The notes under the pieces: model-generated
The model's database searches: none
Told to the model about the DNA's origin: nothing
Seen by the model: only the letters and a program-made list of their open reading frames with translations
Part shown: in pieces, positions 1 to 64,000 of the stretch
Position numbering within the stretch: the first letter of the stretch is position 1
How the letters are laid out: every line of letters begins with the position of its first letter
Position numbers and translations under genes: made by a program
DNA from: Eledone cirrhosa
Lineage: Eukaryota
Length of the DNA: 64,000 bases
Reading direction: 5' to 3'
NCBI GenBank assembly: GCA_964016885.1
Contig: OZ024754.1
Coordinates: forward strand, 45,384,001 to 45,448,000

Positions 1-136
1 ATATATATATATATATATGCATATATATATATATATATATGCATATATATATATATATGCATATATATATATATATATATATATTATTCATATATATATA
101 TATATATATATATGCATATATATATATATATATATA

Positions 137-178
<42 letters not shown>

Positions 179-195
179 TATATATATATTTATAT
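1..195. repeat. (TA)n microsatellite with periodic GC interruptions
   Basis: Direct reading: TA runs punctuated by TGCA. Confidence 0.95.
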
Positions 196-655
196 ATTTG
201 TATAAGACCTAATAAGTACATCGATATGTAGGTTATATGCAATACCCACCGGCGTTCAACAATTGTCATTCCTTTTTCTCCCTCATATTGAACCTTCTCC
301 AGTAACCCCCATAATGCATTGCGCAAACGATGTAACATAATTGCAATTTGACATTGGAACATTTTTATTCATGTAATAGTTCCACATTGGATGTCTGCAA
401 TTATTTCCTGACTTTGCAGAATACCTCCTTGTATTTGAGTTGAGTACTTACTAGTTTGGCGAATAGAAATCGATATATGCATTAAACCTGTTTCAATGTC
501 ATCTTTGAACATTTTGCTATGATTATTGTCACCATTTCTATCTCGTTAACATGTTGGCTTCACCGAAGTATTAAGTAAGGTATATTGTAACAACCTAATA
601 CATAACAGAGGATATATTTTGGCTTCCTTTCTCTCTCTCTCCCTCTCTCTTTCTA

Positions 656-698
<43 letters not shown>

Positions 699-726
699 TT
701 ATATACATATATATATATATATATAT

Positions 727-910
727 AACGAAGGAAGTGTAGTAAGGAATCATATGGACCATAACGCACCAGAGTACTCAATACTTAGGGTAGTAGGGTG
801 GGTGATAGGAAAATGTTTAACCCCGACGGCAGAGCTCAAGCCGTTTCAACGGCTATTTATGGACTGAAATAGCCGTCGAAACGGCTTGAGCTCTGCCGTC
901 GGGGTTAAAC
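727..910 (-). mobile_element. Fold-back non-autonomous element, family A copy 1 (PLE-terminus-like)
   Basis: Inverted arms 815-858 and 867-910 (GTTTAACCCCGACGGCAGAGCTCAAGCCGTTTC...) plus an unpaired extension 727-814 abutting (TA)n. Homologous to 8568-8756 and 23462-23600. Confidence 0.85.
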
Positions 911-915
911 ACTTT

Positions 916-989
<74 letters not shown>

Positions 990-1465
990 CATTTATATAT
1001 GTATGTCTATTTGTATGTATGTAAATATTTATATATTGATGTATGTATGTATGTAGGTAGGAATGTTTATATATTCATGTATCTATATTTATATATCTGT
1101 TTGAGTATATATGTATGCATATATGTATCTTTTCTTCAAAATCGGAAGACAGAAATTTGTACTTAGGTAGCTAAATTATAACAAAAGGGATCTTTTCTCA
1201 AATTCTATACCTTCAATCTCCATAGTGAGACAAATCCAGGAAGGTTTCTGTTCACACCCGCAATATAATGGACGGGATTTAGAGTAGTACTTGCGTAAAA
1301 TAAATTGACCATAATAGCTGTTTTATTTTATGTTCATATCTGTATTTTCTGCATTTTATGGATCTCATATTCAACGATGTTCTTAATGGTAAGAATATAA
1401 CCATTGAGTGAAGTGTCGTAGCCCGAACAACAAAACAATATGAGCTACATATCACAGTATTTCAC

Positions 1466-1523
<58 letters not shown>

Positions 1524-1627
1524 AGGATTTAGCATTTTGTACTTAGAATACGGTGTGCAGGAACAAATACTGAATACTAATCAACGCCGCAAGGGTTCCA
1601 TAACTCCAATGCTTTGGTCAATTAAAA

Positions 1628-1810
1628 TAATTGTTTCTACTTTAGGCACAAGGCCAGCAATCACCCAGTGCATTACTGGTACTTTATTTTATCGACCCCG
1701 TAAGGATGAAAGGCAAAGTCAACCTCGGCGGGATTTGAACTCAGATCATATAGGGACGTAACTATGCTGGAAAGCATGGCGTCCGACCCTCTACCGATAC
1801 TCCCAATTCC
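1628..1810 (-). mobile_element. tRNA-derived SINE family 1 (short form)
   Basis: Reverse complement has B box GAGTTCAAATCC, core CTTTGCCTTTCATCCTTACGGGGTCGATAAAATAAAGTACCAG and 3' end GGCCTTGTGCC..AGTAGAAACAATTA. Many copies in the window. Confidence 0.9.
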
Positions 1811-3614
1811 AGTTTAATCGTCGAGGTAAGTTCAAATGTTGCACCGAGTGGTGTACCTCACAATATACTGACACCTTAATCAGGAGAGTATTTTTTTCAG
1901 TAAATCATTTATTCCATGGATTTACACACCGCACAGATACGTAAGATTGTCCATGTCGATCCTCTGACTTCAATGCAATTAATACAAATATATCTAATAT
2001 AATTCGAAATAACAACGCTTCATTAAATGTATCTCCGAATGTAGACATCAAATTAATTTTGTTGTTGGTTATTTTTAAAAATAAATACACAGTTCGATAT
2101 TGTAGCAGTTCTATTAATCGAATTTTAAGAACGATGCGAAGTCTACAATAAAATGTACCAAAACAATGCGTGAATATAAATCAATGATACATTTGTAATT
2201 ACTAAGAACTCCTGCCAATTACAATCCTTCAGCAAGTGATTATAAATATCCGACAAAAGTTATTTTGGATGATTTGCCAAATTAATTAGGATATATAAGA
2301 AGTTAAATAAATTAATACAATCAAAACGAAATATTGTAAATGAGAGTAGGTGAACAACGAATATCTATTTTAAGAATACAAATGTATTGAAATGGGGAGA
2401 TAATCGACTGCTAAAGGGAGGACGAGGAAGGAAGTTAATATAAAACTATTAACTTTAATTTCAACTGAGATTAAAACGTACATGTGACTAAATTCACTTG
2501 GATAAATACGATTGTAACAATAACAAAAGAGTTGGGTTAAAACATTTCTATGTATGTATATATATCCATGTATGTATGTGCAGACTACCTGATATTTGTC
2601 TGTGAAGTAGACACGTACCGTAATTGAATATGAATAAAATAAAAAGAGTTAAGCGGTTTTTATTCCCATTGATCAAGCTTTTTTTTTTTTTCACTTCAGC
2701 CATACAACTAGACATAGAGGAAACTTGTGGATTTCTGGTTTTTTGAAAAACAAGTGCTTAGAAGATGAAAGACCGAACAGATGCAGTGAGACATAAAATC
2801 TGAATACCGACAGACGTAAATAGATTTTATGATATTTTTGTCGGACATTATAACAATTCAGCTGCTACACCGTCTGTACAAAGTGTATATGTTCGACTAG
2901 ATTGTTCAGCTCTCGGTGTTAAGTTATGTAAGTTATGATTGGAAAGAAAGTTTTTCTCAGTAATCAAAATCAGCTTCAAAACAGGTGAAAATTAAAGGAC
3001 CTCTGAGATATGTTGAAATAGATGAATACGCCTAATAGAGCTGTACAAATTATTTTGTTTATATAGTATATTATTTCATAGAAATTTTATTTTAATATAT
3101 CAGGTACATAATAAATTATGCAATATTGAAAACAATAGCTATGTCATTTTGCTGGTCACCAATGTAGCATGTTATGTCGTGTAAGAAAAATGCTTCAAGC
3201 TGAAGTAAACTTTAGAGTAAAGAACCATATGAATAATAGATGTGACTCATATAGGCAAAGATATGTATTTATAATGAGAGCGACAGAGAGAGAAAAAGAT
3301 ATAAAGAAGAGCGAGAGAGAGAGAGAGAGAGATCGCAAGGACGAGAATGAAAGAAAGAAAAAGTGAATGAAATTTAATAGTAAGAGTGTAGCAGTAAACA
3401 TGAGATGAATTTTAAAATATTCATATGCAATGTCTAATTTTTAGAATCAAAAGTAAGCTACGTTTCTTATGAATAAATAAAAAGGGAAAAATGACAGATG
3501 AGACAGATAGAGACAAAGGACTTGTAGAAGAAGAATAAAGGAACTATATTCATGCAGCGATAGGATTATTAACACTGTTGCTGTCCATTTTCTTATGTCA
3601 GTTACAAAGTAGAA

Positions 3615-3683
3615 TGGTTCTTGCGGTTTTAGATTTTATGAGCATGTTGGTTCTTGCGGTTTCAGATTTTATGAGGATGCTGG
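3615..3683. repeat. 33-bp tandem duplication
   Basis: TGGTTCTTGCGGTTT(T/C)AGATTTTATGAG(C/G)ATG occurs twice, starting at 3615 and 3648. Confidence 0.9.
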
Positions 3684-4957
3684 CCCACATGTATTGGCGA
3701 AATTTTATTAGAAATACTTCATATTGGTATTTATCCAGGAAAACCCAATGTGCAGAATGTTGTAGAATGAAGCAGGTTGCGGGAAAAATAATAAGTTCGA
3801 TATTCTCTAAATATCTAAAAAATTATGATATACTTTATGGTAAGAGTATATAAGGTTAGAATTAATAGAGAAATATTTGAAGACTAGAAAAACAGAGTTA
3901 ATAGTTGGAGATCTAGAAGGATGAAGTGAAACAAATAACAGAAATGACCATTGGGTCTCTGTATCATGTCTCTCTAAGGAATTTTATTAAACATACATAT
4001 CATTTTATCGGTTAGACAGAAAGAGACAGTGATCATGTACATCGTTGCAGCGTCTGAAACTACCGAGAGGAATAGAAATATCCTTGGTCTGAAAACCTGC
4101 CGCGAATCCTTGCAATTGTGCAAATTTCACTAAAGAATCTATGAGACATTTAATGGAGTTTAACACATTCGGTACATTAAATCGACCGCCAAAGAATATG
4201 GAGTGACAATATGTCTGATTATTTCGCGATTGAAATTACAGCTGATGATATTTTGTTTCATATACACATCCACTTATGTACATATGGACATGGATTCTCA
4301 CCTACTATTACTTAAAAAACAAACTATTTCAGTTCGATAGTACGAGGATATATTCATATTTCTCCCGAATACAAATGTTTTTTCTATGACATTGAATAGA
4401 GGATCACCATCAGAAGATGGTTCGTAGCATGCTTTCACCTACATGGTTTTTATTTTTTTAAATGATATAAATTATGAAGGAAGTAAGAGTTCGTTCATAA
4501 AATCATAGATTTAGACTCTTTGTTGACTTTCAGTATTCTATATACCATATATCATAGACTCTCCATATAGGATGTACATGTTTGGAGTCTTAAAATAAGA
4601 GAACAGCCTAGAATGTTCGCATTGATCGTTAAGCATATTTTAGAAATGGTCGCTCTGTGATATATCAGAGAATCCTTTCGATTCTAATTTCGCCATCTGA
4701 AAGAATAGAGTGGAAATATTGGTGAATGTCTATTTTTTCTGTAAATGAGACCGTGTCTTCTGACCGATGACGATTTAAGCAATAATGATGAATCGACCCA
4801 AACATGTTTGGGCGGGGCGTAGAGGAAATGTCGTGAGTTCAAGCTCTTAACGAGCTTGCTCCGAAGCATTGCTATGATTAATATTTGGCTCCCCTCATGG
4901 GATATCAAAGTCAACAAATAATGTTCAAGGAAGATCAATAAATAATAATGACATCGA

Positions 4958-4975
4958 TACTACTACTACTACTGT

Positions 4976-5043
<68 letters not shown>

Positions 5044-5067
5044 ATAATAATAATAATAATAATAATA

Positions 5068-5103
<36 letters not shown>

Positions 5104-5157
5104 ATAGTAATAATAATAATTATAATTATAATAGTAATAATAATAATAATAATAATG
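4958..5157. repeat. (CTA)n-(TAA)n-(TTA)n trinucleotide microsatellite
   Basis: Direct reading. Source of the poly-L/poly-I ORF. Confidence 0.95.
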
Positions 5158-5994
5158 AGGTAAAGAAGAAGCAGAACAAAACGAAGGACAAAAACGTGAA
5201 CAAGAAGAATAAGAATAATAACAATAATAGTAATAATAAAATAAACTTTTTAAAAATCACAAAGAATAACAATTATGAAGAGAAAAAAACATGATTACCC
5301 AAACAATATGACTACTGCCGAAGATAACAAAGGTACTATAGTTCACCATTATCATCATCATCATCGCCGTCATCATCATCATTATCATCGTCTTCGTCAT
5401 CATCATCTGAGGTTTGAGCGCCATCTTCGTCTCATAACCATCGTTGTCGTCAATCAACAGACAAAGAATTAAAGAACGGACTAAAATACTATCAACCCCA
5501 AAAAAGGGTGGAGGAGAAAAGCATAGAAAAAAGATGGCGGTGGTGGTGGACGTAGTAAAATTAATATCGTTTCTTCGTTTTATTGTGTTTATTTCTCTTT
5601 CTTCGTGTAATTTTTAAATAAAAATTCTAATAAGAATAACAAAGACAGAAAGAAAATCTGATATTAGACGACAATAAAATTAATAGCAATAGAACAACAA
5701 ACACAACAACAATAACAACAATACCAATAACAAGGAAAATGACTACGACGGTGACCTCAAGGACGAGGAGGAGAATAATAATAATAATAATAGCAATAAT
5801 AATAATAATAATAATAATAATGAAGCAGCAACTGCATTTTGCTTTCAAATATTAAAATTGATTCGTTTTTTATTATTTTTAGTGTTTCTGTAATTATTTA
5901 AACAAAACTATCAATAATCGTATCTCTTATTTTCTTGCTTCCATCTTTAATGAACACTAAAAACAATTACAATAACAATAATATTAATGTTCCC

Positions 5995-6011
5995 ATTATT
6001 ATTACTATTAC

Positions 6012-6076
<65 letters not shown>
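5995..6076. repeat. (ATT)n microsatellite
   Basis: Direct reading. Confidence 0.95.
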
Positions 6077-6080
<4 letters not shown>

Positions 6081-6119
6081 TTTTCGCAGTAAATATGATA
6101 AATACTGTATAGTCTATTG

Positions 6120-6397
6120 CATGGCGATTCTCAATAAGAAATTTAGAGAGACTGCTTTCCTGAACATGTGCAATGCCAAAGGATAAATGATTTGGAGAAG
6201 GTCATTTTGTGATTTGAGGTATATTTGGTAAAGTTACTATATCAAGTGACATCAATCCCATGGTTCTCATGACAACTTGAGTAAGTTGTTAGATGGTGGA
6301 GACCAAAATCACATATATTCCTTCTTCAGCTTCAGTTACTACTGGTTTGCTTCTCCATTTCAAAGACTTCCTTGTTTTGGTCTCCTGGTATGGTAAC
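6120..6397 (-). pseudogene. Decayed 3' fragment of an R4/Dong-like (RLE endonuclease) non-LTR retrotransposon
   Basis: Minus-strand translation DVTIPGDQNKEVFEMEKQ resembles the RLE motif DVxxPxDxxxxxKExEKxxKY. RKAVSLNFLLR resembles the terminal QKAVLLGTxxILR. Followed on the same strand by (TAA)n. Confidence 0.5.
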
Positions 6398-6414
6398 ATC
6401 TCTCTCTCTCTCTG

Positions 6415-6501
<87 letters not shown>

Positions 6502-7244
6502 CTATATATATATATATATATATTTCTTCATTGAATTGGCTTGTTCGCTTTGTTGTATTCGTTTGCTTTTTGAAATAAATACAGACATATATATATATAT
6601 AGATAGATAGATAGATAGATAGATAGGTAGGTAGAAATAAGGATCATTCTAGTAGGGCAATCAATTAATAGCATCTGCCACACAAGTATATGATTCTAAT
6701 AACTTAAACATAATTTTAAATATAAGATTCTGATTTATAACTTCTATCAATACCAACATTATTAATTTTAAAAATCACTCGTATTCACGCCTATACACAC
6801 AAACACATACAGATACATACACCCACACCCACACACACATACCCCCCCCACCCACATATATATATACATCATGTATATATATACACATACATATATATAT
6901 ATATATATGTACAAATATACATATATATAAATGAAGTAATTCCGTCGGAAAAGTCCAGGAAAGAAGAGTGCTCTATGTAGGTAACAGAGCTTAATAGTTA
7001 TGTAATAAACAACATGAGGCAATTATTCCATTTACCAGTGGTTTCTTAAAAGCAAAAGATTTTGCTTTCAATCCTCAGAATGAAAAAATCCTGGTCTGTT
7101 TATTGAATTTGGATTTAAAAAAAAAAAAAAACTATATATATATATATAGTTATATATATATATATATATATAGTTATACTTGGATAGGGACATATTGTTG
7201 TAGTAATATTGGCAGAAATACTAATAGAACACACTCACTGCATG

Positions 7245-8193
<949 letters not shown>

Positions 8194-8194
8194 T

Positions 8195-8463
8195 TTTGAT
8201 CATGCCTTTATTTTTAAATTTTCTCATTCCTTGTATTTTGATCATGCTTTATTTGTTAATTTTTCATTCGCACCGTTTCCTTTCGCTATATGTCTCTCCA
8301 CCACTCCCCTACACACCTTTTGAACTCTGTTCCCACACACTTCTCACCCGAAGAAGGGCTTATGCCCGAAACGTCGTCCCCCACCTACCCCACACTCTCC
8401 TGAGCGTGAATTTAATAAACATTTATCGTACTGCCTCTCTGTTCTGTCCCTGTTCAATTTTTC

Positions 8464-8466
<3 letters not shown>
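8195..8466 (+). mobile_element. PLE pseudo-LTR-like fragment with minimal hammerhead motif
   Basis: CCGAAGA-A-GGGC-TTAT-GCCC-GAAAC-GTC at 8348-8375, AATAAA downstream, (TA)n on both sides. Confidence 0.7.
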
Positions 8467-8507
<41 letters not shown>

Positions 8508-8567
8508 CATATATACATATATACATATAAATGCATTTTTATATCCATATTTATATATATATATATA

Positions 8568-8754
8568 GGAACCAGTAACACCCCGACAGCTGAGCTCAAG
8601 CCGTTTCGACGGCTAATTCTGCAGAATTAGCCATCGAAACGGCTTGAGCTCAGCTGTCGGGGTCTTACTGGTTCCTATTACCCACTCTACTACATCAAGT
8701 ATTGAGTACTTTGTTGCGTTATGGTCCACCTGGTTCCTTACCACATTTCCTTCG

Positions 8755-8756
<2 letters not shown>
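8568..8756 (+). mobile_element. Fold-back non-autonomous element, family A copy 2
   Basis: Palindrome centred on TTCTGCAGAA (~8618-8627) with arms out to 8568 and 8676, unpaired tail to 8756, flanked by a long direct duplication. Confidence 0.85.
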
Positions 8757-8808
<52 letters not shown>

Positions 8809-8855
8809 GTATATACATATATACATATATACATATAAATGCATTTTTATATCCA

Positions 8856-8890
<35 letters not shown>

Positions 8891-9892
8891 GTGTATATTA
8901 TATATGTAATACATATATGTGTGCACGTGAGTGTGTCATAGATATATGAATTCTACTTGTTCCCTTCATAATATATCAATTAATTTAATTAATAATGCGT
9001 ATTTATCAAATATTTGCTACTAATTATCTTAGAAAGCTGCGAAGTATTATTCATTTCCGCTGTGATATTAATTAATTATATTTACAGAACAAATGCATTG
9101 TCAGATTAAGTAAGACTTCTTACCCAGTAGGTTGTAATGGAACTTAATGAATTGTTGCGAAAAAATAAAACAATATTTGATAAATTTTACGGAATCTTAT
9201 TATGTTGTAAATAAGAATGACTAGGGGTTCAAATCTAATGTATTCAGGATTCCTGAACATTTATAACGAAGCTTCATTTGTCGCACGTTAGTTTTTATTC
9301 ATACATGTCCATGAGTAATGTATAACCTGAAACATTATACAAGATTAACCACACATATAGATATTAGCTAAATAGCGAGAGATTGTCTTGATACATGGCA
9401 AATATTGTTTGACATAAGCATATAAAAACCAAGCATTTACACTCGCTAGTCCAGTATGTTGAACAACCACGGACAAGGTTTTCATTTGATTACACGGCTC
9501 TATAACTCAACGGTTCTTTATTTCCGTCACTCAACGTTCTGACACCGTATTTTCACCTTGATCAAAATATTACCTCTTTTCTGTATGAATTCCCCCTTAT
9601 TTTGAAATCGGAATCTCATGCAATAAAGACTCATAACCTCAGCATACTTTCAGCGTGTGCCTACAAAACCCCAAAATACAGCTGATCATTTTAGCATAGA
9701 TCTTGTAGTGACGGTCGCATTTCCGAATTGGGCATCTCGTGTCTCCTTGTACAGTAATTGATAATCTGCACTTTGCTACAATGAATTCTTCCACTACAGA
9801 TGGATGGCAATGAAAACTGGAGAAGCCATTAAAATATCGTTATAAATGCCTGCATATAACTCCGTATATATGTATATATATATATATATATA

Positions 9893-9939
<47 letters not shown>

Positions 9940-10074
9940 CTATACTTTCATTTATATATATATATTTATATACACCGTAAGACCTTTCTTTTTCCATGTC
10001 TCTCTGTCTTCACTTTCTCTCTTTTTATTCATCTCTCTTACTTTTAACCTATCATTCTATTTCCTCTTCCCTGG

Positions 10075-10141
<67 letters not shown>

Positions 10142-11094
10142 AGTCTGCCTTCTACTCTCACTCTCTTAATTTTCATTTCTGCCTTACCTATTTATTACAT
10201 CCTCTCTATAAACATCCTTTCTCTCATTCTACCGCAATGCTGCAGTTCTGCTTTCACTATTTTGTCCAGCATTTTTTCTATTACGTCTTATATTATCTCC
10301 TGTTCTGTTTGGCTACACTTCCCCTCCCCCCCTTAATACTGACATTCTATACTCACTCTTTACTATGATACAACCTCTCTCACTGTTCACATGCTTTAGT
10401 TAATCTACACCAATGTATCAGAATGTATCTTGTGCATGCTAGCTTTCTGATTAATTATAAACCTGCCTGACATTAAGGCAGTCTCACTCCCTGGTGACCA
10501 ACACATCACAAGATTTCGTGATATCAAACAACCTCTGTTTGTCTACCCCATTATCAAAACACCAGTACGTTAGAAATAACGCATATACCCTAACACACAC
10601 ACACATACACAGATGCATAGACCCACACTTTCAAGACAATACACATTGAAACAGTAATACACATATACAAACTATCGAGGATGATTCTACATAGTCACAC
10701 TAATTGTTAGAAAGAACAACCAGTTATAAGTCAAACCAAACACAAGTATATTTAATACAGGCGTAGACACATTGTGTAATGTAGACTTAGAGAAAGTGTT
10801 TGGATGTTAAACGGAATTTCTCCAGTTGTAACAGACTGTTTCATAGATATGCTCAAACAAACATAGCTAGTAATGTGTTCGCTAGTTTACTTACATACAT
10901 ACATGCCTACATTACACATATATATATATATATATGTGTGTGTGTGAGTGTGTGTGTGTGTGTGTGTATATATATATGTTTATCTATGTATGAATAAATT
11001 ATATTATATTGTTCCAAGTCTCAAATTTGACCATAACTCCGGAAAAAAGGCATGAAAATAGTGACCTTGTTTCAGGCGCTAAAACGAGTTACTA

Positions 11095-11183
<89 letters not shown>

Positions 11184-12055
11184 GTGTGTGTGTGTGTGTG
11201 TGATTCTAAGAATATATTTGGAAGTGTTACTGCCATTATCTGTTTCGAAATCTAATCGATTCTAAGATACTTTGATTGGGTGTTGAATCTATGTCTCAGA
11301 CAATGTCTCGAAAACATGTTTTTGCTTGTCTACGTAATTACGTGTGTATACGTATTTCCAGGTGTGGTGTGTACCTATTTTGGGCTGTCTATATATGTAT
11401 TATTTAGTGCCTATATTCATCTGTGTCTGTACGTGTGTATATACGCATGTCGGCTTCATCCCCGAACAGCTGATTTCCTTCATAAAACCGGAAAGACCGC
11501 AGCCAGCCTTAGGAAGTATCCCCGTTGTGTGGAATGGTTGATGCAGTGGTTGTCGCTGGCCAGTTTTCCCATCAATGCGTTGGTCAATTTGTTCACGGTG
11601 CACAGCTGAAACACCGCTCAGATTAGGGGTGAAGTCTGTTGATCCCACACCTCCCTTTCTCTTTTGTTACTTATTTATATTTTTTTTCTGATCTTCCTTT
11701 CTATTTTTCGTTGCCTTTAGGCTGTGTAGGTCCCAAAATATAAACATAATTAGCAGAATTGAAAAGAATAAATTCATCATACAGAAGAGACGTCTAATGA
11801 TTTTGGGAACGTCTTGTACATGGAATGTCAAAGGTTAAACAGATTAGTGTTTGTGAGAGTGGAGAAATGTTGGTGAAGGATTAGGAAATATATGTAGGTG
11901 GATGTCAACAATTAAGACGATGAGATAAGGAAAAAAGACCTCCAAAAACTCCCAAATTATAAAAAAGACGAAGTGACGAGATAAACATCAAAACAAATAT
12001 CTACACACACACAGAGACACACACGCACTGACACACATACACACGCGCGCCCACT

Positions 12056-12120
<65 letters not shown>

Positions 12121-12231
12121 CACAAACCAACTCTAACACACTTGAAGAAAGTTAAAATATTTTATTTGTCTTCAACATGTTTCAACAGGAAAAAGATGGG
12201 TACTGGTACTGCATTTTTTATTAAAAAGATT

Positions 12232-12382
12232 CATTACTGGTACTGCATTTTTTATCGACCCCGTAATGATAAATAACAAGACTAACGTCGGCGGGATTTA
12301 AACTCAGATCGTAAAGGGGCGTAACGGTATGGTATAACGCATGCTGTCCGACGCTCTACCGAGACTGCCAACTCACTGTCCT
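12232..12382 (-). mobile_element. SINE family 1, 3'-truncated
   Basis: ATCGACCCCGTAATGAT...GGCGGGATTTAAACTCAGATC...CTGCCAACTCACTGTCCT matches the reverse complement of the family. Confidence 0.85.
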
Positions 12383-13008
12383 CTATTACTAACATTTGAT
12401 ATGTGTACCTAAATATATATAAATAACCAAGTATCGCAACAGTTTCCTGACACCATGACACTGACTTGATATCTACTTGTCATTCCTTGTAATGGGCTCT
12501 TCCTGCATTTCTGTAGAGTCATATTATAACTCTAAAGATGGAGGATTGGCTTAAATTTATGGTTAAAGATGGATTCATCGCATCAATGTTTCTATTCTAT
12601 ATATATGAGAGCGTCACTGAAGTTTCACCATTAACTATTTTTTTCATCATATTTTCATGCTGGTCTTGTTGAAACATATGTAAGACAATAAAGTTACTTA
12701 TATTTCAACATCTTCATTTCTAACCATTTTAAGTGAACACTGCATCTACAATCATAAAACAGGTCGGATTTATTTAATATTGCTTTAATTAGTTATTCCC
12801 TAGAGATTGAACCATTGAAGAATTGAGAATGACTTCCGGCTTGAAACTGTATTAGTGAAACAATAGTAATGTGTGTATATGTGTGTGTGTATTGTGACTA
12901 TGCATTGCGGAAGGCAGTACAATGCCAATACCAAATACAATTCACATTGTACCGGCTTTCCCAATATCTTCTTAATTACATATCTCACAATGGTTCACCT
13001 AATATAAT

Positions 13009-13050
<42 letters not shown>

Positions 13051-13395
13051 TACAATCATACGTACGTACATACATATATTCGGTTTATTGGAGTTTTCAC
13101 CCACTCCCAATATACAGACATTGTGTCTGTATTTGTATGTTTATAATTTAAGCAGGGCTCTTCCCTTGTGCATTTTACACTCACGTATTCTTGAATACAA
13201 TACCAGTGCATTATGATAGATATCTCTTCAGCCAAGTAGAATATCATTGATCCCCCTGTAAAAATTTGTGTAATTTAATATTAGTTTCCTTACACTTGGG
13301 ATGAACTTCTGAATTGTCTCTGGTAGAAGATTTGATCTGGGCTAATAAACAACAAATCTAGATGTCTAGTATTAATTTGTTTAGTAATAATTAAT

Positions 13396-13586
13396 AGGGC
13401 GGTGAATTGGCAGTATCAGCAGAGGGTCGGACATGCTTTCCAGCATAGTTACGTCCCTTTAAGATCTGAGTTCAAATCCCGCCGAGGATTAACTTTGCCT
13501 TTCATCCTTACGGGGTCGATAAAATAAAGTACCAGTAATGCACAGGATAATTGCTGGCCTTGTGCCTGAAGTAGAAACAATTAATT
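13396..13586 (+). mobile_element. SINE family 1, full length with probable 13-bp TSD
   Basis: Starts AGGGCGGTGAATTGGCAGTATC (A-box-like), has B box GAGTTCAAATCCC, core and tail. TTTAGTAATAATT at 13380-13392 and 13589-13601. Confidence 0.92.
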
Positions 13587-14099
13587 ATTTTAGTAATAAT
13601 TGTCAACATTTTAACATTAAAAACAACATTTATGATTTATCGAAGCGCTAGCATTGTTGGAAATGTAGACATATTTGATTCCCAGAGATAAAAAATAATT
13701 GCAATGACTCTCGTTCTCTATAGATAATAATTACGGAAGTTGTGTAAATTATCCTTAAATACGAGAAAGAATATGAACAGAGATATAAAACGCATATGCC
13801 TCGAATATTAAGCATGGTGAAAGACTTAATACAAATAAGTTTCTGTGTTTGTAACTCTCACCGTTTCAAATGAACTAATCTTTTTTTAATCAAGCATATT
13901 CAAAATGGAGAATGGTTATATATTACGTCTTAATAAATGAATATATTCGATCTATTCTGTCATAAACTATTTTCCATGGTGCATCGCTTCTTTAGTTTTG
14001 CTCAGTACATTTATTTTAGCACCAATAAAGTCGAGATTATTTATGTAAAGCTTTGATTTATATTCAGGTTTTCTTCGGGTAATTTGGGTTTGAGCATAG

Positions 14100-14272
14100 G
14101 ATTGGTAGTATCGGTAAAGGGTCGGATGCCATTCTCTGCAGCATAGAATTACCGTCTTGTACGGTCTGAGTTCAAATCCCGCTAGGGTTAATTTTACTTT
14201 TAATCCATACGGAGTTGAAGTACCAGAAATCACTGGGATAATTGCTTGCCTTGCGCCAAAAAAGAAACATTT
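14100..14272 (+). mobile_element. SINE family 1, diverged
   Basis: TTGGTAGTATCGGTAAAGGGTCGGA...CTGAGTTCAAATCCCGC...AAGTACCAG...GCCTTGCGCCAAAAAAGAAAC. Confidence 0.85.
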
Positions 14273-14687
14273 ATATTAATACTTCCCAATAATTTAACTG
14301 AATTTTTCTTTTGATCAAAAATATAGTCAGAAATATAGATTGATTATATATTAGTACTAAATATATTCATATATTATATATCAAACTCTTTTGAACAGCG
14401 TCTTCTGAAAAGTGTCTTCTGAAAAGTTACTCAGTACATTTATATTAATAGCATTACAGTCGATAATATGTAGACAATTGTTTTATTTATGTTCACTTTA
14501 GTTTTTAATTTTATTTATTGATTTATCGCTCATCTTAAATAGAATATCTTAATTCTAAATTCTACTGCTTCATATATTACAATATTAATTTCTAATATTA
14601 ACAGTAGTCTAAACATTTGAAGAGGGTAGGTGAACACGTCGTCGATGCTCTTTGTGCAGATTTTCTTTTATACATTTACTGGTTTCA

Positions 14688-14779
14688 AGGGCAGTGTATT
14701 GGGAATATCGGTAGAGCGTCGGACAACATGCTTTGCTGCATAGTGTTATGGACCTTTACGTTCTGATTTCAAATCCCGT
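14688..14779 (+). mobile_element. SINE family 1, 5' (tRNA-like) head only
   Basis: AGGGCAGTGTATTGGGAATATCGGTAGAGCGTCGGAC...CTGATTTCAAATCCCG. Confidence 0.75.
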
Positions 14780-14831
14780 TTCGACAGCTGGGACCGAACT
14801 CCGGTATCTTACCACACCGTCTTTGTTTATA

Positions 14832-14860
<29 letters not shown>

Positions 14861-14870
<10 letters not shown>

Positions 14871-15338
14871 CGTAAGATAAGAAAATTATAAAATTATAAA
14901 AAGATTATAAAATTGACTTACTTACTAAAATATCACTTTCAACTAATTAGTTTCTGGAATGGAGTAAATATATTTTCCGAAGAACATAAAGAAAAGCATT
15001 CCGTCGTCAGGAAAGTCTCTTTTCGTGTAAGTTTCCAGGCATAGCGAGGACTCTGGAAACTTATTAAAAAAATAATTCAGTTTTTTAATAAGTTTCCAGA
15101 GTCCTCGCTATGCCTGGAAACTTACACGAAAAGAGAATTTCCTGACGACGGAATGCTTTTCTTTATGTTCTTCGGAAAATATATTTACTCCATTCCAGAA
15201 ACTAATTAGTTGAAAGTGATATTTTAGTAAGTCAATTTTATAATCTTTTTATAATTTTATAATTTTCTTATCTTACGTCTCTCATATTACTGTTCTGCAA
15301 CCCCATGCATTGAACCACAACGTTACTAAGACAAAACC
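14861..15338. mobile_element. Large fold-back element B (~210-bp arms) with a hammerhead in each arm
   Basis: Arms 14861-15071 and 15081-15287 differ by one substitution and one 4-bp indel. 9-nt loop, short unpaired tail, left end in (TA)n. Confidence 0.9.
14935..15016 (-). ncRNA. Type I hammerhead ribozyme motif with enlarged stem-loop II
   Basis: Minus strand: ACTTTC-CTGACGA-C-GGAATG-(33 nt)-CATTCC-A-GAAA-CTAATTAG-TT-GAAAGT. 6-bp helix I, palindromic helix III, GUU triplet. Mirror copy on plus at 15136-15217 has one helix-I mismatch. Confidence 0.75.
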
Positions 15339-15398
15339 TATATATTTGCTAGCATTGATATGCATCTGTATGTATATAAATGTTACTAGATATAAATT

Positions 15399-15475
<77 letters not shown>

Positions 15476-15681
15476 GTCTGTTTGTTTATGCAATTTTGTA
15501 CGTGTATGCATTTACCTACGTAGTATTTGAGAAAGTCAGTTCTGAAAATTAATTTGCACATATAGACGTGTTCGAACACAAAGGAATTACATACCAAAAT
15601 GTACGCAATGTACAGCAAGACATACATATTGTTGTGTGTGGCTGTGCTGTCCTTGTGTGCATGTGGGTGTGTTGTACGTGC

Positions 15682-15755
15682 GTGTGTGGCTGTGCTGCAC
15701 ATGTGTGTGTGGCTGTGCTGCACATGTGTGTGTGGCTGTGCTGCACATGTGTGTG
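15682..15755. repeat. 23-bp minisatellite, 3 copies
   Basis: GTGTGTGTGGCTGTGCTGCACAT repeated. Confidence 0.9.
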
Positions 15756-15866
15756 CGGGAATCTGTACAGAGCAGAGTTATACCATTATTTTACAATACG
15801 TTAGAAAGAACATTCTGTTAAACAATGAGGCTATCAAATATTTGCAGATGTATCTATCAATCTGTC

Positions 15867-16169
<303 letters not shown>

Positions 16170-16180
16170 ATAATAATAAT

Positions 16181-16489
16181 AGAGAACGTCTCTATGAACC
16201 ACCTAATAGAACATTAGTCTACGACTTCTTTTATACCATAAACGTGGTTCTGTCTTTGCGTGTAATTGTTTTTCACCGCTCCTATTAATGACGTATTATA
16301 TTCGTTTTTTCCCGTTCTTTGCCAGGGAACGCTAATACGAACCAAAGTATCGTCTTCCTGTCTTCCTCCGGTTGCAACGTGTTTTAAAATATTCACTTCT
16401 GCCTTCACAGATTGACTTTGTTAGTTTCAGAAGATCCCGTTAAGGGTGAAAGCACCGATTTTTTGCTTAAACTTTAATCTGTTATTTTA

Positions 16490-16494
<5 letters not shown>
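16181..16494 (+). mobile_element. Probable PLE terminus fragment with degenerate hammerhead core
   Basis: CAGAAGA-T-CCC-GTTAA-GGG-T-GAAAGC at 16428-16453, then AATAAA, between TA-rich tracts. Confidence 0.45.
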
Positions 16495-16535
<41 letters not shown>

Positions 16536-16570
16536 AGAGATAGAAATACAGAGAGAAAAGTAACTATAAA

Positions 16571-16613
<43 letters not shown>

Positions 16614-17096
16614 GTGTGTTTATAGAATGTATATATGTTAGACATATATATGTATGTATGCATAGGTATGTGTGTAGGGATGTATGCGTACACATATGTA
16701 TGTGTATTTGTGTCTGTGTATAACGTGCAAGTCCAGGCACCATTTGTCTTGAATGACAGTGAAAAAACAACAGGAACGAGTCATTATGCAAATGAGTGTC
16801 TAAGCTGTAGGTGCCTCATATATGTATTTCGAACACATCCTATTTGGTTTTTCTATTGTTTCTCTAATATGTATTCCACATGAACAAAAAACAACATCTT
16901 TATCACGGCAAACGTTTTCGTTTAGATGACAGCTGTTTAAATATATCCACACTTTAATTAATATCACATATCACACAAACTCTAATAGATTAACAATGGG
17001 AAGCATGAATACATTCACCAGCTCCACGGATGAATGAATCACATTAATGTGTATTTCATTTATATTTGTGTATATAGTCTCAACTAAGTGTGAGTG

Positions 17097-17161
<65 letters not shown>

Positions 17162-17265
17162 GTGTGTGTGTGTATGCGTAAGTGTATGTGTTTGTGTGTG
17201 TTTGCGTGAGTTGTTTTGATCGCTTGTGTCTCATATCCGTCTTCCCATCTTTACTTTTACTACTG

Positions 17266-17352
<87 letters not shown>

Positions 17353-18599
17353 GTGTGGGTGTGTATGTGTGTGTGTTTTCTTATGTTCCGATTCCAACTC
17401 ACATATTGCTGTCGTGTAAAACTGCTCTCATTATTTGCATTTTCTATTTGAGTTTCAATAAATAAGATGTGTTATGTCTATTTAATAATTGATGCATGTA
17501 AATACGTGGCCAACCTCACCACCAACTACCAACACCAATTATATCACAGCCTCGTTCACACACACATCTCTCCTTCATCAATGCTTCTAGTTTTAGAGTT
17601 ACTTAAAATATATAAATAATGTACATATTGTTATATTAATATTTAAAACATCTGTATCTTTAGCTGGAATATAAGATCTTTAAAATTGAGCTGAAGTACG
17701 TATCTTTTTATTACTTCTCACACCATCACATCAGACCTTTACTGCCTCACCTTTTAGTACTATATATATATATAAGAGAGTGTTGTATATATTAATAATA
17801 ATAACACTATTGTTGATATTAGGTTGAAACTTTACCCATTCCCGATGGTTTCAGAATAAAACCAAAAGTAAATTTTAGAACATAATCTTTTAAAGAATTT
17901 AAACATTTCTAATTATGTAGCTATACGACCTCGGATCGAAGTTCTATCGGCTGAAACATGTGTTAGTTTAATAATATGTTGATTATTTTGTGCTTTTCAT
18001 AAATATTATATATAGATGTGTGTGTGTGTTTTTTAATATAATTATTTTAATATGCATTAATATATTGATTATAATGTCATTATAATTTCTACTTAAGTAA
18101 ATAAATGTGTATTTGTGACAAATAAGTTTTACCATTTCTCTCATCACATGTCAAACTATTCGTAAATAATTATTACAACATATCATGGTATTATCTCACC
18201 AGAAGTGTGAAATTTCTGCTCTTATCTAGTATGTCATTCATAGAGAAGGACAACTGTTTTGTAATTCCTGCGACACAATCATATTTGTCGTTCTAGATAT
18301 ATAAATGCATGAAAAGTATATACAACTGAGTTTAAATTTGTACTATGTCAAGATGCGAATTTATACTAGATTTCAACGGTTTAGTGCACAATCAAGTTCT
18401 AATTCCGAAAAGCTCTATTCATGTGAATGCTAAAATACTTTTCAAACCCACTAATTGCCCTGAGAAACCAACCTTTCCAATATGCCGTTTCATCTTTTAG
18501 ACAATGGTGTGTTATTTGAGACAATGATAGATGCTATGAATGCTAGCAGGCTGATTGTTATTTAATAGAGAAAGAGAAAGATGGATGTTGAGGATTCCA

Positions 18600-19080
18600 G
18601 TAGGCTGATCGCACGCAAAGGGGCATGTACGTGGTACTGTTCATCTCTAGGCCAACACGGATTAATTATATCTCGCTTCATAGCTGTTCCAACTTGTATG
18701 TTTACTAGAATCTTGTTCTATATTACGTTACCTCGCAGGCAAACATGACGGCTTCGTTTGAGGCCGATTTTTGTATTAATTCTATCAAGGCCAAACTTTA
18801 CATAGAGTTCCTTGTCTGGAAAGTTCTGTTCAAAGTTGTGGTGGCAGTTATTGCTAATTGTTTAACCTTCTTTTAATGACGTCATCCTGCTGTTAACATA
18901 CTTTCTCGCTAAAACATAGATGTTCGTTGAAATATCAGACTCGTCCCCAATCTTACTGCAAGAGACAAACTTCCCATTGAATGAGTAAAGAAATTTACCT
19001 TCACAGTTTATCATACTAGGATTAAGAAATATATCATGTCGCCTTTTAATGTCATGATCTTCTACGTTCGGTTTGACAAT
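18600..19080 (-). pseudogene. Highly decayed hAT-like transposase fragment
   Basis: Minus-strand peptides in the expected order, with stops and frameshifts: LSNRT, FVSCSKIGDESDIS (cf. FSLALDESTDIS), RKYVNS..LKEG, ASNEAVM (cf. TDGASVM). Confidence 0.4.
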
Positions 19081-19178
19081 AGTTTCGTTAGAAGAGACTA
19101 ATGAAAAAAATAGATTTATACATTTCGAATATTATTAACTTCTTTTGCACTGTATACATACACACACACACACACACA

Positions 19179-19267
<89 letters not shown>

Positions 19268-19274
<7 letters not shown>

Positions 19275-19478
19275 ATATAGAAAAGGTCTCTACAGGTCTA
19301 GAACTGTTTCATTCGGGAGAAATCATCAGGAAGCTGGCAGTCGGCTTCTTGATGATGTCTTCCGAATGAAACAGTTCTAGTCCAGTAGAAGGTTTTTCGA
19401 TATTAAATATTTATACTCTGCTTTGTATTGAGTACCTTACTTACTGTGGTTACCCCCGATTGAACCCGGGATAAACTT
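19268..19478 (+). mobile_element. Fold-back element, family C copy 1, with HHR-like core in both arms
   Basis: Imperfect arms ~19268-19335 and 19342-19410. Minus arm reads CTGATGA-TTTC-TCCC-GAAT-GAAAC, plus arm reads TTGATGA...GAAAC. Tail homologous to 23985-24124. Confidence 0.8.
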
Positions 19479-19480
19479 AT

Positions 19481-19525
<45 letters not shown>

Positions 19526-20091
19526 TATGTGTGTGTTTGTACATATATATATACCGAGAGATATAGATAGATAGATAGGTAGTTCTAATTATACTGATAA
19601 CTCACCGCCCTAATGAAGAGCACAATTAAAAGTAGATTATCACTGTGTGTCTGTGAGTGTTTGTACATAAATACTCGTATTGATAGTAGATTGTGTGTAA
19701 GGATGTTTCATGTTAGAAACGAAAAAAAACGTTCTCATATATCACGTGCTATTAATGATGATTAATATTAGATAAACCACATTAGAATTAGCAACGATAA
19801 TGTCAGACAACAACATAATATTGCTACTTGTTAATTTACTGAAACATATGAAGTTCTAAGATTCAACAAAAATAATTAGATTTATTTGGTGGTAGACATG
19901 GCATTTAGCCATATAAAATATGAATTACATGGGAATAAATGCTGTATCCGCAAATTTAAATTGTTGTTAATTCCGACACAGATATACACACATACATATA
20001 CACACAGATGTATATATATATATGTATGTGTATATATATATATATATATACATACATATATATATATTCACGCACACATACATACCCATAA

Positions 20092-20131
<40 letters not shown>

Positions 20132-20144
20132 AGAGAGAGAGGGA

Positions 20145-20219
<75 letters not shown>

Positions 20220-20311
20220 TGCGTCCGATCGACCTAAAGTTGTCACGAGAAAGGAATAATAATAATTATAATAAGAATAATAAACATATATATATATATA
20301 TATATACATAA

Positions 20312-20346
<35 letters not shown>

Positions 20347-20373
20347 GTATATATATACATGTATATATATATG

Positions 20374-20426
<53 letters not shown>

Positions 20427-21526
20427 TTATATATATATATATACACACAACCATTTCTTTTTAGGCAGTGTTACAACATGTTTTAAATAATATTTTTCTG
20501 CTCTATGTATCACATCCAAGGATCGCTTAAACCCACTTACGATGTCAAATCTGTAAAAGTGGTATTTGCCATGATCATGATAGATGGAGGTTAGATCAAC
20601 TATATAATCTCTCAATCATTTTGAAGAGAAGTTATGTATAATAACGTTTTCACAAATATCCGTAATATGTCTCCTTACAGAAAAATACCGTACTGAACTA
20701 TGTTAGCCACATTGATTTTATTTAAAGCTGAAGCGGAAACGATTTATACTTTAAAATAAGAATACCACAAAATAGCAAATATATTCTCCTAAATATGTAT
20801 CTTTATACACAACCGTACCTATAAATATATTTAGAAGCAAACACTGTTTTATTACGTAACACTAAAGATAAATTTCCCTAAACGAATTTGAGAATTTGCG
20901 AAGTTCAGGCTTTATAATATAGATTTCCACTTAAACCGAGAGTTTGTTTATTGGCTTTATACATAAAGTGATTCGTCTCGAGAGTTGGTATTGCCATAAT
21001 CTATCACTTGTTTCATGGAATTATCACTTCGTTCTATTTTGTTGCAGTGCAGTTTAACGTTTTCACAAATATATCTCACTCCGCTGATAGAAACAATAGG
21101 AAAGTGGTTAAAATCCTGATGGAATAGTTACCATGTCTTCTCCGGAAAACTTCTGTAGTTTGTGATATAAAAGGCTGTAGGTGCAGCTGAAAATATATAA
21201 CATATTCCATATTACAAATAAAGAAAGAAAACAAACCATTCTACATTCTACAAAAAGCCACACTATGTTATTTTGCAAGACTCGCAGCATAATAGCAATA
21301 ACACTACACACACACACATACACACACACACATACACACACACACATACGCACAGACACACACACAAAAACACACACACACACACTCATACACATACTCT
21401 GAGTGAAACTGTCACGCTCACATGCTCATATACACATATGCCAAAATGTATATATATATATATATATATATGCATATATATTTATATATATGCATATATA
21501 TATATATATACAATATATATATACCA

Positions 21527-21578
<52 letters not shown>

Positions 21579-21689
21579 GTTTGAATTAAAATCTCATCAA
21601 AAGTAACACAATAACTAACATGGAATGCGAAGGGAATAGACTTGATGCATATATCTATAAAAGAAAGAAGGTATATATAGATATATAGG

Positions 21690-22160
<471 letters not shown>

Positions 22161-22729
22161 ATGTATGCACGTCTGTCTGAAAATGGAGAAATGTTTGAAA
22201 CAAGAACAATATAGCTAAGAGAGTGCTGGAATAAATCAGACATCTATTGTTAAAAACAAAATAATCCTGTGCCAGCTGTTCGGGAAGATCTTCCATTCTC
22301 CTATGGAAACTCAATTTCCGTTACTTAGCTGGGGGAAAATTCTATTGGCACTATTTTTTCTGAGTGTTGCATAATATCATACATTCTTATACATTCTTAT
22401 ATGAAGCCACAAACTCAAATTCACACAAATAGACTCACACAGACATATATATACACACACACACACAAACAGCCATATGATGCCACACACGCATATATGA
22501 TACCACACACATAGGTAGATAGATAGATATATAATAGATAGATAATAGATAGATAGATAGATAGATAGATAGAATGCTTGATAGATTGGTAGATATATAT
22601 ATATATAGATAGATATGTATATGGAGAGATATGCACATATATATTTGGATATGTCCATGTATATTTTCATGAATATTCATATTCATATTTCACTCTCTCT
22701 CTCTTTCTCTCTGTCTCTCTCTCTTTCTC

Positions 22730-22787
<58 letters not shown>

Positions 22788-22969
22788 ATATATATATATA
22801 CAATGCAATCCTAGACAAAAGACAAGAACAGACACCGAGTGTATGGTAGGTGAAAGGACAAGAATATATTTTGAAAGAGCTCGCGGCTCAACAAGAAGCA
22901 TAATTATGTCTCTCACAACAACAATAACATCAATGACTGAGACTCAAAGAATATTAATAATAATAATAA

Positions 22970-23130
22970 TAATTTCTGATTTACGCTAAAGGCCACCAAT
23001 TTTGGGTGAAGGGAAAATCGATTAAATCGAACCTAGTGTGTTACTTGTAATTTATTTATCGACCTTGTATGTATAACAGGCAAAGCTAACCTAGGTGGGA
23101 TGTGAAATCAGAACGTAAATGGCCATAACT
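22970..23130 (-). mobile_element. SINE family 1 (long form), diverged
   Basis: AAGGCCACCAATTTTGGGTGAAGGGAAAATCGATTAAATCGAACC...TTTATCGACC...GGCAAAG...GGGATGTGAAATCAGAACG, next to a (TAA)n tail. Confidence 0.8.
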
Positions 23131-23366
23131 ATATAATAATAACAATTATAATAACAATAATGACCTTTTAATTTGCTTCAAATGTATCGGCTGAAGGGTT
23201 CATTATAGATTATAATTACAACTTACAAAACTGTTTGGAACCCTCTAAGAAATGTAATACTCATCTTTTTCCCCTTCTTAGAGGGTTCTAAACTCTACCA
23301 TCAGGCCAAAATGTCTCTAGTCAAGTAAAAAACATGGCGAAATCTTCTATATCTATTATATATATG

Positions 23367-23461
<95 letters not shown>

Positions 23462-23463
<2 letters not shown>

Positions 23464-23600
23464 CGAAGGAAATGTGGTAAGGAACCAGATGGTCCATAAC
23501 GCACCAGAGTACTCTATACTTAGGGGAGTAGAGTGGGTAATAGGAAAAAGTATGACCCTGACGGCAGAGCTCAAGCCGTTTCGGCGGCTATTTCTGGACT
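23462..23600 (-). mobile_element. Family A copy 3 (single arm, no fold-back)
   Basis: Colinear with 727-865, abuts (TA)n. Confidence 0.85.
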
Positions 23601-23627
23601 AAACTATAAAATTCTAATTTAGGTCAT

Positions 23628-23684
<57 letters not shown>

Positions 23685-23914
23685 CGGGATGTTTGTTTAC
23701 AAACACACCGAGCATTATAATAAATGTTCGGTGAATCCATACGTACACATATATATGTGAGCATGTATGTATATATATATATATATACATACTACTGTGC
23801 GTCTGTATACATATATGTATGTACGTGTACATACTTATATTTAAGTAACAGCCGTACTAAGAGTGGGAAATGAAATTTCGTTTCATTTTTTCCGTATATA
23901 TATATATGTGTGTG

Positions 23915-23983
<69 letters not shown>

Positions 23984-23984
23984 G

Positions 23985-24124
23985 ACAGTCGGCTTTCTTG
24001 ATGCTTTCTTCCAAATGAAACTGTTCTAGTCCTATAGAAGCCATTTCTATATGTTTATACTCTGCTATGTATTGAGTACCTTAATTACTGTAGTTATACC
24101 CGATTGAACCGGGATAAACATACC
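23985..24124 (+). mobile_element. Family C copy 2 (single arm)
   Basis: Colinear with 19338-19478, inside (TA)n. Confidence 0.85.
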
Positions 24125-24200
<76 letters not shown>

Positions 24201-24202
24201 CG

Positions 24203-24235
<33 letters not shown>

Positions 24236-24811
24236 CCTTGCGCGTGTGTGTATTTCTTAGTAAGTTATACCTTTTACCATTAAGGTGTCATTAAAATACC
24301 ATGGCATAACCGTTTTGCTGCAGTTTAGACAATGATTGACAGTAGTCAAAGAAAATTATTATTAGAATTAATATTAATAACAACAGGGAACCAAAAGTAT
24401 ACATGATGGTCATTGTAGAGGTTATGTAGGACACCAAGACTCTTCTGACAACTAGAATCAATGAGGCATGTAAAAAGCCTTCTAAATGATAGATAGAAGT
24501 GCAATTACCTATGAACTCATGCATATGTTTCCATACCCCCCGCCCATAGGCACAGACACACACACATATATACATATATATATACATATATATAATTAAG
24601 TTAAAGTGTACATCTACATATGTATACGGAAGTATTAGTATGCATATAAATACACACATGTATACATATGTACATGTACTCAGCTTTTCACTAGACACTT
24701 TACAGTGAGTGTCAGCTAGTCTGTATGTAACCACACAGGCGGACCGGGTTTTAGAGTCATACGAGTTTTCAAGGAAACACATTTCCTCTATTCTCCAGAG
24801 GGCCAGACAGG

Positions 24812-24856
24812 AATATTGGACTAGTTTCGATGTTATTACATCTCATCAGCAATATT
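24812..24856 (-). ncRNA. Canonical minimal type I hammerhead ribozyme
   Basis: Minus strand AATATTG-CTGATGA-GATGT-AATA-ACATC-GAAA-CTAG-TC-CAATATT: 7-bp helix I, intact core, 5-bp helix II, palindromic helix III (ACTAGT), GUC triplet. Predicted cut between 24819 and 24818. Confidence 0.9.
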
Positions 24857-25174
24857 TACCCATCTTCCGGCTTCTCTGGCACCCTCACATCTTTCTGTGT
24901 CTTTTCTTCCTTTCTCTCTACGTCACTCTATCCCCACTTTCTCTATCTCTCTCTCTCTCTCAATCTCTCTCCCGCACACTATATTTATATTTATATATTT
25001 ATATATATATACAAATTTTAGTACAGCATTAACGAATCTTTAGGCTGCGGCTAAGCTAACGAATGCAGATTCAGAATGTAGCTTTAGCACTCGGTGGAGA
25101 ATAATACCCCAGAGTTATAACAATACGTTTAGACAGCTTTGCAAATCAAATATAGCGATCGGCAGTCCAGCCGC

Positions 25175-25188
25175 ATTGCCATAGCAAC
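25175..25188. promoter_or_regulatory. RFX X-box-like motif
   Basis: ATTGCCATAGCAAC, one mismatch from GTTGCCATAGCAAC, in a locally CpG-richer non-repeat stretch. Confidence 0.3.
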
Positions 25189-25791
25189 GAAAAAGCCTGG
25201 ACTCAGGAAAAGATTTTTAATTGACCTGCACCATTACGCGGAGACCGAATGCAATACATAATGCATATCGTATAGCATACGATATACATCACATACAACA
25301 TACAACATCCACGCTTGGTTTCTGTAAATCCGAGATCGACTAATTCCGCTTGCAGGGGTATATACATACATATATATCTATGTATATATCTAAATATATA
25401 TAATGTATACTTCATGTAAGGCTTGCTTTCTAAATTGATTGATAAAAAAACCCACGTTTATCCACTCTCACACATTTCCCACCCTCCTGCATTTCAATTC
25501 TTTTACTGTATTTTATTTTCAAGAAAGATCTGACATAAACTTTAAGCAACTATGTTAGTTAGATGCTACTTTAGAAGAACGATGGCGAAAAAGATAAAAT
25601 AAGTCAAGTAAATATAAACATTTCTACCTATATAACAAGCTTGAAGTTAAAGTATTTAAAAAATGTATACGTTGAATAAAACGAAAAGTATCAGTTTATG
25701 AAAAAAATATTTCAAAATTTCAAAGACTTTGAATTTTTTTTCAATCTATAAACATTTTCTTATAAATCATGTCTCAAATATCCCTCTTTCC

Positions 25792-25919
<128 letters not shown>

Positions 25920-26019
25920 ATATATTTATGTAGATATACAGATATACACATACAGATATAAATTTATATATATATGTATATATATATAGATATAATATAT
26001 ATATATGTAGATATAAATT

Positions 26020-26065
<46 letters not shown>

Positions 26066-26112
26066 TATGCACTAACACTTATACATACACACACACACAT
26101 ACACACACACAC

Positions 26113-26156
<44 letters not shown>

Positions 26157-26623
26157 TTACATATACATTTACATATGCAAGTATAATTTTATGTAATTTA
26201 ATTTTTCAGTATTTTTTCTACCTCATTTCATTTACGTTCAAGTATTTCAGTAGATAAAATTTCTTACAAACACTGAAACAGAAGTATTGGAACGTCGTTA
26301 TATATTTTTGACACAAAGACACCCACTGAACATGAATACTCTCACATATACACATGTACTCATAGAAGCGTATGCAAACATTTCTGTGTATAAATGACTA
26401 TGTATACGCATGCGTAGGCTTGTATCTTTATACATTACATCAAAGCTATGTGTAGTGGTTACTTTATAACAGCAATGAACGCTTGGGAATGCGCTGTTAA
26501 GAATATAAATCAAAACGCAGATCTTCTCAATTAAAATAATTATGGCTTGAGAGCACTTATTTCAGAAATCATTATATATTTTCCTCTCTCCGATTCATAC
26601 CCTCTCCCTCTCTCCTTCTCTCA

Positions 26624-26657
<34 letters not shown>

Positions 26658-26997
26658 GACTCTGTGTGCGCACGTATGCATCAGTGTGTATATATCTATC
26701 TATGGGCTGCATATGATGCAATCACACCAATATATAGATATTTATTTAACTAGCATTTTGACGTTCAGGAAGATAAAATAATATTTTTCATTCGTTTCAC
26801 TCTTCTTCTTTGATTAATTAACTGTATAATATCCAGTGCTACAACATTCATCTCCTAGTTTCCACCTCGCTCTTATAATGTTCGCCCATTCCTGTTGACT
26901 CCGATAATCTTTCTGACGCATGGTTTGTTAATATCCTTAGTTTTCCGGCCATATTCTTCTCTATTTGGCTTCGAAAAAGACAAGGCACCATTGACAT

Positions 26998-27041
<44 letters not shown>

Positions 27042-27247
27042 GAAAGGTATAGAAATTGTTGTAGCGAGAAGCTAACAGTATTCCATAACATATATGCGAC
27101 TATAGCGTCAAAATGGGAAAACTAGTATATATATATATGTCAGTGTTATTGTTTTCCGGGATTTATCTTAACCTACAACATTTTCAACATATGGATTTCA
27201 TTGAGTTCTTCATGCAGAATAGACCCTACAACTTACTGTGGATATCT

Positions 27248-27285
<38 letters not shown>

Positions 27286-27314
27286 TCTTTATCTGTTACC
27301 ATTTTCACAATTTC

Positions 27315-27552
27315 CCTGCACCGAGTAGCGACACGTTCTTCGCCCCCAGCCTTGTTGTTTCGGAGACAAACACGGGCTCCGTTTGCCGCAATGCAGATGT
27401 GAGGAAAATTGTCAAATACCGTGGTCTGACTCATCGCTTCCTCTTTGTACCGTTCTACGTCGTGGCCTCTGGCGTCCTTGGTCCATGCATTGCTGATTTC
27501 CTTTGCAAAAATCGGTAAGACGGTGGCCCGCTTGAGGAGGAAGCGACGTGAT
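27315..27552 (+). pseudogene. CRE-clade non-LTR retrotransposon fragment (restriction-like endonuclease domain)
   Basis: Translation DTFFAPSLVVSETNTGSVCRNADVRKIVKYRGLTHRFLFVPFYVVASGVLGPCIADFLCK, then a frameshift to IGKTVAR. Matches the CRE RLE pattern DTxAPS..AGxAAxxAExRKxxKYxxL...FVPxAVETxGxxGPxAxxFLxxIG. Confidence 0.75.
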
Positions 27553-29636
27553 TTATATATATATATATATATAAATATATATATACATATATAAATATAT
27601 ATATACATATATAAATGTGCCGTTAAATTGGACACTATATTCAGAAACGTTTTCGTAAATTGTCACCACCTTCGCATCCATGGGAGCCGCTTTATCACAT
27701 GGACTACAATTCTCTAACATTGTCAATGTCTAAAATCCTCAAGCATATTCTCTTTACTGTTAAAGAATTGCATTTTTATATTCGTTTACATAATTTCACT
27801 TTCTTCTCCGTTTACAACAATAACTTTTAAAACCTTCATGAAAGCCAGTGAATGTATTCTTAACCGAATACTATTTACCTAAGCAAACCATTAATATTCA
27901 AATTCAGCTGGCCCAGTATGAAATGAAACAATATGCGTTTCGAAAGTGTTAACATCTCGTTATGACTGTTATTCATATGAGTGTACGTGGAATAAATCTT
28001 TGTTATCTCAATATACATTGAAGAAGAATAGGAAGCAGCTGGGTTGTTTGAAATCCTTTCAAAATTTCATAGAAATATTCATGTCAAATAAACCTTAGAA
28101 TCACCAAATATAAATATGAGCTAAGGTAACAGCATGTAATATGATAAAGGCAGAATTATTGTCATGGACGCTATAGTTTATCCAGGAGTGATACACAAAG
28201 AATTAATTCACATCACAAACTTCCACCATGTTGTCATTTCCCATAAATTAAGGGTTGTTTAATCAACCTCTGTTGGGAACATATTAAACGCTATTATTCC
28301 CATACTTCTATTTACAATAATAAAATTGCTAGATTGAAGTAAACTGCATCCAGTGTCAAATGAATTTGTTTTCACTATAGAAAACTCATTAAAAATCTAC
28401 ACCCATGCAATAAGGTAACGGAATAGATTTTAAGGTGTTTAATAAAATATAAATCGGATTTCAATCTATTCGTATTCCTACTAAACCATCTCCACTTAAA
28501 TCATGATAAAAATGTTGGATAATATGATCAATTTAACAATGATAACCATTTTCCGATATTTACTTCCACTTACAGTAGATCAGGATACATCATGAATATA
28601 GTTTGACTGCTATTTGAGAATTTTTATGATCGGTGTCTCTTATACTATCGGAAGTTAGGGAAGGTTCTGTGATCCCCAATCGGCAAATGAGAAAGGACAC
28701 CCCCACCATATTAAACTGTACATATACTATAGGAACTTCACCTACCGTTTCACTAACGGCTGTCATCTTCAACACATATGCATTCCACCGCTGTATATAT
28801 CACAAACTGAGAGACAATGGCAAACACAATCTTAATGACTTCAAATAATTATATTTCACGAACAGTGACTATTATTTCTACCCGATAGAAGTACACATAT
28901 TTCGGGCAAAGTGTACTGAATACTACTTCTACTCTATGCGTGAAAATGACACTTGAAACTCACCAAGATTTAAACCAAAACTTAAAGTTACATAATAAAA
29001 TCGAAAAAAAGATTGTGTTTGGTTCGCTATCAATTTTACTCTACGCAACTCTTTTAACAATATATGAGATACATCATATAACTAATATCATTATCCTTAA
29101 GTGCAATGTTTTTACTGCTTTCCTCTCTGTTCATTCATACTTAACATATTTCTATCCTACGTCATAACTTAAATAAAGACATCAAATAATAAATACTTAG
29201 TTTAAATATTCTGAATATTTTAATAGAGCCTAGGGAAAACAGAAAAATTAAATCAATATAACTTCTGTAAAATTTGTTATTTTTCAAACCTGATGGCTAC
29301 GCTATCAAATGCTTACATGAAATATAAATGAACACAAATACAATTATCTATGAGATACTACTTAAATATACTGAATAGGACAAGAGAAATCAAACAGAGA
29401 TCGGTCCGCTAACTTAGAAAATAAACATTAACACATGAATGAATTAGACATGCACACTATCAAAGTACACAGTGTTTACAACTGTTTGTAATACCCTTAA
29501 TATACACGAATCTTTAAACAGCAAATACAACAATTAACAAGAAATTGTAATATAAACTAAATGTAGAGACACATAACTTTTCAATCATGTCCGCTTGATC
29601 ACGATTCAAATATGACTAAAGGAAAACGAATAAGGG

Positions 29637-29760
29637 TAATTGTTCCTGCTTTTGGCAAAAAGCCACCAATTTGAAGCAAATGGGAAGGGTTTATGGTACT
29701 TTATTCCACCTACCCAGGAAGAATGAAAAGCAAAGATCACCATGAATGGATTTGAACTGA
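29637..29760 (-). mobile_element. SINE family 1, old degenerate copy
   Basis: TTGGCAAAAAGCCACCAATTTG...GGTACTTTATT...GAATGAAAAGCAAAG...GGATTTGAACT. Confidence 0.6.
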
Positions 29761-29849
29761 TATTTATATGTCACAATTATGTCACAAATCATGTCTTGTC
29801 ATGAGAGCAACAAATATTTCAGGCAACGGAATTGCATGCTCATGAAATT

Positions 29850-30040
29850 AACGGGTGAGCGGCTGAGCATTCCTTACAAACGTGCAGTGATCACTTAGTT
29901 GTCGGGAATATTCAGCCTGATGTAAAATTTGACATGGTTGGCTCCTTGAGTTACAGCTCTATCATATTTTCACAAGTTGAATAAACTGGAACAGAATGAA
30001 ATAATATGCCTTGCTTAAGGTCACAATGTGACTCACGGTC
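29850..30040 (-). mobile_element. SINE family 2 (CORE-like), degenerate
   Basis: AACTGGAACAGAATGAAATAATATGCCTTGCTTAAGGTCACAA is the decayed reverse complement of the core at 37172-37207. The upstream part matches 42585-42676. Confidence 0.6.
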
Positions 30041-30561
30041 CAATAACTGATCTCATGAGCCAAACACCCTATTCAAAAAGCATCGGACAAACTCAGCTAT
30101 AAAAAACACCGACCACTGAATAATATCATACAATAAATGGTCGTAATGAAGCAAAGGTTTTGTGGAAATTTGTGCTGACTTGGTTAAGGATTGATCACGT
30201 ATACCTCCTACAAACAAAGACATTCCAGCCACAGCCATTCCATTAAATATACATTTTTTTATTTAAGATGGGTAAATGTTTACTTGAAGGCTATTTGGCT
30301 GTTATTTTTCGAAAATAGAATGACTACGCACAGGGACGTTCGTTTGCATAGTTTTTACCTAAATATTTTGGTTAAAGTAGAGTATAGATTTGTAGAATGG
30401 ACAATTACATTTTAGTGCTGTGATGGATTCTTCACGTTAATAAAACATTGCTTGATATTACGTTACAGAAGTCATGTACAGCTGTTTTTATATCAGTAGT
30501 TATACTTAACATAATGCCATTTACCATTTACTTTCAAGTAGATACAAAACTAATCAGATGA

Positions 30562-30638
<77 letters not shown>

Positions 30639-31636
30639 CAATATAAATACTGTAATAAGAGTCGATGTTAGGTTATGTGAGTGGGAGATGTCAGAATTGA
30701 AAATACAACTGAAAAATTTACGATATTTCTTCTGGCACTTTATGTTCTGGAGTTTACATATAATACCTAAATATATATAAACAAGTATTAGAAATATATA
30801 ATTCAAATAATAAATCCATCTAAAAATAATCAACCAATCATTCATATCTCAATTGTAACTAAAAACAGCAAACCAATCTACAATAATTTCTACCCGAAGA
30901 ACAGTTGAACCCATTTTTATAATCCATATAATTTCACACCCAATGCATTAGTGTAAGAATATCACACGCAACCTAATATACAGCTCGTTCCTCATCTTAT
31001 TATCTCTAAATTAATTGCTTCCAGGAGAGATTCTTCCGTAATTTGGTTATAATTTTAGACAATGATTGATAAATAGTGCTTAATTCTTATTTGCTTCTCT
31101 TCGGTAATTATTGCTGTGTTTATTTATAATTCTGTATTTATATCTCTAGATCCGTAATTGTATCTCGTTCCACAAAATATAAAAACCATGCGCATACGCA
31201 AGACATGCTATGAAATTGAACATAATTAACATAGATGAACACAGCAAGAGCTTTGTGTATACAAAATCGTTTTCAATTTTTCACACAGAAAGACTGAGTG
31301 AGAAAAAGAGAGAGAGAAATCGGTGAAGAGGAAGAATGAGAGAAAGATTGAGACAGCGAATGAGTTTAAACATATAAATACACGTCACAATTGTAACAAC
31401 ATTTATCTCTCTTCATCTGTGTTTCACATTTGCTGTCTCTGCATTTCTAATTATATCACATCTTGCAACAAAAAGCAGAGACGGACATTTTTCTAACATA
31501 TATATTATGTATGTATTCGATTTTGCCATTTTTGCAAAGTTAGTTTATATATGTATATATATATTATATATATATATGTGTGTGTGTGTGTATGTATATA
31601 TATATATAAGCATATAGATACAAACACTCATAAATG

Positions 31637-31676
<40 letters not shown>

Positions 31677-31857
31677 TGAACTACTTCGCTCAAGATTCAT
31701 TGATAATATATGTCCTCGTTCTTGACTAGTTTTGCTGATTATAATTGTAACAAGAAAATTAGTCCAAATTTGTTGATTTGGATTTACATGCATCTCAAAG
31801 TGTTATCACCATGACAGCACCGCACATTATTGTTTTGACAATTTACTATATATATAA

Positions 31858-31890
<33 letters not shown>

Positions 31891-33486
31891 TATGGGTATG
31901 TATGAATATATATAAATATATATATATATACTATTTATGTGTATTTATATTATTATTCACATACACATATATATATAATATATATGTGTGTGTGCGTGTG
32001 CGCGCGCGTGTGTGCGTGTGTGTGTTGCTGTGTGTGCGTGTGTGTTTGCCCGAACATTTGTATCTTATTAAACATTTTTATGTGTGTATGAATGTATTGG
32101 TTATTTTTTTCTTTAGGCATTTATATATTTCTCTGATTATTCGTTAATTGAATTTGCTTGTAGTCCCACTATATACCTGTATACACATTAATTTCTGCAG
32201 ACTAGAAGGCGATATCAAAATATAAATTGATTTCTTTGCGCTGACCTAGAATAATGTATGAAATAAAATTGTATGCAACGAGCAATAAATTCCACGCCAT
32301 GCAACATACATATAAAATGCAGCTTCGAAAATATGTCATATTATTCTTGTGTCCATGTATACAAATGTGCTAATTTGATCCATGTTTATTGAGATAGTCA
32401 CAAGTCCACGTAAAAATTTCACACTAACATACTACAAATAAATCAGGCAAATTCATAAATATAAATATATGTGTATACAGACATTTGTACATACAGAGAT
32501 ATAACACCTCTCACGTGCTAAAATTCTGTGTCGGCACTATAATGATTATAAGAGAAAAGAATCGTTTTGAGAAAAGTGGGAATCTTCTAAATAATTCTAT
32601 AGTTATTTACTTTAATTTTATATAGCTGTGTACGAGAGAATACTAGGGTATTAGACGATTTTCTTGATTTTGCGTCATACATGCATTTAATATTTACACT
32701 CCTATAAATTCGGAACTATAGCTCAAATCAATCACCTACAAATTTCCTATACATTTCTAAGAGGAACCCAAGAAATTTATGTTTGACTTGAATTGCAGAA
32801 AATAACAGTCAATATTACTCGTAACACATCGCGCGGACTTTAAAAAATATATCTAAGAGGAAACTCTAGTCCCAGATATACCATGCTTTAAAACAAATCA
32901 AGAGAATGCCAGTTGGAGTATGACTTTGGTTATATACATCCACCATCACACCTGGTCTGCACTCAAATATCAATAACAAATGTGTGGCTATTTGATTGTA
33001 CGATACATTATTAATTATACCATTAGAGGATACAATTGTAGCATATATTTATTGAATTTGTAATCTGGGACATGTTCATATATTTCTAAATTAAATTATG
33101 AGTATAATTGAAGAGAAATGAACGTCAGTCGTAAGCGGAGAAACCTTATTTCTGCATGTTCAGGTAGAATGTGGATGAGGAAGGAATCTATCTTCAGAAT
33201 AGAGACTTGGCGTAAGTACTTGCATCATAATATATTCGTTAATGACTAAGCGATAATCTAAACAGCTGTTACATCCCAGAAACCATAATGATCTTCTCCA
33301 TGGATTTCCTAGCGGTTTTCCTGTAAAATGGTATCACTCCGAAAGCGAAGACTTCATCCAAGTTGTGGCGGGAAACACAGGGCCATATTTCCACGTGGTG
33401 TGACAGAATAGCAAATATGTTGATTCAAGTTTTGATTGTTAGCAATATACAGCGACACACACACACACACACACATACACACACAT

Positions 33487-33576
<90 letters not shown>

Positions 33577-33607
33577 CGTTGTGTGTATGTGTGTGTGTGT
33601 GTGTATG

Positions 33608-33793
33608 GAAGAGTCAGGACCACGAAGGGTGAGCTCTTAACGTTTCAACACCTAGTTCCAAATCAGTTTGGAACTAGGTGTTCTACAGGCAACAGCTCAG
33701 CCGTATGGCTCCCGACTCTTTCATAATACTACACTCTAAGTATCGTGTACTCCGTTGAGCAATGTTGTAACTGTTTTTACTGCCTCCATTTTG
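33608..33793 (+). mobile_element. Fold-back element D (distant relative of family A)
   Basis: Perfect 16-bp stem 33647-33682 with TCAG loop, decayed outer arms to 33609 and 33720, tail with GTATCGTGTAC, ends in (TA)n. Confidence 0.7.
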
Positions 33794-33801
33794 ATATATA
33801 T

Positions 33802-33910
<109 letters not shown>

Positions 33911-34749
33911 CTGTGATTGTTTCTTTTTTCAGTTTTCGTCTACCAATCTAATATTTTATTTAGTCACAATTCATCCAAAACTTCTTGTGGGAGATATTTC
34001 AACACTAGTCCCCGATATTGTCGCAATTGTAATCTTCTTATGGTTAGTTGCAGTTTGAATACTACAGCAAGAAATGAGACTATTTTTTAAGACGTAGTTT
34101 TATGAGGTTTAATATATATTTGACAGCTTTCACCACTAGTCTAAATACGTGACTACCGTCTTACTCTGTCATTCGATTATTACATGAATTTCCTGACTGT
34201 TTTAATAGTATTATGTGAGGTACTGTGCATCATTCATTTCCCTCATGTTTTAGCTGCGTAGACAATAAACCAACAAATAAAGACACTTCACACTGAGGTT
34301 ATCAGTTACGTATTATATTACAACAACGGTTCTATATTTACTTAATTGCATATATATATTGAGGAACACACAGAGAAATGCCCACAGGTTACATGGTTAA
34401 AATACAATCAATAGGCTAAATTTCCTTGTATATTGAATCCACAAACTATGGGACATGACATGAAATGCTATCCACTGATTATTAAATCGTAAATGGTAGT
34501 GAAGTGGGCTTTGTGTTTTGTCATGTATTTAAAAGGAACGGCGGAGAAATGTTCGCTAAAGAATAGTTAAGCATGAGTGTAAGTCAGCACCATTTCCTCT
34601 ATGTAGAGAGAAATCTGTCTACGTTTATATATGTAGTTATAGATTTTCTTGTGGCAATTTCGAGATATACACTCGTGTATTCGCATAAATGTTGCAGGCC
34701 TTTTAAGTATATGTCTCTGTTCGCAGACATATCATTATATACATAAACG

Positions 34750-34818
<69 letters not shown>

Positions 34819-34917
34819 GTATGTATATACGTATATATATGCATATAAGTATGTATATATGAATATACATGTATATATGTATATACATGTACATATGTAT
34901 GTGTGTGTGTGTGTATG

Positions 34918-35025
<108 letters not shown>

Positions 35026-35324
35026 CAAAGATCTGAAAAGGGGAATGTGTCTAAATGTATGATTCTAATATGGTAGATGTGTCCATTCCTGTATTATTGA
35101 TAGAATATATATGAAGATCTCTATATGACAAGATATGAATATTCTAATTTACGAAAGTGTTAGAATATCACTGACTTGCATAATTATAAATCTTTATTAA
35201 AATATATGTATTGTGGTCAACACTCGTTACTTGGTTAACGTTGACCAATCACATATTTGGATTATGTGTAACATTGTCTCGATGATATTCAAATTTGAAA
35301 TTCGAAGCCTTCATACAATCGCTT

Positions 35325-35435
35325 CAGAGTTGTTAGATCATTGACGATACATTTTCCATATCCCTTCATTCTGAATTCAAATCCCTCCGATGTCCCCTTT
35401 GTCTTTCATCTTTTTGATATAGAAAGTACCAGTTT
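35325..35435 (+). mobile_element. SINE family 1, old degenerate copy
   Basis: TTCTGAATTCAAATCCC...CTTTGTCTTTCATC...AAGTACCAGT. Confidence 0.6.
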
Positions 35436-36734
35436 AGTGCTGGTGCAGCACTCTGTTTCCTTCGAGTTGTCATGATTACATGGGTACCTAAGACACTTAA
35501 CGAAAGCATAGCACATACAACAAAGTCCTGCCCAATTTACGAGTTACGATGTAATTTTAGCTATCTGTTAGAACCAGTAATAATGTCATTCCTGAAATTA
35601 CAATTTATGTTTACTTGTTTTAGTAAGTGCTAGATGTAGAAGTAGATAGCAATCTGTGGTGTGTAGCTTTATCTTTTCTGTGCAGGTTGTGCTTCTTATC
35701 TGATTGAATGAATAACTTATTAATACTTTAAGTTTTGTTATTTTGAAATTTTTTTATTTTTTTCCTGCTAGCTATTTAGATTCTCTTAAAAGATTATCTA
35801 TCTGATAAGCATACATACAGAGTTTTAGAATACTTATGAACTTTTTTTCTAGGGTGGGCTCCTATTCTTTTTAAAATAATATATGAAATTATTTTTAGTA
35901 TCTTTAACATGTAATTCGTAAGTAAAAATTATTCTCCATATAATTATTTTGATAAAATGACTAGTGTTTTTAAATGTAACATTCTTCGAAATTATAGCGA
36001 TGCTTCGTTTTCATATCTATTCAATGGTGCAGTATAATGTAGTTTTATTACACTCTAATTGACAGAGTGCTCAAAACATAGGAATGTTATATATGCGAGA
36101 ATGACCGCAAAGTATTTACTTTGTAAAGATGGATTTAATTTGAACTCATGTAACAGAGATCCGAGGCAAGTAATTCTATCGAACGCCAAAATATAATCTA
36201 TTATTTCGCTGTGAATGTCAATATTCAAAGCATCTTTCGTCTCTAAACATGAGCTAAATTTTTCACATAATTTCCATTTTTTATTCCCCGCTTTAGATAG
36301 ATATATAGCTAATTGATCCTATAGAACATTTGTTAACAATGACTTTAACCATATATACACCGAATACTAAGCTTTGCAAATATAGAAGATAAAATGTATA
36401 TTTCTAAAAAGCAACCACGAAATGTATATCGCTAACAATCAAAACTTGAATCAACACATATATATATATATATATATGTGGTGGGAAACTACGAAGTAAG
36501 CTTTACAGAATAACGAAGATATATATATTAATTTAACGCTTGATATAGTTGAAGGGTCTTTAGGTTTCTGACGCTAGCCCGTCATCAAAATATTGAATAA
36601 GAAATAAAAGAAGAGATAGTTAAACAGTGGAGAGTGTGAAGAAGAAACTGAAAGAGAAATTGTGAAAAAAAAACCGAGTATGTCTAATCAGTCATTTTCA
36701 ATTTATACATATTAGTTTACACACATGAGTATGC

Positions 36735-37090
<356 letters not shown>

Positions 37091-37308
37091 AGGCGTGTGG
37101 CTGAGTGGTTAGAGAATTGGATTCGCAATCGTAAGGTTGTGAGTTCGATTCCTGGACCAGGCGATGCGTTATGTCCTTGAGCAAGACACTTTATTTCACG
37201 TTGCTCCTTCTACCTGGAGTTGCGACCGATAGATAGTATTAGCAATTGGAAAGACCAACGGAAACATTGTTCCCTCGGTCCGATTTAACGAAAGTCGATC
37301 GTTCCTTT
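37091..37308 (+). mobile_element. tRNA-derived SINE family 2 (CORE-like)
   Basis: A box TGGCTGAGTGG 37098-37108, B box GAGTTCGATTCC 37141-37152, then TGTCCTTGAGCAAGACACTTTATTTCACGTTGCTCC. Confidence 0.85.
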
Positions 37309-37314
37309 TATATG

Positions 37315-37351
<37 letters not shown>

Positions 37352-38920
37352 TTATTAAAATTTGCTCTAAGGTTCTTATATATTTGATATATGTTTATCC
37401 TTATCGAGCCCTCTTTGGATTTTAGTCTTCAAATTTATTATTATAACTATATATATATATATACATATATCAATGATATTAATAAATGGAAACTGTATTT
37501 ATAAAACCATATTTATTCTATTTATATATATATATGTGTGTGTATGTATATATATATATATTTATTTATTTATACATATATATATATATGATTATTGGTT
37601 AAATACATGGATTGGAGTATCAGGTGTATGATATCATCTACAATAATTTATCTTTATTAAACAACATTCCTATGACAATCCTATTACGTTTCAACGATCA
37701 ACCACAACTCAGATATCACCATGTATTTTTCACCAAATTATACTGATAATTGTTGCAACATGATATAAATTTAATGAAGTCTTTACAAAATGAATCTAAA
37801 GCACTGTAGACTTAGATATTATATGAAATAATCTTATTTACGCTGCAAATCTTTAATCTGGGAATAATATTGCTATCTTGTTTACTGATATTTTTTTCTT
37901 TATCCTAGCCTGTTTCTTACAAACTTTGTCTATATCTCTCTTTCAGTTTGTATCCTATTTTTCTTTCTCACTCACCATCTGTTTCGCTATATATATATAT
38001 ATACATTAAGTCATACACATTCATGTGTATATATATATATATATGTGTGTGTGTATGTGTGTTTGTGTGTGTTCGGGTATTTGTAGGTACAGTGTATGTA
38101 TGTGAATAATATTATGTGCAGTGTCAACTAACGCTAAGTTAGTTTAATGCTGCAAATAGTTTTAAATCTTGCGATTTTGGTTATATTTCTGGGTGGTTGT
38201 TTTTACCATCCTCAGTGCAGCTATTATTTCTAGAGATTGTTTTAGTTTACATCATTCATATTCGGGTTATTTCTATTTCTATAGTTTCATATTTTAATAT
38301 TTACTAGACTTACCTGATAGATATAATATAGCCTACGAGAGGGGATAAATACATCAATTAGACTATATCTGTTTTTTCTCGTGGTCTGCAAGCATATCAG
38401 ATCTGTTGACTTCGATCTCCCTAACTGCCCCTATTGGCATATCCGAAAGCATGCTTACTTTGTCATACGCTTTCACCTTTTCAGATATATATTACTACCA
38501 CCATTTTCTGAAGGTATTTCGTATTGTGGCATAACTTCCAGTGTAAGTAAATCACAACTCTATCATGTCTGGATATATTCTTTTGCTAACACCGAGGAGC
38601 CAGATACAATGCAGTTAATTGGTTTTCCCTCCCACCACATATTGTCAATTTACCTCCAGTTTTCTGCTTCATTATGTATTTTTGATGGTTTTATTATGAA
38701 TATTAATTATCATTCTTATTATTAAATTTTAAGTCATTAATACCTAGATTAAGATAATATCTAATACGCGATAGCAATTAATATTATTCAAGTGTTCTGC
38801 ATATTTAATAACATAAGCAAATTGCTAGACTTTCACTCTCCATCTTTTAAAGCTCTCTATTGCACTAAACAACGTAAAATACATTCCATATATTCTATAT
38901 ACATTGTAAGACATGTCGAT

Positions 38921-39010
38921 GTGGAGGCCCATGGCTTAGTAGTTAAATCGTTGATCTTGAAATCGAGTGGCTGTGATTTCGATTTTCATATGTTCACGTT
39001 GCTCCAGTTT
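38921..39010 (+). mobile_element. SINE family 2, degenerate and internally deleted
   Basis: GGAGGCCCATGGCTTAGTAGTTA...GATTTCGATT...TTCACGTTGCTCCAGT. Confidence 0.6.
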
Positions 39011-39851
39011 AGATTGTATTTCCGTGTTATATTTTGAAGTATTCATATCTCCACAGCTTGAAATATATATCAATTTCAGAAGCACCAGAAAATACTTGAG
39101 AGCAAATATTTATTACTTAAACATTCCTGACAACAAAGCATATTCCATCTACAGTGTTATATATATATATTACATGTGTATGTGTGTTTGTGAGCGTGTG
39201 TATGAGTATATGTGTGGGTGTTTGTATACATGCATGATAATGTCTAAGAGTACATATGACCGAGTCCTCAACTTTATTTTCACTTCACATTCGCTCTTTA
39301 AAATGTTTAGCGTTTTTCTTAATCTCTCTAAATTTGCAAATTTTTATAAAATACTTTAAGTGATTCAGGCTCGCGTTCGATGTTTGTTTACATGTCAATA
39401 TCATTTATTGGTAACCATGTGATTGCCCCGCCTATTTTTCTTTGTGTTATCCTCCAAGGTTCTGTAGCAAGGGATGTTGATAAGCCTATCCATATGCAAA
39501 GCATTACCTGCACACATAAAATGAACAATTCTTAGAATCAATCTATGACCCATGTCATAATATATTGCTCATGGTCTTAATTGGTTCAATTTCCATTAAC
39601 ATATCAGCAAAACTAGCCAATCTTTTCATCTGCACCATTTTATTTCGGCCGCTATTATCATCAGCATTTATTTCTTCTTTGCCATTATAGTCTTCTCAAA
39701 TTTTATTGAATTTTTTTTATATCTTGCTCTATTGAAAAATGAATCGTTTTTACGTGATCGTATGGGTTCTTGTTCAATTAGAAATGCTTTGATTTCAATT
39801 CGAAAAATTCTTTACCGCAATCCGAAGCATAGGAGGAAATAATCACACCAT

Positions 39852-40051
39852 NNNNNNNNNNNNNNNNNNNNNNNNNNNNNNNNNNNNNNNNNNNNNNNNN
39901 NNNNNNNNNNNNNNNNNNNNNNNNNNNNNNNNNNNNNNNNNNNNNNNNNNNNNNNNNNNNNNNNNNNNNNNNNNNNNNNNNNNNNNNNNNNNNNNNNNNN
40001 NNNNNNNNNNNNNNNNNNNNNNNNNNNNNNNNNNNNNNNNNNNNNNNNNNN
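39852..40051. other. Assembly gap (200 N)
   Basis: Run of exactly 200 N, probably a fixed-size scaffolding gap. Confidence 0.99.
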
Positions 40052-40618
40052 TGGTAAGTAGAGACGGTGCTGTTGCTGCTGCTGCTGCCATTGATGCTGC
40101 TCATGTTGCTGGTGGTACTACTACTAACAATACGGTTAGTATCAATAACATTTTCATCATTATCATTATTATATTAATGGTGAATGTTCTCTATTAAACC
40201 TGATTATTTCTGCAAATTTAAAAGAAATTACGTTCGTTTATAAGTGTTTTCTTTTTATTTTCCGTATATATATTTTCTCCTGTCATGTCGGCATTTTCTC
40301 TCAGCCCTATCACCGTCTCTACTTACCAATCCTTCTATTCTTTTTCATTTACCCTCTTCACGATGGCTACAACTCTTATGTTGGCAAAGATTGCTCATGT
40401 ATCCTTCTTCGTTGCTTGATACAAACTTATAGCAAGAGGTAATTTCCGGATAGAAATAATAGTTTGAAACAAGACTTTTATTCAGCAAGTTACAAATTGG
40501 AACAGTTCACAAAAACAACTAACCAGGGAGCTAACCATTATGTCACTGGTAACACCACCGTCACCCCATCAAACGAATGTCTCTTCCCTCCCTCTCTCTC
40601 TCAATATATATATATATA

Positions 40619-40821
40619 GTTAGAGAAGCAAAACATTGCTTATTGTGATCCAGTTCTTGGTTAAGAAAGCCAGTTTCATGGATGGTTTCAAAGTACGGTT
40701 AGGGGTAACTCCACACGTTTGTAAGAATTCCGTTCAATCTTGGAGTATAAAGTATAAAAGAGAAAACACAGGTAAGCATTAAGAGAAGCATTCTCTTAAT
40801 GCTTACCTGTGTTTTCTCTTT

Positions 40822-40825
<4 letters not shown>
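40619..40825. mobile_element. Fold-back element E in (TA)n
   Basis: Perfect 35-bp arms 40753-40787 and 40791-40825 around GCA. Unpaired extension 40619-40752. TA tracts on both sides. Confidence 0.7.
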
Positions 40826-40854
<29 letters not shown>

Positions 40855-40883
40855 GTATATATATATATATGTATATATATATG

Positions 40884-40946
<63 letters not shown>

Positions 40947-41003
40947 GTATATATATATATGTATATATATATATGTATATATATATATATGTATATATAT
41001 ATG

Positions 41004-41050
<47 letters not shown>

Positions 41051-41065
41051 GTATATATATATATG

Positions 41066-41112
<47 letters not shown>

Positions 41113-41283
41113 GTATATATATATATGTATATATATATATGTATATATATGTATATATATATATGTGTATATATATATATGTATATATATATATATGTAT
41201 ATATATATGTATATATATATATGTATATATATATATGTATATATATGTATATATATATATGTATATATATATATATGTATATA

Positions 41284-41326
<43 letters not shown>

Positions 41327-41413
41327 GTGTATATATATATATGTATATATATATGTATATATATATATATGTATATATATATATGTATATATATATGTAT
41401 ATATATATATATG

Positions 41414-41462
<49 letters not shown>

Positions 41463-41479
41463 GTGTATGTATATATATG

Positions 41480-41510
<31 letters not shown>

Positions 41511-41520
41511 TATATATATG

Positions 41521-41552
<32 letters not shown>

Positions 41553-41553
41553 C

Positions 41554-41602
<49 letters not shown>

Positions 41603-41603
41603 C

Positions 41604-41698
<95 letters not shown>

Positions 41699-41709
41699 CA
41701 TATATATAC

Positions 41710-41772
<63 letters not shown>

Positions 41773-41773
41773 C

Positions 41774-41804
<31 letters not shown>

Positions 41805-41819
41805 CATACATATATATAT
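40822..41819. repeat. ~1-kb (TA)n array with TG then CA interruptions
   Basis: Direct reading. Confidence 0.95.
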
Positions 41820-41901
41820 GTTAAATCTGTGTTGGAGCTCTGAAATAACAATGTATATATGAATGTACATAACTAATGAGATGTACAACTGAAAGACCAT
41901 A

Positions 41902-42035
41902 TAATTGTTTCTACTTTTGGTACAAGGCCAGCAATTATGCCAGTGTATTACTGGTACTTTATTTTATCGACCCCGTAAGGATGAAAGGCAAAGTTAACCT
42001 TGGCAGGATTTGAACTCAGACTATAACGGGCCGTG
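41902..42035 (-). mobile_element. SINE family 1 (short form), 5'-truncated
   Basis: Nearly identical to 1628-1760. Confidence 0.9.
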
Positions 42036-42089
42036 AATCGAAAGACTACATAGAAATATATATATATGCGATATTTTTATCTGAATCCT

Positions 42090-42238
42090 TACATACTGTG
42101 TTCAAATCTCGCGATACCGGTTTGCTTTTTCGCTCCCCCTGATTCTATAAATTACCAGCCAAGCACGAGGGTGGATTGAATCGACTTCTTCCTGCACCAA
42201 AAGCACTGGAATTGTCACTAATTTAGAGACCATTATTA
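42090..42238 (+). mobile_element. SINE family 1 (long form), old degenerate copy
   Basis: CTGTGTTCAAATC...TACCAG...GATTGAATCGACT...TTAGAGACCATTATT. Confidence 0.55.
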
Positions 42239-42584
42239 ATGGTACCTCTTCTAGTTGTCTCTTCTGTCATTCTTGACCAAAATTGATTATTAAGCTAATG
42301 ATTATTCTCTTCAACAAAAGTCTGGATTAATTCATTAATTTCTCATTACTTAGTACATTAGATATGCTACCAGCTACATTAACATTCAGGGAATAGAGTT
42401 TTACAGGTGAGATGGCTTTGTCATTTATCTATGAAAGGAGACAACCATCGGGCTAATATTGATAAGCAGTAATGAGCATGAAGTTTCAGAAAACTGACAA
42501 AGGGTCCTCCGGCTGTTTCGACGACGAATGTTCCAACCAATACGGTCAACTGAACAGCCCACTCGTGAAATTAACGAATAAGTT

Positions 42585-42676
42585 ATTGAGCATTGCAATA
42601 ACACGAGTACTATTAATATAGTTCTCGGGATATTCAGCATGACACAGTATGTGACAAGGCTGACTCTTAGAATTAC
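42585..42676 (-). mobile_element. SINE family 2-associated body fragment
   Basis: TAGTTCTCGGGATATTCAGCATGACACAGTATGTGACAAGGCTG, homologous to 29895-29955. Confidence 0.6.
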
Positions 42677-42710
42677 ACACACACATATTAGTATGTGTAT
42701 TCATTACATT

Positions 42711-42918
42711 TAATGATATAAGGTTTGTTTACAAACAAACATTTGAAAGCCTTTCGCTATGAAATTCGGGAGCTGATATTTAGCGCCATCTAGGCAATTC
42801 CTGTAGAAGCAGAAAAGAGGCACTACCGACTATCGTTTGTGACCCCTACCTTGCTCTCAGATGATAGCAGTGCAGGGGGTATATTGTTGGCTATTCGTAA
42901 ACAAACTGTATGTCATTA
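42711..42918. mobile_element. Probable MITE with 25-bp imperfect TIRs
   Basis: Left TAATGATATAAGGTTTGTTTACAAA versus reverse complement of the right end TAATGACATACAGTTTGTTTACGAA. Confidence 0.6.
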
Positions 42919-42946
42919 TATCATTATAATCATTATATCATTATAT

Positions 42947-43046
42947 CGAGATTAACTTTGCCTTTCATCCTTACGGGGTCGATAAAATAAAGTACCAGTA
43001 ATGCACTGGTATTTGCTGGCCTTGTGCCAAAAGTAGAAACAATTAT
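42947..43046 (+). mobile_element. SINE family 1, 3' half
   Basis: TTAACTTTGCCTTTCATCCTTACGGGGTCGATAAAATAAAGTACCAG...AGTAGAAACAATTA. Confidence 0.9.
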
Positions 43047-43110
43047 ATCATTATATATATTATATATATATATATGTTATATACATATATATCCTTATAT
43101 ATATATATAT

Positions 43111-43184
<74 letters not shown>

Positions 43185-43283
43185 TTGTGTGTGTAAACAT
43201 ACAGGCATATTAATGTAACTTGAAGATAAATATCATACTTTCTCTTTATATTTTGGGTTTATATACGGGCATATATATATGTA

Positions 43284-43324
<41 letters not shown>

Positions 43325-43864
43325 TTCACATTTATTTTATTCTCTATCCAACACGTAATTCGATTATCATCATTTCATCAACGTTTGCGCGAAAAATGTG
43401 ATATCTTTCTTAGTCTTCAAATATTAGCATATCATACTTACTACACAACTTGCAGACAAATGGCTATAGATTTTATTTTACATACTTCTTCTTTGTCTGT
43501 GTAGATAAAGGTATTTTTGTTAAATTGCACATATACAAGTGTGTGTATGTGAGTGTGTATGTGAGTGTGTGTGTGAATGTGTGTGATGTCTGATTGCATG
43601 TGTGTCAGTTTCAGCGTGCTTGAGCTTCATTCTCACTCTATATATATTATCTCTCTCTCTCTCTCTCTCTTTTCGGTCTCTCCCTTTCTCTCTCTCCCCC
43701 TCTTTCTCTCTTTCTCTCTTTATATATATATATATATAACTATTTGTTTGTTATATATATGTATATATATGCATATTTGAAAAAATATACATATGAATAT
43801 ATGAATGTGTGTCTACATAAATATATAAGTGTTCGTCCTTGTGTCTGAGAGAGTGTGTGATAGC

Positions 43865-43895
<31 letters not shown>

Positions 43896-44239
43896 CTTGC
43901 GTAGACTTATATAGACATTCTCTTGTAAATTTGACCGACCTTAATATCTTTTATTTGTGCTTCATTTGTGTTTTTATATCAACATTATCGACTCTCGTCT
44001 CTATTTCTGCAGTTGATGCTAACATTTTTTCGTCTCCGTTTCTTTTGTTGATATTGATGATGTTTCGCTTGCTGACGTTATTAAAGCCGCCATCTTGTTT
44101 TTTCTAGAAGCATCTTTATTCTTCTTATTGTTATTTCAGACATTTTCTTCACTTTAGTCTCTTAAAGAAAACGTTGCTTATATAAGTAAATTCTCTACTG
44201 AGTAATTCGCACAGCAACTTATACACACACACACACATA

Positions 44240-44278
<39 letters not shown>

Positions 44279-44414
44279 GTACTTATGTATGTATGTGTCA
44301 GTGTACACACGTATACAAACATTATATTTTTATACATTAATGTATATAAATATATACATACATGCATACATGATTATATGAAAAAGCATATAATTATACA
44401 TATAAATGCATAAT

Positions 44415-44446
<32 letters not shown>

Positions 44447-44947
44447 AATATATATATATATATTTATATATATAGTCAGCGTAATTGAAAGATAGACAAA
44501 AAGAGCGATAGAGAGAGATAGAGCTGCTCGTTTTATGTGTGAATCCGTGAATATCTGGGAGGTAGTTGATATGTTCTCCCTTAGTATGTCTACATATTTA
44601 CTTACATTTCTGGTCTAATATACAGCTGTCTATGTACAAGTATATTTTTCAAAATAATTATGTTTATAATAATTAAATACCTATAATTATATCGAATTAG
44701 CTTTCTGTTACTTACTAATGTCATTCCATCTCTTTTATATTTGCACTAACGTTTGAAACATACATAATATTCACAAATTCAACAACACATTGCAGAATCA
44801 GCCAAATGTAATGCATATGCCTACCACAATATATCTAATCTTTCAGATTCCTGATACGTATAATCGTACAAACGCACTCTCTCTCTCTCTCTATCTCGCA
44901 CACACGCACATATGCACGCTGTATTTACCAACCCACATACACTTAGA

Positions 44948-44990
<43 letters not shown>

Positions 44991-45844
44991 TGATACGGTT
45001 GTTTTGTTGTAGTTTTGTTGTAGCATTGTGTGGTATGTCAACGTTTTGCTTCTTTAGTCGGTCACAGATATTTGGTGCTCTTTCGTTGGAGTTGTTTAGG
45101 TTAGGATGAGTTCTATGGCTGTCATAGGTAGCTGACATTATGTGTGTAATGGCTTAGGGAGGCGGTTGGTAACGTAGCTTAGCATGGTTGTGGGAGTACT
45201 ATTTCACTGAGGGTAAGCTCAGAAACGTTGACGAAAATGTCAATGATGGAAACTGGTACGGTAAATAGTCCAGACCACCAGGCATAACGATGTCTTAGTC
45301 TCAATATATTCACACGGGCATCGTATTTGTATGTGTATGGCGACGTCCATGTTATTTAGAAATTAAACATCTTTAAATGACCAAACTGAGTGTAATAAGC
45401 ACACAGCCATTTGCTGAAATATTTATGTTATGCGATGAAGAGAAAACAAATCATATATAGTACGTCAAATCCACCTGGCAGTCTCATTCAAAAAAGAAGC
45501 AACTGACGCAGACTATGTTGCCGTTCTATATACTGTCTGGTCAGAAGACATATTCGATTTAACCCAATAGAGAACTAAAGAGCAAATGCAGTACTAATGT
45601 GAGATTACTGTAAATATCCTATATTTTGATGTCTCTGTGGAGAGAAAGAATTTCCACGTATGCAATACAAAATATATTTTGCAAACATTGGTTATTTTAT
45701 GGAATAATACATTCTGAGAAAATGGAGCATGTACTTTGTAAGACTTCACAGAAATACGTTCTCTGTTAATGTACATAACCCAGACGCTTTCAGTGTTGTT
45801 TTAAAAGGATTTTTGTTTCTAAACTAAATATTTAACGCACATTA

Positions 45845-46025
45845 TGGCAGTATCGGTAGAGGGTCGGACGCCATGCTTCCTAGCACAGTTACGTCCCTTT
45901 ACAGTCTGAGTTCAAATCCCGTCGAGGTTAACTTTGCCTTTTATCCTTACGTGGTCGATAAAATAAAGTACCAGTATTGTACTGGGAAATTGCTGGCATT
46001 GTGCCGAAAGTAAAAACAATTATTA
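45845..46025 (+). mobile_element. SINE family 1, near full length
   Basis: TGGCAGTATCGGTAGAGGGTCGGACG...GAGTTCAAATCCC, then core and tail. Confidence 0.92.
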
Positions 46026-46134
46026 TAAGTGTATTATAAAATTAAATTAAATTGTTTAGAACTACAAGTGAACTTATTCGGTTCCTTTCTTTTTAAATGT
46101 ACCTAGCTGTACCAAGGATTTCTTTCACACCTAT

Positions 46135-46174
<40 letters not shown>

Positions 46175-46217
<43 letters not shown>

Positions 46218-46334
46218 CCTAAACCATACACATCTCAGAAACGAAAGAAATTGATTTAAATTATGTGTGTGTGTGTGTGTGTGTGTATATGCCTAAACCA
46301 TACACATCTCAGAAACGAAAGAAATTGATTTAAA
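46175..46334. repeat. Tandem duplication of a (GT)n + 50-bp unique unit
   Basis: ATATGCCTAAACCATACACATCTCAGAAACGAAAGAAATTGATTTAAA occurs twice, each preceded by (GT)n. Confidence 0.9.
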
Positions 46335-46420
46335 GTGTATTAATACAAGAATTGTACTGGATTAGACTGCACTATTCATGTTTAATTATAATTAGGTTAT
46401 AAATATTTCTCTAGTAAATA

Positions 46421-46485
46421 ACCCAGTACATTACTGGTACTTTATTTTATCGACCCCGTAAGGATGAAAGGTAAAGTTAACCTCG
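46421..46485 (-). mobile_element. SINE family 1 core fragment
   Basis: CCCAGTACATTACTGGTACTTTATTTTATCGACCCCGTAAGGATGAAAGG. Confidence 0.85.
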
Positions 46486-49179
46486 TATATAATAATGGGT
46501 TGACACTTCCAAAGGTTTTAGGTAATTCAATACAGTGACGTAGTGAAGTGGGTGTATGGGTTTGCCCGTATTTGCAAGAAAAACGTAAGGCCTTTAGCGT
46601 ACGTATTGCATAAACCAGCAATACATAGTCGTCTCCACGTGACAGTGGCGTATGGGTGTATGGGTGTGTTGGTGTATGGGTGTGTAGGTGTATGGGTGTG
46701 TGGGTGGATGTGGGTGGGAGCATTTGTAGCGAGGTGAGAAAGAGAGGTGATATGATGAGAAAGAGCGAATTAGATAGAGAGTTAGTGAGGAGAGAGGCGG
46801 GAGAAAAGTGGTCGGAAGCGAGTGGGAGAGGTAGAAAGTGCGCAGAGGAGTGGCATGAGGAAAGAGTGAGAAGTAATTAGAAAGTAAGAGAGGAGAGAAA
46901 TGGTCTGATGAGAGGGTGAGAAATAGGGACGTAAGAGAGGAGAGAGCGACAATGTGATGAGAGAGGGAGAAGTAGAGGTTTAAAGAGAGAGAGAGAGACG
47001 GTGTGATGTGAGAGGGAGAATTAGAGATGTAAGGAGAGAGAGAGAGAGAGAGGGGAGGGGGTGATAAGAAAGGATAGATTGAGAAGTAGACATAGAGCAA
47101 AGATTAATTTTCAGGTAGAGTCTACATGGAATATTGATAAAACATCAGAAAGGAAATAAATAGAGAGATAATAACATAAAAAGAGAGAAATAATATATAT
47201 AAATATATATATATACACAGAGAGAAAATGTTGTCAGGCAGAGATATACACACAGGGAGCGAGAAATTAAGACAGAGTAAGCAAGAGAGAGAGCGGGGAG
47301 ATTGAAATAGAGAAGGAGAGCGATAGAGAAAGATATGACTGCATAAGGGAAATGAAAAATGTGACTTTTTTCTATATAAGTATTCTGCAGTGTGTGGGCG
47401 TTCACTGGTGACAGCGTTTTCTATTTGAATTTATTCACTCTTTAAAGAGCTCACTGTCGTCATTTTTTTACAAGGCAGAACCAGACATATACCTGGGTGA
47501 GCTAAACAGTCCATAGGCTATGATGCTAGAGCTGTGAAATCTTTAATGCATTAATTTTAACTCTTATTATTATCCAAAGAATATGACATCTGGATGTTCA
47601 AAGAAGACTTCTAAAGGACCTAGTAGCGAATTGTCTTGGAAATGGACAACATTTAGCATCGTGGTGTTATATATAAATAAATATATATATATATATATAT
47701 ATGGAAAGTTATATTTAAATTGTTGGGTTAACAACGAGTAAATATTTATAACTGATATAAAAGCACTCAACAAGTATTTGGAGTATATTTATGATATTAA
47801 ATAAATGGAAACTTTATTTATAAAACCATATTTATTTCGTTATATATATTTCAGGGATATCATATTAACAATATGTTATGCCTTCTTCAGACAAAATACA
47901 ATATAAACAGTCTTATAAATAAATAGATACGACATACCTTTCAATCACCTTGCATTTGGGAGGTTGATTTGGCAGTAAAAAATATTGTGGACAGTTGTAA
48001 AAAGAAAGAGAAAAAGAAAGAAAGAAAGAGAAACGAAGAAAAAGAAGAAATGCATGTGACTAAATAGAGAGATATAGAAAGATAGATAAAGAGAAGAACT
48101 TCATGTAAAGAAACAGAGAGAAATATATAGAGAGAGAGGAAAAAAGAAAGAGATAGATATAGATAGATAGAGAAACTAGGAAGTTGAGTATCGGTTGATA
48201 CATTTATTTACTTATTTATTTATTTATTTAGCTCTAGTATTAATGTAAAGAGAGATGTATGTAGTTAAGAGAGAAAATAGCCGTTATATAGAGAGAAAAA
48301 AGAGAAAATGAAAAAGAGAAGATGAAAAATAACCAGACATAAACGAGGCAGAATTTAAAAACGCTATGTATCATCCTGTAGAAAATATTAGTTCGTATAA
48401 AACAGGCATTATAATGTAAATATCAGTATTCATGAATGAGACATGTATCTATAATGTGTGAAAAGTAATGATCTTATGTCTAGTTTTTAAAAATTCATAT
48501 GTTTATATCATAATTATAAACAAACTCCCAATTCACACGAAAACATTCTCATTGTGCTATAAAAATTCAAGTATACATATATGTGTGTATATATACACAT
48601 ATATATAGAGTCTATATTAATTTTAACAATACTATTCTTGTCTTTACTCTACATGATTGTCGATCAAGCAGAAATAGAGAACAGATTTCAATATAAAAAT
48701 AAAAATAAAAATAAAAATATCAGAGACAAGAAAATAAATAAATAAACAGAAAACTAAAACATTTAATATTAAAAATAAAAAATATTACAAAATATTAAAA
48801 AATAATAAAAATAAAACATAGTATGCCACGCAAATCGGCCACAGAGATCAGCCTTTCAAAGTTAATTGACAATATATTGCCAAGTTCATCATAAGCATCA
48901 GAGTCGAAACAGATAAAACAAAAATTGTTTACCAAATCCTGTCTAGCAGAAATCATTCCAAAAGTTAAGGATACCCATTTGGTCTACATATGTTCTTATA
49001 TTTAATATAGAAGTTTATCTAGTGTAAAATTTAATTCGATATATTTGGAGCATCAGCTTTTAGGGTAGTTTAATTATTCATGAAGAATGTTTTAATAAAA
49101 AGAATGTTTTAATAAAAAGAAGAAATCGAAAGATTTATCGGCTAGTTTCATAAATAATTACAAATCAAATCAAACATAA

Positions 49180-50472
49180 CTACATTTTAAATTTAAATTT
49201 ATATTTAAACGTTGAGTTCAATCTATGTCTGCAGCACCTGAATAAATTTGTCCGTAGATTAAGGGAATTTTTAGATTTTAGTATAAAGAATATCTCCTCC
49301 GCACAGAGGTCACATGTCTGAGAGGATGAATTAAAAGGAATCCCCCTTGAAACTATATTCCAAGTCGTCGAATATCTAACGTTATCATGCCTAAGTTGCC
49401 AGAGTACGCCTGATAGTGCTGTTGAAGATTTTTTGGATGGATCTGTGAAAGAATTATTGTGGTTGTTATAGCGAAGTTTAAATTCCGTCGATGTAGAACC
49501 AACGTAGTTAAAAGAATTAACGTCCGTTTTAACATTACAGTTGTATATTATATTTTTAACTAAGCAGTTGTTATTTAACGGACATTTAGATCTATCTCTA
49601 CAGTTACATTTGTTAACTTGGATATTATTTATGCTATTATCGCTAGGTTTTAAGTTCCTGTTATTTATTCTATTAATATTTTGCGCTAAATTTTTGGTGG
49701 ATGAGTAGGTTAGTTTTATAGTATGTCTATTGAAAATTGAGTGATACCTATGTGTTCTAGGAAAGCGATTATCAAGAGCTTTAAAAAATAGTTTAGCAAT
49801 GTGGGTTTTAATGTTTAGTGAGAAAGGGGGGGCAAACCATATTATATTCCTAGTTCTATTTCTTTTATGGCTTTTGGAATTATTGTAATGCTTTCTATTA
49901 TAGTTGTTAAGGTTGTGGCCGTAATTAAAATAGTTGTTATTTTGTTTAATTTGTTTATCATTATCTATGTACATAATTTTATCACTATATCCTGCTCTAG
50001 CTAACGCTTCATTGTAATAATGGGCTTTTTCGTCGAAAATCTTTTTATTAGATGAGATTCTAGAGATACGTGATTGGACAGAGTTTACTATAGTATTTTT
50101 AACAGATCTGGGGTGGTTAGAGTTAAAGCTGACATAGTTTAAGTTTTCATTCAACTTGTGAAATGGATAGTGAAGACATGTGTTGAGATTTAATGTTATA
50201 TCTAGGAAGTTGACTATTCTATGGTTATTCTCAATTTCTATTTTTAGATTAAAGTGATTAAAAAATTGTGTAATTTGTTTTCTTTTTCTATTTAGTTCAG
50301 AGTTATTATTATCAATAAGTAAAAGCATGTCATCTCTATATAAACCTCCGGTAGTACCAGGTATTTTCCTATGCAGCGAATTGATTAAAAATAAGCCCAC
50401 AAGGTCAGTTACCTGAGCTGAGTCATGGTAGTGACTGAATCTTAACCATTCTACTATGTCAGGGTATGTCAT
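49180..50472 (-). CDS. Penelope-like element RT (C-terminal part) + GIY-YIG endonuclease, 5'-truncated, reading frame intact
   Basis: 430 aa: DSAQVTDLVGLF (RT motif B region), GGLYRDD catalytic motif, NFLDITL, RNIIWFAPPFS, Cys linker CNCRDRSKCPLNNNCL, IIY...YVGST..FKLRYNNH (GIY-YIG), C-terminal CDLC...CRH. The first ~16 aa are not RT-like, so the Met is probably fortuitous. Confidence 0.93.
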   Translation of the reverse strand: MTYPDIVEWLRFSHYHDSAQVTDLVGLFLINSLHRKIPGTTGGLYRDDMLLLIDNNNSELNRKRKQITQFFNHFNLKIEIENNHRIVNFLDITLNLNTCLHYPFHKLNENLNYVSFNSNHPRSVKNTIVNSVQSRISRISSNKKIFDEKAHYYNEALARAGYSDKIMYIDNDKQIKQNNNYFNYGHNLNNYNRKHYNNSKSHKRNRTRNIIWFAPPFSLNIKTHIAKLFFKALDNRFPRTHRYHSIFNRHTIKLTYSSTKNLAQNINRINNRNLKPSDNSINNIQVNKCNCRDRSKCPLNNNCLVKNIIYNCNVKTDVNSFNYVGSTSTEFKLRYNNHNNSFTDPSKKSSTALSGVLWQLRHDNVRYSTTWNIVSRGIPFNSSSQTCDLCAEEIFFILKSKNSLNLRTNLFRCCRHRLNSTFKYKFKFKM

Positions 50473-50480
50473 GCATCATC

Positions 50481-50548
50481 TTATTTTATCCGATGAGGAC
50501 GTACTGTTGAAGTTAACTCAGTACCTCTGAAATATGTATAATAAAATA
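50481..50548 (+). ncRNA. Hammerhead-like motif, antisense to and next to the PLE 5' truncation
   Basis: TATTTTAT-CCGATGA-GGACGTACTG-(12 nt)-CAGTACCTCT-GAAA-TATG-TA-TA-ATAAAATA. U4C core variant, 10-bp helix II with one mismatch, helix I offset by 2 nt. Confidence 0.6.
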
Positions 50549-50591
50549 CACTTGATCACAAGAATATCTATTTTGTTAATATTTTGAATTA

Positions 50592-50631
<40 letters not shown>

Positions 50632-50634
50632 ATG

Positions 50635-50724
<90 letters not shown>

Positions 50725-52088
50725 CGTATATATAGGGAGAGAGAGAGCGATACATATACATACATACAATCAAACACACACATATGTATTTAGATCTGGT
50801 ACTCATATATATATAACACATACATTTCTTTTAACTATATATATATATATATATATATATAAATATATAAATACGTTATTCATAGTCAAAATAAGTACAT
50901 ATATCCATAAGAGACAAATGAGCTGGAAATTTCCCTATCGGCATCAAATAATCGCTTCTGGATATTACAGCCGAAACGAAATCGTTTATAAGCATAGAAA
51001 TCTGATTTCACCAGGGATAAGAACGAATGGTCAAGTTATAATTCAATATGAGATAAGTTGTTTAGGAATTAAATAAAATCAACATGCCTAGGTACGACAT
51101 CAAATTATTAAGTAATTTCCAATCACTAACAACATTCTACTGCGCTATTTTCAAAAACACTTTTCTGACGTAGCTTCATTCACATTTACTTACACATGTG
51201 CTACGTGGCTAAATAACTGCTAGCAATATTCCTGCTTGCTAAAATATTTGCCAATTCATTCTTCAGAGACGGAGAAGCTAGTATTTAACCAATCTGTATA
51301 GGAATGAATAAATGAATAAATAATAAGTTTTATAGATCACTGCATCATCCATATTAACCTGTAACTCGCGATATGAAGGAACAGTGATTGTAATATTTCA
51401 TGTAAATATAACATATTAAAGTAGTAGACAAATAAAGATATCATAATGAGATTAACTATAAACATGGATCTAATTATACAATCTTGGCCAGAGCGACAAT
51501 GAAAACATCCTCGAAATAAGAAACAGGAAATAATTGGATTTTATTTAAAATATGAAGATATAGATGCAGCTGTGAGTCCGTAATGTTTTATAGTAGTACT
51601 GTGACAACTGTATATATCTCGCCTGTTTTAGTCTTCCTAGGGGGAGCAATGTATTACATCTACTTAGAAGACCATATTCACTTTAAAATATATGCATGGG
51701 AACTATAAATAAGTGATTCAATAAAACATAGGTTCACTATTATATGAATAAAATGTTAAAATGTGCTGATACACATTCTTTCGCGATTCATTTCATTCAG
51801 AACTCTCACATAGTTCTTTCAAATAACAATTCCCAGTATATATGCACACCATTTGTTATATATATATATATATATATATATTTATTTATTTATTTATTTA
51901 ATCGTTTTAAACATTTGTATAGAGCTAGTAAGCCATGAAATCAAGAAGTATCTTAGACGTAAGCGAAAAAAATACCAAGAGAGATACGAAGAGAGAACAA
52001 TCAAATAAAAGAGGACAAGAGAAAGCAAAAATACATGAATCAGAAAAAAAAATGAAAAACAAAAAGAACTATATAACATTAAGAAAGG

Positions 52089-52464
52089 CATGTACGACAC
52101 CACGTGATTTTGTATTGAAAAGTTTGAAAGTAGGTTTATAAGTATGAATTTTCAATAATTTCTGTAGTTGTATCTGTGGCTTAACGGTAGGTGCTAGAGT
52201 CGGTGATGATCCTATTCTTAGGTTCGATCCTGGTCAAGGTGTACATGTTATCTTTTTCAGTTTTTATTTTACATCCTATAGAAAAAAACTGAAAAGGTTT
52301 ATCGGGAACCCTACTCTCGACCAGGATACAACTTCAGACCAGGATCACCACCGTCTATCATTCCTCCAGCTAGGCCACCGAGATAGCTACAAAAGTATAA
52401 TGAGAATTAATAATTATAAACCTACTTTCAAAATCAAAATTAAAAAGAAGTTGTGTCGTTCATG
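52089..52464. mobile_element. Old fold-back element whose arms contain tRNA-like A/B boxes
   Basis: Diverged inverted arms (TTTGAAAGTAGGTTTATAA at 52123 versus TTATAAACCTACTTTCAAA ending ~52432; GATCCT/AGGATC; ATCCTGGTC/GACCAGGAT; TTTTCAGTTTTT/AAAAACTGAAAA). A-box-like GTGGCTTAACGG at 52176, B box GGTTCGATCC at 52221-52230. Confidence 0.65.
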
Positions 52465-53179
52465 GCTTTCCTAGAGTTACAAAAGTATAATGAAAATAAA
52501 AAAATATAAACTATATATACAAACACAAACGCAGGATCCACTGGCAATTCGTCACACACATGATAACATGACAGGAAGTATGTAAAGGTTTTGATAAAGC
52601 GCAGTGTAGTAAGTGATAAATGTCGGTGGTGAAGAATGGAAATGTGAATAAATATTTGGAGTGAGAAAGTACATATGGGATAGTAATGAATCAATAAGTG
52701 TGGATGTAGAAATAGTGTTACTTTCTAAATAAAGAATCCCAGAATGGAATGATAACGAATGAATAACTGACAGGAAAAAAAAAAGTGGAATAAAGAAAGA
52801 AAAATGGAAACACGGTATAGAGAAATAAAAGAAGAAAAAAACAGGAAGAAAAATATAAGAAAGAAAGATAGAAAGAGTGCAAGACAGAGAGAGAGAAAGA
52901 AAGAAAGAAAGAAAGAAGGGGGTAAAGAAAGAAAGACGGAATTTGAAGAAAGAAACAAGTTGTAATGAATGGAGAATATAGGATTATGGGATAAATAATG
53001 GCAGAAATCTTTGAAATAAAATTCAATGAAAGATTCATAGGAAGAAGGATAACTGTTCTAAATCAGAAATTGTAAGAAAGATCGAGAGAACGTGAGACTG
53101 AAGCACACATATACACACAACAAACAAAACATTTACAAACACACGCTATTACAGAAACACGCACACACACACTCTCTCA

Positions 53180-53185
53180 TATATG

Positions 53186-53252
<67 letters not shown>

Positions 53253-53271
53253 GTGTATATATATATATGTG

Positions 53272-53326
<55 letters not shown>

Positions 53327-53347
53327 GTGTATATATATGTGTATATA

Positions 53348-53386
<39 letters not shown>

Positions 53387-53391
53387 ATATA

Positions 53392-53446
<55 letters not shown>

Positions 53447-53521
53447 ATATATATATGTATATATATATATATATATGTGTGTGTATATATATATGTATAT
53501 ATATATATATATATGTATGTA

Positions 53522-53620
<99 letters not shown>

Positions 53621-53634
53621 ATATATAAATATAT

Positions 53635-53672
<38 letters not shown>

Positions 53673-53806
53673 ATATATGTATATATATAAATATATACAT
53701 ATATATATATTTATGTATATATGTATATTTATGTATATATGTATATTTATTTATATAAATATATATATATATACACATATATATATAATATAAATATATA
53801 TATATA
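53180..53806. repeat. (TA)n/(TG) interrupted array
   Basis: Direct reading. Confidence 0.95.
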
Positions 53807-54009
53807 AACAGAGAGAGAGAGAGGGGGGAGAGAATGAGAGACATGTGAGGGGGAATGCTTAAATACACGGAGAAAGAAAGAGTGAGGTTTAAAATTTCAA
53901 GAGTTTAGGAAAATGAAAGTGAAAAAATATAGTGAGAAAGAAAGTATCCGAAATAAATTCTGAATATCCGAATATATATAAATATATATTCGGATATAGA
54001 TATATAGAT

Positions 54010-54017
54010 AGATATAT

Positions 54018-54090
<73 letters not shown>

Positions 54091-54360
54091 TCGGATATAT
54101 ATATATATTATATATATATATATATTCGGATATATATATATATAATATATATAACATATATATATATATATTATATATATTATATATATATATATTATAT
54201 ATATTATATATATATATATATTATATATATTATATATATATATATATTATATATATTATATATATATATTATATATATTAATTTATATATATATATATAT
54301 ATATTAATTTATATATATATATATATATATTAATTTATATATATATATATATATATATTA

Positions 54361-54397
<37 letters not shown>

Positions 54398-54456
54398 TTT
54401 ATATATATATATATATATATATATTAATTTATATATATATATATATATATATATTA

Positions 54457-54529
<73 letters not shown>

Positions 54530-54560
54530 TTTATATATATATATATATATATAAATATAA
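54010..54560. repeat. (TA)n array with TTCGGA and TTAATTT higher-order units
   Basis: Direct reading. Confidence 0.9.
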
Positions 54561-55905
54561 TTTGTGTGTATGTAGTAGAAAAAATTTGTTTGAGAGGAAA
54601 ATCGACAGAATATCCCCCCGTATTGTATATAGATATATTTCCGGTTGGTATGAAGTGTAATGTGTTAAGGTGATGTGAGTGAAATAAAGAAGAAGCTGGT
54701 GAATGTGGTTGTTTCTAAGAAATACGAAGAAGGAAATGGAATCGGAGAATTTCTCAGGAGAATGAATGATATCGAATGAAATCAAGAAGATTAAATTTGG
54801 AATAAAATATATCCAGACGAACAAAACATATGTGGGGAAATTAATCTGTTTTGATTATTGTGAAAGAAAGAAGGGCGACGGATAGTGAATGAAATTGTCA
54901 GTCATTTTGACTAGGAGAAAAATAAGAATTAGTGAGAGAACGACAAAGAAATACTGTAAGTGTGAGAGGGTAAGAGAGGAACAGAATGATTTTTTAGATT
55001 GAGAGAACCGCGGAGATGGAAAGTGCCAATCGTTAGTGAGGGAAAACGGAGAAAAAATGGTGGGAACAACAACTTTAATAACATTCAGAAAATAATAGAA
55101 ATGAAAAAATATATATATATATATATATATTTATATAGATAGCTATAGATATAGATAGATAGATAGATAGATATAGATATACCCATCTCTCTTTATTTAA
55201 GCATGTGTATATGTGTTTGTATGTGTATATTTACAACGGTGAGAATAGATAAATTGATAAAGTTAGAATGATGTGGGTGGAGGGGAGCTTCGGAAATAAG
55301 AATAAACGAAACAGGAAATTGAAAGAAAGAATATTAAATTTCGTTAATTTAATCCCTAAAATATATACTTTAAATGGACAATGTAAGGAAAGACACAAGA
55401 ATAACTTGAAAAGAAATTGCGCTACATATAGAGGTGCCTGTGGCCAATTCCATTCCCCATGTGGGAGTATGTTACCTGCTTTACTCCCAGCTATTAAGTA
55501 TCAACTATAGCGACTGACGATTACTACTATTATTTTCTCCGTTTGAGAATCCCACATTTTCAAATTTATAACTCACAACTTGTAAGTGTCGTTTCCTTCA
55601 ACCTATGACACAGCGCCAAGAGGTTTTGTTTAATATCCAAAAATACACGAAGTAAAAGGTTACCATTGTCCCGCACACGTATGTGTTTACCAGCGATGTT
55701 GGTGTCACCCCTTTGAGGCAGGATCTGGCCCTTTTTTCCATTCGTCTAGGGTGATTTTACCCAATTTACTTACTTTTGTTACCTATTATATATAGCGATC
55801 GATTGTACATACAGTTTTTTCTGTGTTTAAAAATCTCACATTTTCAAATATCAATTTTAAATCTTCCAGTGCTTCGTTGTTGAATTATATATATATATAT
55901 ATATA

Positions 55906-56280
55906 GTTAAAAGAATAGAGGTGTAACACACAAGTTATTATATATTGGTAAACGGAATAGAAAATGCTGACAAATTGTTCACAGTTGAAAAATGGTTTAA
56001 TTAGGAATAAAAGAGTATTAGTGATTGTATGGCTTAGTATTCAGTTGTGGTTTTAAGTTTTTAAGTTTTTACCGGTTATCAGAGCAAACAGCACGGACAC
56101 ACTATCTCAAAATTATTTTTGAAAAGCATTTAGAAATGCGCAACCGGTAAAAACTTAAAAACTTAAAACCACAACTGAATACTAAGCCATACAATCACTA
56201 ATACTCTTTTATTCCTAATTAAACCATTTTTCAACTGTAAACAATTTGTCAGCATTTTCTATTCCGTTTACCAATATATA
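55906..56280. mobile_element. Fold-back element F (~137-bp arms, 64-nt spacer with decayed hammerhead)
   Basis: Arms 55941-56077 and 56142-56278 with one mismatch. TA tracts on both sides. Confidence 0.88.
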
Positions 56281-56999
56281 TATATATATAATATATATAT
56301 ATAATATATATATATAATATAATATATATATAATATATATATATAATATAATATATATATAATATATATATATATAATATATATATATATAATATATATA
56401 TAATATATATATATATAATATAATATATATATAATATATATATATAATATATATATATATATAATATATATATATAATATATATATATAATATATAATAT
56501 ATATATATAATATATATATATATATAATTCTAAGGACATGATTTATGATATATATATACGTATATATATATATGTGTGTGTATGTATATATATATACATT
56601 TATATATATATGTATGTATTTATGTGTGTATGTGCGTATGTGTGTATGTGTGTGCAAGTATGTGTGCTCGCACGCACGGGTGTGTGTCTATGTGTGAGTG
56701 TGTTGGGATATTGTGAAGGCGTAAATTAAATATGAGTGAGTGAATTCAGGTGAAAATATTGCTATACATATATACGCATATGTCAATAAATGTGGACAGA
56801 GGAAATAAAAAGATAAAACTATAATAGAAATATAACAGCCGACGGGTAATCTTGTTTCATAATTGACGTATAATAGGAAAAATACTTTAACATTCAATGA
56901 GTAAACGTGAAGTAAGCGACATTGCTTGAAGAGCCAGCGGGAGGAAACTATTAGTAATTATATAAATTGAAGGAATTACCAACTATCCATTTATTCTTG

Positions 57000-57838
<839 letters not shown>

Positions 57839-58207
57839 CTTATAAGACTTGATTAAGCAGATCTCCTCTAAAACCTATGACAACCTTGTTTTATATTTAC
57901 GTATTGGACAATTACGTTTCCTTTATCTCAATGCATTACCTTTATCTCAATGCATTATACAAAGTAATCTCACATTTTATAATATAATCATAGTATAAAT
58001 CTGATATCCCATAGGACGTGTAGAATTTCATAATTATTTGGCTGCTATCTTTCGAAGGCTTAATGAGCATCTTTCACAACTTTGTCCCTGGTTTTTCAGG
58101 CCTGACTCCTCTGCACTAGCAAGCCACGAGTAGCAGGCTCAACATGTCCCTTTCGCCCCATTTAAATAAGCTGCTACTATCTTTAAATATTTTGTATGAG
58201 TATACCG

Positions 58208-58630
58208 ATATCTTTGCTATTGTATGGATGTGAACGCTGGACATACAATGAGGAAGTGAACCGGAGAATCACCGCGTTTCAGATGAAATGCTATCAAACA
58301 ATTGTTGAGGTGATAGTATGAAACAATTAAACCAATGAATTTGTTCGGAAAGAAATAGAGAAAAAACACTGGTGTAGATTAGAAATTCCTGCTAAATATA
58401 GCAAAGGATCGCAAGCAGAAGTATCTTGGACATGTGGTGAGACAACGCAAAGAATTGAGACTGGCGAGCATTGTAATACAAGACACATTCCGTAGCTTCC
58501 AGTGTAGCCATGGGGTTTTGTGGGTTTTTTAGAGGGAAAACCTCTGAGGTCTACTCTTGTTGAGGTGTTAGGTATTAGGGGTAAGGAAGTGCTAAGAAGG
58601 TGCTGGATAAGCGACATCTACGAATGGATT
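58208..58630 (+). pseudogene. RTE-clade LINE 3' fragment
   Basis: ISLLLYGCERWTYNEEVNRRITAFQMKCYQTI, TNEFVRKEI, KQKYLGHVVR, RRCWISDIYEW: the RTE C-terminal motifs LLYGxExW / AFEMWCYRR / TNEEV / YFGHVMR / RWxDDIxxW, with frameshifts. Confidence 0.85.
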
Positions 58631-58719
58631 AACAAGAGGTCCTGGCAGGTTATCTGAATGGAGAAGGACAGGACTATTCGAAAGAAATCACAGAGGGAAT
58701 ACACGGGAACTTGGGGTCT

Positions 58720-58902
58720 AATGATTTCTACTTTAAGCACGAGACCAGTAATTTGAAGGGGAGGAGAAAGTCGATTAAATCGACCCCAGTGCATTACTGG
58801 TGCTTTATTTTATCGACCCCGTAACGATGATAGGCAAAGTTATCCTTGGTAGGATTTGACCTCATAACGTAAAGGGCCGTAACTCTATGCTGAAAAGCAT
58901 GG
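58720..58902 (-). mobile_element. SINE family 1 (long form)
   Basis: Contains the extra segment GAAGGGGAGGAGAAAGTCGATTAAATCGACCCC before the core. Confidence 0.88.
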
Positions 58903-59179
58903 ATAATAATAAGGAATATGATGATGAAAGTTCTAGATTCTTATTTAAGGGAGATTTTGGATAATTTGCCTTGAATAATGAGTGGTCTCATAGAACATCG
59001 TCATTGACTCATGTCAGTTATTGTTGCCCCAATAGATTGCCCAAGACTTCGCATTGCCGCAGTGCACTCTATGACCTCAAATTGTTTCATGGATGCTAAT
59101 ATTAATATTATTTTTTAATATTAAGGTCACATCCTTGTTGGATAGCTACGCTTTTATATATTTTACAGACATACACACA

Positions 59180-59234
<55 letters not shown>

Positions 59235-59686
59235 TATATATATATACATATGTATATATATACATACATATATAGTGTTCTCTTTTCCTGATATTACTTT
59301 GTAATACATGCCGCCATTATGTTGTAACTGACAAAATTTCTCTATGTTTCTTTGTTCCTAAGATAATTTTTTGTTTAATGTATTTTTGTGTCTATCTTTA
59401 ACTTGTTTAATCTTCTATAGAATCATCTAAGGATTCTCCCAAATAGTTCATTATATATAAAGAAATATTCACAGTTTTCAAAGAGCTTAATACAGCGTCT
59501 CTTTATTTGTATTTCTTCTCTTAATCTCTCTAATAATAAATGAAATATTATTTCATATTCTCATTGTTGTTATATTTTCAAAATTTATTTGAATTTTCTA
59601 TATCTATTTCGTATAATGATTTCTCTTGCTTTTTCTCGATATATAAATACATGTGTATCTATCTATCTATCTCTATATATCTATAC

Positions 59687-59752
<66 letters not shown>

Positions 59753-59858
59753 GTGAGTGTGTATATGTCTGTCTGTGTATGTCTGTGTATGTATGTATAT
59801 ATATATATATATTATATATACCTATCTATGCATATATATATAAATATATACCTATCTA

Positions 59859-59939
<81 letters not shown>

Positions 59940-60175
59940 GAGTTAAACAAGATTCAATGAGTACATCAAAGAATGAGTTTTACAGTAGATTGGAAGCAGT
60001 CAACAGTAAAATAATTTTCCAAAGTTATTAATATTAAAATACAAATATTAATAAAATATATATATATATACCTCTCTATGCATATATCTATTTATTTATT
60101 TATCTTTACTATCCATCCATATGTCTATCTATCAGCCTATGTCTCTCTATCTCTGTTATCTCTGTCTCTATCTTT

Positions 60176-60245
<70 letters not shown>

Positions 60246-61164
60246 GTCGTTATTTTGAAATATATTGAAATATCGTCTAGATACTTACTACCTAACTTGC
60301 GTTTCGATAATAGTTCGCCTTTTATTACTCAGTCAGAGTAAGTAAGCAAGACCTCCGATGACGAGCCTGATGAGCAGAAGTGAGGAACAATTCAGGTTAA
60401 TAACCTGTCACAAATAATTACGTCACATTCTACTCAACCTAAGATAAACTGGCAAGGTGATAGTGGTAAACAAACAGAACGATTAAGTATAATTCACCAA
60501 AACCAGAAATAACTTCACTGATGCGCTTCCATTGTGGATTTCATTGTATAATTTAACCTATCCTTATTTCGTTCGTATTAATTACTTTCGCTTCTATTAA
60601 TTACCTTCGTTTCTTTTAATTACTATTCATGATGCTCTGACACTGATTAGCACCTCCTAATTCTCGTTCACTGTGAGATAATTCAGATGATGAACACTGA
60701 ATATGCGGCTTCATGTTACTTCTATCTAAATTATTTGCAAATGTGTCGTAATGTGTTTGTTTCGGTTTTTGTTTTCCATTTCACACCTGTTTGGAGAATC
60801 TTCACGTCTGTATCTCTTATTTTTTAATCATACAGATTACGGTCTCTGCCATATCCTTTAGTTTGTGTATTTAAAAACACAATTGAAGATAAATTTGATT
60901 AAACATAAAGCAATAACAAAGACACAAGTCAGGAGAACTAACATCTCTATGGCACATCGACATTCTAGCTATATGAACCACATCTATCACAAAATCACAC
61001 CCAATTGACTTTTAGCAAAAAGGAATGATATATTTGACTTTGTAATATAAATTATACGATGTCTCCCTTCTTTCAGTATAGATTCTATTGTTACAGGTGG
61101 TATAATTTTGATCATCGGTCTAATCCGGTTGCCTATATCATATTAAGCACAACTACATGTGAGG

Positions 61165-61308
61165 CGTCGAGGTGTTCTTTATGAGCCCACAATTCCAAGT
61201 GAGGTATTGCGTTCTATGTAGGGTTACAACTCCATCTGAATCGTTGAGATGGTCTCTATAGGCCCACATCTCCAAGGGAGTCGTTGAGGCTTTCTTATGT
61301 GGGCTTCG
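61165..61308. repeat. Diverged ~38-bp minisatellite, about 4 units
   Basis: Recurring GAG..TT(C)TATG..GCCCACA..TCCAAG..GA(G/A)TCGTTGAG pattern. Confidence 0.5.
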
Positions 61309-62125
61309 GAATCTTTTAGATCTTTATTTGTAAGATGTTTTATGATATACATATGTATCGGGCGGAAGAATTATACAAATCAAAAGTGGAAGACAAACTA
61401 ACAATTATGCTCATCATAATAGTCATTATCATCATCACCACCATCATCATCATCATCATCGTTATCAACTCCATCACATTCATCATCATTATCAACTCCA
61501 TCACATTCATTATCATTATCATAACCATTATCCTTAAGACGAGGCTCATTAGATTTATTTTGTCACATTTGTAAAATTCAATTATATTTATGTTTGTTTA
61601 TTTTCTATTTATTTTTTTGTAGTTTTGAACCATAGACATTTACTGTGACTATGGGAGTACATCCTACGCTAGAGCTCATCTAGAAGAAGAAATTTAGAGA
61701 ACGGTGCGGTGTTCTGTTAAAGAAAGCGTTATTCCCAGTATTACGATTTAATAAAACCTAATGAAATGATGATAACTCGAAATAACATTATTAGTCTGGT
61801 CAAATTTAAATAGCTTCAATATTCTTTTTGTCTTTCTACTTTCATTGTCATGAGATTTCCATTTTTTTAGTTGTTTGTTTCCATGTGCTTTTTCCATTCT
61901 TAAGATTATTTGTCTTCTCTTTCCCAACATTTATTATTAAAATAATTTAATTATTAGAAATATTTGACCAAAATCTAATATAATTTTAAGAACTTTCCTA
62001 CTCATTCTATATTTAAATTATTATTTTTTCTGTCTCTATTTAAAATGACTTCTTTTCTATATTTTTCTTCCTTCAGTATTATAATTTCAAAGATGTCTTC
62101 GAGTGTATATGTATGTGTATGGGTG

Positions 62126-62207
<82 letters not shown>

Positions 62208-62252
62208 GACATACACACAGACATACACACACTCGCACAGGCTCACACACAA

Positions 62253-62355
<103 letters not shown>

Positions 62356-62734
62356 CACTAGTGAAAAAGATATATATAATTTAAAATAAAAGAAAGGAAA
62401 GAATAAAATACCAGAGATATGTAATTGTAGAAGGTATATAAAGAGATATTGGGAGTATCATCTCAGACAAATTGATATATAATCATACTGATGTAGAAAT
62501 ACCACAGGTTGTGGCTTTAAAAGTGGTAGGTGTATCAAGGAAGGAAAACTATTGGATATTCTTGGATATTCTAGATCGAAACACCATACAACAAAGTCCA
62601 TGTTAATATCGTCATATGCATTCATACACATACGTGTGTATACATACACACACGCACACACACATATATATATATATATATATACATATATATAAATATG
62701 TGTATATATATATATATATGTATATATTATTATG

Positions 62735-62797
62735 AAGGGCGGTGCCCCAGCATGGCCTCAGCCGGATGGCTGAAACAGGTAAAAGAGTAAAAGAGTA
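62735..62797 (+). mobile_element. SINE/LINE 3' tail fragment
   Basis: GGCGGTGCCCCAGCATGGCC..AGCC..ATGGCTGAAAC followed by a (GTAAAAGA)n tail, inserted in (TA)n. Confidence 0.65.
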
Positions 62798-64000
62798 TAT
62801 ATATATACTTACATATATATATATATATAGATTGTCTTTAATGGATTAATTGTGCCAGCTGGACAATCAGATAATATAAAATAGAGAGAGAGAAAAGAGC
62901 AGTCAGAGAGGGAGAGAGAAGGAAGGTGGAGCAGGGAGAGAGGGAGAGACAAGGAAGGTGGAGCAGGGAGAGATAACGAAAAGCAGATATAATAATGCCA
63001 GAAATAAACTGCATCCCTCCATGTCTTAGCTTAAAGTTCAGAATTTGATTTAATTGCTCCGTAGAAACTGTCATCATATTCTCTCGCACGGCTTTATATT
63101 GTTTATCTGATGTCGCTAAAAAATATCTGATTAATGCGAACGCCAGCGTATACAGACGTACCTTACATACAGTATATATTGGCTGTAAATGCTAATATAT
63201 CTTTATACACAAATACACTGAACTGTGCTCATTTATCCATAATAACATATATATACATACATACGTACATATATACATACAGAAACAGAAAGAACACGAC
63301 TAGTTAGGAAATTACAAGTACAATCCATTAATGGAACAGTAAAAATATGTAACACATTGCAAACATTCTGCATCTATTAACTGCATATACACATGTACAG
63401 ATGCAAAGCATATGCATAGGCACACATATAACTCAAAACATCCTCATCCACACATACAATGACATCCATACTTGCACACACACATGCATGCAGATATGCA
63501 TACAGACATGCATACATTACCTAGTTTATGTTGTTTAAATTCCAATTAGAGAGTCTTGTGTCTGTTAGAAGCCGACGCTCTCTCTCTCTCTATCTATCTA
63601 TCTCTCTATTGGTACACAATTATAAAATTATAAAACAAGCAGAACATAGATACGCATATACATATATACCGACATACATACATGCAGACACACATACATA
63701 CATACATACATGAATATATGCATTTATGAATGCATGCATAAGTACATATATTTATACATATAGAGAGTGAAGGACAGGCAGACAGTCAAACAGAGAGTTA
63801 TTCATTCATACAAATAATATTATATAATAGACGGATTCCGGTGATGAGTGTGTCAGTTGTTTAATTCTAGGAACAGTCTTCTAATGCAATCAACTGTATG
63901 TGGCTGACTATTTCAGAGAACAGAATCTCTTGCATTCTTAAACAATTTTCAGCACCAAGTCTGGTCCATTTTAAACACGGCAACACAATTGTTTAAACAA

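Follow-up and report, generated by a model that had tools for sequence, protein, structure and literature searches.

The window, the whole 64-kb stretch of Eledone cirrhosa DNA that was analyzed, carries on its minus strand a hammerhead motif that an earlier note described as minimal and solitary, within non-repetitive sequence. Is this motif a genuine ribozyme, and what kind of element brought it here? Read from 24856 to 24812, it consists of a 7-bp helix I (AAUAUUG/CAAUAUU), the core CUGAUGA, a 5-bp helix II (GAUGU/ACAUC) with an AAUA loop, then GAAA, the palindromic ACUAGU and GUC. All of these parts were read on the minus strand as the note had reported them, and our placement of C17 at 24819 agrees with its predicted cut between 24819 and 24818. 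Since a strict type I descriptor failed to find the motif in any of 100 locally shuffled windows, the hammerhead is not due to chance. Comparison with Rfam, which the note had suggested as a check, matched the motif to HH9 (E = 5e-6), with a score of 31.8 bits that lies below the 52-bit gathering score; at the gathering threshold, the whole 64-kb window gave zero matches. Matches of the neighboring AT palindrome to miRNA families scored far under the cut-off and were dismissed. With the core CUGANGA, GAAA, UH, three helices and an open helix I, the motif is by its sequence a genuine type I hammerhead, and self-cleavage is predicted.

The hammerhead is not of the smallest kind. By the definitions in PMC4209133, a min-HHR has a helix I of 4-5 bp, a long helix II and an unpaired base before helix II. 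In subfamily A, to which the window copy belongs, helix I is 7 bp with an extension, helix II is 5 bp, and no unpaired base precedes helix II. Under those definitions, the sequence is of the canonical metazoan type, its palindromic helix III being weak; "minimal" does not apply, as helix I runs on beyond a UA bulge. Canonical metazoan type I hammerheads (newt/axolotl type, with HH9 as the nearest Rfam family) similarly have a helix I of about 6-7 bp with a bulged extension, a helix II of 4-5 bp, and a helix III of 1-2 bp with a palindromic loop. PMC4209133 describes hammerheads with a weak palindromic helix III as active as dimers, the class to which the note had assigned the motif.

The motif is also not alone. 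Counting copies, another check proposed in the note, gave 901 occurrences of the exact hammerhead 45-mer in the 3.0-Gb genome and 0 of the reversed control. Moreover, all 286 nt of 24594-24879 match a tandem unit at 100% identity (Table 1). The window copy is thus an ordinary truncated member of a family, and the description of its surroundings as non-repetitive is wrong. The note's proposal of a "young solo terminus" held in part: the copy is young, truncated, a terminus and tied to Penelope-like elements (PLEs), but it is not solitary, as it makes up the 3′ 286 nt of a tandem ORF-less unit.

Table 1. Features of the window copy and its immediate surroundings
Feature	Position	Strand	Basis
Retrozyme copy of subfamily A, 5′-truncated (positions 184-469 of the 469-bp unit), with a single arm and a tail-less 3′ end	24594..24879	-	100% identity over 286 nt to natural unit L002:380-848
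Type I hammerhead: helix I 7 bp, CUGAUGA, helix II 5 bp, GAAA, helix III, GUC	24812..24856	-	Sequence; Rfam HH9; covariation
Predicted self-cleavage site, 3′ of C17 (C17 = 24819; unit 244/245)	24818..24819	-	Sequence position; cleavage predicted
Palindromic ACUAGU helix III (2 bp + 2-nt loop), predicted to need a second hammerhead	24820..24825	-	Invariant in 10 aligned A/B/C sequences; dimer rule as given in PMC4209133
Helix I domain extended by a UA bulge and further stems, which by prediction keeps both ends of a cleaved monomer together	24788..24879	-	Folds
Imperfect palindrome, AT-rich (unit 384-455), lying shortly upstream of the tail-less end	24608..24679	-	Self-match; hairpin fold
Target repeat of (AT)n type, directly next to the tail-less 3′ end	24566..24593	.	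Same junction 258 times in genome

The note had offered a second possibility, that the hammerhead is a host-exapted cleavage element on a transcript starting near an X-box-like motif at about 25175. The window copy does retain and fold the whole hammerhead domain. However, it is identical to hundreds of other copies and hence very recent, its helix III is weak and has no partner in cis, and the X-box-like motif lies inside an unrelated dispersed repeat of 345 bp (25015-25359; 2759 candidates, with 40 other copies of 93-96% identity among the matches listed). Neither the proposed transcript start nor exaptation is supported by these results, and we regard a host role as barely credible. The ends of the 25015-25359 repeat are reminiscent of DINE-1/HINE Helitron-type elements.

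The 469-bp units of subfamily A are arranged head to tail in arrays of up to about 50 copies and are about 99% identical; the internal junction between A units occurs 1244 times in the genome. The unit has a GC content of 0.37, and no tRNA head was found in it. No ORF of 100 aa was present within one array, L032 (G000:C1:95.62 Mb). This array, which extends over at least 28 kb and has a 7-unit higher-order repeat, is on its way to becoming a satellite. As a circular monomer, the unit has a predicted folding energy of -154.7 kcal/mol, compared to -95.0 +/- 5.8 for 60 shuffles (z = -10).

Two relatives of subfamily A were found. Subfamily B is young, has a 468-bp unit that is about 87% identical to A, and gave 223 matches in 39 scored candidates. 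Family C is older (423 bp in L123, with a 57-nt tail; 4064 candidates) and has kept the hammerhead. In an alignment of 10 hand-picked sequences from A, B and C, bases pair in 94.7% of cells, and both partners are changed in 6 of 17 pairs; as the sequences are related, this figure is not a probability. In the 53 tail-selected insertions that cover the ribozyme, 10 of 11 core columns were invariant and the remaining one was changed in 2%. Among changes to the ribozyme in these insertions, the common ones affected a loop base or the outermost base of helix I, turned GUC into GUU, or exchanged helix II bases in a compensatory swap. That the core is conserved suggests a role at some step for cleavage, which is predicted from sequence.

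With tandem units that each carry a type I hammerhead, no ORF, no tRNA head, low GC and dispersed recent insertions, the family is by these sequence features a non-LTR retrozyme, and expression as linear or circular monomer RNA is predicted. Metazoan non-LTR retrozymes, as described in PMC7229834 and bioRxiv 10.64898/2026.07.22.740005, likewise consist of tandem units that lack an ORF and each contain one type I hammerhead. They also share a GC content under 45% (37% here), a range from monomers to about 50-mers, a highly self-paired predicted circle, and coexisting PLEs. At 469 nt, the unit is longer than the 170-400 nt given in PMC7229834 and falls within the 51-972 bp of the 2026 preprint. 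Expression and circles have been demonstrated for the published retrozymes; for this family they are predicted.

To learn how the units spread, we examined 88 insertion clusters: the window copy, loci from the top of the list of places for the subfamily A hammerhead, and 60 loci from the top of the list for the tail. Except for the window copy, all came from contig C1. Two entries, L039 (a duplicate of L038) and one locus present twice, were dropped ahead of the counts. L038 and L039 (G000:C1:55.97 and 55.99 Mb) hold the same insertion with identical variants 17.7 kb apart, and represent either a segmental duplication or an assembly duplicate.

Insertions have two fixed 3′ ends, one at the unit boundary (469) and one at the end of a tail 74 nt beyond. 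Across subfamilies, the genome contains 2085 tailed ends followed by ATA, and the tail-less A end followed by RTAT is present 258 times. Both ends could be seen in 56 two-arm insertions. In 51 of them a tailed end was paired with a tail-less one, in the remaining five a tailed end was paired with an irregular one, and in no case were the two ends alike. An inverted tail-less arm was also found in 42 of 54 loci with both ends in view from the set of 60 picked only by the tail. The longer arm was the tail-less one in 29 of the 51 insertions and the tailed one in 22; as either arm may be longer, a model in which one arm is made purely by fold-back copying of the other is a poor fit. Inner junctions between arms were mostly blunt or had 1-6 nt of overlap. 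The flanks were mostly (AT)n, and words of 9-15 nt common to both flanks marked target duplications in L037, L046 and L048, although most could not be resolved inside AT repeats. At the window copy, no target duplication was seen. Like L041, L045 and a copy at C1:71.33 Mb, it is a single arm that lacks a tailed partner. With only one hammerhead, it is likely unable to release a circle and is probably a dead end.

This architecture resembles that of PLE insertions. As described in PMC3846280 and PMC8557442, these have an inverted, 5′-truncated arm, a tail on one side only and AT-type targets. PMC11167929 presents the PLE tail as the interval between two reverse transcriptase (RT) start sites, and the PLE enzyme as cutting and extending both strands of AT-rich DNA. 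Two 3′ ends 74 nt apart with head-to-head arms are the PLE "tail" signature, and the shape of the insertions therefore suggests that a Penelope-type RT is the copier. Also matching are the (TA)n or AT-rich targets in these three papers and their target duplications, which span about 9-15 nt where the flanks let them be recognized. The insertions differ from the published ones in that they contain no RT/GIY-YIG frame and that both arms are often multi-unit. Their tail, at 74 nt, is longer than the 30-40 nt of published PLEs; a coding family of the same genome has a tail of about 64 nt. We noticed no description of head-to-head arms, a tail, AT targeting or one haplotype per insertion for retrozymes in PMC7229834 and the 2026 preprint; the word "inverted" is absent from the main text of the former and occurs once in the latter. 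A limited literature search, at the level of titles and abstracts, found no description of a two-arm, one-tail structure or of per-insertion haplotypes for retrozymes, and supplements may bear on this point.

Two other explanations bear on these structures. In one, a coding PLE supplied the window copy as its solo pseudo-LTR, with the arrays arising as by-products. The PLE-type ends fit such an origin, retrozymes are related to pLTRs in the 2026 preprint, and our search for a coding partner scored 150 of 10,596 GIY-YIG candidates and examined 50 loci. Yet the units run head to tail without an internal region, no enclosed ORF was present in the 88 clusters where these could be seen, and an element-like spacing of 3.3 kb turned out to be seven units. 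We consider a pseudo-LTR origin improbable. In the other explanation, the family spread at the DNA level, through satellite excision and reinsertion or a Helitron-like rolling circle, with the hammerhead as a passenger. Local duplication is visible in large arrays, but the head-to-head arms, with their 5′ truncation at random points and their two fixed 3′ ends, match the coding PLEs in this genome, and the ribozyme fold has been kept by compensatory changes. Purely DNA-level spread is therefore very improbable.

If a Penelope-type RT copies these units, what was its template? We compared units within and between insertions. In 34 small insertions, 2997 of 3031 informative column-by-insertion cells were fixed, 28 had one deviant unit and 6 had two or more; the corresponding numbers for nine large insertions were 881, 27 and 10. 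By a strict rule, 31 of 41 multi-unit insertions differed from every other sampled one, and the other 10 lacked a strict fixed difference from some other insertion. Two insertions, L144 (15 segments) and L188 (8 segments), had zero deviating letters across both arms. An allele that was fixed in both arms and private among the sampled insertions was present in only 12 of 49 two-arm insertions. The cross-arm distance was less than the distance to the nearest other insertion in only 28 of the 49, although this is a crude and weak test. These two figures, and the 10 insertions that lacked a strict difference, count against a single founder. A circular template is nevertheless favored because a uniform haplotype of its own is found in so many insertions, and such uniformity requires passage through one monomer; we infer such passage through a single circular monomer from the haplotypes in the genomic DNA. 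In large arrays, variants were common to subsets of units, as in the higher-order repeat of L032 and in alternating variants at C1:14.04 Mb. DNA-level duplication thus also builds arrays, and gene conversion could homogenize units.

The 5′ ends of arms provide a second view of the template. On a cleaved linear RNA, 5′ ends should accumulate at the cut site. However, none of 145 mapped ends fell at unit positions 243-247 (1.5 expected), the ends were uniform overall (KS p = 0.58), and 76 of the 145 arms were longer than the unit plus tail (543 nt). Thus, the enzyme runs through the cut site, as it would on a circle or an uncleaved multimer, and the pattern expected of a cleaved linear template was not seen. 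There was no excess of variants at the cut junction of the kind that imprecise jumps would leave. One region, unit 441-469, just upstream of the tail-less end, contained 18 truncations (9 expected; p = 0.004, post hoc). This excess may be the trace of a collision, either with the second primer or with the AT hairpin.

These results leave a rival in which the same retrozyme and PLE enzyme use a different template, either a long uncleaved linear array transcript or a linear monomer that is re-read by seamless jumps. The uniformity of insertions would then come from young homogeneous parent arrays and gene conversion. An uncleaved transcript also predicts no stop at the cut site, the main substrate is unprocessed RNA in the experiments described in PMC11167929, arrays of about 50 units exist, and some insertions have a haplotype in common. 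Against such a template, most insertions (31 of 41 distinct) would each need a separate homogeneous parent, whereas the sampled large arrays mostly have unit-specific variants. Imprecise jumps on a linear monomer would leave an excess of variants at the cut junction, which was not found, and the conserved core suggests that cleavage matters at some step. On balance, a linear template seems unlikely.

We favor, with a probability of about 0.65, a retrozyme cycle in which array transcripts self-cleave, the monomers circularize, and a Penelope-like enzyme copies them in trans into (AT)n sites. Tandem arrays would be transcribed, and dimer-assisted hammerhead cleavage would release 469-nt monomers that are ligated into circles. 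The PLE enzyme, acting in trans, would prime on both nicked strands of (AT)n DNA at two fixed sites, and RT rolling round the circle would generate multi-unit arms. The observations behind this predicted cycle are units in tandem, head-to-head arms with 3′ ends fixed at two points 74 nt apart, insertion into AT targets, a single haplotype per insertion, and a conserved catalytic core. Two reports count against a cycle through cleaved circles: by the account in PMC11167929, cleavage is not needed for PLE insertion in vitro, and bioRxiv 10.64898/2026.07.22.740005 describes 8 of 9 Xenopus retrozyme dimers as lacking cleavage.

A more specific version, which we hold tentatively and at slightly under even odds, is that the family is a genomic record of the full retrozyme cycle. 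Here, the PLE enzyme would prime twice on one 469-nt circle, roll independently from each site and write a whole inverted tandem array in one event. If true, one-circle, two-primer rolling would explain both retrozyme arrays and the tandem, inverted and tailed structure of PLEs. Parts of this cycle have precedents. More-than-unit reverse transcription of circles was already proposed in PMC4209133, and mobilization of retrozymes by PLEs was proposed in PMC7229834 and the 2026 preprint. The route through circular RNA, proposed for animals in 2014 and 2020, has a mechanism that is still to be elucidated according to that preprint. As a very young and abundant family whose DNA itself shows a one-founder pattern together with the tail and inversion typical of PLEs, the units described here are more informative than a single copy. 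They give exact predictions (cleavage at 244/245 of the unit, a circular RNA of 469 nt, and RT starting at positions 469 and 74), making the question of retrozyme mobilization directly testable in vitro and in long-read population data.

We also searched for the element that might supply the enzyme. The 50 GIY-YIG loci examined yielded seven EN clusters, several with a CX2-5CxxC linker that PMC8557442 assigns to the Neptune and Nematis clades. In this genome, coding GIY-YIG PLEs have inverted arms (L117, L125), AT flanks, and two ends about 64 and about 40-50 nt apart. In one family (L112:2308-5121 minus, with L113, L121 and L123), a 938-codon frame lies between two terminal repeats; its tail is about 64 nt, and its hammerhead has the U3-A8 core variant (UUGAAAA), which PMC4209133 describes in Schistosoma. 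No similarity above z 2.5 was found between units A and C and 14 regions downstream of coding PLEs (50 of 10,596 loci examined), and no terminal sequence was common to the unit and the seven EN clusters from the 50 loci. Within the 88 insertion clusters, no coding PLE had retrozyme sequence as its terminal repeat, and no RT/GIY-YIG frame lay between repeats where these were seen, the far end of 7 long arrays being out of view. Candidate partners were explained otherwise: the matches in L106, L123 and L126 are older family C copies sitting in AT tracts, those in L122 are a related retrozyme copy (84-96% identical to unit A), and two exact hammerheads on C1 whose 3.3-kb spacing suggested a full PLE are separated by tandem units. 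Our guess is that the autonomous partner is a Neptune-type family with a long tail.

The window contains several other elements of these kinds. A 431-codon frame at 49180-50475 on the minus strand, to which Pfam assigned no family, reads as the end of a PLE reverse transcriptase followed by a C-terminal GIY-YIG-like domain; we take it to be Hydra-clade-like. The 3′ part and tail of a family C copy, ending in an AT repeat, lie at about 23683-23897 on the plus strand. It is 700 bp from the window retrozyme copy and convergent with it, and is likely an independent insertion. The earlier note's statement that there is no second hammerhead nearby is correct locally, but a complete, strict type I hammerhead of another family lies between AT repeats at about 7031-7085 on the minus strand. 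With a 7-bp helix I (one G-U pair), an 11-bp helix II, a 3-bp helix III and a GUA site, it might, given this longer helix III, act as a monomer. Finally, a short inverted pair of degenerate hammerhead-like motifs at 19281-19400, beside an AT repeat, resembles a PLE mini-insertion.
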